A DNA stretch of 64,000 nucleotides from Dimorphilus gyrociliatus (taxonomy: Eukaryota; Animalia; Annelida), in assembly GCA_904063045.1 (NCBI GenBank), contig CAJFCJ010000009.1, positions 2,108,968 through 2,172,967 of the forward strand. The letters run 5' to 3'. A program made the position numbers and the translations under genes. The notes under the pieces were generated by a model. That model had not been told where the DNA came from. It saw nothing but the letters and a program-made list of their open reading frames with translations, and searched no databases. Shown here piece after piece: positions 1 through 64,000 of this stretch (the stretch's first letter is position 1; every line of letters begins with the position of its first letter).

Positions 1-2694
1 AAGAATGTATTAATGGACACAGTACAATATCGGTACTTGTTAAGTAAAGTTGTATAGCGTTTAAAAACTTTCTATATAAGAATTTGTTCATTATTGAATA
101 CTTTCACTTTAGATTAAATATAATTATTATATATTAAGATATAAAAGCATATAGATACAGTTTTTTATATAAAATGGAAAGCATATATCCTTAAGAGGAC
201 TCTTTTTTCATCGCTAAGTAATAAATCTGGCGTTGACAAGCCCGAAAGGCTTGAAGAAAGTCGACTTGAGCGTTAAAAGCGCTTGTTTACTTGTCAAATG
301 CCAAAAGGAATTTTTTCAATCCTTTTGAATAAAATAAAATAAAAAAAAGAAAGAGGGAAGAGAGAATAAGAAGTGTTAGAGGGCATAAGGTTGGGAAAAG
401 AAAGAAAGAAAAATAAGATGGGAACTCCCACCCATTTTTAAGGTTCTACTAAAGGTTGGAACTTGTCCATGGGAAAGATACACATTATTTAGCTTGTTGT
501 ATAAAGAAAGAATTACGTCATTTGCAAATTAGGTGATTAAAGATGCTAGACGCGTGTTTATACGATTGCGTACCATTGTTTAAAAGTTGGTGTATAGTAA
601 AAATAAATTGTATTATATAACCTAACAACCTAACCTTGTTGTTCACGTAAAAAGCTTGGATACCTAGCAAACAGAAGCTATCTGTAAGTATGAAAAGTAA
701 CGTTCATTACGTAATATTCATATGGATGCAAATCACTTGATGATGCAAAGGATAAAGTATTATGCTGAATTATTTTCTTTATAATTTAACATTTTTTAAA
801 CTTTCTACGTGTATGGGAAAGATAAACAGTGCTTAGCTGCTACAAGCGTAAGATTATGTAATATACCAAAAGATTATTTCCAAGTATCTTGGAATGGAAG
901 CTAAAGAATAAAACACAAAAGTAACAAGAGAGTATTATATAGACAATGGAACCTGGCAATCGTGCATGCTTTTTTCGAAAACAAGTAAAAACAATAATCC
1001 AAGAATAGGCCTAACTTAAGAGATACAAACGTAATAAAATCTTATAGTATATAGTATCTTATCCATATAGCAGATTTTTATATGCTTCATTTTTTCTCCT
1101 TGAAAGTGAAAGATCAGTTATAGTTATTGAGGGACGAAGATCTTATCTATTTCTCTCTCCTGTTAACTCTTCACTATTGGTTTTTTCTCCTTCCTTTTCT
1201 ACACGCTAGTTCTATTTATAGTTATTTATGCTAATTTTTTTCTATTTTAACACGTACGTTCGAACATTTTGCAGGAAGTATAGCATACAACTTTCCTCGA
1301 TTCTTTACATTAACATAGTATAATATTACATAATATGTAAATTATACAACATAGCTCTTATGTATGAAAGCCTTTCGTTCATATGTTGAAATTAGTTCAT
1401 TTCTTAAATTTGTCATGTTCACGCGTCATATTATACGAACCGTATGTTAAGAAGAGAGAATTCCTAAAGCACGTGGGAAATAATCTATAGAGTCAACCTG
1501 TAGAGGGATAACATTACCGAATAGCAGAGAATAAGAGAACCGTAGCCTTCGAATTGAATTGAATATTTCTATTTTCTTTTTGTTAAACTTAAAAGATACG
1601 GAGAGGTAGCTAAGGAATTTCTTTTATTGCCTTATCTTCTTTCCTTTTTTTATGAACGCATCATTAAGAAAGAAGAAAGGTTGATAGGAATGTATATCGT
1701 TAAGGAGTATAGTAACTTTATAGACCAAATGTGTTTATAAATAATGACTGTATTGTACTCTGTATATATATATGTATGTATATGTTACGTAACCTTTGAA
1801 AAGATAACATGCCGACTCTTTTTTATCTTGCTTTTGAACAATCGAGAGGTGCGGGATCATACAAAAAGTGCATAGTCGTCGGATAAAAAAGGCAGAGTAG
1901 AAAGGGAATTTTTTCGCTACCCTCTTAATTTCAATGGCTATAATTATTCATTACAACGCTCTTTTTTAACTTTTTATTACCCGTGTGACTCGTACGAATA
2001 CCATAGATGCTTTTGCATTGTAATAAGCCTCCAATTGACCGAAAGAAAGGTAAAAGGCTAACCGTTAAATCACTCTGTAGTAATCGACATTTCAACAGCC
2101 ATAATAGTATATATTTAGTTTCACATTAAATTTTCATTAAGGAAAAGGGAGTGGGGGTAAACTTAGTCTTACAGTTGAAAGGAATAGTAAGATAAATGAT
2201 GTCTTACTGCCCGCTGACTTTATTTAAGGAGGTTGTAAAAGTGGTATGGAAAATAAAAGGATAAAGGTTGCGGAGATGAGTAAAGAACGAATGGAATGTT
2301 CAATTGAGACTAAACACTATGCAATATTCGAAAAAAAGAATAAAGAAAACCATTAAACTACCCAAAGGAATATTTTTGTTCTTAGAAGGAAAGTCGTAAA
2401 AGATAACCAAACACAATAGAATGTTCTAAAAAAAATAACGGGTAGATGGAAAGTTTCATAAGTGTGAAATAACTCAACCTGTCAGACTCTAATATTACGC
2501 AATAAGGTAAAGATAATAAATACTAATAATAATGAGTAATAAAAACGTTTCCTTTTTATTGAATGCCTCTTATATTGTTTCGTATCCGTGTAGATGTATA
2601 TATTCTATGTAGACGGAGAAAGAATAGAAATAATCTAATAGGTTTCTGAATGGAAAGGTTAAGGTCGCGAGCCAGAAACGCGACATATGCGCCT

Positions 2695-2835
2695 ATAACG
2701 CCGGCGCACGTGCTCAAATTCCCGGCATTCCTATGTTCAAAAGCTTCCTTTTCATTTTCCCGGCGCCGTCACCTGCCGATGGAACGACGTCACCTGCTCG
2801 TGAGGAATGTTGCGCCCGGCTGGCGCTACCTGTCA
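2695..2835. promoter_or_regulatory. GC-rich candidate enhancer 3' of HES (proneural E-boxes, N-box)
   Basis: CACGTG 2707-2712; CGTCACCTGC twice (2767-2776, 2788-2797); CTCGTG (N-box CACGAG) 2797-2802; TGGCGCT 2821-2827. A GC island in AT-rich flanks. Confidence 0.55.
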
Positions 2836-3519
2836 ACCAGGAATTTCTATTGAATAATTCGCCTTTTTAACGAAATTCTTCTTCGTACTCCTCCCTTTTG
2901 CCCCCTCCTTTCTCTATTTACATGATTCTCTCGTTTGTTATTGTTTATATTAACAGAGCCAAATGGCCTACGTAAAGCAGGCTGTAAATAATTTAAAAAC
3001 AAATATTTCTGGATTCTTATAAATAAGACCTCTAATTTTCGTACACTTCATTATTAAGAAATATGAATATTTGCATATTGTAAGTTAGTTAGTTTGATCA
3101 CCTGTTCATTTATTGCGCTTTGAATATTGGAAAGAATTTTTCCGGATCGTTAAAGCATTCCTATAAAAAGAGGCATGCACGGTGAAAGGAATAAAAGGCA
3201 GGGAATAAAGGACGACACGTGTTACTTGGGGAAAATGTTTCTGGTAACTAGAAATTGGTGACGATCACGTAATTTTCAAATGAAGATGGCAATCTATTTA
3301 TCGCCTAGGGAGAGTAATAAAAGTTGGGAGACGTTTGTTACGTAATTAACAGGTATATTGAACCAGAGGTTGGTGGTGAATTATAGAGAAATAATTACCA
3401 TCTGGGATTACGAAAGAATCTCATATATTTTTTAAGTAGTTTTTATTCTATTCATGTTTAATACTATACATCAAAAGGCGACCTTAACGACTTTGTAAAT
3501 ACAAACAATCTTTTCGCAC

Positions 3520-3527
3520 TATCACAG
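3520..3527 (-). promoter_or_regulatory. K-box (CTGTGATA), miR-2-family target site in HES 3'UTR
   Basis: + strand TATCACAG at 3520-3527, 60 nt past the HES stop and before a minus-strand AATAAA at 3442-3447. Confidence 0.7.
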
Positions 3528-3587
3528 ACATGCTTATCAGTTTTTATGTTTCTCATCTTCACCAAGATGGGGTGGGCATGTAAGTTA

Positions 3588-4260
3588 TCAGTCACACCAC
3601 GGTCGCCAAGGGCAATTTTCTGTTGAAGAGGTGGAATAGTCTGAAACAGGGCTGCATGAAGATTCCCTGGACATTCTTTGTGCTCTTAGATTGAAATTTT
3701 CTCTGCTATTCGTGCCTTGGAGTCTCTTTAAGTAGACGTTCAAGTGTTGTAGTACTTTTTGCTTAAAGTTTTCATTTAGTGTTGTTGATGACAAATAGGA
3801 AGATACATAGGTGGCGCAATGGACAAAACCGTCAGAGAATTTGATGCTTGAATAATCCGAACATTTGTTATTGTTTTGAAGAGATTTTATATATTTAACT
3901 GTCATTTCTAGGACATCAGCTTTTTCTAATTTTGTATAATGAGCAGGCTATATGAAAAAGAATTATAACGTTAGTGACGTCAGTTATTAATGGATTTAAA
4001 TTTTTAAAACTTACATTCTTTGCTAATCCGTTCAGTACTAAATCCTTTAGTTGATCAAGAGATTTATTAATCCTATCTCGTCGCCTCTTCTCTATTATAG
4101 GCTTTTGAATCTATTCAAAAAAAAGTTTTATATTAGTAAGATGTTCATAAAATAAGTATTCTCAAGTTAAGGAATACAAGTAAATCCTAGAAACTGAAAA
4201 TAGGAAAGTTACCTTTCGAAGATTAACAGGAGAGGTATGGATATTCTTTTCCAAACTCAT
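3588..4260 (-). CDS. HES: Hairy/Enhancer-of-split (HES) bHLH-Orange repressor, 3 exons (4260-4213, 4110-4015, 3947-3588), 167 aa
   Basis: Spliced by eye with GT-AG introns: MSLEKNIHTSPVNLRK|IQKPIIEKRRRDRINKSLDQLKDLVLNGLAKN|PAHYTKLEKADVLEMTVKYIK. Proline in the basic region, 96-nt exon 2, Orange helix FSDGFVHCATYVSSYL...KVLQHL, C-terminal WRPWCD*. Confidence 0.95.
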
Positions 4261-4489
4261 TCTTTCGTTTCGCTATCAGAATGTACACTGACATTCCAAG
4301 AGTTTGGGGCAACCTTTTATAGAGCAGTTCAAATAGGCTCCTCCCACATTTCCTGATCTTAACCAATGAGCGCGCGGCTAACAGTTTAACTTTGGCGGCG
4401 TTCATCAAAAGTTTACGTAGTAGAAACGATTGTCGACGTAAATAGCAGGTTGTGGCGTTGTGAGCAAAAGAGAGACGTCTCAACTAAAG

Positions 4490-4702
4490 CACCTGTAGGA
4501 ATTTTTCTATGTACCTATAGTTGTGACAGGAGGGGGCTGGAAGAAGATTTTTAAGGGTATGCCTTACTGGCAAAAAGCCAGTAAGCGCGCGCCAGGCCAC
4601 ACGACAAGCGTGGGAAAATGGCGCTTTTATTATGCTCCACATTGTATCGGCAATCTAGATCGAATGTTAGTGTGGGAAAGTCGGTTCTCTGCTTGTCACG
4701 TG
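4490..4702. promoter_or_regulatory. HES proximal promoter with Su(H)/CSL sites, E-boxes and NFI-like palindrome
   Basis: CGTGGGAA 4609-4616, TGTGGGAA 4671-4678, CACCTG 4490-4495, CACGTG 4697-4702, CTTACTGGC-AAAAA-GCCAGTAAG 4563-4585. A further TGTGAGAA lies at 5338-5345. Confidence 0.65.
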
Positions 4703-7122
4703 CGCGACAGTAAACAAAGCCGCCTCTGGCTACGGTTACAGATGAAAAGATCCTGCATGGGAACGTTTCTAAATAGTGTTTATTCGATTTGCATAGCTTC
4801 TCCAGATTCTTATCCGTACGTGTGAGACTTTTTTAAAACGTATTCGGTTTCCATCAGCACGTGTTGCGAGTGCGTCCTATACGCGTTAGATTAAAGGCCG
4901 TTCTCCTCCTACTTTCTCTCACTTTTAAACCTGGCGTTCCTTCACCCCTTAGACTACCCCCCCTAAACACAGGAATGTTCATTTTTCACCGCCATCAATC
5001 TATTGTCTTTACCTCTAAACAACCTTCTTGTGATCTTTTGAACTTTTCCCGAAATTCCTTTAAAAACGGTAGTTGTTTAATTATCGGATGACTTTTGTCT
5101 TTTGTCAAACATTCCTATTCGTTTGATATTATGTAAATAGTAATTAATCCTAATGGGCGTGTTCTACGATGTAAATTAGAGAGCAAACTATAAGAGGGAT
5201 AAAGGGTGGGAGGAAGAGAAGCGTGGGTGCATGAGGGCGAAATAATTGGACTACCGACCAATTTTTTTCATTTCTAGACCAATTCGCTAATTAATGTAAT
5301 TAACGCCTGTTACCACCCCTGTTTTTTTTTGGGATGGTGTGAGAACGTGTTTGCGTGTTAGTTCTTAACTTTCAGCGTTAAAGCTGGTTGTTTCGTTCCT
5401 TTTCATCTTTTAAATTATGGCCCGTATAGATTTCGATACATCTGTATAATTCTTTTTTTTTTCCCCACTTGTGCTTGTGTTTACAGTACCTATGTATAAA
5501 ACTATACAAATATACGTTTATATATATATGGTTACAATTTTTTCGTTTGATTCCTAAAGCGTTTCTAATCTGTATGGATTGCACGTGTGTATATATTTAA
5601 ATAAACATTTACAATTTTCTCTTGCCTCTCTCGGCATAAAAAGTCCTGCTAATGATACTCTTTTCGTGGGCCTACCTAGTTTAATTCTACGATGAGAAAC
5701 GGAAAGCCCATCCCTATTTACTGTTAGGTAACCGGAAAACGTTACTAGACAGTTTTATAGGCTTATTCTATTGTAAACTTTTGAACGTTTTGTAAATTAC
5801 GCAATCTAACTATTCTCTAACGGATATAACGGCGTGTGCAAACAGATAAATAGTTATTTCTTATACGAGTATTGTAAATTTAAGCGTAGGCTCCCTTATC
5901 CCTCCTACCTTTTAGTCCTGGTTCTCTGCCCCCCACTGTCTCCTAGCATTCAACACCCCCGCTAAGTAATTCTCACCATATAGTTACTTTACCACTTATC
6001 TTCACTCTTATTTAATCTTTTACCTCTTTTTTAAATATTAAATCACTATCTCAGCTATTTTTTTTATCTCATTCCAATTATTACTTGCCCCTTTGTAGAA
6101 TAATCCCGAAATTATAATTTTTTTAGCCAAGTTAGGCCTACACCCCCACTCTTTTTTTTCAACAATAGCTCCATTAAATCGAATACAGATTTTTTTTGAT
6201 TGGATTTAAAGATACGTTTGACAAAAAATATGGCCGTTTAAACGCTTCAAACCTTCCATACTTAACTATTAAGATTTCCCTAATTTTCACCGTTGTTTAT
6301 TTCTGTTGATCATATCTCAAGTATCGAACGAATTTTGTAGGCCCAATTTTATTTTATTAATAGAGCTATCTGAATTAGGTAATTATATACTTGAAAAGAG
6401 TCACGAGTTTCCAAACCATTTAATGTGTATAAATTTACGGTATACAAACTGCATTTATATATATATATTAGACAGTTATAAGCGGTATCTTTTTTTTAGC
6501 TGTTCATAAACTAAAACTGTTTAGGATGTAGCTATTTTGAATATTATTAATAATACTACACAAAAAAAAGAAATCATAGAGTAAAATGAGGTGGTTGCCA
6601 TTCAAAATGTGAATAGCGTAACTTTCTTACCTTGAATAGATTATGAAATTTTGACAGGAAACCGGTAGACCACCCTGAACATATGTATATAGATATTTAG
6701 TAGAGTATTACTATTATATAATACTATAAGAATTTGTTCGGGTCATAAGTTGAATGGAAAAATGGGGCATTTACGTATACTAAAAGCGTTTGCTTTGAGA
6801 AGGCTTAATGATGATTTTAACACTGGTACACTAATATGTCACCAGAGGAGGTGCCTTTCGGTATTACTTTCACGTATTCAAGGAACCTTGAATGTCTTCT
6901 GATTTCTATTTAAGATTGAATAGAATTCGTATTTTATTACCTTTTTCTTTTTACAACAGTTTAGACCCATAAAAGGTAGGACTATTTTATTTATTCTAAA
7001 CAAATTACGAATAAATTAAATGAAACTGCTTATATAATATTTTATGGAAGTGAAGATAAGATATTTAAGATTTTTAAGAAGGTTAAAATTATTCAAAGCA
7101 CGAAAGAGTAAGATAGATAGAA

Positions 7123-7146
<24 letters not shown>
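7123..7146. repeat. (GA)n microsatellite
   Basis: Pure GA run read directly. Confidence 0.9.
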
Positions 7147-7153
<7 letters not shown>

Positions 7154-8898
7154 GGAGGAGGAGGAGGGAAGGATGGATGAGAAGAAGTTAAAAAGTAACC
7201 TTTTAAAGGATTATTTAATAAATAGAACAATATAAACTATATAAGATATCTTGTGTATGTATATGCCTGTGTCTTTTCGTATGCCTTTTTGGCTTTCTTT
7301 GATTCGATTCTTAGCTTTGTAGTTTATGTAAATAATTCCTGTATTTTTTTTTCTTTCGATTTTTCACAGGTGTATATATGCATATTCTTACTTCTTTTTT
7401 GCTAGTTTATTTAAGGTTTTAAAAAATGTCGGTTCTTGTATTGTTTACTATTTATCTTAGAATTTGTAGATACCGCATCTAATTTTCTTTTAGACGCATA
7501 AAGAAGATTCTTGGTGGGAAAAGAAAACTAAGATAAGCGTGCGAACGTTTTCATTTTCACTTTATCTTCTTTTATTTCTCTCTCACTGTCTTCTCTTCCC
7601 CTATCCCTATTCATATTCTTAACTAGACCCATTTTCGCCTCTTTAACAGCTAAACATCTCTTTTTACAGATTTATAACCCTTTAAATAAGAATAGGCATG
7701 GAGTAGTGTAGACTCGACATATCACCTCCCGTTAATGGCTATTAATTTTTACAACTGTCTTTAAATCTAGCACCCTCGCCCATTATACTCTCCTTTCAGG
7801 AATGCTCCCTATTGGTAATTCCTTTCATGTTACCGCATATAGATTGTTATTAACTTTGAATTAGCTCTAATTCACAATTATCATTAATTCTTCTACTATA
7901 GGTATTTGTTTGCGTCAAATTCTTTAAATAGAATTTACTATTTTCCTTCTATTCCTTCTATTAACCGCTAAAATGTAATTCCTGAACAAATTAACACGTA
8001 TTCTTTTATGGGCATATGTATGTTGCAGTTGGCTCGTGTGACTATATATATATATATATATATATGTATATACTGTATATACTGTATATTACTGTAAAGA
8101 TATGTCTGGGAAACGGGTCTAATTAAAACTGGTTATTTTTATATCCACAGAATAGTTAGCTATAAATCTATTCAGTAGAAAAAATCCCTTAACGTTAGTT
8201 ATTACAGTTTAGGATTTATGGCCTTTCTTTAAGAAATTTTTTTTTTCTTTTTATTGTTGTTTCCACCTCACCTCATTAAGGCGTGTGCCGCCATCTATGA
8301 TCAGTCCTACCGCTATATTGGCCTTTCGATAATAAATTCACAAACATTTTTTAAGTATTTTTTTTTTAAAAAAAATATTTTTCTTCATTAGAAAACTTTT
8401 CCCATGAAATTTTATTCATAAATTAGTAATGGAGAAAAGTTGTACAGTAATTAGATAGTTCTCTTTAAATACGCAATTTTTTTTATTTAGTTTGTAGGCT
8501 TATTCGTATGCTTGATAATCATTTCTGGGTGAATGAGGTACGGAGGTGGAGGAAGGCGCGTGGGGGAGGAGGGGAGGGGGGCGAGAGAGGTCACTGATCG
8601 AAGAGTGTTTTTAAATAATATAATAATAGTTTTACTATTGTAATGATATAAATAAGGATGTTCTATATATATATATATAGTGTATATTGATTTTAAAAAA
8701 TATAAAAAAGGAAATGGTTCATGTATAGACCTAAAAATGGAAACCAATAATCCAATTTCGTGCTCTTATCTACAAGATAAAAAGATTGTTAAGAGAGTCT
8801 TTTACAGGGATGGAATAATGTAAACTTTTCTCTCTCTTTCTTTTATATTGTATATTGTAAATTTATTCTTACGTTATTCAATAAGGTCTCCACCCTTC

Positions 8899-9460
8899 CT
8901 TGCCGATTTCACTAAGTAAGAGTAGATTTTTGATATAAGACAACAGCTGGAAAATTTTAGTTTTTCGGGAACAATTGATAAATCTGAAAAAAGATTGATT
9001 TGTTAGTAAACACTACTAGAATAATTAAAAATTATCTACTTAATACAAAAATGTTCCGTTGTTGGTAATTATAATAGTATAATGATTGTAGTAGATAATA
9101 AGATTGAAAGTATTTGAATATAATTCCTTATTAGAAACGAAATTATGAACATAGTGGAAAAAAGGTAAGATAAATGGGAATATAAGTGATTAATTAAAAA
9201 AATTGGTAATTGGTAATTGGTGTTTTTTTCTTTTTGCTGATTCAAACAGTAAACTTGTGATATAGGAATATATAAGCTATTGGCATTATGATTAACATTT
9301 AATAGAGTCTAATGTATTCTCGTTGGCTATAGGTATTTCGAGTTTAAACGGTCATTTTTGGACCAATCTATTATCTGGTTTTGAAAGCCAAGTTAAATAC
9401 TTGGACAAAATGTATGGCTCTGAGCAAAGGTCCTGAAGGAGTTAGAGTCAATGCTGTATT
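8899..9460 (+). pseudogene. Decayed short-chain dehydrogenase/reductase (SDR) fragment
   Basis: Collinear SDR motifs: LADFTK* (8899-8919), KIDLLVN (8991-9011), HLIES...ISSLNG (9296-9352), YLVLK = YxxxK (9372-9386), GPEGVRVNAV then a gtaagt donor (9461). In-frame stops, and a frameshift in the T-run at 9356-9359. Confidence 0.6.
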
Positions 9461-10347
9461 GTAAGTTTTAATATAAATGATTCAAAGAAATCAGAAACTC
9501 GTGGGGGGCAGTTTTACCTAACAAGATCGTTTTATAAATCCCCAATGGACTTTAACCAATTAAAAACGACTGTTGTGCAACAGCTATTCGGAAATTTATC
9601 GGTCGACTATTAACTACAGGTATTATTAGCATTCGTTTCTTCTTTTACGTTCTCCATTGAAGAACCGAAAACACGCTATTAAACAGATTCCAAGTGCAAA
9701 ATAACTTCATTGATATATCGGTTTACTATTCCTGAAATATAGAGATAATTTTTCCCCCTTAAGAAAGAAAAGTAGAAAAAAACCTTTTAATTGTTTTGAT
9801 TCTCTAGGTCACAAATGGATTTGACGCACTTAGAAATAGGGGAAAATAACTGATTATGATTAGAGCATGTCCTCTACAATGTTGTTTTTTCCATCTTCTA
9901 TGGCTTCTCAGAGTGTGCAGAGCTATTCATGGAAGCCTCATTAATTGTTTTGTTGGAAGGGTTTATATAAGCTTTATGTTTTGGGGGGACACTACTTACT
10001 AGTTGTAATATGTTTGTATAGGAGAGATGTATTATAATTAACTTGCTGTTAAATTGCGGCTTATCTCCTAAAGAAACATGGGATAGAAAGAGTGCTAACA
10101 AGAGTGTAAGACAATTTCAACTGTTCCATTAGACACGTGGTGTTTGTTGTACTTGTCAGATAAAAAAACAAAAAAAATACATGTTTGTAATAACTATTTT
10201 CATATTGGTGCTGACACCTGGTACGTGGTGTACAAGAAGAAATACTATATATTTATACTGTATAGTCTATGTAGAAGATTTTTTTCTGGTGTAATTACTA
10301 GACTGTAGATGGCGTCCATTGAAAAAAAATAATAAATAAAAAAAATT

Positions 10348-10470
10348 TGTCAGAAGTGGGATTTGAACCCACGCCCGCATTCGCGGACCAGAACGCCCCT
10401 GCTGTGCTAACATATTGCATAGCAAGTTAATACTTGAGTCTGGCGCCTTAGACCACTCGGCCATCCTGAC
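10348..10470 (-). tRNA. tRNA-Leu(CAA) with 39-nt intron (10394-10432)
   Basis: GTCAGGATGGCCGAGTGGTCTAAGGCGCCAGACTCAAG[intron]TTCTGGTCCGCGAATGCGGGCGTGGGTTCAAATCCCACTTCTGACA. A- and B-boxes, long variable arm, oligo-T Pol III terminator immediately 3'. Confidence 0.96.
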
Positions 10471-10779
10471 ACTCTGATCGTTGTAGTATTGAAATTGTAT
10501 ACAATATCTAATAATAGGATTACAAAATAACTGACTAACGTTCATACATGTTTCAATAAAAAGAGAACGACAAGTAGTGAAAGTATTTAACAAATTTTAA
10601 AAGAAAATTTACAATCTACTTAAATTTCATTTATTAAAATTAACTTTATTAGAAAAAACATTGAATCCAAACTTTTGTTTTTTTAAAAAAAAAAAGATAA
10701 AAAAAAGTTTGGCACTTTTTTTTCTTTAAAGTTGTAAAAAGCCAAAAATCAAGATTGAATAATAAAACATTATCAACTA

Positions 10780-12086
10780 TTACAAATCAACTTTGCTTAA
10801 TCTTGGTCCTCTCTTCTTTTTCTTTTCTTCCCTAGCTTTCTTCTTTTTGTCTTTTTCCATTTTCTTTTGCATTTCTTTTAACTGTTGATAATATATAAAA
10901 AATTATATAAAACTAATGGAAGAGAAGAGAATTTAGTTACTTTGATTGTATCTTCTTTAAAAGGATTGATATAATTTTCCCTGGGCTCCACAAAACGAAG
11001 TTCTTGAGACACCTAATTAAAATATTAATATAAACATTATTAAATAAAAGAAAAGGAAAACTAACTAAATCCATTAGCATTAATTCGGGTTTATCATAAA
11101 TTCCAGTTGCATTAGAAAAATTAACAGCCCATTTTGTGAGTACAAGCCATTCATTTTTTTGATTTAATAACCTTCCACAAATATCTGGAAATCTTAAAAC
11201 TATTTCGGATAAGAATGCTGTATTTTCTAAAACAGTTGATAAGACTGGAAATTAAAGTAAAAATTAGATAAGATAATCAGAAAAAAAGGTAGATGATAAA
11301 TAATCTAAATTTTACATTCTCTAACTGTAAAATTCTGTGGAATATCATCGCCGGGAATAAATCCACTCGACATTAATTGCACTTGACTTTCTTTAGTTAC
11401 CTATAAATAACAACAATAAAAAAGAATAAATATTATAATATATAAACATTTCAATTATATATAAATTATCTATTTAACTAATAGATAATTTATATTATTA
11501 TACATTTCTAAGTATCTGCTTTATTTATAAAAATATTCTATATTCTATTAATAGGCCTATAATTAATTATTTCGTATTTATTTAATTTCATTTCTAATTT
11601 CACGCTACTCTTAAAAACGTGATGGCGATTTAAACAAGATAGATAAATCTACTTCAAAGGATATTAAGCTAACATACTGTTACGTCTACAGTATACTTAA
11701 ATATTAGTTTAAATAAATGAAAGTATGCAAATTTTTCACCGAAAAAAGTTTGTCAAATATAATTTGTATCATTTCATACTGTTTTTCAGATTTTGATATT
11801 CCAACAATATGCTTTACAGCTTCATGATGAGCCGAACGTTTCGCTTTTAATAAACCGCGATCTGTAATAGTTTTTAAAATATATTATAGAAAGAAAGAAT
11901 CCTTTTGCTCTAATGGAACAGCAACAACAACAAAAAAAATTATTAATTACACATATCTATTGGTTCTATAGCCTCGTCTGCAGGTACTTTTTTGTTCTCT
12001 TTTGCTCCATTACATTCCTTAATCGATATTAAAGCGACTAGAAATGTTAAAACTAGTAATTTAATCATATATCCTGAATTTGGCAT
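10780..12086 (-). CDS. CCDC134: Coiled-coil domain-containing protein 134 (ER-lumenal), multi-exon
   Basis: Signal peptide MPNSGYMIKLLVLTFLVALIS; YRGLLKAKRSAHHEAV; VLENTAFLSEIVLRFPD; WAVNFSNATGIY; SQELRFVEPRENYINPFKE; basic tail ending RGPRLSKVDL* (KDEL-like). Confidence 0.88.
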
Positions 12087-13066
12087 AATAGTCGTCTTCC
12101 ACGTACCGCTTTCCGTTTTCTTGTCTGCTAGTGATAATAGCACCATCTATCGGATATTAGTTTCGTTCGTTCAAATACAGTTGTTCTAACAGGAACTAAT
12201 TGTTATAGGAAAAGAATTTAATAAAACAAAAAGTAGCTAGCTTTTTTTCAATATGCCGTTATTAACATTTATGAATTAGCCATTTCGGTTTATTCTTTGT
12301 TATTAATTTGTAATGTATATACATATATTGTGTATTTAGTATATATACTGTATATAATACTGTATATATCAATGCATTTTTCTGCAAAAAGAGCGTCATC
12401 TACATCTTTATTCGAAAATTAATTATAGAAATATAATTATCATTCCTTTCGAAATGATAAATGATAGAAGGGAACAAAAAAGAAAAATAAAGAGATAACA
12501 ATGCTGAAGAGAAACAAATCTAAATCGTTTATCATTTCGTTTCCCTTTTCTCGATATATTTGTACGTTTCTCTTAAATTCCGGTTTAAACAATAGGTAAC
12601 GTAGAAAGAGAAAAATCGAGAGCAAAGTAGAAAGAGAGAAACGAAAGGAATAGATAGAATAAAGATTCTTTCTTTCTTTTTATAGTATATTCCTTTTTTT
12701 GTCAATATTTAAAAAAAAAAATCTCCAATATATTAGAATAAATTTTTTAACCAGTTTCTAGAAGAATACATCTTCTAAACAATTCTTTCAAAGTTTATAC
12801 TGCACAACTCTAAACGATGCAGTACATGCTTACGAAATTCAAATTTCAAATGTTATATATATATATATATATATATAATGTATATATATATAGATAATCA
12901 ATTAATAATATTCATATAATTCAGTTCTTTTTTGTTTTTTCACAACTATATAAATAAAACAATCAACTTTTTTTTTTAAACAAAAAAGAGGAAAAAGTTT
13001 GTAATTTAATAAAAATAATACATTTAATAATCTTTTTGGTTTCAGAGATAGAGATAGATAGAAAGT

Positions 13067-13073
<7 letters not shown>

Positions 13074-13113
<40 letters not shown>
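13074..13113. repeat. (GA)n microsatellite
   Basis: About 40-nt GA run preceded by GATA repeats; boundaries approximate. Confidence 0.9.
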
Positions 13114-13117
<4 letters not shown>

Positions 13118-13381
13118 AGAGATAGTCTCTGTACGATATGTGACACTATATTTTCTTTGTAACCGTGCATGTGATTTTTTTTTGTTTTTTCTTTATAATC
13201 TGCAATAATGTAGTTATTTTGTAATCTATCGTTTTTTGTCGTTCTTTTTCCGGTAATTTTGTAGGAACCAAAGAATCAATCATCTTCCGTCATGTTTAAA
13301 AATAATATTTTGTTTACTTCGTTTTGTTTGTTCTTTATTTTTGTGTGTTTGTATGTATGCATGTGTTTTTTTTGTGTGTAT

Positions 13382-14587
13382 CTAAGCCCATATCTATAAT
13401 TGGGGAAAATAATTTATTTAGTATAAATTAATAAACAATAACAGATTATAAACTCTACTTACCCTTAGAGTATAGTCCCAACTAGAGGTGCAAAGGGCTG
13501 TACCGTCTGGAGAAACTCGGACACAGGATACCCTATTGTCATGACCGTATAACATGCACAATCGCGTAGATTTTAAAGTATCCCATAGATTAACCACGTA
13601 ATCATTATAACCAGCGAATAATATCCTACCAGATAACGAAAAATCGATAGAATTACACCCAAAGATAACACTTTGCTTTTTATAGGCGCACACTTCTCTA
13701 TCTGCTCTTAAATCGAAGAGGCGACAAGTGGCGTCGTCTGAAGCCGAAGCTACTGCATCACCGCTTGGGTAAAATCTTACTGCATTAACGTCACTTTCGT
13801 GTGAATCGAACATTTGGGCACATTGCCCAGTTCTCATATCCCAGATCATTAGAGTATTATCGCAGCTACCGGAAGCCAAAACTGAACCGCATTCAGTAGG
13901 GGATAAATGCAGACTGGTAACATCACCTGTATGGCCATGAAAGGAGTGCATAAGAGTACCGGATTCAACGTCCCATAGGGCTAAGGTACTGTCACCACTT
14001 CCAGTGACTATCTGATGGTCGGAATGGGTAAACTCGCAACAAGATAGATAACTGGCATGAGTCCCAACTACTTTTTTCTTAGCTTGATCCTCTTCCATAG
14101 TCAAAGGATAAATTGTACACTTATTATCCAAGCCTCCACAGGCTATTAAGGTTGAAGAGGGTGCATAGCAGCAGGCCATTACCCAAGTTGTCTGCATTGA
14201 GAATGCATGCTCCTTATTAGTACTGAAAGCATCCCAAACAAGTAATTTTCCGTCCTGAGAGGAGCTGACCACATGACGTTTATCATTGGACCAATCCATG
14301 CATAGTACTTTCGCTAAATGTCCTTTGAGAACCTTTCTGGGTTTTAAAGATATGGGAGCTAGCGGATCTAGCCTTTGCGCAACTACATTGACTGCAACAA
14401 AACGGTATTTCAGAAAGAGTCGATACGTATAGCACACTGAGGACTATACATCATCAAAAAACTCACTGTCAATATCTTTAAGTTTATCCTTTTCCTCCTC
14501 CAACTTCTTCTTTAGATTTTCGGCTTCGCGTTGAAGAGAATCAAGCGTTGCTGACTGGTTTTCGACGCGAAGTCCCTCTGTAGCCAT
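13382..14587 (-). CDS. GNB5: G protein beta-5 subunit, 3 exons (14587-14467, 14391-13463, 13393-13382)
   Basis: [33 protein letters not shown]-terminus; WD40 repeats [38 protein letters not shown]; terminal micro-exon IWA*. Confidence 0.96.
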
Positions 14588-15184
14588 GTTGGATTCGATA
14601 ATTGCAGTAGGGACAAACTGCACATAGATGGCGCTGTTTTTGCCGTCGGTTTGTCCTTTAGATATAAGATTACCTTCCTGTCAATTCATTCCAATTTCTA
14701 TGTTAAAAATGTTAATGAAAATTATTTTTCATATAAATTTTAAACCTTTCCTCAAAAATTTTTGTCTTCTTCTTGAGATGAAGTAATAATGGGAATACTT
14801 ATTTATTCAATAGGCCTATGTAGTTTATTGTAAGTGATTATAATCTTAAGAAATGTAATTTATTAACGGAAATATCGATTTTTCATTAAGAGAGAGATAG
14901 ATAGAATAAGCCAAAGAGTAGAATTGGTTTTGTTGTATAAATATATAGTTTATTCTATTACATATACCAAAGCGCATAGCTATTATATAGACGGTGCACA
15001 TACACATATATAAATATAAATTAGTACTCCACATATTCGGTATATATGTATTCTGCAATTACTTCAAGACTTAAATACAATCGTTTCTGAGCATCTTCCA
15101 AGTTGCAGAAGTATCAGACTTGACTGGTTTAATTCTTTTCGTTTTATGTTAAAATACATATTCCAGGCTTCGACAATTGGTCGT

Positions 15185-16520
15185 TCATATTTGTAAAGCT
15201 GTCCTTTCAGCAGCAAAAGGATATTGATACTAAAATAGAAAAAGAAAGATATATGTATTTTACAATTTGAATCTTAAAGAAGGAATTTTTAATAAATTAC
15301 TTCGTTATTTATATCCACAAGAGTTCTTGATTGAATATCCGGCGGATAAACCTGGAAATTATAAAATAATATATAGAATATGTATGATTATTTTATTATT
15401 ACTTACACTTTTTAATCCTAAAGGAGATGAAAATGCAGCATTCAAGACAAATTGAACTCCCGATAGTGCTAGAAATATTCAAATTATACTATATAGTATA
15501 AAATAACTTGTATAAATAATACTAACGATGATAAACAGCCGTAGAAGAGCTCGCTTGTTGTAAATCATTCTGTCTCATAGGTAACTCTTCTTTCACATTT
15601 GTAGTAGGCCTAAAATGAGTATTAAAAAAATTATTAAATTATTAAAAAAAATACCAGTATGTAAGTATGTAAGATAATAAAACTTGTTTATATGATTTGT
15701 AAAACAATCAAATGAAACGTAAACGAAATATCCAAGAACTTACAAGCTAGCAGGAAGAGTTGGCGATTGAGTTTGAGTGACTTGTATTGGAGGAAGTTCA
15801 CAAATTTTGAAACATATTGCAACGTTATTTATTTCTCTGGAGGAGATAGTTAACATTTTATAAAAAAGCTATCTCTTTATATAGTTAACTTATTTTTCAA
15901 TTACCCCGCTAATGTATATCCTACAGGAGCGCGTTTACTTTTGGTTAACAGGCAAATGTCGCAGATTGCAGCTGATGTAGCCTCTCTCGGTATAACTTTG
16001 ACACATATTTGTTTCTTTTTTGTAGCTTTTTCCTCTAATTTCAATAAAATAAATGGTGAAATTATATTTAAAAAAGATTATAATATATTATACTTGTATC
16101 CATTGTATATTCTATAATAGAATATCCGTTTGGTGGCCTCTCCCTATCATTTTGAACAGCAATGTCAGCTAAGACCATATTCATTTGACCCTATTTAATT
16201 CAATAATAATTATTCACATGATTAATTTCAATGAAAATGTCTTATTTACAAATCCTGCTTGTTGTTTAGTGATACATAGATGACGCTTAGACTTTTTAAA
16301 AAATCCATCAGGCATCAAATCGCATTCTTCATTTCGATCCGACGAGTAAAACAACTGTTAATTATAATAAGATACAATTATATATTTATTTATATGGTCA
16401 TTATATAGAAAATGTATCTGAAGAAAAAGAAGAAAAGCTACTCACGACATCGTAGTCGGGAGGACATTTTTGCTTATCTTCTATTATACCAATTTTGGTA
16501 ATCGGTAGCCTCTGTTCCAT
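15185..16520 (-). CDS. MVB12: ESCRT-I subunit MVB12 (MABP + UMA domains), multi-exon
   Basis: MEQRLPITKIGIIEDKQKCPPDYDV; CDLMPDGFFKKSKRHLCITK; KKKQICVKVIPREATSAAICDI; ALSGVQFVLN; YQYPFAAERTALQI*. Confidence 0.88.
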
Positions 16521-16960
16521 TTAATTGTTTTCTCTTTTGTTTTATGATAAATGAATTTTTTAAAAGATTTAATTTCAAATTTTTAACGGGATATCTTGTA
16601 AAGCTAGCCGTTAGAAGCCGAATAGCTTACTGGAACAAAAAAATAATATAGATGGAAATCCCAATTGCTATGAGTCACCTCTGTGACGTACTGATGTTAC
16701 CGGAAGTTATAGAAAAATATTAAAAAATAACAAAAATAATATTGTTAAAACTTTGAATTTCAAACAACATTAATGCAACGTACTGAAAAAATGTTTAGTC
16801 TTGTTTTGAAAATTTATATAAAGACAGTTGCTTAAGAATATCTTGTTTTCTGTTTAGTTTTTTTTTAAGGACACCGTATTGTGAAAATGGGAATCACTTA
16901 CGGTTCAAACAAACTGTTAAAAAATTTACTTCTTATCGCTCTAATTGGAATTTATCGACA
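16521..16960. promoter_or_regulatory. Bidirectional promoter MVB12/TTC5
   Basis: Divergent ATGs 440 nt apart; TGACGTA (CRE-like) 16684-16690 and CCGGAAGT (ETS) 16700-16707. Confidence 0.55.
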
Positions 16961-19058
16961 ATGAATGAAAATAGCGACAAAGCTTCCGAAGAACAGTTGA
17001 AGTTAATAACAGTAAGTTAGCATGAAGTAACATTCTAAAGGTAAAACTCAAAGTGTTTCAAGGAAAAAGTGAACAAAGTTGGAATTTTCCGAGACGATTA
17101 TCTGTTGAACCACCCAATTGAAGAGGCTAATTTAAAAGAGGAAAGAGTGAGAACATTAGTTGAGAAGACTTTAGACGAGCTAAAAGAATACGAAAGTAGG
17201 CTTGTTGTCTCTGATTATTCTTCAATTGCAAATCATATAGTTTAATCTAACAGCTCTCTTCGGCAATGATCCTCTTTTTCTGCTTGAAAAGGGTAAATTG
17301 CTGAACAAACATCCAGAAATTTCTGATGAGTGTGAAAAAGTTTTAACTAAAGTCGTTAAATTACGGCCAGAAATAGTAGAAGGATGGTCCGAACTTGGAG
17401 AATGCCTGTTTAAATTACGCAAATTCGATGTTTCGATGACATGCTTCCAAAAAGCTGTAGAAAAGGATGTATGAATTTTCAAGTTTTTCTTAATCTTAAT
17501 CTCTTAGCTATCGTTGTATTCATATAATTATTTTTAATGATTATTTTATCCTTAAAGAGATAAATTTGTCAGCTTATTTGATAGAATAGTTCAACTGCTT
17601 TAGATAATAAGACTGAACAAATTAGATCTTATCTCTTGTTTAAAGATCATAATATTTATGTTTCAGGAAAACCGTAATAATCGTTTCTTTTAATAGCTCA
17701 CTCATACACCCAGTTTGAGGCATTATTCTATGCTATTACGACAAGTAAAATATAAAGAACCCGAAGACAAGGATAAAGCAATTAGAGAGAGCATTGATTG
17801 GGCTAAAAGAGCTGTGGCTAGGGATGTTAAAGATGGCTTTTCGTGGCGTTAGTAAATGAATAGTTTACGATAATGGATTCAATACATGTATATTTTTTAA
17901 CAGTTACGCTAGCGAACGCCTATACTGCTATGTTCTTTGCTACACTTGACAATGATCAAATTTTAAAGCAAATTTTTACTGCTTACGAGAAAGCTGTAAG
18001 TGTTTGCGCAATAGTTATCTATTCCCAATGCAATTAATTGGAAACTTGTATTTGCAGGCTGCTGATGATCGCACTGTAATGTGTCCTGATTTACATTATA
18101 ATAAGGGATCTGTAAGAATATATTTTTATCTTTTGAAAAAAAGCTACTGTTCGATATTTTGTGTTGTTTATTTCTTTTTGCAATTGTTTTTATCAGATTT
18201 TGATGTATGAAGAAAGATTTCAAGAAGCTGTCGATAGCTTTAATCAAGCTGTACGTTTAGAGCCATCATGGCAGCAAGCAGAAGTTAATGCCAAAAACAT
18301 TGTCACTTATGTAGATACCATCTCTGAATTCCTAGGGAAAAAAGTAAGTCTAACAGAGTAATAACTTTGGTATCTCGTCCGACTTTGATCGGATCATTGA
18401 ACTATGTTATCCCAAAAAAACAGAACTTATTAGTCAATAATTTTGAAATTGGTCTCTTTTTTAGGGCAAACTAAAGCAAAGGCAAATCGACAAAATTATG
18501 AAGTCTTTCAAATTATCAACTGATTTAGGAGAATATAGCAAAAATATTACAACTCCGGCTGGAGAGACTATTAAGCTTAAGTACCAAAAATTTAATGAAC
18601 TTAATGTTGGAAGAAATGAAAATATAGTAATTATGGGAAAAGTTATTTCTACAATAGCTAACGAAAATTTTTTGAACTTGTGAGTTGTTTTAGTATGCTT
18701 GTACATAAGTAATTTATATTCTCATTGATTATATTTTTGCAGTACTGCCTGTTTAATAGACGAAAATGGAGATTGTATATGCGTTACGATATATAATAGA
18801 AAAATGTCTTGGGGACCAAAAATTGGTGATTCTGTAGCCATTCCAGATCCTTTTGTCTCAGAAATATCTTTAAAAACAAACGATAAGGTATATCTTGATT
18901 AATTGTTATCAGTAAATTTAAAGGAGAACTATTTTTGACAGGAGTACAATTATAGAAATATCCGAGTTGATTGTCCGCTAATATTGTTGGTAAATGGAAG
19001 AAAAGTTGGCAGAGAAAACTATCTTTCCTCATCAATCTCTTTCGACGTTAAAGATTAA
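16961..19058 (+). CDS. TTC5: Tetratricopeptide repeat protein 5 (TPR + OB fold), multi-exon
   Basis: FRDDYLLNHPIEEA; VKLRPEIVEGWSELGEC; SLRHYSMLLRQ; AKRAVARDVKDGFSW; PDLHYN; GPKIGDSVAIPDP; RVDCPLILLVNGRKV...DVKD*. Confidence 0.9.
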
Positions 19059-19656
19059 ATCTTTCGTTGGAAATTCTACTTTGTTTCGTTCAGTATTTTG
19101 CAACTTTTTATAATTCTTTTTATAGTTTTGAACGACTCTTTGAGATCTAGTTATGCAACTAATGTGAAAGTGGATGCACAAGTAATAAGATTGCTTATTT
19201 ACACTTTAATTTTTGCAATACAAGCCTACTTTTAAAAAGACAAGTTTTTTTTATTAATATTTAATAATTGCAAGCTTGTTTTTTTTTCATATTTCTATCT
19301 TTTTGAATAGAAGCAATTCCAACAGTCTTGTAAAATATAACATGAAACAAAATTAAAATATTAAAAAGAAAAAAAACAAACAGTTTTATAAATATACTGT
19401 AAAAAAGAAAAAAGAGATTTTCTTTTACAGACTATGGCATTATACATTTATAAACACCGTTTTCCAATCAATTTGAGGTTGGTTTTTGTTTTTTACTTGC
19501 TTAAATCAACCTCTCCTCACTAGCGAACAATCTTTTTAAAATAAATATGACAATATCCAAAGTGGCAAATTGGAAAAAATATTTAAAGTTAAATATGTCT
19601 ATATTTCTAAAATTCCTAGTTGTTTTTCTTTATATACATATATGATTTAAACTCTC

Positions 19657-22142
19657 TCAGGAGGAAAAATTTAAAGCGGATATTAGGACTGAAGCAGCAC
19701 TATCGGTTCTTGGACGAGATCTTCCACTTGCAAGCTTATTGCCAACTTGAATTATTGATTTCAATTTCACTTGAATCTGTTATGTAATAGAGTGTTTTTA
19801 ATTTATAACTTATTGTTTTTGTTATCAGACAATAACAATTTTTTTTATTAAAGAGATAATTTACCTGCTTAAAGTTAGGTCGCGATTGCACATTTTTGGA
19901 CCAGCAACATTGCATCATTTCCAAATAAGGTGGTAGAACATTTCCTTTAAAGACGTTTAGAGAGGGTCTTCGACCAGCAAGAACTAATTCGCATACTTCA
20001 TCCTCACTGCTTATTTCGTAGAAAGGTTTCTCTAAAGAAATTACTTCGAATAAAACCATTCCGAATGAGTAGACATCTGCATAACCAGTTATATCTGAGT
20101 CCAAGATATTTGGATCTTCAAGAATTTCAGGTGCAGTCCACCGAATAGATTGTGGAAATGCGGACGTTTCGTTTTGACAGAAGCATTTACTTTCTTTACA
20201 ATTTCTCCTAAACTGTTGTGACAGCTTCGTAACACCAAAGTCAACAATCTATGATAAAGAGAGGAATAATACTGTTAAGGTATCAAAAGGGATTTTACTC
20301 TTATCATCAATAAACTTGCCTTAACTTTTTCGTTGTTTGCCTCAATAAAAATATTTGAACACTTTAAGTCTCTATGTAAAATAGCAGGTTTGCAATTGTG
20401 GAGGAAGGACATACCCTCGGCGGCTTGAACAAGCTTCAAACAGACAGATGGCGTTAAACACATGTAATAGATGGCATGTTTGAGAAACTAGAAAAATTGA
20501 AAAAAGAGAACTCTTTTATTTCCTTACCAATTTGAGAACACTTTGAAAACTCAATTGAACATCGGTATTTCGTAATAAGTCTTTGAGTGTCTGCCCTTCC
20601 AGATGTTCTTTAAGAACGTATGGCTGCTTCAAGTCTAGCATTATACCAAGGACGCTTTCAACGTTCTTGTGTCTTTGTCGGCTGAAGATCATACGATTTA
20701 ATTTTGATAAGTTGTATTGTATGATTACGTAATGCAACATTATTACGTAAAAGATACGTCAGTCTATCTATCAACAAGTGCTTACCTAAAGAATGTAATA
20801 TTATCCTTTATTCTCTTCATATCTCTATCACTCATACCCTTGAAACTGCAGATTATTATTCTTTTTGCAGCTAACTTTCTTCCTTTCCATTCAGCAATGT
20901 AAGTATCTCCAAATAGTCCGCCTCCTAGTCTCTTACCGAGATCCACCTCTTTTTCGTGTATGAGAACGTTATCTAGAATCGGTAACTTTGAATCTTTGAA
21001 CTTTTCAGATGAATAATCAAAAAACGCTGGAGGTTTCCTTTTAAACGGCATATATAAGGTTTTACTCTTCGAGCTATCCATACTGTTCAAGGTAAGTCTA
21101 CTTGAATGATTTGTATGGATTCCTATAATGAAGAAAAGAAGAAGAAACATATGTATTTTATTAACTACTTATTGATATATTGTATTAAGTAACCTGGTAA
21201 TGTACTCATATACGGTCTATAAGCTGTACCTCCTTTCCAGAAGCATAGGCCTCCAATGCAAACTGCAACAGTTATCAACGAACCATTGACAACTAACAAT
21301 AACCACATGAATTTAGGATAATTTTTTTTTTGTCCAGTAGCTAAAAAGATAAAGAAATAATTTCTTTCATAACAAAATGAATACCTAAACTAACCTGTAC
21401 TATTCAATGATTTGTTAATTTCTATTAAATGAGTAAATAGGAAGATAAAAGAAAAAAAAACTTCATATTAGTCTTTAAAGCTACTATTAAATATGCTATA
21501 CTTTCTATACAAACCAGTTGAGGAATTGTTCAAATTATCTTTCATACAATAACCAGGACACAAACAGGAATGACTAAGATTAAAGTACTGCGAAGAAAAA
21601 GAGGAAAAGAAGAAAAGTATCGATTAAAAAAACAAGAATTCTCTTTTAAACTTTCAAATACTGACCAAACTTGTGCCAACTTCTTTCCAAAATACAAATT
21701 TTCCATAACTTTTTGGTAATTTATAACGATAATCACACTTTAGGTAGATAAATGAAAATTTGATGGAATTTGAATTTCTTCCGGTCCGATAACGTATTAA
21801 ATAGTTATTCGAATACTTCATATATAATCTCTTACGTTTAACGGCTATTGTTGTATAGTTAATATGATATTCATTCTCTTCTTCGACATTTTCTTCCCCT
21901 TTTTTTTCTATAGTAGATTTATATTTACTGTTAGATTTTTTATCGCTCTCCCTATCTTCTAGATCATCTTTGTCATCATCTTCTTCCTCTTCTTCCTCTT
22001 CATCTTCATCTTCATCTTCATCTTCATCTTCATCTTCTTCGTCTTCTTCTTCTTCATCGTCATTTTCATTTTCATTTTCTCCAATGTCTATAGTATCTCT
22101 ATCTTTAAATGATAACGGATTTATCTCTTTCGTTGCACATAT
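19657..22142 (-). CDS. Single-pass receptor-like tyrosine-kinase-like (TKL) protein kinase, multi-exon; 5' end unresolved (signal-peptide-like exon with ATG at 23020 possible)
   Basis: Kinase motifs LGGGLFG, LAAK, HRDLKCSN, VDFG, RWTAPE, DVYSFGMVLFE, CW...RPNF. TM segment FMWLLLVVNGSLITVAVCIGGLCFW (about 21230-21310). Upstream exons carry N-glycosylation sequons, cysteines and a poly-D/E tract. Confidence 0.85.
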
Positions 22143-25100
22143 CTAATAAAGGAAAAAAAATTGATTTTTTATTAAGGAATAATGCATTTATATCGGTGGT
22201 CTTTAATTTATCGTTGTATCAACAAATATTCTTATCAATATCTTTTATCAATCGAGTCAATGAGTTGGGATTTTATTCTATCATTTAAACTTTTAACTGG
22301 CAGACCATATTAAAAGACAAATAAAAATTAACTAACCTAATTATAGACCATAGTTTTAAGTTAATACTAAAATAATAATAGAGGTAGTAGATATGCGAAC
22401 ATTTATTATTATGCTTATTCTCAATTATTATCATCAAATCTTTGTTAATATCCTTATCATTAACTAGTTATAATAGTTTATTAAAAATATGTAAAATTCC
22501 TGTATGTTTGCTGTATATTCTATTAATATATACATCATGCACAAGTAATTTAAATAGAGAACGGTATTTATTATCTTCTCCTTATATTGTATACACTTTT
22601 GTGCTATATTTAATAGAAATTATATTGTTGGTGATATTTTCTAACCAATTCTAACCAGATTATTTTTAGGCCTATAAATCTGAGTAGAAATTTTAATTAC
22701 CTATAGATTGTTAATTGATATAACAGGTCAAAAGTGACATAAAAGATATGGTTAACATTTATACGCTCTTTTATTGCACATGTGTTCAAAATTAAATTAG
22801 TAATTACTTAACTGGAGAGATTCGTTAGATTGTCTTATTTCGATTACATATTTGGTCTAATTGAGTCAATTGATTCTCTTTTTTTTTTGTTTGCATGTGT
22901 ACTACAAAGTATAACCAAATGTTTAAAGATTATTTTACCGGATGAGGTCATTACAATGAAGGCGACATGCATTAAAATAATAAATAAAGAGAGAGAAAAA
23001 TCGAGGTTAACTATTTTCATTTGTATAGAAACATAGTAGGCTTATTTAATGTCTTCGGAGAAATAAACTTATCTGAGTACAATATGTTCTATTTCTTTCA
23101 TTCACTCACTCTCTCTCTCTCTCTCTCTTTCCTAGTACTATCAATTTTTTAGACATATATTTTTCGTACTATTTAAATAATAAAAGAATAAAGGAGAAAA
23201 TACAAACATAGAACTACTTTGAATACACTACAACACTTTTTTTCTCTTTTTGCAATTCGTAACAAAAGAAGAGAGAAAAGGAAGGAGGAGAGGAAAAAAG
23301 AAAAGAGAAGGTTGGTGAAGTGGTGAAGTAAAATGCAAAACTAAAGAAAGAAAATATTAATTGTAAAGAATGAAGAAAAATAGAAAGAGAGAGAAGAAAT
23401 ACTGTATAAGCGTTCCGTTACTTTTTTTATATTAAAAAGAAAAGATAACAAATAATAGTAATATTGTAATAATAAAAAATTAGAGATACTTACTATGGCA
23501 TTGAAACACACTGAACCAAGAGCCCAATTAGGGTGAACAGGTTGATTGAACGGATTGCACGGATTGAAAAAATAGGTCCAATTACCATTTGTCGTTACAT
23601 ATCTATTTTAGAGGGAAAGTATGATAAAAAATTATCGTCCATTTCTTTTTTTTATATATTTAAAGAAAATTTAGACGTTTTTAAAGAAAATATAAGTAAA
23701 AAAATGAAGAGAAGGGAAGAGAAGAAAGAAATATGAAGAAGACTAATAAATGATATAACTAATAAAGAATTATATTAATTACATGTTTTATTATTAAACA
23801 ATTTAATAAGTTATTAAATATGAATTAAAATGAATATTTATAAGGTAAAATTATATAAAAAGTATATTTAAAGTTTACTTTAATAATTTCAAAAAGTAGC
23901 AGAAAATCTCTTTTAGATATATATTAATATTAATATTGAGAAATATAAAAGATTATCTACCTAGGTAAACCGTTAGTTTTTGCCAATCGCTGCAAATTTA
24001 TTGCATATTGGCCCTTTCCAATTAGGCAATCATTCTTGTTAAATTGCATATACGAAGAAATTTGAACAGCATTGCTTAGAAAAAACAATGGAATCCAAAA
24101 TATTAATAAACTGTTCATTCTGCATAACAGCGCCGATAGAAGTGATATAGACCATCTTTTGTCAGATTGGCCTGAGATTATTTTTATATAGGCGTATATA
24201 ACAGCTGAGTGTTATAGCCTTGACCTTGACATATCATAACTCTCTAGATTACGTAAACAATTAAAACACGCTTAGTAACCAGCCAATTGAGAGTATGATG
24301 TTCATATATTCCTGTGCAAAGAGCACACCAGATGACACTACGTCATTAATATAATAACTTAAAAAACTTGGAGGAAGAGTAAAGAACTCTATCATGAGTG
24401 ATCTTCACGCGTGCTTCTTTGAATACATATGTGATTTAGAGTGCGTTGTACGATTTGATCGGTTAGAGTTTGCAATTGATTAATTTTGTTAACTATACAA
24501 GCAACCTCTTGAAATCATTTTATTATGATTGCATCATGAAAAACAACTAGCAAACTAGAACTTTTCTCTTTTTTCCGTGCCATAGTTAATTTCCACGAAA
24601 TCATCTTTATAGCATAATATGTTATTTATTATTATTAATTTCAAAAAAATCTCTATTGACGCGTATTTTTAACTTGATAAACATGTATGTATATATCTGT
24701 TCAAAAGAGTTTTTAACCCATCACTTTTTACAAACCTTCAAAAGGAATAAAAAATATCTCTAGAATTCTTGTCGATTATTTATCCAACTGGAATAGAAAG
24801 ATAAAGAATCTTCAAAATGCTATTTTCATCTAACAATCATCCTAGAATAGTCTTTATGAATATTTATTACTTGCTAAGGAGTCTGTAGTGATATTAGTAG
24901 TGACAAAGATATTCTAATTTCCTTAACTCATATACTAGAGAGATCGTTGAACGAGTTAAAATCAATTTTATCTTTTTATTCCTCTCGATTTTTACTCCTG
25001 TTACACTTATTTTTATGGAATAACGATACTTGAGCGAATTTTATTTTATCGGATCCGATGATAAGTTCGTTAAACTTTACAATATAGGCTGGAAAAGTAC

Positions 25101-25638
25101 TTAGTAGAAACAAAGAAGAGAGAATGAAGGTATAGCATAATGATCATATTACGATAATTGATTCCCGCCATTAATTTTACGATTAAGCTATGGAATTATA
25201 TAGATTTGTTTAAACTTAAAAACAAGAGCATATTAATTCTACTATTTTTAATATTCTAAGTTTAAGAGAAGATTACATCATCTGTTGTCTTAATCGACTT
25301 TTTTTAATGTTTTCTCATATAGTTGAATCCTTTTTTTTATCATTTTATAAAAAGTCTTGAATATATTTTTAAGCCTATATAAAAGTGAATATTAAAGGAC
25401 TTTTCGACTACTATACGAAAGATTAGAAAACCCGAATAGGCCTATAGATAGTTTTATAATTTTTCCTTTTACTTATTCGTTTCTTGCCTCGTTAGTTTAT
25501 TAAGTAATTAATGAATAATGAATCTTAATCATTTTCAAGATTAATTAATCTACAATCAGAGAAAAGATTAGTTCTAGCTTTGATATTTTGATCGGTTTTT
25601 CACACTTCTAATTTGAAGAATTTTCTTTTTTCATTCTT

Positions 25639-28565
25639 TTAAACGGATGCTTCAGAGGCGCGTTTATTACGTTTTCTGCGTTTAATACCAGGAGCACTAC
25701 TATGAAGGGATGTAGTTGGAGAGAGAACGTATGTTTCAAATGGCTGCTGCTCTCTGTAAATTTCCATGAACGGTTTGACAACTCTCCAAAGCTTTTATTT
25801 TGCAAATTGAAAAAATAACAACAAATTAAGGTTATTATGCAATGTTAATTGTAATATAAACAAACCCTTTCTTCTTGAAGGAGTTTTCTAGCGGCTTCTA
25901 TGTCTGGGGCCATAAACCTATCTTTTGTCCAAGGCCTAATCGAAATTTTAAAGATTTATTACGTAATCGAAGCAAAACAAAGCTATGCTAACTTTACAAC
26001 TCCTCTGACCAAATCATAAACAGCTTCAAGAGGTTTGGTTGTTTTTAATGGTCTTAAAAATTCAATTGCCTGACAGGCTGCTAATAATTCAATTGCAACA
26101 ACAAATTCGACGTGTTCAACAATTTTTAATGCTTTCCTAGCAGACCATCCACCCATACTGACGTGATCCTCTGTACCTGCACTTGTTGAAAGAGTATCGA
26201 CAGATGAAGGATGGCAGAGCCCTTTGTTTTCGGAAACTGTAAAATCAGCATAAAAAATATTATTTGAACTATAATCGTTATGTAAAATAGAAGGAATTAA
26301 CCTAACGCTGCTGCAGTACAATGAGCTATCATAAATCCAGAATTAAGACCACCCTTTGAGGTTAAAAATGCTGGTAATTCACTCGAAGCTGATGATTATA
26401 GAAAAAAAAACTTATCAAACTTTGTCTGATGATATAATTTATGATTTACCAGGATTAATTAGTCTTTCTATTCTCCTTTCGCTTATGTTAGCCAATTCAT
26501 GAACACCGATAGCCAAATAATCCAAGGCCTAGAAAGAACGTAATAGGAAAACTGTCTGAAAATTAATTCTTATTAAATTAGTTACCTTTGCTGGGTATTC
26601 CCCATGGAAATTACCAGCCGATATAATTTCTCCTTTGTCGGCAACTACCATCTGAAAAGAAATACTTTCAAATTAAACCTTCTTCAATTTACCTAAAACC
26701 TTACAGGATTATCGGTTGCGCTATTCATTTCGACGGTCAAAAGTCTTCTGACAAATTTGATAGTATCGTTTACTACCCCATGGACTTGAGGACAGCATCT
26801 TATAGTGTAAGCATCTTGAACTCTATCACAAAACCTATGACTCTCTGTAAAGATTTCAAGTTATACAAGATTTTGAACAATTTGCTATAATCCTAACCAG
26901 CAATCTCTGATGGAAAAGTATCAGAATGCAAAAGAGATCTAAATCTTTCGGCAACCAGTATTTGCCCTTCATGAGGTCGAGCATTGTGAATATCTAAACA
27001 GTGAACGTTTTACATTGTATTGCTTTGAGTAATTGTCAAACTGACTTACCTGAATTGAAAGCTTTGCAAGTGCCCTTCAAAACTTCCAAAGTCAAAGCTG
27101 CTACAACGTCAGCCTGTCTGGCGATTGCGTCGGCTCTTTCTACAGCCTCAACACCAAGTGCTGTTATGAACTGAGTACCGTTGATAAGTGATAATCCTTC
27201 CTTGGGACCTAGCTTAATGGGGGATAATCCATGGCTCTCCAAAACGTATTTAGCCTCGCCCCAACCGCATTCTGGACTCCACATTTTGCCTTCTCCCATC
27301 ATTCCTAATGCTAAATGTGCTAAGGGTGCAAGATCCCCACTAGCCCCAACAGTACCTTTTTCAGGTACCCATGGAAGGCAGCTGCAGTTAAATGCATCAA
27401 TGTATTGGTTCAAAGTCTTAAGCGAAATACCAGAGAAGCCTTTGGCTAATACATTAATTCTTAGAGCCAAAAGAGTTCTGGTTCTTTCGGGTGATAACGG
27501 AGCTCCAACACCTGAAGGAGTTCATGGTTATTTCTATGATATATAAATTGATAAAAGTATTACCAGCTGAATGAGATCTGATGAGGTTTTCTTGTAATTC
27601 TCTATAATTAACAATAAATAATAACAACTTATTAATGAATAATCATTAATTTACTTACATTAAATCGTCCTTTGGAATAACGACCCGAGCGAATTTTCCA
27701 AACCCAGTAGTAATGCCATAAACAACTGTTAAAAAAAATGAAGAAATGGTAGCGCCATCTTTTATTAAAAGTACAAATTTAAACAACTATACCTTTATTT
27801 TCTTGAACGATCTCCTCCAGCATTTGTCTGGCTTTTTTTACTCTACCAATAGAATCGTTAGAAAGCTATAAAGAGATAGTATAAAATATCATGAAGAATG
27901 TTTCTTTTTCTATTTGTATTTACGAAAAATAAAGAAAAAAAAACAGATCAAACAAACCTTAATCTTGATTTTCCCCTTACCCAGAAGGACTAAATCTTCG
28001 CATGACAGACTATTTCCATCAAGAACAATGAACTAAAAGAGAGCGAGAGAGATTTAATTACAAGAGAATTTCTGCAAGTTATTTAACGGAGAGGAAAAAA
28101 CTGATATAATCACCTCTGAAGGTTCTTCGTAGCCTTTTCTCCTGATAGAAAAAATTTCATTAGACCCATTAGATAATGCTTATTCTAGAAACTCACACTT
28201 GCTCAGGTACATAAGTAATTTCGGGAGTAGCCAATTTTGGATCGGACCAATCGCTTTGCAAAACTGCAAAATAAAGGCAAATAGAGAAATAAAACTGAGA
28301 AAAAACTCTATTACATGTGTTACTTACCAACTGAAACAAAATCATTATCATCAAGAACAGATCGAATAAGATCATCATTATCAAGTAAAACACCTCCTTT
28401 AGTTTTTCGAATTTCTTCAACTTTTTCCACTTTATCGATAAAAGAATGTGGTTTAAGCTTATAATACTTTTTCACAGCAACTTCGGCAAGCCAACCAATA
28501 TTCTCGGAACCATTTCCACAGGGAACTGCAAACCATTCCCCTCTTACTCTAACTGATACTTTCAT
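25639..28565 (-). CDS. HAL: Histidine ammonia-lyase with N-terminal Par3/HAL domain, multi-exon
   Basis: [16 protein letters not shown]; [12 protein letters not shown]; MIO motif [12 protein letters not shown]; LRFRSLL; [14 protein letters not shown]; [13 protein letters not shown]; ends [10 protein letters not shown]...SEASV*. Confidence 0.96.
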
Positions 28566-29359
28566 CTTTCTTGTTCAAATAAGATATCTCTGCCTACTTT
28601 GCTTTTTATACTTTTTAGATAGGAGAATAAAGGTCGAAATTTGAAGAAGAAGGTGTGAGGGGGGAGGGGGGAAATTGGTAGTAAAAGTTGCTTTTAACCG
28701 ATATTAATGTATTCAAAAATATCTTAAATAAATAGAATAAATAAAACAAAGGCTAGATCTAAATATTTTAATGAACATTTATTCGATAATATGTTGATTT
28801 TACGTAGAGAAAGGTGAAAACCCTGAAAGCTATTTACTTTTCGGACAAGCAATTAATAACGCTAAAACACAATAGTCAATTGTCTACCATACCAGAATAG
28901 AATGAAAATCTTGTATTACTTTTGTATTCTGAAGCAGATGGAAAATCTGCTCCACATCATTTATTTTATGTTTCTATTGTTCCTTAGTTAAAAGTTACTT
29001 TTATTTTAGAAAAGAAGACATTATTTTATGTGTAAATGTAACTTGTTTAGCTTAATTTCTCTAAAAAGAATGAAAAAAGTAACATAATTTGAACTTGATT
29101 ACTTGGTTTATTTATACTTTTGCATTGTTTGAACTTATTTATTTAAACTATTTAATTAATGATATTAAATAGTACTCGTACCAGTTTTTAATTATTAATA
29201 ATAAATTAATAATTTCAGGAAATATCAATACCAGTTTTCATAATTCTAATCCCACCAGATAACTCGAATCCCACGTGTGTTTGATATTCATCAATTATCG
29301 TTATACACTTAAAAACTTTATTTTTCTACGTTTTCAATTGACTGATTGACTGTATTTAC

Positions 29360-30489
29360 ATGTTTAATTTAGTAGTACTTAAAGATACTGTTATAATTAA
29401 CCCATGGAATTTCAACAAACAGAGATTTACTGTCATTCTAGACACACTAAATAATAGATTCTCGAACAAGGTAAAAGATCAGCTGTTATTTTCCTTAAAT
29501 TCCTAATAAAATCGTATCTCTGTTTCTTAAAACTTCTTTTTAGGTAATACATAACGTTGGTCTATGTCTTTCGGTTTGGGACTTATTAAAAGTAGAAGAC
29601 AGTTGTATATTACCTGGAGATGGCGCAACTCATACAAATGGTTTATAAGCTATTAAATTTTCCTTTTAACCCTTTAAAAAATAATACCAATTATACACTT
29701 TACTTTTAACAGTAACTTTTCGTGCTATTGTTTATCGTCCATTTATTGATGAAGTTATTGTTGGAAAAATTAAATCGTGCACTAAAGAGAGAATTCAAGG
29801 TATATGATGAAATTCACTGAAATTTTATCCTTATAATTAACATGAACAATGTTAACAATAAATATATCGTTTATATTCATGTATATATAAAAAAAAAATT
29901 GCACAGTCACTGTGGGATGTTTCGATGATATTTTCATTCTACCTGAATACTTACAAGAAAACTCATCATTGTATCCTTAATATGATAATTAATTGATTAT
30001 TTATATATAGTTTAACATATATAATTTAATATTTAATTATTGAAAAAAATTCTCTTTAATTAATTCAACAAAAAGTGATAGCAAAGAAGAAACTTGGAAA
30101 TGGCAATATGAAGATGGGGGAGAAGCGCATGATTTGTTTATGGATATTGGACAGCAAATCCGGTAAGAAAAGTCAATTATACATGATTAGTTATGCTATT
30201 AAATGCAACGATAACTACAACTTAAATCAATACTTGTGCTTTATTTTACAGTTTTAGAGTGATTGGTGAGAAGTTTACTGATTTATCTCCTTCTGGACCT
30301 AGGAATGAGAATGCTGAAGAAATGGTAGAGCCTAATCTTACAAAATCGTACGAAATTACTGTAAGTTTACCATCAAAATTTGGCACTAATACCATCTATT
30401 TAGTTTACTCAATATTATGCTTGTATTTCGTTTTTTAGGGAAGTATATGCGAACCTGGTTTAGGATTAATTTCATGGTGGGAAAGTTGA
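29360..30489 (+). CDS. POLR3H: RNA polymerase III subunit RPC8/RPC25, multi-exon
   Basis: MFNLVVLKDTVIINPW; NKVIHNVGLCLSVWD; ILPGDGATH; YRPFIDEVIVGKIKSCT; GCFDDIFI; WKWQYE...HDLFMD; GSICEPGLGLISWWES*. Confidence 0.93.
29971..30075 (+). other. Candidate U12-type (minor spliceosome) GT-AG intron in POLR3H
   Basis: 5' site GTATCCTTAA; branch-like TCTTTAAT at 30053-30060; purine-rich 3' end (caacaaaaag) with no polypyrimidine tract. Its removal joins TT|T (Phe) in the conserved frame SSF-DSKEETWKW. Confidence 0.7.
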
Positions 30490-31430
30490 ATAACAGAGTT
30501 GTTTTCATTCTTTAAGAATCAGAGATGTGAAACAATTTTATAAACCTTCAAGAAAATTTATGAGTTTGTTATCAAGTCTATTTTTAATGCTCTAAGATAA
30601 TCAAAGTTCAGGCTAAAATTGTTATGTCGTATATCTATGTTTCCAAACTGTTTTTGTAGACTTCCTCAAGCTTAGGATCTAAATAAAGGACAAGACATAA
30701 ACCTTATTATCAGTCTTTGGCTTAAACGCCACCTATCGTCGTTTAATTACCTACATTATAAGAAGTTGGATGATGCTTAATGCAATAAACAAGATCCTAT
30801 TTATAGATTAAAACTCTTGATATTATAGAAAGTAAAATTTCAATAAACCATATTTTTTTTTTTGCTGATCTGATTTATCCATTCGGAATTCTTTATAAAT
30901 TAAAAAACTGAAAAACTCGTTGGCCTATAAGCATAGCTAATATTTTACGACCACGAAAAGCGCAACATCTTTTAAAGTAAAACACGTGACACATGCAACG
31001 ATCGAGCTGTATACTTAATTGAAAGAGAAAAAAAGAGTACAATAGACAACAGAGATTCACACAGTTATTAGATATGTAAATATAATTCCAGATGTTTGAA
31101 GAAGAGAACTGGATCAATGCCCTTAGTCGATTAAAAATATTCAACTACCATCTTTATATTCTTATCAAAAACGAAATAAAAAGCTTGAGAACCGTTTATT
31201 TTCTAAGGGAAAAAAAATACTTAATTAAATCTTACATATGTTTATGAAAGAACGCTTTAAGAGGAAATTGAGAGGAAGAGACAAAGTGTGAGATAGCTCC
31301 AACGCAAGTTTAGATAGAGAGCGCAGTTTTCATTTGAACACGTATGAAGTAGTTAAATAAATTTCCTTAGTATTTTGTATTTGACCTTTATGGTGTTACC
31401 TTACTTTCAGGACGCTTTTTATTCTCACTC

Positions 31431-31431
31431 A

Positions 31432-31458
<27 letters not shown>
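31431..31458. repeat. (TC)n microsatellite
   Basis: TC run read directly; boundaries approximate. Confidence 0.85.
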
Positions 31459-31467
<9 letters not shown>

Positions 31468-32807
31468 TTCGATTTCTTAACCATTCCTTCTCTACCCGTA
31501 TTTATCTATCTACCCGACTCTAGCGCCATCCATCAAATTTTCCTTTCTTTTTTTTAAATATTGCAGTTCGTTGTCTGCAAAACAGCTTACAGTGAGTTGG
31601 TAAGTAAAAAAAAACCTATATGAAAAATGGTACTATATACTAATATAATATACAAATATACAATTATTTAATATATTTTATTCTAAATAATCAATTACAA
31701 ACTGAACTTACTTGTGTATATAATCGATACGATGTAAGCCTATAGGCGTTCACTACAGCCACATCTGTTCAAACGACGCGCTGGAAGTGTAATCGATCGT
31801 AAATTTTCTATTTATACCTTACGGACTAGTAGTTATTTTTTTTCTTTGTATTTTCTAGTTTTTTTGTTCAAAATTTTGTGTCTTTTTGAGTATTTTAGAA
31901 AGGAAAGAGAAAAAGAAATAAGTTTAACCCAAAGTCTGAAGAGAGAAGGTTAAAAAAGATAAAGCTTGAGATTAGTTAAAGGTAAACCGTATTTTATTTT
32001 TTAAAATATTACATGTTCTAAAATACCTTCTCTAATTTCAATGAAACAAGTGATATTAAAAAGCTGGGCGTAGCTGTTTTGTATAATATCTGTTACATTT
32101 TATCTTTAGTAATGAAAGAGTAAGATCTCTCTATATGAGTTTCTTATTTGTTTTCCTTTTGTTATTTCTTACTTGGTCTAACTTTTATTTTCACACATAT
32201 ACACACACATAATCTCTCTCCTCTCTCTCTCTCTCTCTCTCCCTCCCTCATTTTCTCTGCATCCATACCTAGCCTTATACATTTTTCCTCTTTAAATTGA
32301 TCCCGAGTTGTTGTTCTTCTAAATTTACTTGATGGTAGTAAAGGTATTTATACAGCTACGCCTATAAAAGATGTATAAATAACATATATTTCTTCTTTTA
32401 TCTTTCGGAATCTATATTAAATTTCTAAGGGAATTTCGCTTAAGGAGATTATCATTTCATAGGGATAAGAGAATTTTTTATATAATAAAATGACCCAACA
32501 CTTTTGAAATGATAGGACTGCTTGATAGGAAAGAGTTAGAAAAGTTATATATATATATATATACTATATATCTTCCTGTTCGCTTTTTTTTTTCTTGGAT
32601 GAAAACCAGTTGTCAATGATGGCGATTGAACAACTTATCTTAAAACGCTATAGTTCTTTAGATAAAAAAAACCTGCTTGTCGACAAAGCATTCCCTGCTC
32701 TGCACTGCATAATTCGAACAGCAGCTGTGCAACAGCAATAAACCAATTCTATATAACAGAGCACCTGTTCTACACTAATTCAACAACAGAAGATGAAATA
32801 GGTCGAT

Positions 32808-33428
32808 ATGGATTGGCTCATACTTTTTTCGGTTGTATTGTCCTGCTCGTTGGCGGATGAAACGATAGAAGTTGGGTCGCCGGAGCAAGGGACATCGTTT
32901 TTAATAATAAATTGGAGAATCCCTGCTAATAGTTCGGCTCCACATCCACGCTCTCCTTATGTACTTCTCTCCTACCGGCCCGTAGATTCCCAAGTCACTT
33001 CTTTCCTACCGTCTATGCCTTTCGCCACCGAATCAGTAAAGATAGATCAACTTCACTCAGAAATCGAATACGAAGTCTGTGTTACTGCAAGTGAGGATCG
33101 CTTAATCAACTTGACGGTTACTAAACATCTAGATTATGGTTGCGGAAAATTCAGAACAATCCCTTTGATTCGAGGGGATAATCTCCTGAGTGCATGTCTC
33201 GTTATCGCTTTTTTCTTATTCTTAATATTGGCTGCTATCTGCTGTTGGCGCGTTCACGCATGGAAAATAAGTAGAAAGAGTGAAGAACACGAGGAGATAG
33301 TGGATGAGCAAAATATAGAAACTTATGAATCGAGCCCGGCATTGGGTAGGAATAGAGCGTTCTTAGATAATCCCGATATACCATACATAACAACCCCTCC
33401 ACCAATACCGAAGTCCATCTACGTTTGA
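32808..33428 (+). CDS. Type I membrane protein: signal peptide, one FN3 domain, TM, short tail (206 aa, single coding exon)
   Basis: Hydrophobic N-terminus; FN3-like pattern LIINW...LLSYRP...IDQLHSEIEYEVCVTA; TM LLSACLVIAFFLFLILAAICCW; C-terminal SIYV. Confidence 0.8.
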   Translation: MDWLILFSVVLSCSLADETIEVGSPEQGTSFLIINWRIPANSSAPHPRSPYVLLSYRPVDSQVTSFLPSMPFATESVKIDQLHSEIEYEVCVTASEDRLINLTVTKHLDYGCGKFRTIPLIRGDNLLSACLVIAFFLFLILAAICCWRVHAWKISRKSEEHEEIVDEQNIETYESSPALGRNRAFLDNPDIPYITTPPPIPKSIYV

Positions 33429-33815
33429 AAATTCTAGTAACAGCTCAGGTTCAACCTTAATTGGATTACTTATGGGAATACGCTGTTTTCGATTTTAAAT
33501 ACGTCAGTTTCGTATTAATTCGAGAAAATTAATTTAATATGCCAGTCATTTACTACTTCGTTGAACATGTTTTGGCAATCAAAAGTATTAAAGCTGTAAA
33601 ACGTCCCCATAACTGTTTTTTTTTTCTTTTCAATTCAGGAGACTCAATTTATGAAAATATTCACTCAAATTCATAACGAAAATATATGTAAATTTAAAAG
33701 CGTATCAATCCTGACTGTTTTCCACTGATGTGAACGTAGTTTATAATTTTATTGTTTTATTAATTTTTAAACGAGATAGGAAAAACTTGGAAAAACGTGA
33801 CATTAAGCAAACTTC

Positions 33816-36800
33816 TCAGTCCAAAGCCATTTTGGACTCATTTTCGAAAGCATCATTATGTAATTCAGCAATGGGTTCGTCTTCAACTCTTGAATCATAT
33901 TTCCATTTTGGAAATACACGTTTGTAAAGTGTCAAGAGTACTGTATCCATACTTTTAATTTGTCCGTCGAATACACATTTCATATGACCGTGTGTACCTG
34001 TTGTTAAGAATCTATATAATGTACATCGAATTAGTATGATAATTGGTTTTCATATTCTAATAGAGATTACTAGATAAACAAAAGTCAATCAAACTACTAT
34101 TGCAGAAAACCCAAAGGTAATGTAAACAATATTCCCTACCTAAGGCTTCTTTAATGTGCCCTCGTCTTCCGTGCTTTGTTCGAAGTTCTACCGGTTTGAA
34201 CCAGTCGATATCTTCCCGGTTAAAAAACATGTATCGCACAACAGCTGCTTTTCGATGAATTCTAAACGGGTGGCCACTTAAGACTATGCGTTTACAAACT
34301 ATTCTGTCTGGATCAGTGTTTAACAATGATCCGCAGCCAACCATTTGTAAGTCGCCATTTCCTCTCATTCGAAAGGCTAAAGCGGGTGCAGGTCCAAAAG
34401 TTATTGGCGCGTAGGCTGTTGCGACTAGAGTTCGGTCAGGGCGAAAATATCTTTCTAGTTTATGTTTGTTTGCATTTGTATGTTGGCTGAAAATTGCCTC
34501 AGCCCAGAAACGTCGAAAACCTAATTGAAAGATTAGCTGAGTCTTATTTTTAATTGAGTCCGTTCCAGATTCGGAGGATCGTTTCAAAAGAATATTTACA
34601 ACACTCATTTTCTGTTCGTGAGCTAAAATGCCGAAAACTGTTAGAGTACCCCGTTTCTTAGTGATTTCAATTGGAACTTTTTCAATGTGAATTCTAATAT
34701 ACGCTCCAGGTTGAGCTCCCTGTAGACTTTCTGTTAAGGTAGATAAGGCTCTTTTCTTTGCAGATTTAGAATTTGCTAGCTGAAATATTCTAGCGTAATC
34801 TGCTGGAAGATTCTCCTTAGGGTGCCAAGTTGACGTGCGAAAACTCTTTAAACCACGATACCTCTGGAAGCTGTTGGAAAAAATGTTTGCAATTATTTCA
34901 TTTTAACATTTAGAAATAGATGTTACTGAAGTGTAATTACTTTTCCTCTTGTACAGCAAAGTGTAAAATTCTCTTTTTTTTTATAAACATATAAACAAAC
35001 AAACCATTTAATCAACCTACACTTACAGCAGTGTTGAGTGTATAATATATATGTTATATGTTAAAATTCTCTATATTTTCTAATCGAAAAATATTTAACT
35101 TACCGTTCTCTTGCTGGAATATTATGAGGAGTATCCATTTCATCTGGAAACATTTCATCTTCTCTAGCTTCTCTCCATTGCTTTTCAAATTGATCTTCTT
35201 CCTCTAATATATTAGAAAGACAGATATAAGTAAATTAGACTATTTTTATCGATATCTTATATTACCCTGATCAATCTTCTCGTCATACGCTTTATCATTA
35301 TCTTCAACAGCAACTTCTTCCATTTCTTCTTCGCTCTCCGAGTCCTTTTCTGCATTTTCCATTCCTTCTTCATCAGATTCTTCTTCGTCTTCGTCGCCTG
35401 CTTCCATTTCGTAGTCTTCTTCCTCGTCTTCTTCGCTATCTTCATCATCATCTTCATCATCTATTTCTTCATCTGACTGTAAAATGCCATTTATCTGAAT
35501 GATTGAGTTTCTCATTGATATTTATCAAGTTAACCTCTACAATCCAAGCAGCTTGATAACCTGAGGTCCCTTTAGGTACTTTTTTCTTGGTTTTTATTTT
35601 CTTGTCTGCCTCTAAAAATTTTAATAAAAAGTCTCTGAATAATCAATAATTAATATTGTTTATAAATCTGTAACCGAATAATGCAGTTACTTTCAAAGTG
35701 CTATCAATATATTGTGTAAAAATAATCCACTGTTATACTCATTGAATCTATCGTGAAAATCGACAAATTTCATTGAATAACGTTGTAAACAACTTAATAA
35801 AAAAATATTTAGCTTTGTTTGGAGGTCCTAAATCGACTGTTAAGCTTTGGAAGCAAGCAAAAAATTCGGAATGGTATTTCTGGAACAAAAGTGCAATATA
35901 AGCAAATTCTACCTTCTAGTTCCTCTTGGGTGGGCCAAGTTTGTTCAGCAGCCATAGGATCAACTTCTGCTTCTGCTTCTAGCGATGGTCTTTTATCATA
36001 ATTGCATGTCTGAAGGACTTCAATACTCCTCATTTCTCTAACTTCTCTGATGCAGTTAGGATCAGGTATAGATTCAATCATTTTTATACCGAAATCTCCA
36101 TAACCAGGCACATGTACTAATGAGTTAGCCGTAAGATTTTGACTCCTCAAATAACCTGTAACTTTCAGCGTACCAAATCCAGGGATATCACCTTCATCCA
36201 ATTCAACATTTTCAGCCAACATATGAGGCCGCATTGCTGTTACAGAACGTTCTCGTACTTTTAGATTGCATAGTAAACGTAGCACTTGCAGACATTCGTT
36301 ATCTGTTGAAAATCCATATACTTTTTGATCAGGAAATCTATCAGAATATCTTGTTTTGAGCACATTTTTAGTTTTCGCATTAGCATCAGTACGAATTGTT
36401 GGTACTACAGTTGGTAAACCTTGACTAAATGCTGCATGCAATATTTTTCCTTCTCTTTCACCAAAATCACTTCCATCCGTAATCAATAAACAAACATCAG
36501 ACACTCTTGTAACGTCTAATACATTCATAACAGTCATTTCAGGGAATATAAACTCTAAACGTTTTTTGAATCTAGGCATAACAAGATGTAGTAGTCCACT
36601 TTCTGTTTTCGAACATTTTCCTTCGTCAGATCCAGCTGACTGCTCTATTTGACTTAATATTTCAGCAGGCCTAATTTTTGGATTGAGTATAAGAACTGTA
36701 ACTAATATAGGTGGTCCATTATCTCCTCCCAAACCCCGTTTCTTAGATAAAATCTCTTGACGTTTATTATGACGGCTTTGTTTAGCTTTAAGACGTCTTT

Positions 36801-37064
36801 CATCTTTTCCTAAATTTTTTTTTAATCTTCGGCTAATAACTTGAACACTCTGTCGACCTGCGTACAAAAAGCACGTGGTTTCAGTTTACAATTAAGAAAA
36901 GTAATAAAATCATTATAAAACAGTAAATAAATAAGACAAGGCCGTTCCGTACCTTTAGCTACCCTTTCTATCTCTCTCTTAGTTCTATGTTTTCCTGCAT
37001 TATGTTTTTTATTCTGTTGTTTTAAATTTCCGGGCCGATGTCGTAAATTTCCCTCGGTCGCCAT
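33816..37064 (-). CDS. TSR1: Pre-40S ribosome biogenesis factor TSR1, multi-exon
   Basis: [13 protein letters not shown]; [12 protein letters not shown]; acidic tract; [23 protein letters not shown]; [10 protein letters not shown]; [35 protein letters not shown]; [11 protein letters not shown]...YKRVFPKW. Confidence 0.96.
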
Positions 37065-37433
37065 TTTGAAAATTTGTACAGGGTCTCACTAAATACCGTA
37101 AAAACATAGTTGAAAAATAAAAAAGTTGTAAATATTACAAAATTTACGCCAAATTCGGCCTACCTATATATAGTTTAATTATTTAAATCAGTAAATATTC
37201 TACAAGATCAATAAAGGACTGCGAGTAAATGTGTGAAATTAATATATACAAAAATAACAATTACAACTAAGAAACTGTTACACTAAATCTTTTGTGTTTG
37301 AGCCAGAAAGATTTTTTTTATATTCCTCAATGTTTGTTATATCTAGCATACCCTTATTGTTTACTGTTCTAGATTTCAACTCAAGATAAGAAATATTCAA
37401 TAACTAATAAAAAAGAAGCTTGTAATGTTTACT

Positions 37434-39467
37434 TTAGCCCCTCTCAATGATCAAATCGAAATCAACACCTTTATACATAGATATAGGAAAAGTATTACTA
37501 ATTGTATTAGAAGTTTTTATTTCAAACTGTGATGATTGGTCGGAGTTTTTTCTAGATCTTTTATTATCTGCAATAGCTTTCCAAGTTATTAAATTTTTAT
37601 CATTCCCCTTTCTTACATTCGATACTTTTGAAGTTGAACTTGTAGTATTACTATTGTAACTTTTTCGTTCATTATTATACCTTGAAGTTTGTTTTGAGGC
37701 GTCCTTTATTGTTTGTAATGCAGGTGTTATTTGAGTAAATTGATTTTTTTGAGGTTCCTCATCTGGCGTCATTGATATGTTTGTTTGAGATTCTTTTTCT
37801 CTTTGCTTTATTATTAAAACACCATGTTGAAATGGATTTTCTGTTTTATCAGCATATCTTGTTGATGACTCTTTAGTAGTTTCTCTAGTTTCCATTGCAT
37901 TTGAATAAGCTAACAAAAATTTTCTTATGCCCCTTTCAAAGCTTGGTTTAAAAAGGAATTTAGATATAGAAGATAGAGTAAATGATAATAGAATCATAAT
38001 TATTGATATGATAAACCAGGTAGAAGCGTGGAAAGCAAATCTGTCAACCAAATGGTAACAAAACACTTTTTCAATATACCCAAACCAAATTGAAAAGAAC
38101 CACTTTGGGTTAAGTTCTACATCTGAATAGGAGCTATTGGATAAAATCGACGCCAGCCCTTTCAAATCGGAGCAGTTTACATACGGGTTTTTAGAAAATT
38201 CTAAAAATGATTGATTTTTTCCTCTAATGCAATTTATTCCATCCTTTTCAATTGAACAATTATGTTTGTAACAAGGTATTACCCTTTCTTTTCTACTTTG
38301 ATTAATATAGAAACTATTTTCAAGGCTACTATAATCCATTGAAATTACTGGACACACCATACCGTTTAGAAAGTGTGCTAAAAATAATGGAATTAATAAT
38401 AGAATCATTAATTTAGCTGCAAAAATACGATAGATTTCGCTTAAAATAGCAAACGATATTCCAGTATAATGGGAGAACCCTGTTCTATCTATTGGCTGTC
38501 GTTTAGGCTTATAGAATTTCGTTGAAAATGGAATTAATAGTATCATAGTTATAAGATAAAGTAGTCCAAAGGCTATACCTAAACTTATATCTGTGTTATA
38601 CCAGAAATGATTAAACTTCATTTCGAATGCTTCCACAAAATGTGAAACAGTTTTAGTATAAAATAATGACTTTTGTATGTTGTTGTTATTGTTGAAAAAT
38701 GTCCAATTTCTTTCAGATTCCAACAAATTTGTAAACCCTTGAATAGAATTGTTTCTATGGGATAGTGAACTATTATCCATTTGAAAGTTATCAAGAAAAT
38801 TCATTAACGATTGCGATAGGTCTTTATTTAAACTTCTAAATAATTTCGGTTGTTGAACTGCTACTAGAAGAAAGATGACGTTTAGAAATCCTATTAGGCT
38901 TATAAAAATGATAGAAAGGGTTACTAGAGAGAGGAAATATATTTTCTTGTTTCCTGTCAATGATGTTTTAGTTGTACACGAACAAGATGATTCTCTTTCG
39001 TCCATCTCTTCCTTTGCAATTTCAATAAATTCACGTAACTCCTCCTCTGTTAAACTTTTGGCTGTATTGCGAATTTTTTCTTGTATTTTTTTTATATATT
39101 GCCTGTGTAAGCAAATTTTAGAAAGTCTGTTACAGAAAGAACATAATGATTTCATCATTAAGGAGACGATTAAGATAATTAAAAGGAATATTATTGAAAA
39201 GAATGCCCAATCTTGAACAATAATTCTCCACTGTTCTTTCCTCTCATTCTTCCGAAAATTTTCAATTGGGAAATGATCAGGCCAAATGTAACTTAGATAA
39301 GAATTTAACAGTAGTTCAGCATTAGCTGGAGGAGGATTTATGTAATCTAGAGGCCATCTAGTGGCTATCCTAAACCAAATAGGTATGTGATATTGAAAGG
39401 AATAAATCTTGTTCCTTAATCCCATTAAATCGTTCACCAAAGCGATTTGGTGATTAACCGTAAACAT
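37434..39467 (-). CDS. Divergent prominin-like five-TM glycoprotein, 677 aa single ORF
   Basis: Five hydrophobic segments in prominin order, with Cys-rich CSFC after TM1. LMILLLIPLFLAHFLNGMVCP and FCYHLVDRF...FTLSSISKF resemble prominin TM4-LICxP and CxxxxDP-TM5. Many N-x-S/T sequons in both loops. Confidence 0.65.
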   Translation of the reverse strand: MFTVNHQIALVNDLMGLRNKIYSFQYHIPIWFRIATRWPLDYINPPPANAELLLNSYLSYIWPDHFPIENFRKNERKEQWRIIVQDWAFFSIIFLLIILIVSLMMKSLCSFCNRLSKICLHRQYIKKIQEKIRNTAKSLTEEELREFIEIAKEEMDERESSCSCTTKTSLTGNKKIYFLSLVTLSIIFISLIGFLNVIFLLVAVQQPKLFRSLNKDLSQSLMNFLDNFQMDNSSLSHRNNSIQGFTNLLESERNWTFFNNNNNIQKSLFYTKTVSHFVEAFEMKFNHFWYNTDISLGIAFGLLYLITMILLIPFSTKFYKPKRQPIDRTGFSHYTGISFAILSEIYRIFAAKLMILLLIPLFLAHFLNGMVCPVISMDYSSLENSFYINQSRKERVIPCYKHNCSIEKDGINCIRGKNQSFLEFSKNPYVNCSDLKGLASILSNSSYSDVELNPKWFFSIWFGYIEKVFCYHLVDRFAFHASTWFIISIIMILLSFTLSSISKFLFKPSFERGIRKFLLAYSNAMETRETTKESSTRYADKTENPFQHGVLIIKQREKESQTNISMTPDEEPQKNQFTQITPALQTIKDASKQTSRYNNERKSYNSNTTSSTSKVSNVRKGNDKNLITWKAIADNKRSRKNSDQSSQFEIKTSNTISNTFPISMYKGVDFDLIIERG

Positions 39468-40369
39468 AATTAATTATTTAAATATAGAAAGGAAACGTTT
39501 CTTTTTTTATTCTTTTATTTATGTTCTTATAATTATAGAAAAAAGAGAAATTTTAAATATTCAAAATACTAAACCTGCGTGTTAAAATAAAAAGAATTAA
39601 TAGAGGAAAATATGGCGGATATTACTAAGCCAATTAAGGTTCGTTTAGTACAATTTGATCAAAAAGAAAGTAAAGAAAAGAGAGAAAAAAAATAGTGGGG
39701 GGGTGGTAAGCAGAAAAGGCAAAGGCAACGAATTCCTTTCACTTTTTATTTCGAAGAAAGTTATTGTAATACGGTTGGGAGAAATAATCTGTGTGTTTAT
39801 GAAAGGTATGGGGCGGAGTTAATTAATTACTTATCAATCGGTAATATTGGCAGAGTTTTCATAATCAATGAAAAGCGATTTTGTATTTATTTCTCTTATA
39901 GTATTAAAGGTCATATTCGGTATTTGAGTCTTTATTATTCTTCGTTAATTAATCACGGTAATAAAGCAATAAATATTCCTTTTGTAAAAGTTTTTATTAT
40001 ACAATTAAATACAAGATTGAATCAAAAACGAGACAGAAAGAAAGTAGGAATTATTAGACAAAGGAAAAGTGTTTTCTTATACAAAGAATTAAATTGTATA
40101 AGATTAAATTTGTGGTCTTGGTTTTGGTCAATTTTCTTTATTCTAATTTCTGTTTTCGTTCATATTTTTATTTAACAATTCAATTTGAATTACTTGAATT
40201 AGGGAGGTAGCGAAAGAGAATAGATACAGAAAGATAGATAGTTTTTACAAGAAGAGAGGAAAATATCCAACTATTGCGTCATAAAGATTTTTAAGCACAA
40301 AGGTGTACATAAAGGAGTGGACAGGTAGAAGAAGGTAACGTGGGTGATTGACCTCATCAATGAACTTTT

Positions 40370-40846
40370 TTAGGTACAATTCTTCTCGCTTTCTATTTCT
40401 TCGAGGACCTTATTAAAGTCACATGACGCATCTGGTAAACTGCCTCGACGTTTTGATCGAAATGTTCTCAGAGCTTCCGAAGGCTTGTCTTTTTTATCAT
40501 CGTCAATAAGGAAAGAGACACTCTTTCGCCTCAAGGATGGTCGGTCTGGTCTATCCACAACGTCTTTTCTAATTGGCTGTGGGGGTGGTCTAAAAATTTC
40601 GGCCTCTGTTTCTTCTGAAGATATAGATAATTTATTATCCCGTCGCCTTCTCAAGCTACTTCTAGGTGTTCCAGAGGGTGATCTTTTATCCGGTAGACGA
40701 GAGTTTTTCAACTTCTTAACCAACTGTTTCGAGTTAGTCGATCTTTCCTCCCCAACCATTAATTTAGAGACGGAGATTCCAATCTTCTTCTGCTTCATTT
40801 CCATAAATAATTGACGGTTTATTTTAAATGCAGTGTCCTCATACAA
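40370..40846 (-). CDS. Hypothetical basic/Ser-rich protein (probably a terminal exon; start uncertain)
   Basis: 158-codon open frame, more GC-rich than its flanks, natural low-complexity composition, RRKSV and RRGSL motifs. No family recognised. Confidence 0.55.
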   Translation of the reverse strand: MYEDTAFKINRQLFMEMKQKKIGISVSKLMVGEERSTNSKQLVKKLKNSRLPDKRSPSGTPRSSLRRRRDNKLSISSEETEAEIFRPPPQPIRKDVVDRPDRPSLRRKSVSFLIDDDKKDKPSEALRTFRSKRRGSLPDASCDFNKVLEEIESEKNCT

Positions 40847-42212
40847 TTAGATAAAAAAAACTTGTTTTTTTTTCTTTTATAACGATATATGGCTGTTTTA
40901 TATGTATTTTATACGAATTATTTAATAGAATAATGAGGTTTTCTCTCTTGTTATTATTTTTTTTAGCAGTTTAGTAAATTAATTGCCGATTGATGAAGGA
41001 AGACTTTCAAAGAAAAGTAATGAATTTTTGTTGAAAAATATCTCTTGATTGAGAGTAGTTTCGCTTTAAGGGAGTAAAACTTGAATAGAAATGTTCTCTT
41101 TACAGCGTACACACCTCGAGCATAAAAACGCAATTATAAAATAGAACTGTTACAAGCGCCACATTGCGTTGAAAAAAAATTGGACGAGTCATAAGTTCGG
41201 ACGACGTTTTTGATTGAATAAAGCACGATTTAAACACTATTCCTATTAATCCGTAGATTGAAATATGCCACAGTTTCTTTTCTTTTTCATTTTAAAGTAT
41301 ATTATTTAAAATGGCTCATATTTTTTACAAGAAAAGAACATTGTGTTTTCTCTTTAAGAGCCTGGATAAAGTGAAGAAAATTCTAAGTGAATATTAGTGT
41401 TGTCGTTATTTGCTTAGTTGCCATCAACAAGCTGATGCCCTAGCAGTTTTATATATGTATTTATACAGGATCGTTTGTTGATAATAAATCATTTTTTAGT
41501 TAGAAATAGAAACAAAGAAAGAAAGTTAACTAATTTTATAAGGGTCAATATAATTTACACTGAGGGTATTATAGAGTTTAATTGAGCGTGGCTTACAAGA
41601 ACGAAACAATAGGTGTGAAATGAATAGGTAATAGGCTCATATATTGCAACTTTTTCCCTTTTTTTTACTAAGTCAGTCATTAAGGGGAATAAATAGGCCT
41701 CCTTGTGTTTTATTATTATTGTTATTCAAAGGAAGGGGCGGGAAGGCACGAGAATTAATTCAGCTTAATAAATACTATAGAATGCGATCCTAACGCATTG
41801 GTCAATATAATCTTTGTGCTATACTTTTCGAAAATATAGAACTTATATAAATACATATATACTGTAATTAGGTATATATGTGTATAGAAAGTAAGAAAGG
41901 TATATTTATGTTTAAATATATCGGATGAGAGTCTCATAAACTTTCATACTATAGATTTGTAATGGAAAGAATTTTGATATACTATGGTAAATAGTTTTCT
42001 CTCGATAATTTTCCTAGTAAATAATCTATTAATTTTAAGGTTTTTTAATTGTCTACAATAATTTCCGGATTAACCGGCTTAAATTGACATTTTTTTCATT
42101 TTGCCATAAAATATCAATATATTCCCGCTTTTAGATCATGATTGAGAATAGACCTTTGTAGGGGGTTAAACTCCTTAAAGAGGTGATACCAAGGCAGTTC
42201 CAATCAAGTGGA

Positions 42213-45200
42213 TTAGGAAAACGTGTCGTCTAAAATGGCTTCTACTTGTTTTTTATGTACTTGGCCTACACCAACTGCTGGCATACACAAGACGTCTCTT
42301 CCAGCGTAACGTAACTGTTTCAGAGAAATGCGAAGGTCAATTTTTCCCAGAATGAAAACAATACATTTAAGTACTAATATAATGAAATCGGAGTTGGATA
42401 ATGGACTCTTACTTTTTTGCCAACAATATTCTCAAATCTAGGGTTAATGAACGACCAAGCGCCTTGATTCTTATGTTCTTCTTGGCTCCATACGAAATCT
42501 AATTGTTTCATTTGTATTGGAAAAAAATAGAATGTAGCAAAGAAAGTGATAATAGATTGGATAGATTATCCAATTATGATATTTTTTGTTAAAAGTCTGT
42601 AATCTAAATAATTATTACACTGACCTGTAGCATTTTGGTATTTATCTAGTTCCTGTCTGATCGACTCAACTGGAAACGGACAAAGCTCCTATTTTTAGCA
42701 GGGTAAATAAATTCATTAATTTTCGCCCATTTATAAAAATTTTCTTTATTGCAAATAAATTTACCTCTAGTCTTATTATTGCTAGATCTTTAATTCCGCG
42801 CTTACTCCTCTCAGCATCAAGAGCGTAAAAGTGTTTACCGCAAACGAACACAATTTTCTTAATAGCTTTAGGATCGATTGTCTGCGTATCTTTTAAAACT
42901 GGTTGAAATGACGTTCCTGGAGCAAATTCTTCCAAAGATGAAGAAGCATCCGGATATCGTAGCAATATTTTTGGACTTGCCATAATTAATGGTTTTCGAT
43001 AATTTCTCACCATCTATCGATATAACAATTATTGCTTTTCAATTACTCTTGTATTTTTTTGTTTTATAGCTTTGTTAGATTTTGTCAATAAAAAATCACT
43101 ATTTAATTTTACCTGTCGTCGTAATAAATGAAAATATTGCGCTGGTGTTGTCGGATTTGCAATATGCATATTAATATTAGAACCGTCAACTTTTGAATCA
43201 GAACTATCGCACAATTGTAAGAATCTTTCTAATCTACAGGATGAGTGCTCCGGTCCGGCACCATCAAGACCATGAGGTAGAAGCATTGTTAGTCCACTTT
43301 GTAATAACCATTTAGCTGATAAAAAAAATAGCACATTAAAGAACTAGTTAAATTATAGAAGTTATGTAAGAAACTAACTTTCACCACTTGAAATGAAAGT
43401 ATCGATAATTATTTGAGCCCCATTAAAGAAATCACCAAATTGAGCTTCCCATATAGGCAGAGTATTGGGATTTTCAATACTCATACCATATTCAAATGCC
43501 AATACAGCTTCCTCAGACAAAAGACTGTTAGCAATCTTGACAAAAAAGAAATATAGGAATTTAATAAAGTTAAGATTTTCTAAAATTTGCTTTTACTTCT
43601 AAAAATCCTTTCTGATTTTCAATTATATTATTTAATGGCACAGAAATTTCATCCGTTTCTTGATCAACAAGCATCGCGTGACGATGACTGAATGTCCCTC
43701 GACCGACATCTTGACCGCAAATTCTCACATTAAATCCTTGACATAGGATAGAACCGATCGCCAACGCTTCAGCTGTTGCCCAATCAAGCCCTCTACCTTC
43801 CGTTAATTTTTCTATTCTTTTTCTTATGTGTTGCTTTGTCAAAGTCGGGTGGACTTGCTAAAAAGAAAGGTAACTTATGCAGCTTGTTTTGCAGTATTTA
43901 TAAATGAATAATAATTTACAATTGACGTTGGATATTCAACAGATCTAGCTCCAATAAATTTCAACAATTGAGGGTCTAAGCCAGTATCCCATACGTCCAA
44001 GGAATTAGATGGCTGAACTAAATTTGCCCATTTTTTTTCCAAGTGATTTGCTTTTGGAATGTAAGTCTCCATTTGATCGTGATTCTCAGACAAAGTCTTA
44101 TTCCATTCGGCAACTTCTTTATCGAGTTCGTCTCTACTGCACACATTTTGTGACTAATAAAAAAACAGAAAGAAATATTATGAATTTAATAAACTCAGGA
44201 TTTGTCGACGCGTAAATAAATATATTTTTAAATGAATTATTTTTAATCATTACACAGATTTCGGTGGCGAATAAGTTAGCTGTACTCTCTCGATTTCTTA
44301 TTTTGTTGTACATAATCGGCTGAGTAAAACTTGGTTCATCTAGTTCATTGTGTCCGTACTTTCGATAACAAACAAAGTCAATAAAAACGTCTTTTCGAAA
44401 TGTTTGTCTAAAATGAAGTAAAGAAACAATAAGCTATCAAGTAATGATTATTAAAGCTAAATAAACTAATTAACCTATATTCAAAGGCTAGACGACATGC
44501 TCTTATTACTTCTGATGGAGAATCAGAGTTTACATGAAGAACAGGATAGCCATTCATTTTTGCAATACAACTGCTATAGGAACTTGACCTATTGAAAAAT
44601 ATGACCTTGAAATTTTTTTCATAAAAAATTAATTCAGTGACCTTCCTCTGTTTGGTTCTGTTGTAAAACCAATCTGATTGTTTATGATAAAATGAACGCT
44701 ACCGCCAATTCGAAAGTGAGGCGTATTCGATAAAGCCAACGACTCAAATACAATACCCTAAAAAAAGACATTTAAAAGCTTTAGGTAATCCATAATTCTT
44801 AGGAAAATTCAAAAAGAAATACCCTTACCTGACCTACAAAAGCGGCGTCCCCGTGTATTTGTAGACATAATGCTGAGTCACCTAATCTACTAGATGGATC
44901 ATTGCTATAATCCCCGACAGCGTTCGATTGTTCTTTTGCTCGTGTTTTTCCCATTGCAACAGGATTAACAGCCTAATAAAGTACGCACACAAAAAAATAT
45001 AAGGATTAAGAGGTGTTGAGTGTAAAAGTAATTTACTTCCAAATGGGATGGATTAGGAACCATTGAACAATGGATAGAACTATCACCGTACTTCAAGTCA
45101 ATAGAGCTTGCTAAATGAAAAGAAGTGAATGAGGATATATTTCTCTTAATTTGAAGGAAACTTATTAAGTAATCTACAGACTTAGATGGGATAAAACGTC

Positions 45201-46519
45201 TCCATCACCGTTCACGTCATCGGGAAACTCTCTCATCCCATTCATCTAAAAACAATAGAAATGTTAACGTTTACTTCGAAATTTAATCAAATTAAACAAA
45301 CCTTTCTAAACATAGAAACTGCTGGATATTCTAGTAAACAAGCTAATAGATTCAAGCGTCCTCTATGAGCCATGCAGATTACAACATCATCCAATCCATC
45401 TAAGGAAAAATGTAAAGGTCTAAAGATAATGTATTAAAAGTTAATTTCTTACTATTAGCGGCTAAATTGAACAATTCATCATAGAAACATATGGCACTTT
45501 CTCCACCTTCTGCTCCGTATCTTTTAACAGTATTAAATTTTGTAGCCAAAAAATGATCAAAAGCTTCAGATTTTAACATCAGTTTGGCAAATTTTACTTT
45601 CTCTTCTTGAGATAACTGGAAGTTGGTTGATTCTTCAAATTTTTTTGCAAGCCATTCCCTTTCAGTAGGACACTAGAGAAAAAAGATGTTAAGTAACTAC
45701 AATTGAAAAATAGGGAATAACAATATATATATATATATATGTGTGTATATGAAATATTTACTGATAAATGCTCCAATTCTATAGAAACATTACGATTGCA
45801 ATAAATATCTTCTAATTGATTTATAATCTCTTGAACAGTCATCTGATCTTTACCACTATATAGGAGGCCATTTGTCATAATGGATTCAGTGCTATTCTCC
45901 AAGCCATATTTTTCTGGCATAAGTTCTTCACGATCACTAAATAGAAAATTCTCCAGTGAAATTGTTTATGTTAAGAGACTGGCTTACATTGGGGTTTTCA
46001 ATCCGAGTGGATCAACAGGCGCTTTATAATGCCCATGGGCCCGGTAGGCTTGTATAAGCCTATATATGTTGCTGTGATTAATTTGGTTTTGTAGTTCTGC
46101 ATCTGTTTTTACAAAATACAAGTAGATTTAAGAGTAGAATATCGGGTTTTAAGATGTAGAACAATATCATATCATATTTCCAAGAAATGTGAAAACTATT
46201 CAATGGCACTGAATTCTAAAATGACTAAAGTAAATATAAAAATAAGTTTAAAATGTTCATTTTACTGTTTAGATTTTTTAAAGTGTACTTTTGCAATAAA
46301 TCGATGTGTAAGGTTTCTCGTGAGCGCGAATATAAAGAAAAGAACAAAATTAAGCTCACTTTTCAATTCCACCTTGTTGGTTTCAAGCGTTGGTCGATAT
46401 CCATACACCCCGCTGTTGCTGTGATAACTACTAGCTCCATAATATAACGAATCTTTTGTTTTAGCAATTTTTAACTGCTTTAAAATTGCTGGACGATAAA
46501 ATTTGTGCAGACGAAACAT
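42213..46519 (-). CDS. DHTKD1: 2-oxoadipate dehydrogenase E1 (DHTKD1), intron-rich
   Basis: Mitochondrial leader then GVYGYRP; RYGAEGGES; LPNPSHLEAVNP; [13 protein letters not shown]; [13 protein letters not shown]; [22 protein letters not shown]; [12 protein letters not shown]; ends DDTFS*. Confidence 0.95.
46415..46428. promoter_or_regulatory. Candidate RFX X-box for IFT172, embedded in DHTKD1 coding exon 1
   Basis: GTTGCTGTGATAAC matches 13 of 14 positions of GTHNYYATRRNAAC; 261 nt upstream of the IFT172 ATG. Confidence 0.55.
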
Positions 46520-46688
46520 CTTGAAATAGAAGATACCAGTTTTTATGAAATATTTCGCACGTTTCGAAGGACTTCACAACATTCCATTTCAGCGCGCTCG
46601 ATCGTTGGAAAATTTTTCGAAACAATTTCATTTCTCTTGAAAGAATTAACTATTTATTGACAAAAACTTATAATATACCGATATCAAG

Positions 46689-49600
46689 ATGCAATTAAAG
46701 CATCTGAAAACATTACAAGTCCCTCAAGTACGTAGATGTTATGTTTTTGTTTAAAATATGTACATTTGTTTATAAGTGTATTGTTGTATCTATACGAAAT
46801 ATTTTTGAAATAGGAGGGAGCAGCAAAGATATCTGCTGTGGCCTGGTCGCCTAATAATGCTAAATTCGCCGTTTGTACATCTGATAGAGTTGTCATCTTA
46901 TTTGATGAAAATGGAGAAAAGAGAGATAAATTTGCTACAAAGCCGGTTGACGCGAAATATGGTAAAAAGAGCTATACAGTCAAAGGTCTGGCGTTTTCGC
47001 CAGATTCAACAAAGATAGCCGTTGCCCAAACTGACAACATCATTTTTGTTTATAAAATCGGTGAAGACTGGGGAGAGAAGAAGGTAATCTGTAATAAATT
47101 CATTCAACAATGCGCTGTCACTTGCCTAGTTTGGCCAGTTGATTCACAAAATATTGTGTTTGGCTGCTCTGATGGTAAGGTTAGAATGGGTAATACAAAG
47201 ACAAACAAGTCGAATACTCTCTATAATACTGATTCTTACGTTGTATCTTTAACTACTAACATTAGTGGTAAAGGGATACTATCAGGCCATGCGGATGGAT
47301 CAATAGTAAGATTCTTTACAGAAAATGATGATTCAGGAGAACCCCAAGGAAAAGTTTGTAAACACGCTTGCCCTCCTTACGCTTTAGCCTGGTCCACTAA
47401 CTCTATTATAGCGGCCGGGTGTGACAAAAGAATAGTTGCGTATGAAAAAGGAGGAAGAGTTCTGCAGCAATTCGATTATTCTAAAGACGATGACGAACAT
47501 GAATTTACTTGTGCAGTTTGTTCACCCAGCGGTCAATCTGTGGTTGTTGGTAGTTTTGACAGGCTAAGAGTATTGAATTGGTCTCCAAGGCGCTCAATGT
47601 GGGATGAAGCCAAGGCGAAAGAAATTCCAAATCTCTACACTATAACCGCATTAGCATGGAAAAAAGATGGTTCAAAAGTTAACGCAGGAACACTTTGCGG
47701 TGGAGTTGAACTTTTTGATTGTTGCTTGAGAAGAGCAATCTATAAAAATAAGTTTGAAATCACTTATGTTGGAGTATCACAAGTAATAGTCAAAAACATA
47801 TCTTCCACTGCAAGAGTCGTTCTAAAATCCTTCTATGGTTATGAGATAGACGAAGTTAAAATTCTTGGAAATGATAGATATTTGGTTGCCCATACAACTG
47901 AAACATTAATGCTTGGAGATATGTCAACTGCAAAATTATCTGAAGTTCCGTGGCATTCCGGTAGTGCCAACGAAAAATTCTATTTTGAAAATGACAATGT
48001 GTGTCTTGTTTTCAATGCTGGCGAGCTCTCTCTGATAGAATATGGATCAAATGAAATACTAGGTTGTGTTAGAACTGAATTTATGAATCCTCATTTGATA
48101 TCTGTACGGATAAATGAAAGAAAACAAAGAGGAGTTGACGATAATAAGAAGATGGCTTATTTAATAGATTTGAAAACAGTTGCAATAATGGACCTTTGCT
48201 CAGCAGTGAACATAGCTGAAGTTCCTCATGACTCCAAAATTGATTGGCTTGAGCTAAATGAAACAGGAAGAATCTTATTATTTAGGGATAAACGTTTAAA
48301 ATTACATATGTTTGACATTGATAATGGTACAACCACCACAATACTCGATTACTGTGTTTATGTTCAATGGGTAGCAGGAAGTGATGTAATCGTCGCTCAG
48401 GGAAGAAATACGTTATGCGTTTGGTATAATGTAGATGCTCCAGAGAGAGTTACAAACTGGCCCATCAAAGGAGATGTCACAGATATTGAAAGAACAGACG
48501 GGAAGACTGAAGTTCTAGTTCATGAAGGAGTAACATCTGTGGCATACGCTCTGGACGAAGGATTAATAGAATTCGGTACGGCTATTGATGATGGAGACTA
48601 TGCAAGAGCAGTAGCCTTTTTGGAAACTCTTGAAATGTCACCAGAAACTGAAGCAATGTGGAAAACTCTAAGTAAATTAGCGCTAGAGCATGAAGCTCTC
48701 CACATTGCTGAGCGTTGCTACGCTGCTTTGGGTGATGTTTCAAAAGCTCGTTATTTGAAAACTACTAGACAATATGCTAACAAAGCTGCCGAAACACTTG
48801 GTGGTACAGGAACAGATCACTACAAAGTAAAGGCCAGACTAGCAGTATTAGAAAAGAACTTAGCAGCAGCTCAAGCCGCCTATCTAGAACAGAATCAAGT
48901 AGATGAAGCTTTGGAAATGTACCAAGAACTTCACAAATGGGAGGATGCCCTAGCCATTGCAAGGGCTAAAAATCATCCTGAATTAGAAAGTTTGAAGAAA
49001 AACTATTATCAGTGGTTACTGGATACGTCTCAAGAAGGTCGCGCAGGCCAGTTAAAAGAAAAGGAAAATGACCCTGGTGCGGCTGTAAATCTATATCTGA
49101 AAGCAGGAATGCCCGCCCGAGCTGCAAGAGTTGTGGTATCAAATGACGATTTACTGGGTTCGTCCGAACTGGTGTCAAGAGTTGCAGGTGCCTTAACAAG
49201 AGCAGAATGTTACGAAAGAGCTGGAGATTTGTTTGAAAGGACAAGAGAATATAAACAAGCTATGGAATGCTATAAAAAAGGAGAATCTTGGAACAGGGCT
49301 GTTGAATTAGCACGTCATGCCTTTCCTGATAGTGTCGTTTCTCTAGAGAAATCTTGGGGAGATCATTTGTGTCAACTGAAACAACTTGATGCTGCTATTA
49401 ACCACTATATAGAAGCTGGAGAAATTTTAAAGGCAGCCGAAGCAGCTATTGCGTCTCGTCAGTGGAAGAAAGCTGTCCAAATATTAGAACTACAAGATGA
49501 AAGCGTCGCTCAGCCATTCTATAAACAAATTGCAGAACATTACGCTAAGATTGGAGAGCATGAGCATGCTGAAGAGTACTTTGTGAAAGCAGCAGCCACA

Positions 49601-52027
49601 GAAGATGCGATTTCCATGTACAACGCTGCCGGTAAGTGGGAGGCGGCTCATCGTTTGGCATCTACGTTTATGAAACCAGAAGAAGTTAGCACACTCTATA
49701 TCAATCAAGCTAAGGTATTGGAGAGTCAGGATAAATACAGAGATGCAGAACGTCTATATATAACCGTTGATGAGCCTGATTTGGCTATCACAATGTACAA
49801 AAAATTGAGAATGTTTAACGACATGATACGCTTAGTCAAAGCTCATAGACCTGAATTACTTCCAATGACTCACACCCATCTTGGTAAGCAATTCGAGGAA
49901 GAAGGGCAACTACGTCAAGCCGAACAACACTATGTGGCCGCTGGAGAGTGGAAGTCGGCAATAAATATGTATAGAGTAAAAGAATCTTGGGACGAAGCTC
50001 ATAGAGTTGCACGATCTCACGGTGGGCCAACTGCTGCTAAACAAGTAGCTTACTTGTGGGCGAAATCAGTTGGTGGAGATGCAGCTGTAAAACTTTTAAC
50101 AAGATTCGGCTTGCTAGAGGCTGCGATAGATTACGCAACTGAAAACTGCGCTTTTGATTTTGCTTTCGAGTTAGCAAAGTCTGCAATGAAGCAGAAGTTG
50201 CCCGAAATCTACTTGAAGCACGCCATGTTTTTAGAGGACGAGGGTAAATTTGCTGAAGCTGAAAAGGCGTTTATAACTGCTTCGAAAGCTAAAGAAGCTG
50301 TTCTTATGTATGTACACAATCAAGATTGGGATTCTGCTCAAAGAGTTGCTGAAGAACACGATCCAGATTCCGTTTCTGATGTCTTCGTTGGTCAGGCTAG
50401 ACACAGCTTTGACCAAAAAGACTATCAGAAGGCAGAAGGTTTCTTATTAAGAGCACAAAGACCTGAATTAGCCATTCGATATTATAAAGACGTCGGAATG
50501 TGGCAAGATGCACTTAGGGTATGCAAAGAATACATACCGCATAAATTGCAAGCTTTGCAGGACGAATACGACAGAACAGTTATGGAGCAATCAACGAAAG
50601 GTATGGAAACTTTAAGCAAACAAGCTAAACAATGGGAATCTAGTGGAGAGTATGAAAGAGCAGTTGAATGTTATTTGAAGTTTGATCAGAGCATCACACC
50701 AGATTTAAACATTCTTGAAAAAGCCTGGACTAGAGCTGCAACTTTGGCCTTAAAATTTCTAAAAGCTGCAAAATCCTCTGAGGTGGTTAACATTGTTGGA
50801 CCTCGCTTAGCTAAAATTGATAAACATTTAGCGGCAGCAGAATTATACGTTGCTGCAGATAAAGGCAAAGATGCGGTTGAGGTACTAATGGAAGGAGAAC
50901 ACTGGAATAAGGCAAAACATATCGCAAAAGAGCACGAGCCAAAAATGGAAGAGTTGGTTGATCAAAGATATAAGCAATTCTTAAAATCATCTGGTAAAGC
51001 GGATGCTTTGGCTGGAGTCGACGTTGTGGCAGCTCTTGATATGTATGTTGAAAAAGGTGAATGGGATAGATGCATTGCTACAGCTGCTCAGAATGGAAAC
51101 AATAAACTTCTGCATAAATACGTTGCCCAATACGCTGCTAAACTTCTTAAAGGTGGACAAGCTGCCAAAGCTCTGAATCTTTATGTTGAGCATGGTGCCC
51201 CGCCTGCTCAACAAAATTTTAATATTTACAAAAAGATCGCCCTTGATTTATTCCAAGCCAGAGATATGAATACGGCTGACGCCTATCAAATTTGGGCCGA
51301 CTTACGTAATGTTCTAAAAGATATTGTTGAAGCTCTAGAAAATATGGGCGGTGAAGATTCAGCTAATCTTAGTTCTCTCTTAAAGATTGCCCACTATTAC
51401 GCAACTCGTTCAGCAGCATTAGGTCATAAATCTTTGGATACTTTAGCCGCTAAACTCTCAATCTCCCTTCTAAGACACACGGATCTCGTTCCCGCTGATA
51501 AAGCATTCTGGGAGGCCGGTCAAGCATGTAGACAAATTGGTTGGGAAGCGATGGGTTTTGTATTCCTTAATCGTTATCTGGACTTGGTGGAAGCAATAGA
51601 AGATGGTTCCCTCGATACTCTGGATCATAGTGATTTCCAAAATACAGATATACCTTATGAAATCCCTCTGCCCGAAAGATTATTTGTCGGCGAATCTGAA
51701 CACGAAGAGATAAAAGAATGGGTTCTAGCAATTTCTCTAGATCAACGAGTCACTCACGAATTACCTTGCGACGAAAGAGATACATATGAAGGGTCTCTTA
51801 TTTCAGTCAATGGTAAGAAATATCCACCGTGCCTCATTTCAGGTTATCCCGTCTATAAAAATCCTATGGAATTTAAACGCGAAGGGTTTTATGCCAACAA
51901 AGATGAATGGAATAAATTCTTAATGGCAACGAAAGTATCACACTCAGCATCTTGTCAAGACGTTCTGAAATTTATTGGAAGTTGGGCTGGAGCAACTTCA
52001 ACACCATCATTTAATTTCCAGCAATAA
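46689..52027 (+). CDS. IFT172: Intraflagellar transport protein 172, 2 exons (46689-46727, 46814-52027)
   Basis: [13 protein letters not shown]|[22 protein letters not shown]...RDKFATKP; WD40 beta-propellers followed by a TPR/alpha-solenoid; single 86-nt GT-AG intron. The ORF track's GTG start is not the true start. Confidence 0.97.
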
Positions 52028-52219
52028 ATCGCTAAATTATTATTAATTATAACAAAAATGAACACTTTTCTTTATCTTTATCTTTTTCACTTATGTGACA
52101 ATACAATTTTATTAATGATATGTTAATAATTTATCTAAGTGTATCTGTTATATAGTAAATTGATTAAAGATTATATCTATGTTGAAACACAACGTATATT
52201 AATTTATTTTCAACTTAAA

Positions 52220-53177
52220 TTATTTTAATCTTTGTAGTTGGCAAACAACTCCTGTGCCTTTTAAACCACAATAACCTCCAGGATTCTTTTCCAAATATTG
52301 CTGATGATCCAATTGAGCCATATAGAATTTACCAGCTCTACGAATTTCCGTAGTTATTTTACAACCTTTCTTCGCACTGTTTTCAAGTGATTTCTGATAA
52401 GCATTTCTACTATTTAAAGCTTGTTCTTGTTGATCATCAGTTAGCGTATAGATAGCACTGCGATATTGACTGCCATGATCGTTTCCCTGTCTGTTTCCTT
52501 GGGTTGGATCATGATTTTCCCAAAACAGTGATAACAGTTTCTCAAATGTGACTTTTTCAGGATCATACACAACTCTCACAACTTCAGCATGATTCGTTTG
52601 TCCTAAATAAAAACAATAGTATAGTTAAATGACAATTGTCACCGAGTTGAAAATCTAGAGCAAGATACAACGCTATGATCACTATTCATTTAGCAATCAT
52701 GACTATGCACAAAAGTTGAATTGTATAAATGATTATATTGCTATTATTACCTGAACAGACTTTTCTATAAGAAACTTCAATATCATCTCTTCCACCTGCA
52801 AATCCTACTTGAGTTGAGTATACCCCTTTCTGTTTCCAAAACAGCCTTTCTGCACCCCAATAGCATCCCATTCCGAACAAAACCATTTGCATATTTGAGG
52901 GAAATGGCTCATTTAAGGGAGTTTTTAAGACTTTATGCATTGCAGATTCCACTGTAAATATATTAATTAGCATTAATTTAATTAAGAGAATTGCTTTTAA
53001 AATATCTTATTTTGGATTTAATAAGAGAGACATAAAATAGGCTTAATTAGAATTGCGTATTGAAATATTATAATGAATTCAATAGAAAAAATAAATATTT
53101 GAAAGAAAAAACTTACATCCGTTGGAAGACATCGTTCTGCTGAACAACTTAGCAATAAATGACATAAATAACGACAT
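52220..53177 (-). CDS. MSRA: Peptide methionine sulfoxide reductase A, 3 exons
   Basis: Exon 1 [20 protein letters not shown] (53177-53117); [10 protein letters not shown]; [10 protein letters not shown]; YRKVCSG|QTNHAEVV; [19 protein letters not shown]; [13 protein letters not shown]. Confidence 0.94.
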
Positions 53178-53412
53178 AAAATTTGAACCTAATAGAAAAT
53201 AGCAAGACCCCTCATGAAATGTTACAAAATGTTTACCAGTTTCTATTTCGCGCCTTAAAAATGAATATCCTAGAAAGTTTTTTTTCATTTTTCAATGACT
53301 ATAATACAAATAAGAAGAAATTGTTTGATTGAAATTATACGACTTTAAATAAAAAAACAATTCAATTTTTGATTCTTGTATTAGTATCTCAAAAACTTGT
53401 TCAATAATTTTA

Positions 53413-54544
53413 TTAGAATTTATAAGCTACATAATGAAGCACAGTGCTTGGAAATTTCATCCAGTATGGTATCCAGTCGGCCAACCATGCGCATTTATTT
53501 GTAATAACTAACCCCATGCCAATCCATCTCACACTAGGCGGCATTTTTCCATCGATATCTTTGAAACCGTATTCTGAAGCTAATTCTGCTGTAATAAGAA
53601 TCCTAGAAGTTTTCTTATAAACATTTGGGTCTGAAAAGCATAAAATATTATTATATAAATATGCTCACATTCCATTCATATGTTTGTATTTACCAGATGC
53701 CAAGGCAACTATGGCTTTACCGGAAAATTCGGTGGATTCACTGTATTTATTCAATATCTGATGAAAAAAAGAGAGATTTAGTGTAACAAGATATGAAGGA
53801 TGGAAAAAGTACAAACACTTTTAAAACGGTCGTTCATATTTTCTGCAGAAGTGAGTAACTCAGTTTTAACTGCTCCTGGCCAAAGGGATACACAAGTTAC
53901 ATTATGCTTTTTCAACTCTATACCACAATCAACAGACATTCTATCTAATGCAGCTTTTCCAACACCATAAGCAACGTCAAAGAGATAACTAAGTCCTCCA
54001 GATGAAGAAATGTTAATAATTAAGCCAGTCTTTCTCGGAACCATCATATTTGCGGCTTTAACTGTACAAATATAGTGATTTCGTAAGCCAACATTGTTTA
54101 CAGTATCCCAATGTTCATTAGCTGGTTCCTTTTGCCAAAATTTCTTCTTTTCAACTGTATCTAACAATGTCTATAGAGGACATATAAAAATTATTGAACT
54201 TTAATTAGGACATAAATTGTAAAGATATTTACAGTGACAGCAGCATAGGCATTATTGACGAGAACATCTAACTTTCCATCATTTTCTACCGATATTTGTC
54301 TGAAGAGGTCATCGATGTCTGAATCTTTACTATGATCGCAAACAACTGGAACACAGATACCGCCTCGATTTTGAACTTCTTCCGCGACTTCCTCAAGGCT
54401 AACACCTTTCGAATCTGGCTTCGGTTTCAAAGTTCTACCAGTGATATAAACCTTAGCTCCAGCTTCTCCAAGCTGTACTGCGATACCTCTTCCAATTCCA
54501 CGACTAGCTCCAGTAACTAAACAAATCTTACCTGCAAGTGCCAT
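53413..54544 (-). CDS. DHRS1: Dehydrogenase/reductase SDR family member 1, copy A (4 exons)
   Basis: TGASRGIG, LVNNAY, WDTVNNVGLRNHY, YGVGK (YxxxK), SLWPGAVKTE, ESTEFSG; ends HYVAYKF*. Confidence 0.93.
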
Positions 54545-55177
54545 ATTGATTTACAATATAATTCAATTTTTTTTCGGTAGAACCTAACCTAACTATTCTC
54601 TGTGCAAATTAGAGTAATGTCTAATTTTATTAAAATAAAAAATCAGTTCTATCAAGACTTGTAATATTTAATATTTGTCTGCTATTGGCTGACACATGTA
54701 TTGTCGCTATTTCTGACTGGAATTGACAGCAAAATTAAAACCGTCTGCAATCGGTGTGACGTATACGGCTTATGTTATGTTTTTAAAAGTAAATCTAGTT
54801 CTAAGATAACAGTGCGTTGTCCATGAAGATGAGACAGACTAACACCATTTCTAGTAGTTTCGTTTTATCAATTAATACGTATTAACCTAAATACTATAGT
54901 ATACATATCTTGCTATGTCGAAATAAAGATAACACGACTCTTTTCGTGTTTCAGTGAAAGGATTTGTTTTTAGGTTTTTTAAATTAAAAAATGTAGTACT
55001 TAAAGGGAAAAAATTCCAAATTTCAATGGAAACATTAGTTGAAATAGTTTCCGTTTCGTCTTTTAATGTACAGATTGAACATAATAAAAAAGATAATTAT
55101 CTCAATTTGAATATATTTTTATTATTAGTTGTTCATTTTTCAATTGTAATCCTAAACAATTTGCTCAATTTGCATAT

Positions 55178-56339
55178 TTAGAATTTGTAGGAGAAATAAT
55201 GGAGTAAGGAAAATGGTAATTTCATCCAGTAGGGTACCCAATTCGCCAACCATACGTATTTTGTGTCGACTAGAGCCATGCCAACCCATCTTAAACTGGG
55301 TGCCGTTTTACCATCGATATCTTTAAAACCGTATTCTGAAGCTAATTCTGCTGTGATAAGAATCCTAGAAGTTTTCTTATGAACATTTGGGTCTAAAAAA
55401 CACAAATAAAAATAAATTATCTCATAAAATGTGTTCACATATCATCCATCTATTTATATTTACCAGATGCTAAGCAAACTATAGCTTTACCGGAAAATTC
55501 AGTGGATTCACCATAGTCAAAGAACATCTGTTGAATTTAAAAAAAAAAGGAAATAGAAATAATTTAATTATAAAGAAAGAGGAAGAAAAGAATGACAAAA
55601 TTACAAACAGTTTTTAAACGATCATCCATCTCTCCTGATACGGCAGAGATTAACTCAGTTTTAACTGCTCCTGGCCAAAGGGATACACAAGTTACATTAT
55701 GCTTTTTCAACTCTATACCACAATCAACAGACATTCTATCTAATGCAGCTTTTCCAACACCATAAGCAACGTCAAAGAGATAACTAAGTCCTCCAGATGA
55801 TGAAATGTTAATAATTAAGCCAGTCTTTCTTGGAACCATCATATTTGCGGCTTTAACTGTACAAATATAATGATTTCGTAAGCCAACATTGTTTACAATA
55901 TCCCAATGTTCATTAGCTGGTTCCTTTTGCCAAAATTTCTTCTTTTCAACTGTATCTAACAATGTCTACAGAGGACATATAAAAATTATTGAACTTTAAT
56001 TAGGACATAAATTGTAAAGATATTTACAGTGACAGCAGCATAGGCATTATTGACGAGAACATCTAACTTTCCATCATTTTCTACCGATATTTGTCTGAAG
56101 AGGTCATCGATGTCTGAATCTTTACTATGATCGCAAACAACTGGAACACAGATACCGCCTCGATTTTGAACTTCTTCCGCGACTTCCTCGAGACTAACAC
56201 CTTTCGAATCTGGCTTCGGCTTCAAAGTTCTACCAGTGATATAAACCTTAGCTCCAGCTTCTCCAAGCTGTACTGCGATACCTCTTCCAATTCCACGACT
56301 GGCTCCAGTAACTAAACAAATCTTACCGGCAAGTGCCAT
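55178..56339 (-). CDS. DHRS1: Dehydrogenase/reductase SDR family member 1, copy B (4 exons)
   Basis: Tandem paralogue of copy A, offset 1795 nt, with the same motifs; ends HYFSYKF*. Confidence 0.93.
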
Positions 56340-56763
56340 AATGATTTACAAAGTAATTCAAACTTTTTTCAGTAGGAAACAATTTGAATATTCTGTTTTA
56401 AAAATTTAATAAAACAATTAATTGTAGCTAATTAAAAACTTTTTGTCAGATATGACTTGCAATATTTACTATTTTGTCTGTTATGTGCTGACTGATGTGT
56501 TGTCACTAGATCTGACAGAGCAATTGCCGGACTTAAACCTGTTGCAATCGTAAATTGAGGTCTATCTATTGAACTTTATACTATGATAGAAATTAGTTCG
56601 AAAGAATAGGTGCAATGTCCATATCAACAACAGGCCTATTCCTTTCCCAGTATTTTTTTTATTTATTTAATAAATTCATATGCATTATTTTCCTTTAGAA
56701 AAGGTAAAAAGATTAAAAATGTTCATATAAATGAATAACAATTGGTATGAATCAATTTAACAG

Positions 56764-59473
56764 TCATGTTTCAATGTGCCTTGACATATGAGTCGAGGCA
56801 ACTTTGCATAAGAGTGGTATATCGCTCTCATCCGCATCAATTTGCTTGGACAACTCAGGTCTACTCAGTTGTCTTCCACCAGAACACTTTACAACTTGAG
56901 CCAAAATTTTGGATTTAAAGTAAATTTGTTGAAGGCAGTCTTCAACGTGCATGGCACAAAATTCCGATGACATTTTTAGTTTGTATAATTGAAGGACGGA
57001 ATAGAGAAGATCTGACACAAGAGTAGAAGGCGTGGAGATTTCGTGGGCACAAACACGATCGGGCATAGAGGAGAGGCAAGTGTGCACTTTTATAGTAAAA
57101 TTGTCAGTATCCGCTACAATGCAACATGCCTCGGAAACGGGTTCGTCGAGTATGTTCTCCTTAACATAAGCGATTAAGTCATCTATCATTCTAGGTGTAA
57201 AATTTGTCTCACTTGTCCCTTGAATGACGAAATCTGACATGTATCGATTTGTATAACCGGCGAATAGATTAGAAGCAATACCAGCTTCGACGGATGGAGG
57301 AGAATGTGATGGTTTTTTTGGTAGTGATATCTCTTCTAAATGATCAGTAATTGATGCAGTTGAAGGGGGCCTTATTTTATCATCTCTTTTCGGATTTCTG
57401 AACTCTAAACTACGAGGGCGAATTGGTACATGACTGAGATCGCATTCTGTTGAGCCGTCAAAATATTCGTCAAAGATAGACAATTCATCTTGTACAGGTT
57501 TCTTCTCGTTCATACGTCCCACAGATATTGCTTCAACACGTCTGGCACGATTTTCAATTGAATGAGGAGTATCTAAGCATTCTCTTTTCATTATTTCCTT
57601 AGGATTTGGATACAACCTAGTTGTAGGGGGTGATTTCTTCTGAATATTTGCAACAGGTTCATTTTTTGAGTAGTTAGTGGCACTTGAAGAAAATTCACTT
57701 AAATCAGGATATAATTTTGATGTAGCTGACATTTTTGGATTTGTATCTGATTCGTTAACTGGTGGTCGAGATGGAGTTTGCTCTCTAACAGTTGAACATC
57801 GTATAAAGTAAGAAAGAACAGTTATAAGTTTTTGGACTAATGATTGACGTTTTCCAACCACTATAACTCTAGTTAATAATGGTGGATCGCCGACAGCACC
57901 GTAGACATCACTAAAGGAAAAAGATAGTTAAGTTTATATTGTCAATTTTATTTAAATTATTTCTCTACCTTAACTGAGCCCAAAGAGGGTTATACGGATG
58001 GGATTTTGCAAGTGTGGTCAGCCATTTAGCACTATGTTTATTCAGATAGGTTTCGGATAAACCTGCATCAGCAGGAGCAACGGTTGGAACCCATGATAAA
58101 TGCCTGGTCAAAACAGCCGTCAATAGGCAACTGGTAAAACTGTTTTATGTTTTAGAGAAAAAAGTAAACATAATTATTATCAAGTATAAAGAGGAATAAT
58201 TGACACAAATGTATACTAACAATCCATTATGTTTCGTATCACAGGTTTTTGTTAAGAACGCGAGTGAATCCATAAAATTTTCATATGACTGCAAATCATT
58301 CTCTGATGCCATACTAAGCCAGAGCGGTTTTTTAATTCTCGGTGCTCGTAATAAGTCCCTAAAACCTTCTTTGAAATTCGAAAAAGATGTTAATAAAGCT
58401 GTTTGTAGGCTTTTAGGATCGCACTGGAAGGATTTTTCAAAGCTTTGAACAATTTTCCATGTATGATTTTCAAGGATGGTTATGTGGTTAAAGAAGAATT
58501 TTTGAAATTCATCCGCTTCTCTTTCGTCTGATGATAACGTGAAGAGCAAAGCTAGACCGATTAAATTCTTCCGACTTCCTTCACAAAATTGTGAACTGTT
58601 TTGGAGAAAACACTCTTGTTCAAGGCTGGTTTTCATTGATTTCTCATATCTTTTAATGAGAGAATTTCTTTGATGATAACTTCCTGAGTGAACGCTATCA
58701 GTTTCAGAATCATCGTCATCGTCACGAGAATTCTTTGGTAAATCACGTGGCAAGCTTCTCGCTGATAATAAATAATAGATTCATAAAATTTATATACAGT
58801 ATTATAAAATATATATTTAAGAACATACTTTTCGATAATCTTCCAAAGTCTATATCATCTCCATCGTCATTTTCAGTACAAAGCTTAGGATATAGACGAG
58901 ATTTGTACTTATCAGGCAAATAGAACAATTTTGTCATCATTAACTGATGATTTGAGCTATTGAGAGATAATTTATCAGCATTTGTATCAATTAATTGTAT
59001 AATTACAATACATACTCAAAATTAATTTTATTAATTTTTAGCATTGGTTCTTTTGCCATTTCTAATGTTCCAAACATCATGTTACCCAACGTTCCATAAG
59101 GTAGAACGTTCTGATGAATAACAAAAAAAATGAGGAATAATGAAAAAATCCATTTCTCATAGGAAAACAAAGAAACTTGTACTTACTGATGAGCAAGATG
59201 AATCAAAGATTAGTTTTCTATCATTTCTCATACAAACCAATCGAATATTGGGCATTTCCCTGTAACAAAAAATTACGTAAATATTATTCACATTCACATG
59301 CCCTATTGAATTTTTAAGAATTGATTCTATTTATTGTTATATATCAATTTTTTACGAATTTTTACAAGTTAAACTGATCCTTAAACTTACAATTGAGTAG
59401 GATATTCATTATTATTAGTCCGATTTATTTGATGGTTCAAATTTGACCGTAATTTTTTAAACAAATTCATCAT
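56764..59473 (-). CDS. FNIP: Folliculin-interacting protein (FNIP), multi-exon
   Basis: MMNLFKKL; PNIRLVC...LIFDSS; EMAKEPMLK region; IGLALLF...FFFNH; APRIKKPLW; WVPTVAP; HLQNPIRITLWAQL; RQSLVQKLITVLSYFIRCS; SNLFAGY...SDFVIQG; EACCIVADTDNF; FCAMHVEDCLQQIYFKS; DIPLLCKVASTH. Confidence 0.92.
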
Positions 59474-59752
59474 TTAGACGCTGTCACATGACTAAACACA
59501 AGAACGTGGGATAACCCAATAGTGATTGGCTGACTGTTCTGCGGCGGTAAAACTATCGAAATCTATTGGTGGATATTTTTAAATAAGAAAGTCATATGAC
59601 TCGACAACGGTAGATGGCGTTAAGCTTCCGTTAAAAATTTCCCTGTCTGCGAATAAACAAAACAGTGTACATATGGTTACTATCTGTTTACGCCCTTAGG
59701 AAATCACGAGTAAATGAGTTTAGTTGGAAAGACCGTACATAAAATTTCTCTA

Positions 59753-62700
59753 TTAGTTTCCATGTTTATTCTTAAAATAAAAACTCATAATAGATTTAGT
59801 TTGCAAAAACAAATATAAAGGTAAAAACAGTAGGAGAAGAGTAAATGTAATTAGTATTATGTTGAAAGCTGTTGGTATTATTTCAATACCGAATCCGTGT
59901 AATCTTAATACAAATTCAGTTTTAAATAAACACTTCTTATTGGTATCAATTTCATTAGAAAATCTAATTAAGAAATAATAGGTTGGAGGTCTTAAAATTT
60001 TGTCAGGGAGAAGATTAAAACATGGAGAATTCTCGTTACAAAACCACAAAAAGTCGTTATTCCTATTATTATATACTATACTATCTTTTTCAGCGTATAT
60101 TCTTAATATCTTGTTCTCATTCTTTCCATTTATCCTTTCTAAAGTTACATTATCGAAGTGGCGAATATTCTCTAAGTAATTGGCACCACCACCTATCAAT
60201 TCCAGAGTATAGTTACCCTGATATATTGTCTTATTATCAGTAATCCAATCGTAAATTGTGAACATGGGATAGAATCTATCATTTTTGTAGAAACACGGTA
60301 TTCCATCATTACTCCACCAGCATCCTTTAGCCTTTTTCTGCAGTCTTCTCCATAGCTCTTTTCTACTCATTTCTGGATCAAAATATATTGATAGCGAATT
60401 TGGACAGCCTAAGTAAACAGTTAATATATGCATTGGCCTCGTTTTTATCCAGTTTTTCTGACATGTTTTAAAAGGACACAATAGCTTTAACTCTACTGGA
60501 ATAAAATTTTTATCCCAAGTATCGCTTGAACTTTTCATAAGCCTCTTATTAATAAGTGATATTTGAAAGGTTATTGAAGAGTTGTACCAGTTTACATTTC
60601 TATTTACTGTAATTTCTAAAGAGCTGCTTCTTTCAAGCGTTCTTACTGACAAATGAGCTGATTCAAATGCCCAAGCGTCTAGCAGGGGCTCTACTACTAT
60701 AGAGAATGAAAATGTTTCACCGTAATCAATGTGAATGTCGGTGGGAATTTCTGATGACCATGTTTTAGATAAATCCAGGTTTTCTAGCCTGACCGAATCT
60801 GACCACGGGCTAGAATGGGTCAGGGCATCCTTCATATTCTCTTGCCATTCATCGATCAAATTAAGACTATTTCGATTTAAATAGGAACCGTAGAAAGACG
60901 AGTCGTAATCTCGAATGATATGGCGAATAAGTATATTTAAAGCTTGAACTGAAGATATTGATTTTAGGGAACTTTTTGAATTAGTCTGATTGTCGAAATA
61001 GTTCATATTATCAATTATCAAACGAACTTCTCTTGTATACTTTCGTAAGCTTTCGAAATAATATAGGAACTGAATAGGATATGGATTATCATAAATGAAT
61101 GAAGAGATACGCTCAAATTCAACTTTTACTCTCATGATTTCTTTACCCTTGACGATAAGCATAAGCTCACCATCTTCGTCAAGAAGACCACCGAGAATTG
61201 TATATCCTTTTATAGGATCTTGATTATCGAACGCCTTATTCCAATATATCGATGGATAAAATTGAACTAAATTTCCTGTAATCTCTTTAAACAGTAGTCT
61301 ACCGTCCTTTGTTACAAGATAAACACGACTAAATCGATCTAAAATTACATCAATTACCGCTTCATTCGTTAGAATTTTCTCGTCACCATTGATACCTTCT
61401 ATAGAGATGACCTTGGATCCGAGAAGATAATAACAAGGCGGATTAAATGATACGAAAGGTGAATGTGCGATACCTTTAAAATCACCTTGTGATCTAATCT
61501 CTCTTATGTAATTTTCTGTTTCTAAGCTACGTTTCACTACCCTATATTTTTGTTTAGTTCTTGTTAATAAAAGCATCTCTAAGCTATTTGATGGTAAAAT
61601 ACGAACATCTATAATATGACACGATTCATTGCAGACTCTCTTCAGTTCTAGCCATCTCTTATTTTCTTTTAACCAAATTTTTTCAGATGTAAAGCCAACA
61701 ACATTGATTTTATTGACGGATGGCACATGCAGTGGTGTAGCTCTAAGATGCTTTGGAGATATATCCCTTAAATAGCTTTTATCTGATATTGTTTTATCAA
61801 TGTTTTCGTCGTATGGAAGCTTGTACATATACAATTTATATAGGCCAGCGTTTGTTGCTAAAAGTAAACTATCGCCTAAAGATAGAGCGTCAAATAGCTC
61901 TATTTTAGAAGTGTTATAATGGAATTTCTTAAGGGATGCCCAATTGAAAAGGACAACTTGAAAAGTTCTAAAGTGGTCAATAGAAACTATAAGTTTTCCC
62001 TCTTGAGAGAGAATAAGTTCAACTCCGCCTCTTCCCCAAATATAATTGATTCTTTTAGGAGATGTAAAGTCATCTTTAGATAAATCCGTACTGCTTAGCC
62101 AACTGGGTAAAACTCTACCAGATATTTTATAGTGATATAAAGATAATAGATGATAGGATGAATCTTCTTTAATTGTAGTAGTTAAACTTTTCATTTTAAC
62201 AGCTATGGCAATGCACCTGAAAGAGTTTCATATACTGTATTTACATAGAGTATATAGATAATGTTTGCTAATTTTTGCGATATTACTTATTTACGACAAT
62301 AAAAAACAGTTAATATTATTAAGTTAAAATCTATTTTTATACTTTCTAAAGAGAAGAAAAAGCTTACTGTGTAGAAGCTATGAATGGTACAGGCGTTATC
62401 CATAATGAATTTTTTAACGAATTATCCAAAGAAACTAATGAGGATTGTAGAATTATTGTAAAGTGAGATACTCTCTTATTAAAATTCTCATGGGAGCGAC
62501 ACATTGGTTTCATCTCAACAATTGGATTTAATTCATTAATCCTATCTTGCCATCTTTCTACCTGTGAGATTTTATTAATTATATACAACTTTATCAAGCA
62601 TGAATAATTAGGTAATTTCAAATTCTATTGATATAAATTTACATAAATGCCACGCTCTAAACAAGTCAAATCATGCTTTAAAGTAATAACAAATTGATTA

Positions 62701-63004
62701 AATATGGCTGGATTTATAAAGTACTTTTTTTTTTGTAGCGTTTAATTAGCCTCTATTTATTTATAGATGTTATTACTTTAACGTATAAAGGGCAGTAGGT
62801 AAACATTCCAGTTCCTTTGAATGGTGAAAACCTTTGAAAATCCTTTAATTTTCCAGTAACGTTAACAGGACAAGAAGAGGCAGAAATATTCTGCCCAGCG
62901 AACTGTTGATCTAAAATAAACATTGATACTTTCCACAAGCATCTCTTAGCTACTGCATATCTTAAGCAAAACAGTATTATCAATGGGAATTGTATCATTG
63001 CCAT
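59753..63004 (-). CDS. CATSPERG: CatSper auxiliary subunit gamma-like, 3 exons (63004-62777, 62561-62368, 62216-59753), about 961 aa
   Basis: Signal peptide then CLWKV; phases 0 and 2 join in frame. The C-terminal region PCFYKNDRFYPMFTIYDWIT...YQGNYTLELIGGG...WFCNENSPCF...PTYYFLIRFSN...CLFKTEFVLRLHGF plus one TM matches the recalled CatSper-gamma signature (PCFLFRDIFYPFF...FQGSYVLLVVGGG...WLCLENAPC...LHIHGL). Confidence 0.8.
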
Positions 63005-63644
63005 CTATTGATTGGCAAATATTTAAAAATTCTATGAATTTAATGAATATTATTAAGAGATTGTTCTTTTACGCTGTTGTTGCGTTTTTCTTTAATAATA
63101 ATTATTATATTTCAAGACAACAAATGAGATTCACTTGTTAATAACATTGATTAAAAAATATACAATTTTCTTTTTAAAAATGCTTATCACGTTACGTTTC
63201 TATAAAAGTTTTGTTGATTTCATATATAGAAGTCACAACCTCTTTCTCTATCACTATCCTTAAAGTATCACAGACGATGCACAAAGAGAGTTGAATCATT
63301 GTAGAAATTATTAAAAAATAAAAACATTTAAGGAATTTGGCAAAGAATTAAAAGCCACAGAACAAAAAATATATGTGTAAAACATATAATAAAAGTTGAT
63401 CGATTTCATGTGATTATGTTGTTGTTTTGGTGGTATTATACACTTTAAAAACATAAAATAAGTACTAATTGCTTATTGATGGACATCACATTACTTATTA
63501 CGGAAAGAAACATTAAAACAATACAAGAGGATTGTTTGCAGTATTTTAAAAACAAAATAAAAATGATGTACAATATTTGTAAAACATAAATAGGCGAAAA
63601 TAATATGTGCGTGTATATAGGTGTAAAAATGATCAATTTCATTG

Positions 63645-64000
63645 TTACGCGTTGCTTTGAGATCCAGCAGATCCAATTCTTACTTCATATTTATCACCAG
63701 CAGTGCCATTCCTCTTAAACCTTTTGAATATGTTTAAATTCGATAAGCTTGCTTTTAAATTTTGAGGTCTGTGTTCAATTAACCATCGACCTGAGCTTGT
63801 CGATGGATTCCTGTAAGCGTAGATAACCCAGCCAACTACACCAAATATTAATCCTAGTAGAACTAAAACAACAATTACAATAGCAACAACAGCTCCACTG
63901 TTGTTACTAGAGGACTTGCTCTTATCCTTCTTTCCGTGAGGTAGTGGCGTTGGTTTGGGAGTCCATCCTTCCTGATCACAACTTGTTGTATTTATATCCT
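63645..64000 (-). CDS. 3' end of a type I membrane protein, PLXDC/TEM7-like (continues past window end)
   Basis: Open frame to the window edge: CDQEGW, TM AVVAIVIVVLVLLGLIFGVVGWVI, then YAYRNPSTSSGRWLIEHRP (resembles PLXDC YxYxxPxS...IERRP); ends SQSNA*. Confidence 0.6.
   Translation of the reverse strand, partial: DINTTSCDQEGWTPKPTPLPHGKKDKSKSSSNNSGAVVAIVIVVLVLLGLIFGVVGWVIYAYRNPSTSSGRWLIEHRPQNLKASLSNLNIFKRFKRNGTAGDKYEVRIGSAGSQSNA

Follow-up and report, generated by a model that had tools for sequence, protein, structure and literature searches.

Of the proteins described so far, the one closest to the product of the gene reported here is mouse CATSPERG2, which is chain F of 7EEB and serves the sperm calcium channel CatSper as its gamma auxiliary subunit; in it, a beta-propeller, an Ig-like domain, a stem and one membrane helix follow each other in that order. 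A second point of comparison is the sea urchin sperm module, in which CatSper is accompanied by SLC9C1, the sperm Na+/H+ exchanger. Among protostomes, CatSper has been reported in Brachiopoda, with arthropods heterogeneous and some of them without it (PMC6660944); CatSper1 of the annelid Lamellibrachia satsuma, the springtail Orchesella cincta and Lingula anatina is tabulated (Table 1 of PMC13674862); and the annelid Platynereis has male-biased ‘CatSper complex’ genes (PMC11195272). An earlier note on this DNA had started from the premise that CatSper had long been regarded as lost in most protostomes, which these brachiopod, springtail and annelid records make out of date. It had also held that a gamma subunit in such a lineage would be notable; since annelids and other protostomes already have CatSper on record (PMC6660944, PMC13674862 and PMC11195272), and a gamma homologue is deposited for the annelid Owenia fusiformis, what we describe is a sound re-annotation rather than a surprise. 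The picture of CatSper evolution is unchanged, patchy retention in protostomes, annelids included, having been published already.

The 64,000-nucleotide stretch of DNA that we analysed (the window) comes from Dimorphilus gyrociliatus, an annelid and thus a protostome, as the earlier note had surmised. On its minus strand, from the start codon at 63004 to the stop codon at 59753–59755, lies a three-exon gene that very probably is the single-copy CATSPERG orthologue of this worm. Its features, all on the minus strand, are as follows.

62777..63004, minus strand: exon 1, 76 amino acids; start codon, hydrophobic signal-peptide-like segment and first part of the N-terminal domain
62643..62675, minus strand: candidate 33-nt cassette microexon in intron 1 (putative), 11 amino acids, phase 0 to 0
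62590..62642, minus strand: highly conserved intronic stretch adjoining the candidate microexon downstream
62368..62561, minus strand: exon 2, 64 amino acids plus 2 nt; remainder of the N-terminal domain
59753..62216, minus strand: exon 3, 1 nt plus 820 amino acids plus stop; covers the beta-propeller, the Ig-like and stem domains, the membrane helix and a short tail in the cytoplasm
61088..62110, minus strand: predicted beta-propeller, about residues 36–376 of the exon 3 product
60536..60751, minus strand: Ig-like domain, weak match
59804..60322, minus strand: C-terminal (stem) domain of CATSPERG, which continues into the membrane helix
59804..59881, minus strand: single transmembrane helix, residues 779–804 of the exon 3 product

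Exon 1 ends in phase 0 at a GTAATA donor and exon 2 at GTAAGC, and reading through the splice joins and phases gave an intact frame of 961 amino acids, bearing out the exact coordinates and the length that had been proposed. The remark that the open-reading-frame track had missed part of the gene was also correct: the program-made list holds just an 813-amino-acid portion, from an internal ATG at 62194. The proposed signal peptide and C-terminal membrane segment were likewise found, as a hydrophobic stretch behind the start codon that gives way to small residues (signal-peptide-like, read straight from the sequence) and as one C-terminal helix. Sequence searches were run exon by exon, and structure was predicted for the exon 3 product.

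The predicted product is a type I membrane protein. After its signal peptide it would have a small domain at the N-terminus (encoded by exons 1 and 2), then a beta-propeller of the seven-bladed type, an Ig-like domain and a stem, and it would end in one membrane helix with a very short tail. The firmest sequence evidence lies in the stem, where Pfam CATSPERG_C (PF22846) matched at 80.6 bits (cut-off 27.6; E 1.8e-22) over profile positions 5–183 of 202, and where the nearly invariant C604, C632, C641, C726, C732 and C762 are all retained. The stem leads into a hydrophobic run of 26 residues with a 16-residue tail after it; the AF2 model places a helix at 779–819, which aligns with the CATSPERG2 membrane helix region. 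Upstream, the Ig-like assignment combines a Pfam CATSPERG_Ig-like (PF22851) match below the cut-off (13.5 bits, E 0.071) with a series of strands resembling a beta-sandwich at residues 493–556 of the AF2 model; the region also falls within both alignments to CATSPERG2, of which the one by sequence runs from ORF residue 519 and the structural one takes in model residues 30–784. The propeller region was modelled as all-beta with pLDDT mostly 70–90 and aligns with WD40-type propellers (Z about 19–20), falling inside the full-length match to 7eeb_F, a match of a predicted structure built on a shallow alignment. No sequence similarity was detectable for the N-terminal 650 amino acids outside dinophilid worms, separate searches with exons 1 and 2 turned up no credible match among the relatives collected, and Pfam CATSPERG_beta-prop (PF15064) matched neither the gamma protein nor the genome; the assignment of that part therefore comes from the predicted structure (pLDDT 73, pTM 0.60, with a thin alignment there). 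The main gain is thus one of annotation, a name for a gene whose large N-terminal part escapes sequence models.

The worm protein has the order of domains in common with mouse CATSPERG2 but fewer amino acids, 961 as against about 1145. The sequence match spans its last 275 residues (E 9.4e-24), and the structural match runs from model residues 30–784 to chain residues 210–1065 at about 17% identity. Its N-terminal domain, of about 140 amino acids, has no detectable sequence similarity to that of CATSPERG2, and its cytoplasmic tail of only 16 residues is unlike that of the mouse protein.

Candidates for the rest of the channel were found in the same genome. Among pore subunits these were CatSper2 and CatSper4 (each E 1.7e-40), CatSper3 (139 bits for one repeat) and, the weakest of the four, CatSper1, which was the top match for two consecutive exons with weak exon-level E values of 4e-8 and 4e-11. 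Among auxiliary subunits, a CATSPERB_C (beta) match and two CATSPERD-E_C loci (delta/epsilon-type) are present, at loci other than gamma (C14, C2 and C19). An SLC9C1 candidate (E 8e-39), with a cyclic-nucleotide-binding match downstream, has the sea urchin exchanger as its best solved relative, and a candidate four-repeat cyclic-nucleotide-gated channel on C15 corresponds in type to the K+ channel found in sea urchin sperm. Two further long open reading frames with weak Ion_trans matches were considered as SLC9C1 and set aside, one encoding a polycystin-1-like protein and the other an ion-transport domain only. The worm genome, like the sea urchin sperm module, thus combines CatSper pore and auxiliary candidates with an SLC9C1 candidate and a four-repeat channel candidate. 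A compact genome has kept a CatSper set that looks complete, and SLC9C1 with it; this adds a protostome that can be cultured and has a good assembly to the few in which CatSper biology could be studied beyond deuterostomes and cnidarians.

By analogy with the mouse CatSpermasome, the voltage sensor of one pore subunit would be in contact with the gamma membrane helix, and beta, delta and epsilon would form, together with the extracellular part of gamma, a canopy over the four-subunit pore. Such a canopy is needed for channel assembly and for ordered placement in the flagellar membrane. Since candidates for CatSper1–4, beta, delta/epsilon-type subunits and SLC9C1 are encoded together, the likely pathway is that known in sea urchin sperm, in which alkalinisation via SLC9C1 opens CatSper, letting calcium in and altering the flagellar beat. 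We infer that the gamma gene is expressed in sperm and that its product assembles with the channel and plays this physiological part. The cues for opening are probably another matter. Sea urchins release sperm into sea water. Dimorphilus dwarf males instead inject sperm beneath the skin of the female, where it is stored until egg development (PMC5101659), so the cues that open the channel likely differ between the two.

To our knowledge, CatSper is sperm-specific in every case studied, and SLC9C1, which is likewise regarded as sperm-specific, co-occurs with it in this genome. Both observations count against an action of the complex, gamma included, in the motile cilia of somatic cells, whether instead of or besides sperm, as does the male bias of the ‘CatSper complex’ genes of the annelid Platynereis (PMC11195272). 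The worm does move by ciliary bands (PMC5101659), which gives the idea some appeal; we regard it as unlikely, and a place in sperm as the better reading.

A related worm has the same gamma gene at 55% identity, with three exons and identical intron positions and phases (contigs L002–L005), and has also kept the neighbour of gamma, FNIP. Exon 1 is about 80% identical in nucleotides with an unchanged donor position, the boundaries and phase of exon 2 are unchanged (L002), and the stem is the most conserved part of the protein (72–76% identity). For exon 3, dN was 0.30 and dS 1.43, giving a dN/dS of about 0.2. This ratio speaks against the locus being a decaying relic, either a pseudogene or a gene free of selection, as might be imagined in a strongly compacted genome and for a channel that has been lost many times among animals (PMC6660944). 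Also against decay, the 2.46-kb exon is uninterrupted in both worms while the introns no longer align, the splice sites and phases are conserved, and the six family cysteines of the stem are in place; a relic is very unlikely, and we take the gene to be intact and under constraint.

The earlier note had left a choice between a full CatSper complex in this lineage and an orphan gamma subunit with a new role. The partner candidates favour the full complex over the orphan. That the remaining complex was lost could be argued from the fact that neither the delta (PF15020) nor the gamma propeller model of Pfam has a match in the genome, but those models miss the gamma gene itself, so that their silence is uninformative on absence, and there are candidates for each of the four pore subunits, for beta and for two delta/epsilon-type subunits, with either the matching CatSper chain as best solved structure or a Pfam match above cut-off. 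We consider an orphan gamma exceedingly improbable.

The identification as gamma, rather than as another auxiliary subunit, follows from checks by profile search, by sequence comparison and by structural comparison of the AF2 model, all of which upheld the label first given to the gene. Among solved structures, the best match by sequence was mouse CATSPERG2, and no other CatSper chain was returned. The CATSPERG_C profile has one match in the whole 77.9-Mb genome. A word-indexed protein search gave one relative only, and an exhaustive HMMER search was needed to reveal the family; it returned 131 relatives, the named ones being CATSPERG of fish, turtles, amphioxus, hemichordates, a crinoid, Nematostella, chytrids and protists. 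The AF2 model of the exon 3 product (mean pLDDT 73.2) had 7eeb_F as its best match, both in Foldseek (E 2.3e-37, TMq 0.65) and in VIA (Z 28.9 over 671 residues), ahead of the paralogues, of which epsilon came next in Foldseek (E 4.7e-22) and beta had a VIA Z of 21.0. The overall fold is common to CATSPERE, CATSPERB and CATSPERD, which the model also matches significantly, if more weakly than gamma (7eeb_H, 9ubw_E and 7eeb_G at Foldseek E 5e-22 to 2e-18). A misnamed beta, delta or epsilon, which this fold and the plan of propeller, Ig-like domain, stem and membrane helix common to all four subunits might suggest, has a negligible chance of being right, given that the gamma-specific Pfam model alone matches, that the sequence search of solved structures points to gamma, that gamma is clearly best by structure, and that the C-terminal domains of beta and delta/epsilon sit at separate loci.

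Comparison with the related worm also drew attention to intron 1. The stretch at 62590..62642 is about 89% identical in that worm (L002) and contains a conserved in-frame TAG; outside this conserved region, the two gamma introns do not align between the worms. An RNA gene was considered for the block and rejected, there being no Rfam match, no covarying pairs and folding no better than that of shuffled sequences (z 0.41), and inspection ruled out coding on the plus strand, where stops occur in 3/3 frames. Immediately upstream, the candidate microexon is flanked by an acceptor with a pyrimidine tract and by a GTAAAT donor, both conserved in the related worm (L002), and four of the six codons that differ between the worms are synonymous. 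Because this conserved 33-nt stretch is flanked by good splice sites and keeps the frame, the gamma protein may be 972 amino acids long in some or all transcripts.

These features invite a broader proposal, which we offer tentatively and think somewhat doubtful as a whole: that the worm retains the entire sea-urchin-type set, comprising eight large CatSper subunits, SLC9C1 and the four-repeat cyclic-nucleotide-gated channel, although its genome is among the smallest of any animal and its sperm is injected under the skin and stored, and that its canopy would carry lineage-specific changes, namely a regulated, conserved 33-nt microexon in the gamma N-terminal domain and the loss from gamma of a cysteine pair that other family members keep almost without exception and that aligns with residues 148 and 377 of the exon 3 product.

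Among annelids, gamma is not confined to dinophilids, as the Owenia fusiformis protein CAH1793290.1 matches the Ig-like, stem and membrane region of the worm protein (E 1.2e-24, about 27% identity). This entry, deposited as ‘unnamed protein product’ with no CatSper name, has 1593 amino acids, so that either the protein is longer or its gene model is a fusion.

The minus strand of the window, which is AT-rich (G+C ~31%), holds an open frame of 824 codons without interruption, ending at 59753. Two short upstream exons with standard splice sites were placed by reading the sequence.

62216-59753, minus strand: gamma exon 3, the large exon, with the stop at its end
62561-62368, minus strand: gamma exon 2, 64 amino acids plus 2 nt, donor GTAAGC
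63004-62777, minus strand: gamma exon 1, 76 amino acids, phase 0, donor GTAATA

Joined, exons 1-3 give exactly 961 amino acids, confirming the gene observed at 59753-63004 in the earlier note and its intact frame of that length. The product starts with a hydrophobic segment and carries a hydrophobic helix of 26 residues 16 amino acids before its C-terminus, and is thus a predicted type I membrane protein, the topology expected for CATSPERG.

Sequence searches, run exon by exon, revealed a Pfam CATSPERG_C domain in exon 3 (80.6 bits against a cut-off of 27.6, E 1.8e-22), together with a CATSPERG_Ig-like match below threshold. Among solved structures, the sole credible sequence matches were the mouse CATSPERG2 chains 7EEB_F (E 9.4e-24) and 9UBW_F (E 1e-23), which cover residues 519-794 of the frame and reach into the membrane helix. 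HMMER, run exhaustively over 1.84 billion representatives, returned 131 relatives, including proteins named CATSPERG from vertebrates (anchovy, coelacanth, turtles, frog, rays and chimaera) and from other animals (amphioxus, two hemichordates, a crinoid and Nematostella), as well as gamma-like proteins of chytrid fungi, Carpediemonas, Aduncisulcus and Pigoraptor; one relative, from the annelid Owenia fusiformis, is a database entry without a name. Beyond a single close relative, sequence alignment was limited to the last ~330 residues.

The 820-residue exon 3 product was also modelled from a 47-sequence alignment (mean pLDDT 73.2, pTM 0.60). Foldseek placed mouse CATSPERG2 first (E 2.3e-37, query TM 0.65), followed by epsilon, beta and delta, and a second structural aligner superposed model residues 30-784 on CATSPERG2 residues 210-1065 (Z 28.9, r.m.s.d. 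5.3 Å over 671 residues), compared with Z 21.0 for beta and ~20 for unrelated WD40 propellers. The Pfam propeller model gave no match in the N-terminal part but, because CATSPERG2 came out ahead with both aligners, we read this part as the predicted propeller of a gamma-type subunit; exons 1 and 2 would then be the counterpart of mouse residues before 210. The proposed CatSper gamma identity is supported by domain, sequence matches and top structural match.

The gene was compared with that of a close dinophilid relative (protein P0001, 55% identity), whose sequence comes from public sequencing runs (four contigs). All three exons are shared, the introns fall at identical positions and in identical phases, and each worm has an open 2.4-kb frame, although most of both introns cannot be aligned. 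An FNIP gene lies downstream of gamma in the related worm, with a short-chain dehydrogenase beyond it; of these, the FNIP neighbour was confirmed in the window. For exon 3, dN was 0.30 and dS ~1.4, which is near saturation, giving dN/dS of ~0.2. Conservation is highest in the stem and membrane region (72-76% identity), and six nearly invariant family cysteines of the stem are retained in D. gyrociliatus. Two further columns, at exon 3 residues 148 (window 61770-61772) and 377 (61083-61085), hold cysteine in 43-44 of the 47 family members; residue 148 is tyrosine in D. gyrociliatus and cysteine in the related worm, and residue 377 is asparagine in both. Provided that the MAFFT alignment is right in this divergent region, the cysteine pair would have been lost step by step in the lineage of D. 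gyrociliatus, and a disulfide with it if the equivalent residues pair in other species.

Within intron 1, a block of ~105 nt (62696-62590, minus strand) is ~85% identical in the related worm, while the remaining intron sequence is unalignable. Its 33 nt at 62675-62643 are preceded by a conserved acceptor and followed by a conserved GTAAAT donor, keep the frame, and have synonymous differences in four of the six codons that differ between the worms; by appearance, this looks like a candidate cassette microexon. Conservation is higher still in the 53 nt that follow, which contain a conserved in-frame TAG stop. An Rfam search with the block found no match, and neither a stable nor a covarying fold was detected.

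The earlier note had offered two alternatives, a full CatSper complex or gamma as an orphan with a new role. The 148 Ion_trans matches of the genome (77,897,245 bases in 349 contigs, the window being on contig 9) were filtered for calcium-type pore motifs, and candidates were then compared with solved structures. Candidate partners, by contig (C), were as follows.

C1:118479-119111: CatSper2, pore motif TLDQW, top match CatSper2 (E 1.7e-40)
C7:3829235-3829822: CatSper3, pore motif SVDGW, CatSper3 the best single-repeat match (139 bits in one repeat)
C20:1172332-1172946: CatSper4, pore motif NQDGW, top match CatSper4 (E 1.7e-40), alignment extending into the C-terminal region
Near C19:1225300-1226600: CatSper1 candidate, two consecutive exons, pore motif TLDDW, CatSper1 top for both (E 4e-8 and 4e-11)
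C14:946777-947617: beta, CATSPERB_C on three collinear exons
C2:1687748-1688350: delta/epsilon type, CATSPERD-E_C match, solved relatives only delta and epsilon
C19:2151365-2152026: delta/epsilon type, CATSPERD-E_C match, solved relatives only delta and epsilon
C6:2720433-2721569, plus strand: SLC9C1 candidate, Na+/H+ exchanger frame (candidate region C6:2720298-2723500; also 1366-2859 of L112, a retrieved stretch)

Among solved structures, the SLC9C1 candidate best matched the sperm-specific exchanger of sea urchin (E 8e-39; the runner-up exchanger had 5e-23). Further along the same strand, 1.65 kb downstream, there is a cyclic-nucleotide-binding match. As candidates for CatSper1-4, beta, two delta/epsilon types and SLC9C1 co-occur in this genome, gamma belongs to a complete-looking CatSper set and we reject the orphan alternative.

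By analogy with the mouse CatSpermasome, the gamma membrane helix would pack against one pore subunit, and its extracellular domains would form a canopy with beta, delta and epsilon, needed for channel assembly and ordered placement in the flagellar membrane. Because SLC9C1 seems to be present, the expected pathway would run from alkalinisation through calcium entry to altered flagellar beating. Dwarf males of D. gyrociliatus inject sperm beneath the female epidermis, where they are stored until eggs develop (PMC5101659), so a switch for activating the stored sperm would, speculatively, be useful.

The source worm is an annelid, so the protostome assignment stands. The expectation that the gene would be notable does not: Brachiopoda have CatSper alongside SLC9C1 and soluble adenylyl cyclase, with arthropods heterogeneous (CatSper missing in some) and none found in molluscs (Romero and Nishigaki, PMC6660944); CatSper1 is tabulated for the annelid Lamellibrachia satsuma, the springtail Orchesella cincta and Lingula anatina (2026 paper, PMC13674862); and 'CatSper complex' is enriched among male-biased genes of the annelid Platynereis (PMC11195272). 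The gamma gene is thus a useful annotation and no surprise.

Elsewhere in the window, ~8 kb from gamma, an intronless 1729-residue frame without interruption (46838-52027, plus strand) encodes WD40 propellers then IFT-type TPR domains, as in an intraflagellar-transport-like protein. The 677-residue frame at 37434-39467 (minus strand) matched no Pfam family at E 0.001. Outside the window, on C15 (1112977-1119408, plus strand), less than 6.5 kb of one strand carries four cyclic-nucleotide-binding matches interleaved with three ion-transport matches, the layout of tetraKCNG/CNGK, the four-repeat K+-selective cyclic-nucleotide-gated channel of sea urchin sperm signalling. A polycystin-1-like single open frame of 1311 residues with PLAT, polycystin and PKD-channel domains lies at C95:167150-171082 (plus strand; 1651-5583 of the retrieved stretch L106), and a similar frame of 1354 residues, partly N-masked, on C183. 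Finally, at least six near-identical frames of ~225-241 residues, each weakly matching an ion-transport domain (41-46 bits), are spread over three contigs (C45:4268-4840; C246:5786-6355 and 16359-16931; C5:136515-137078, 146022-146591 and 157872-158441) and form a recently amplified channel-like gene family.
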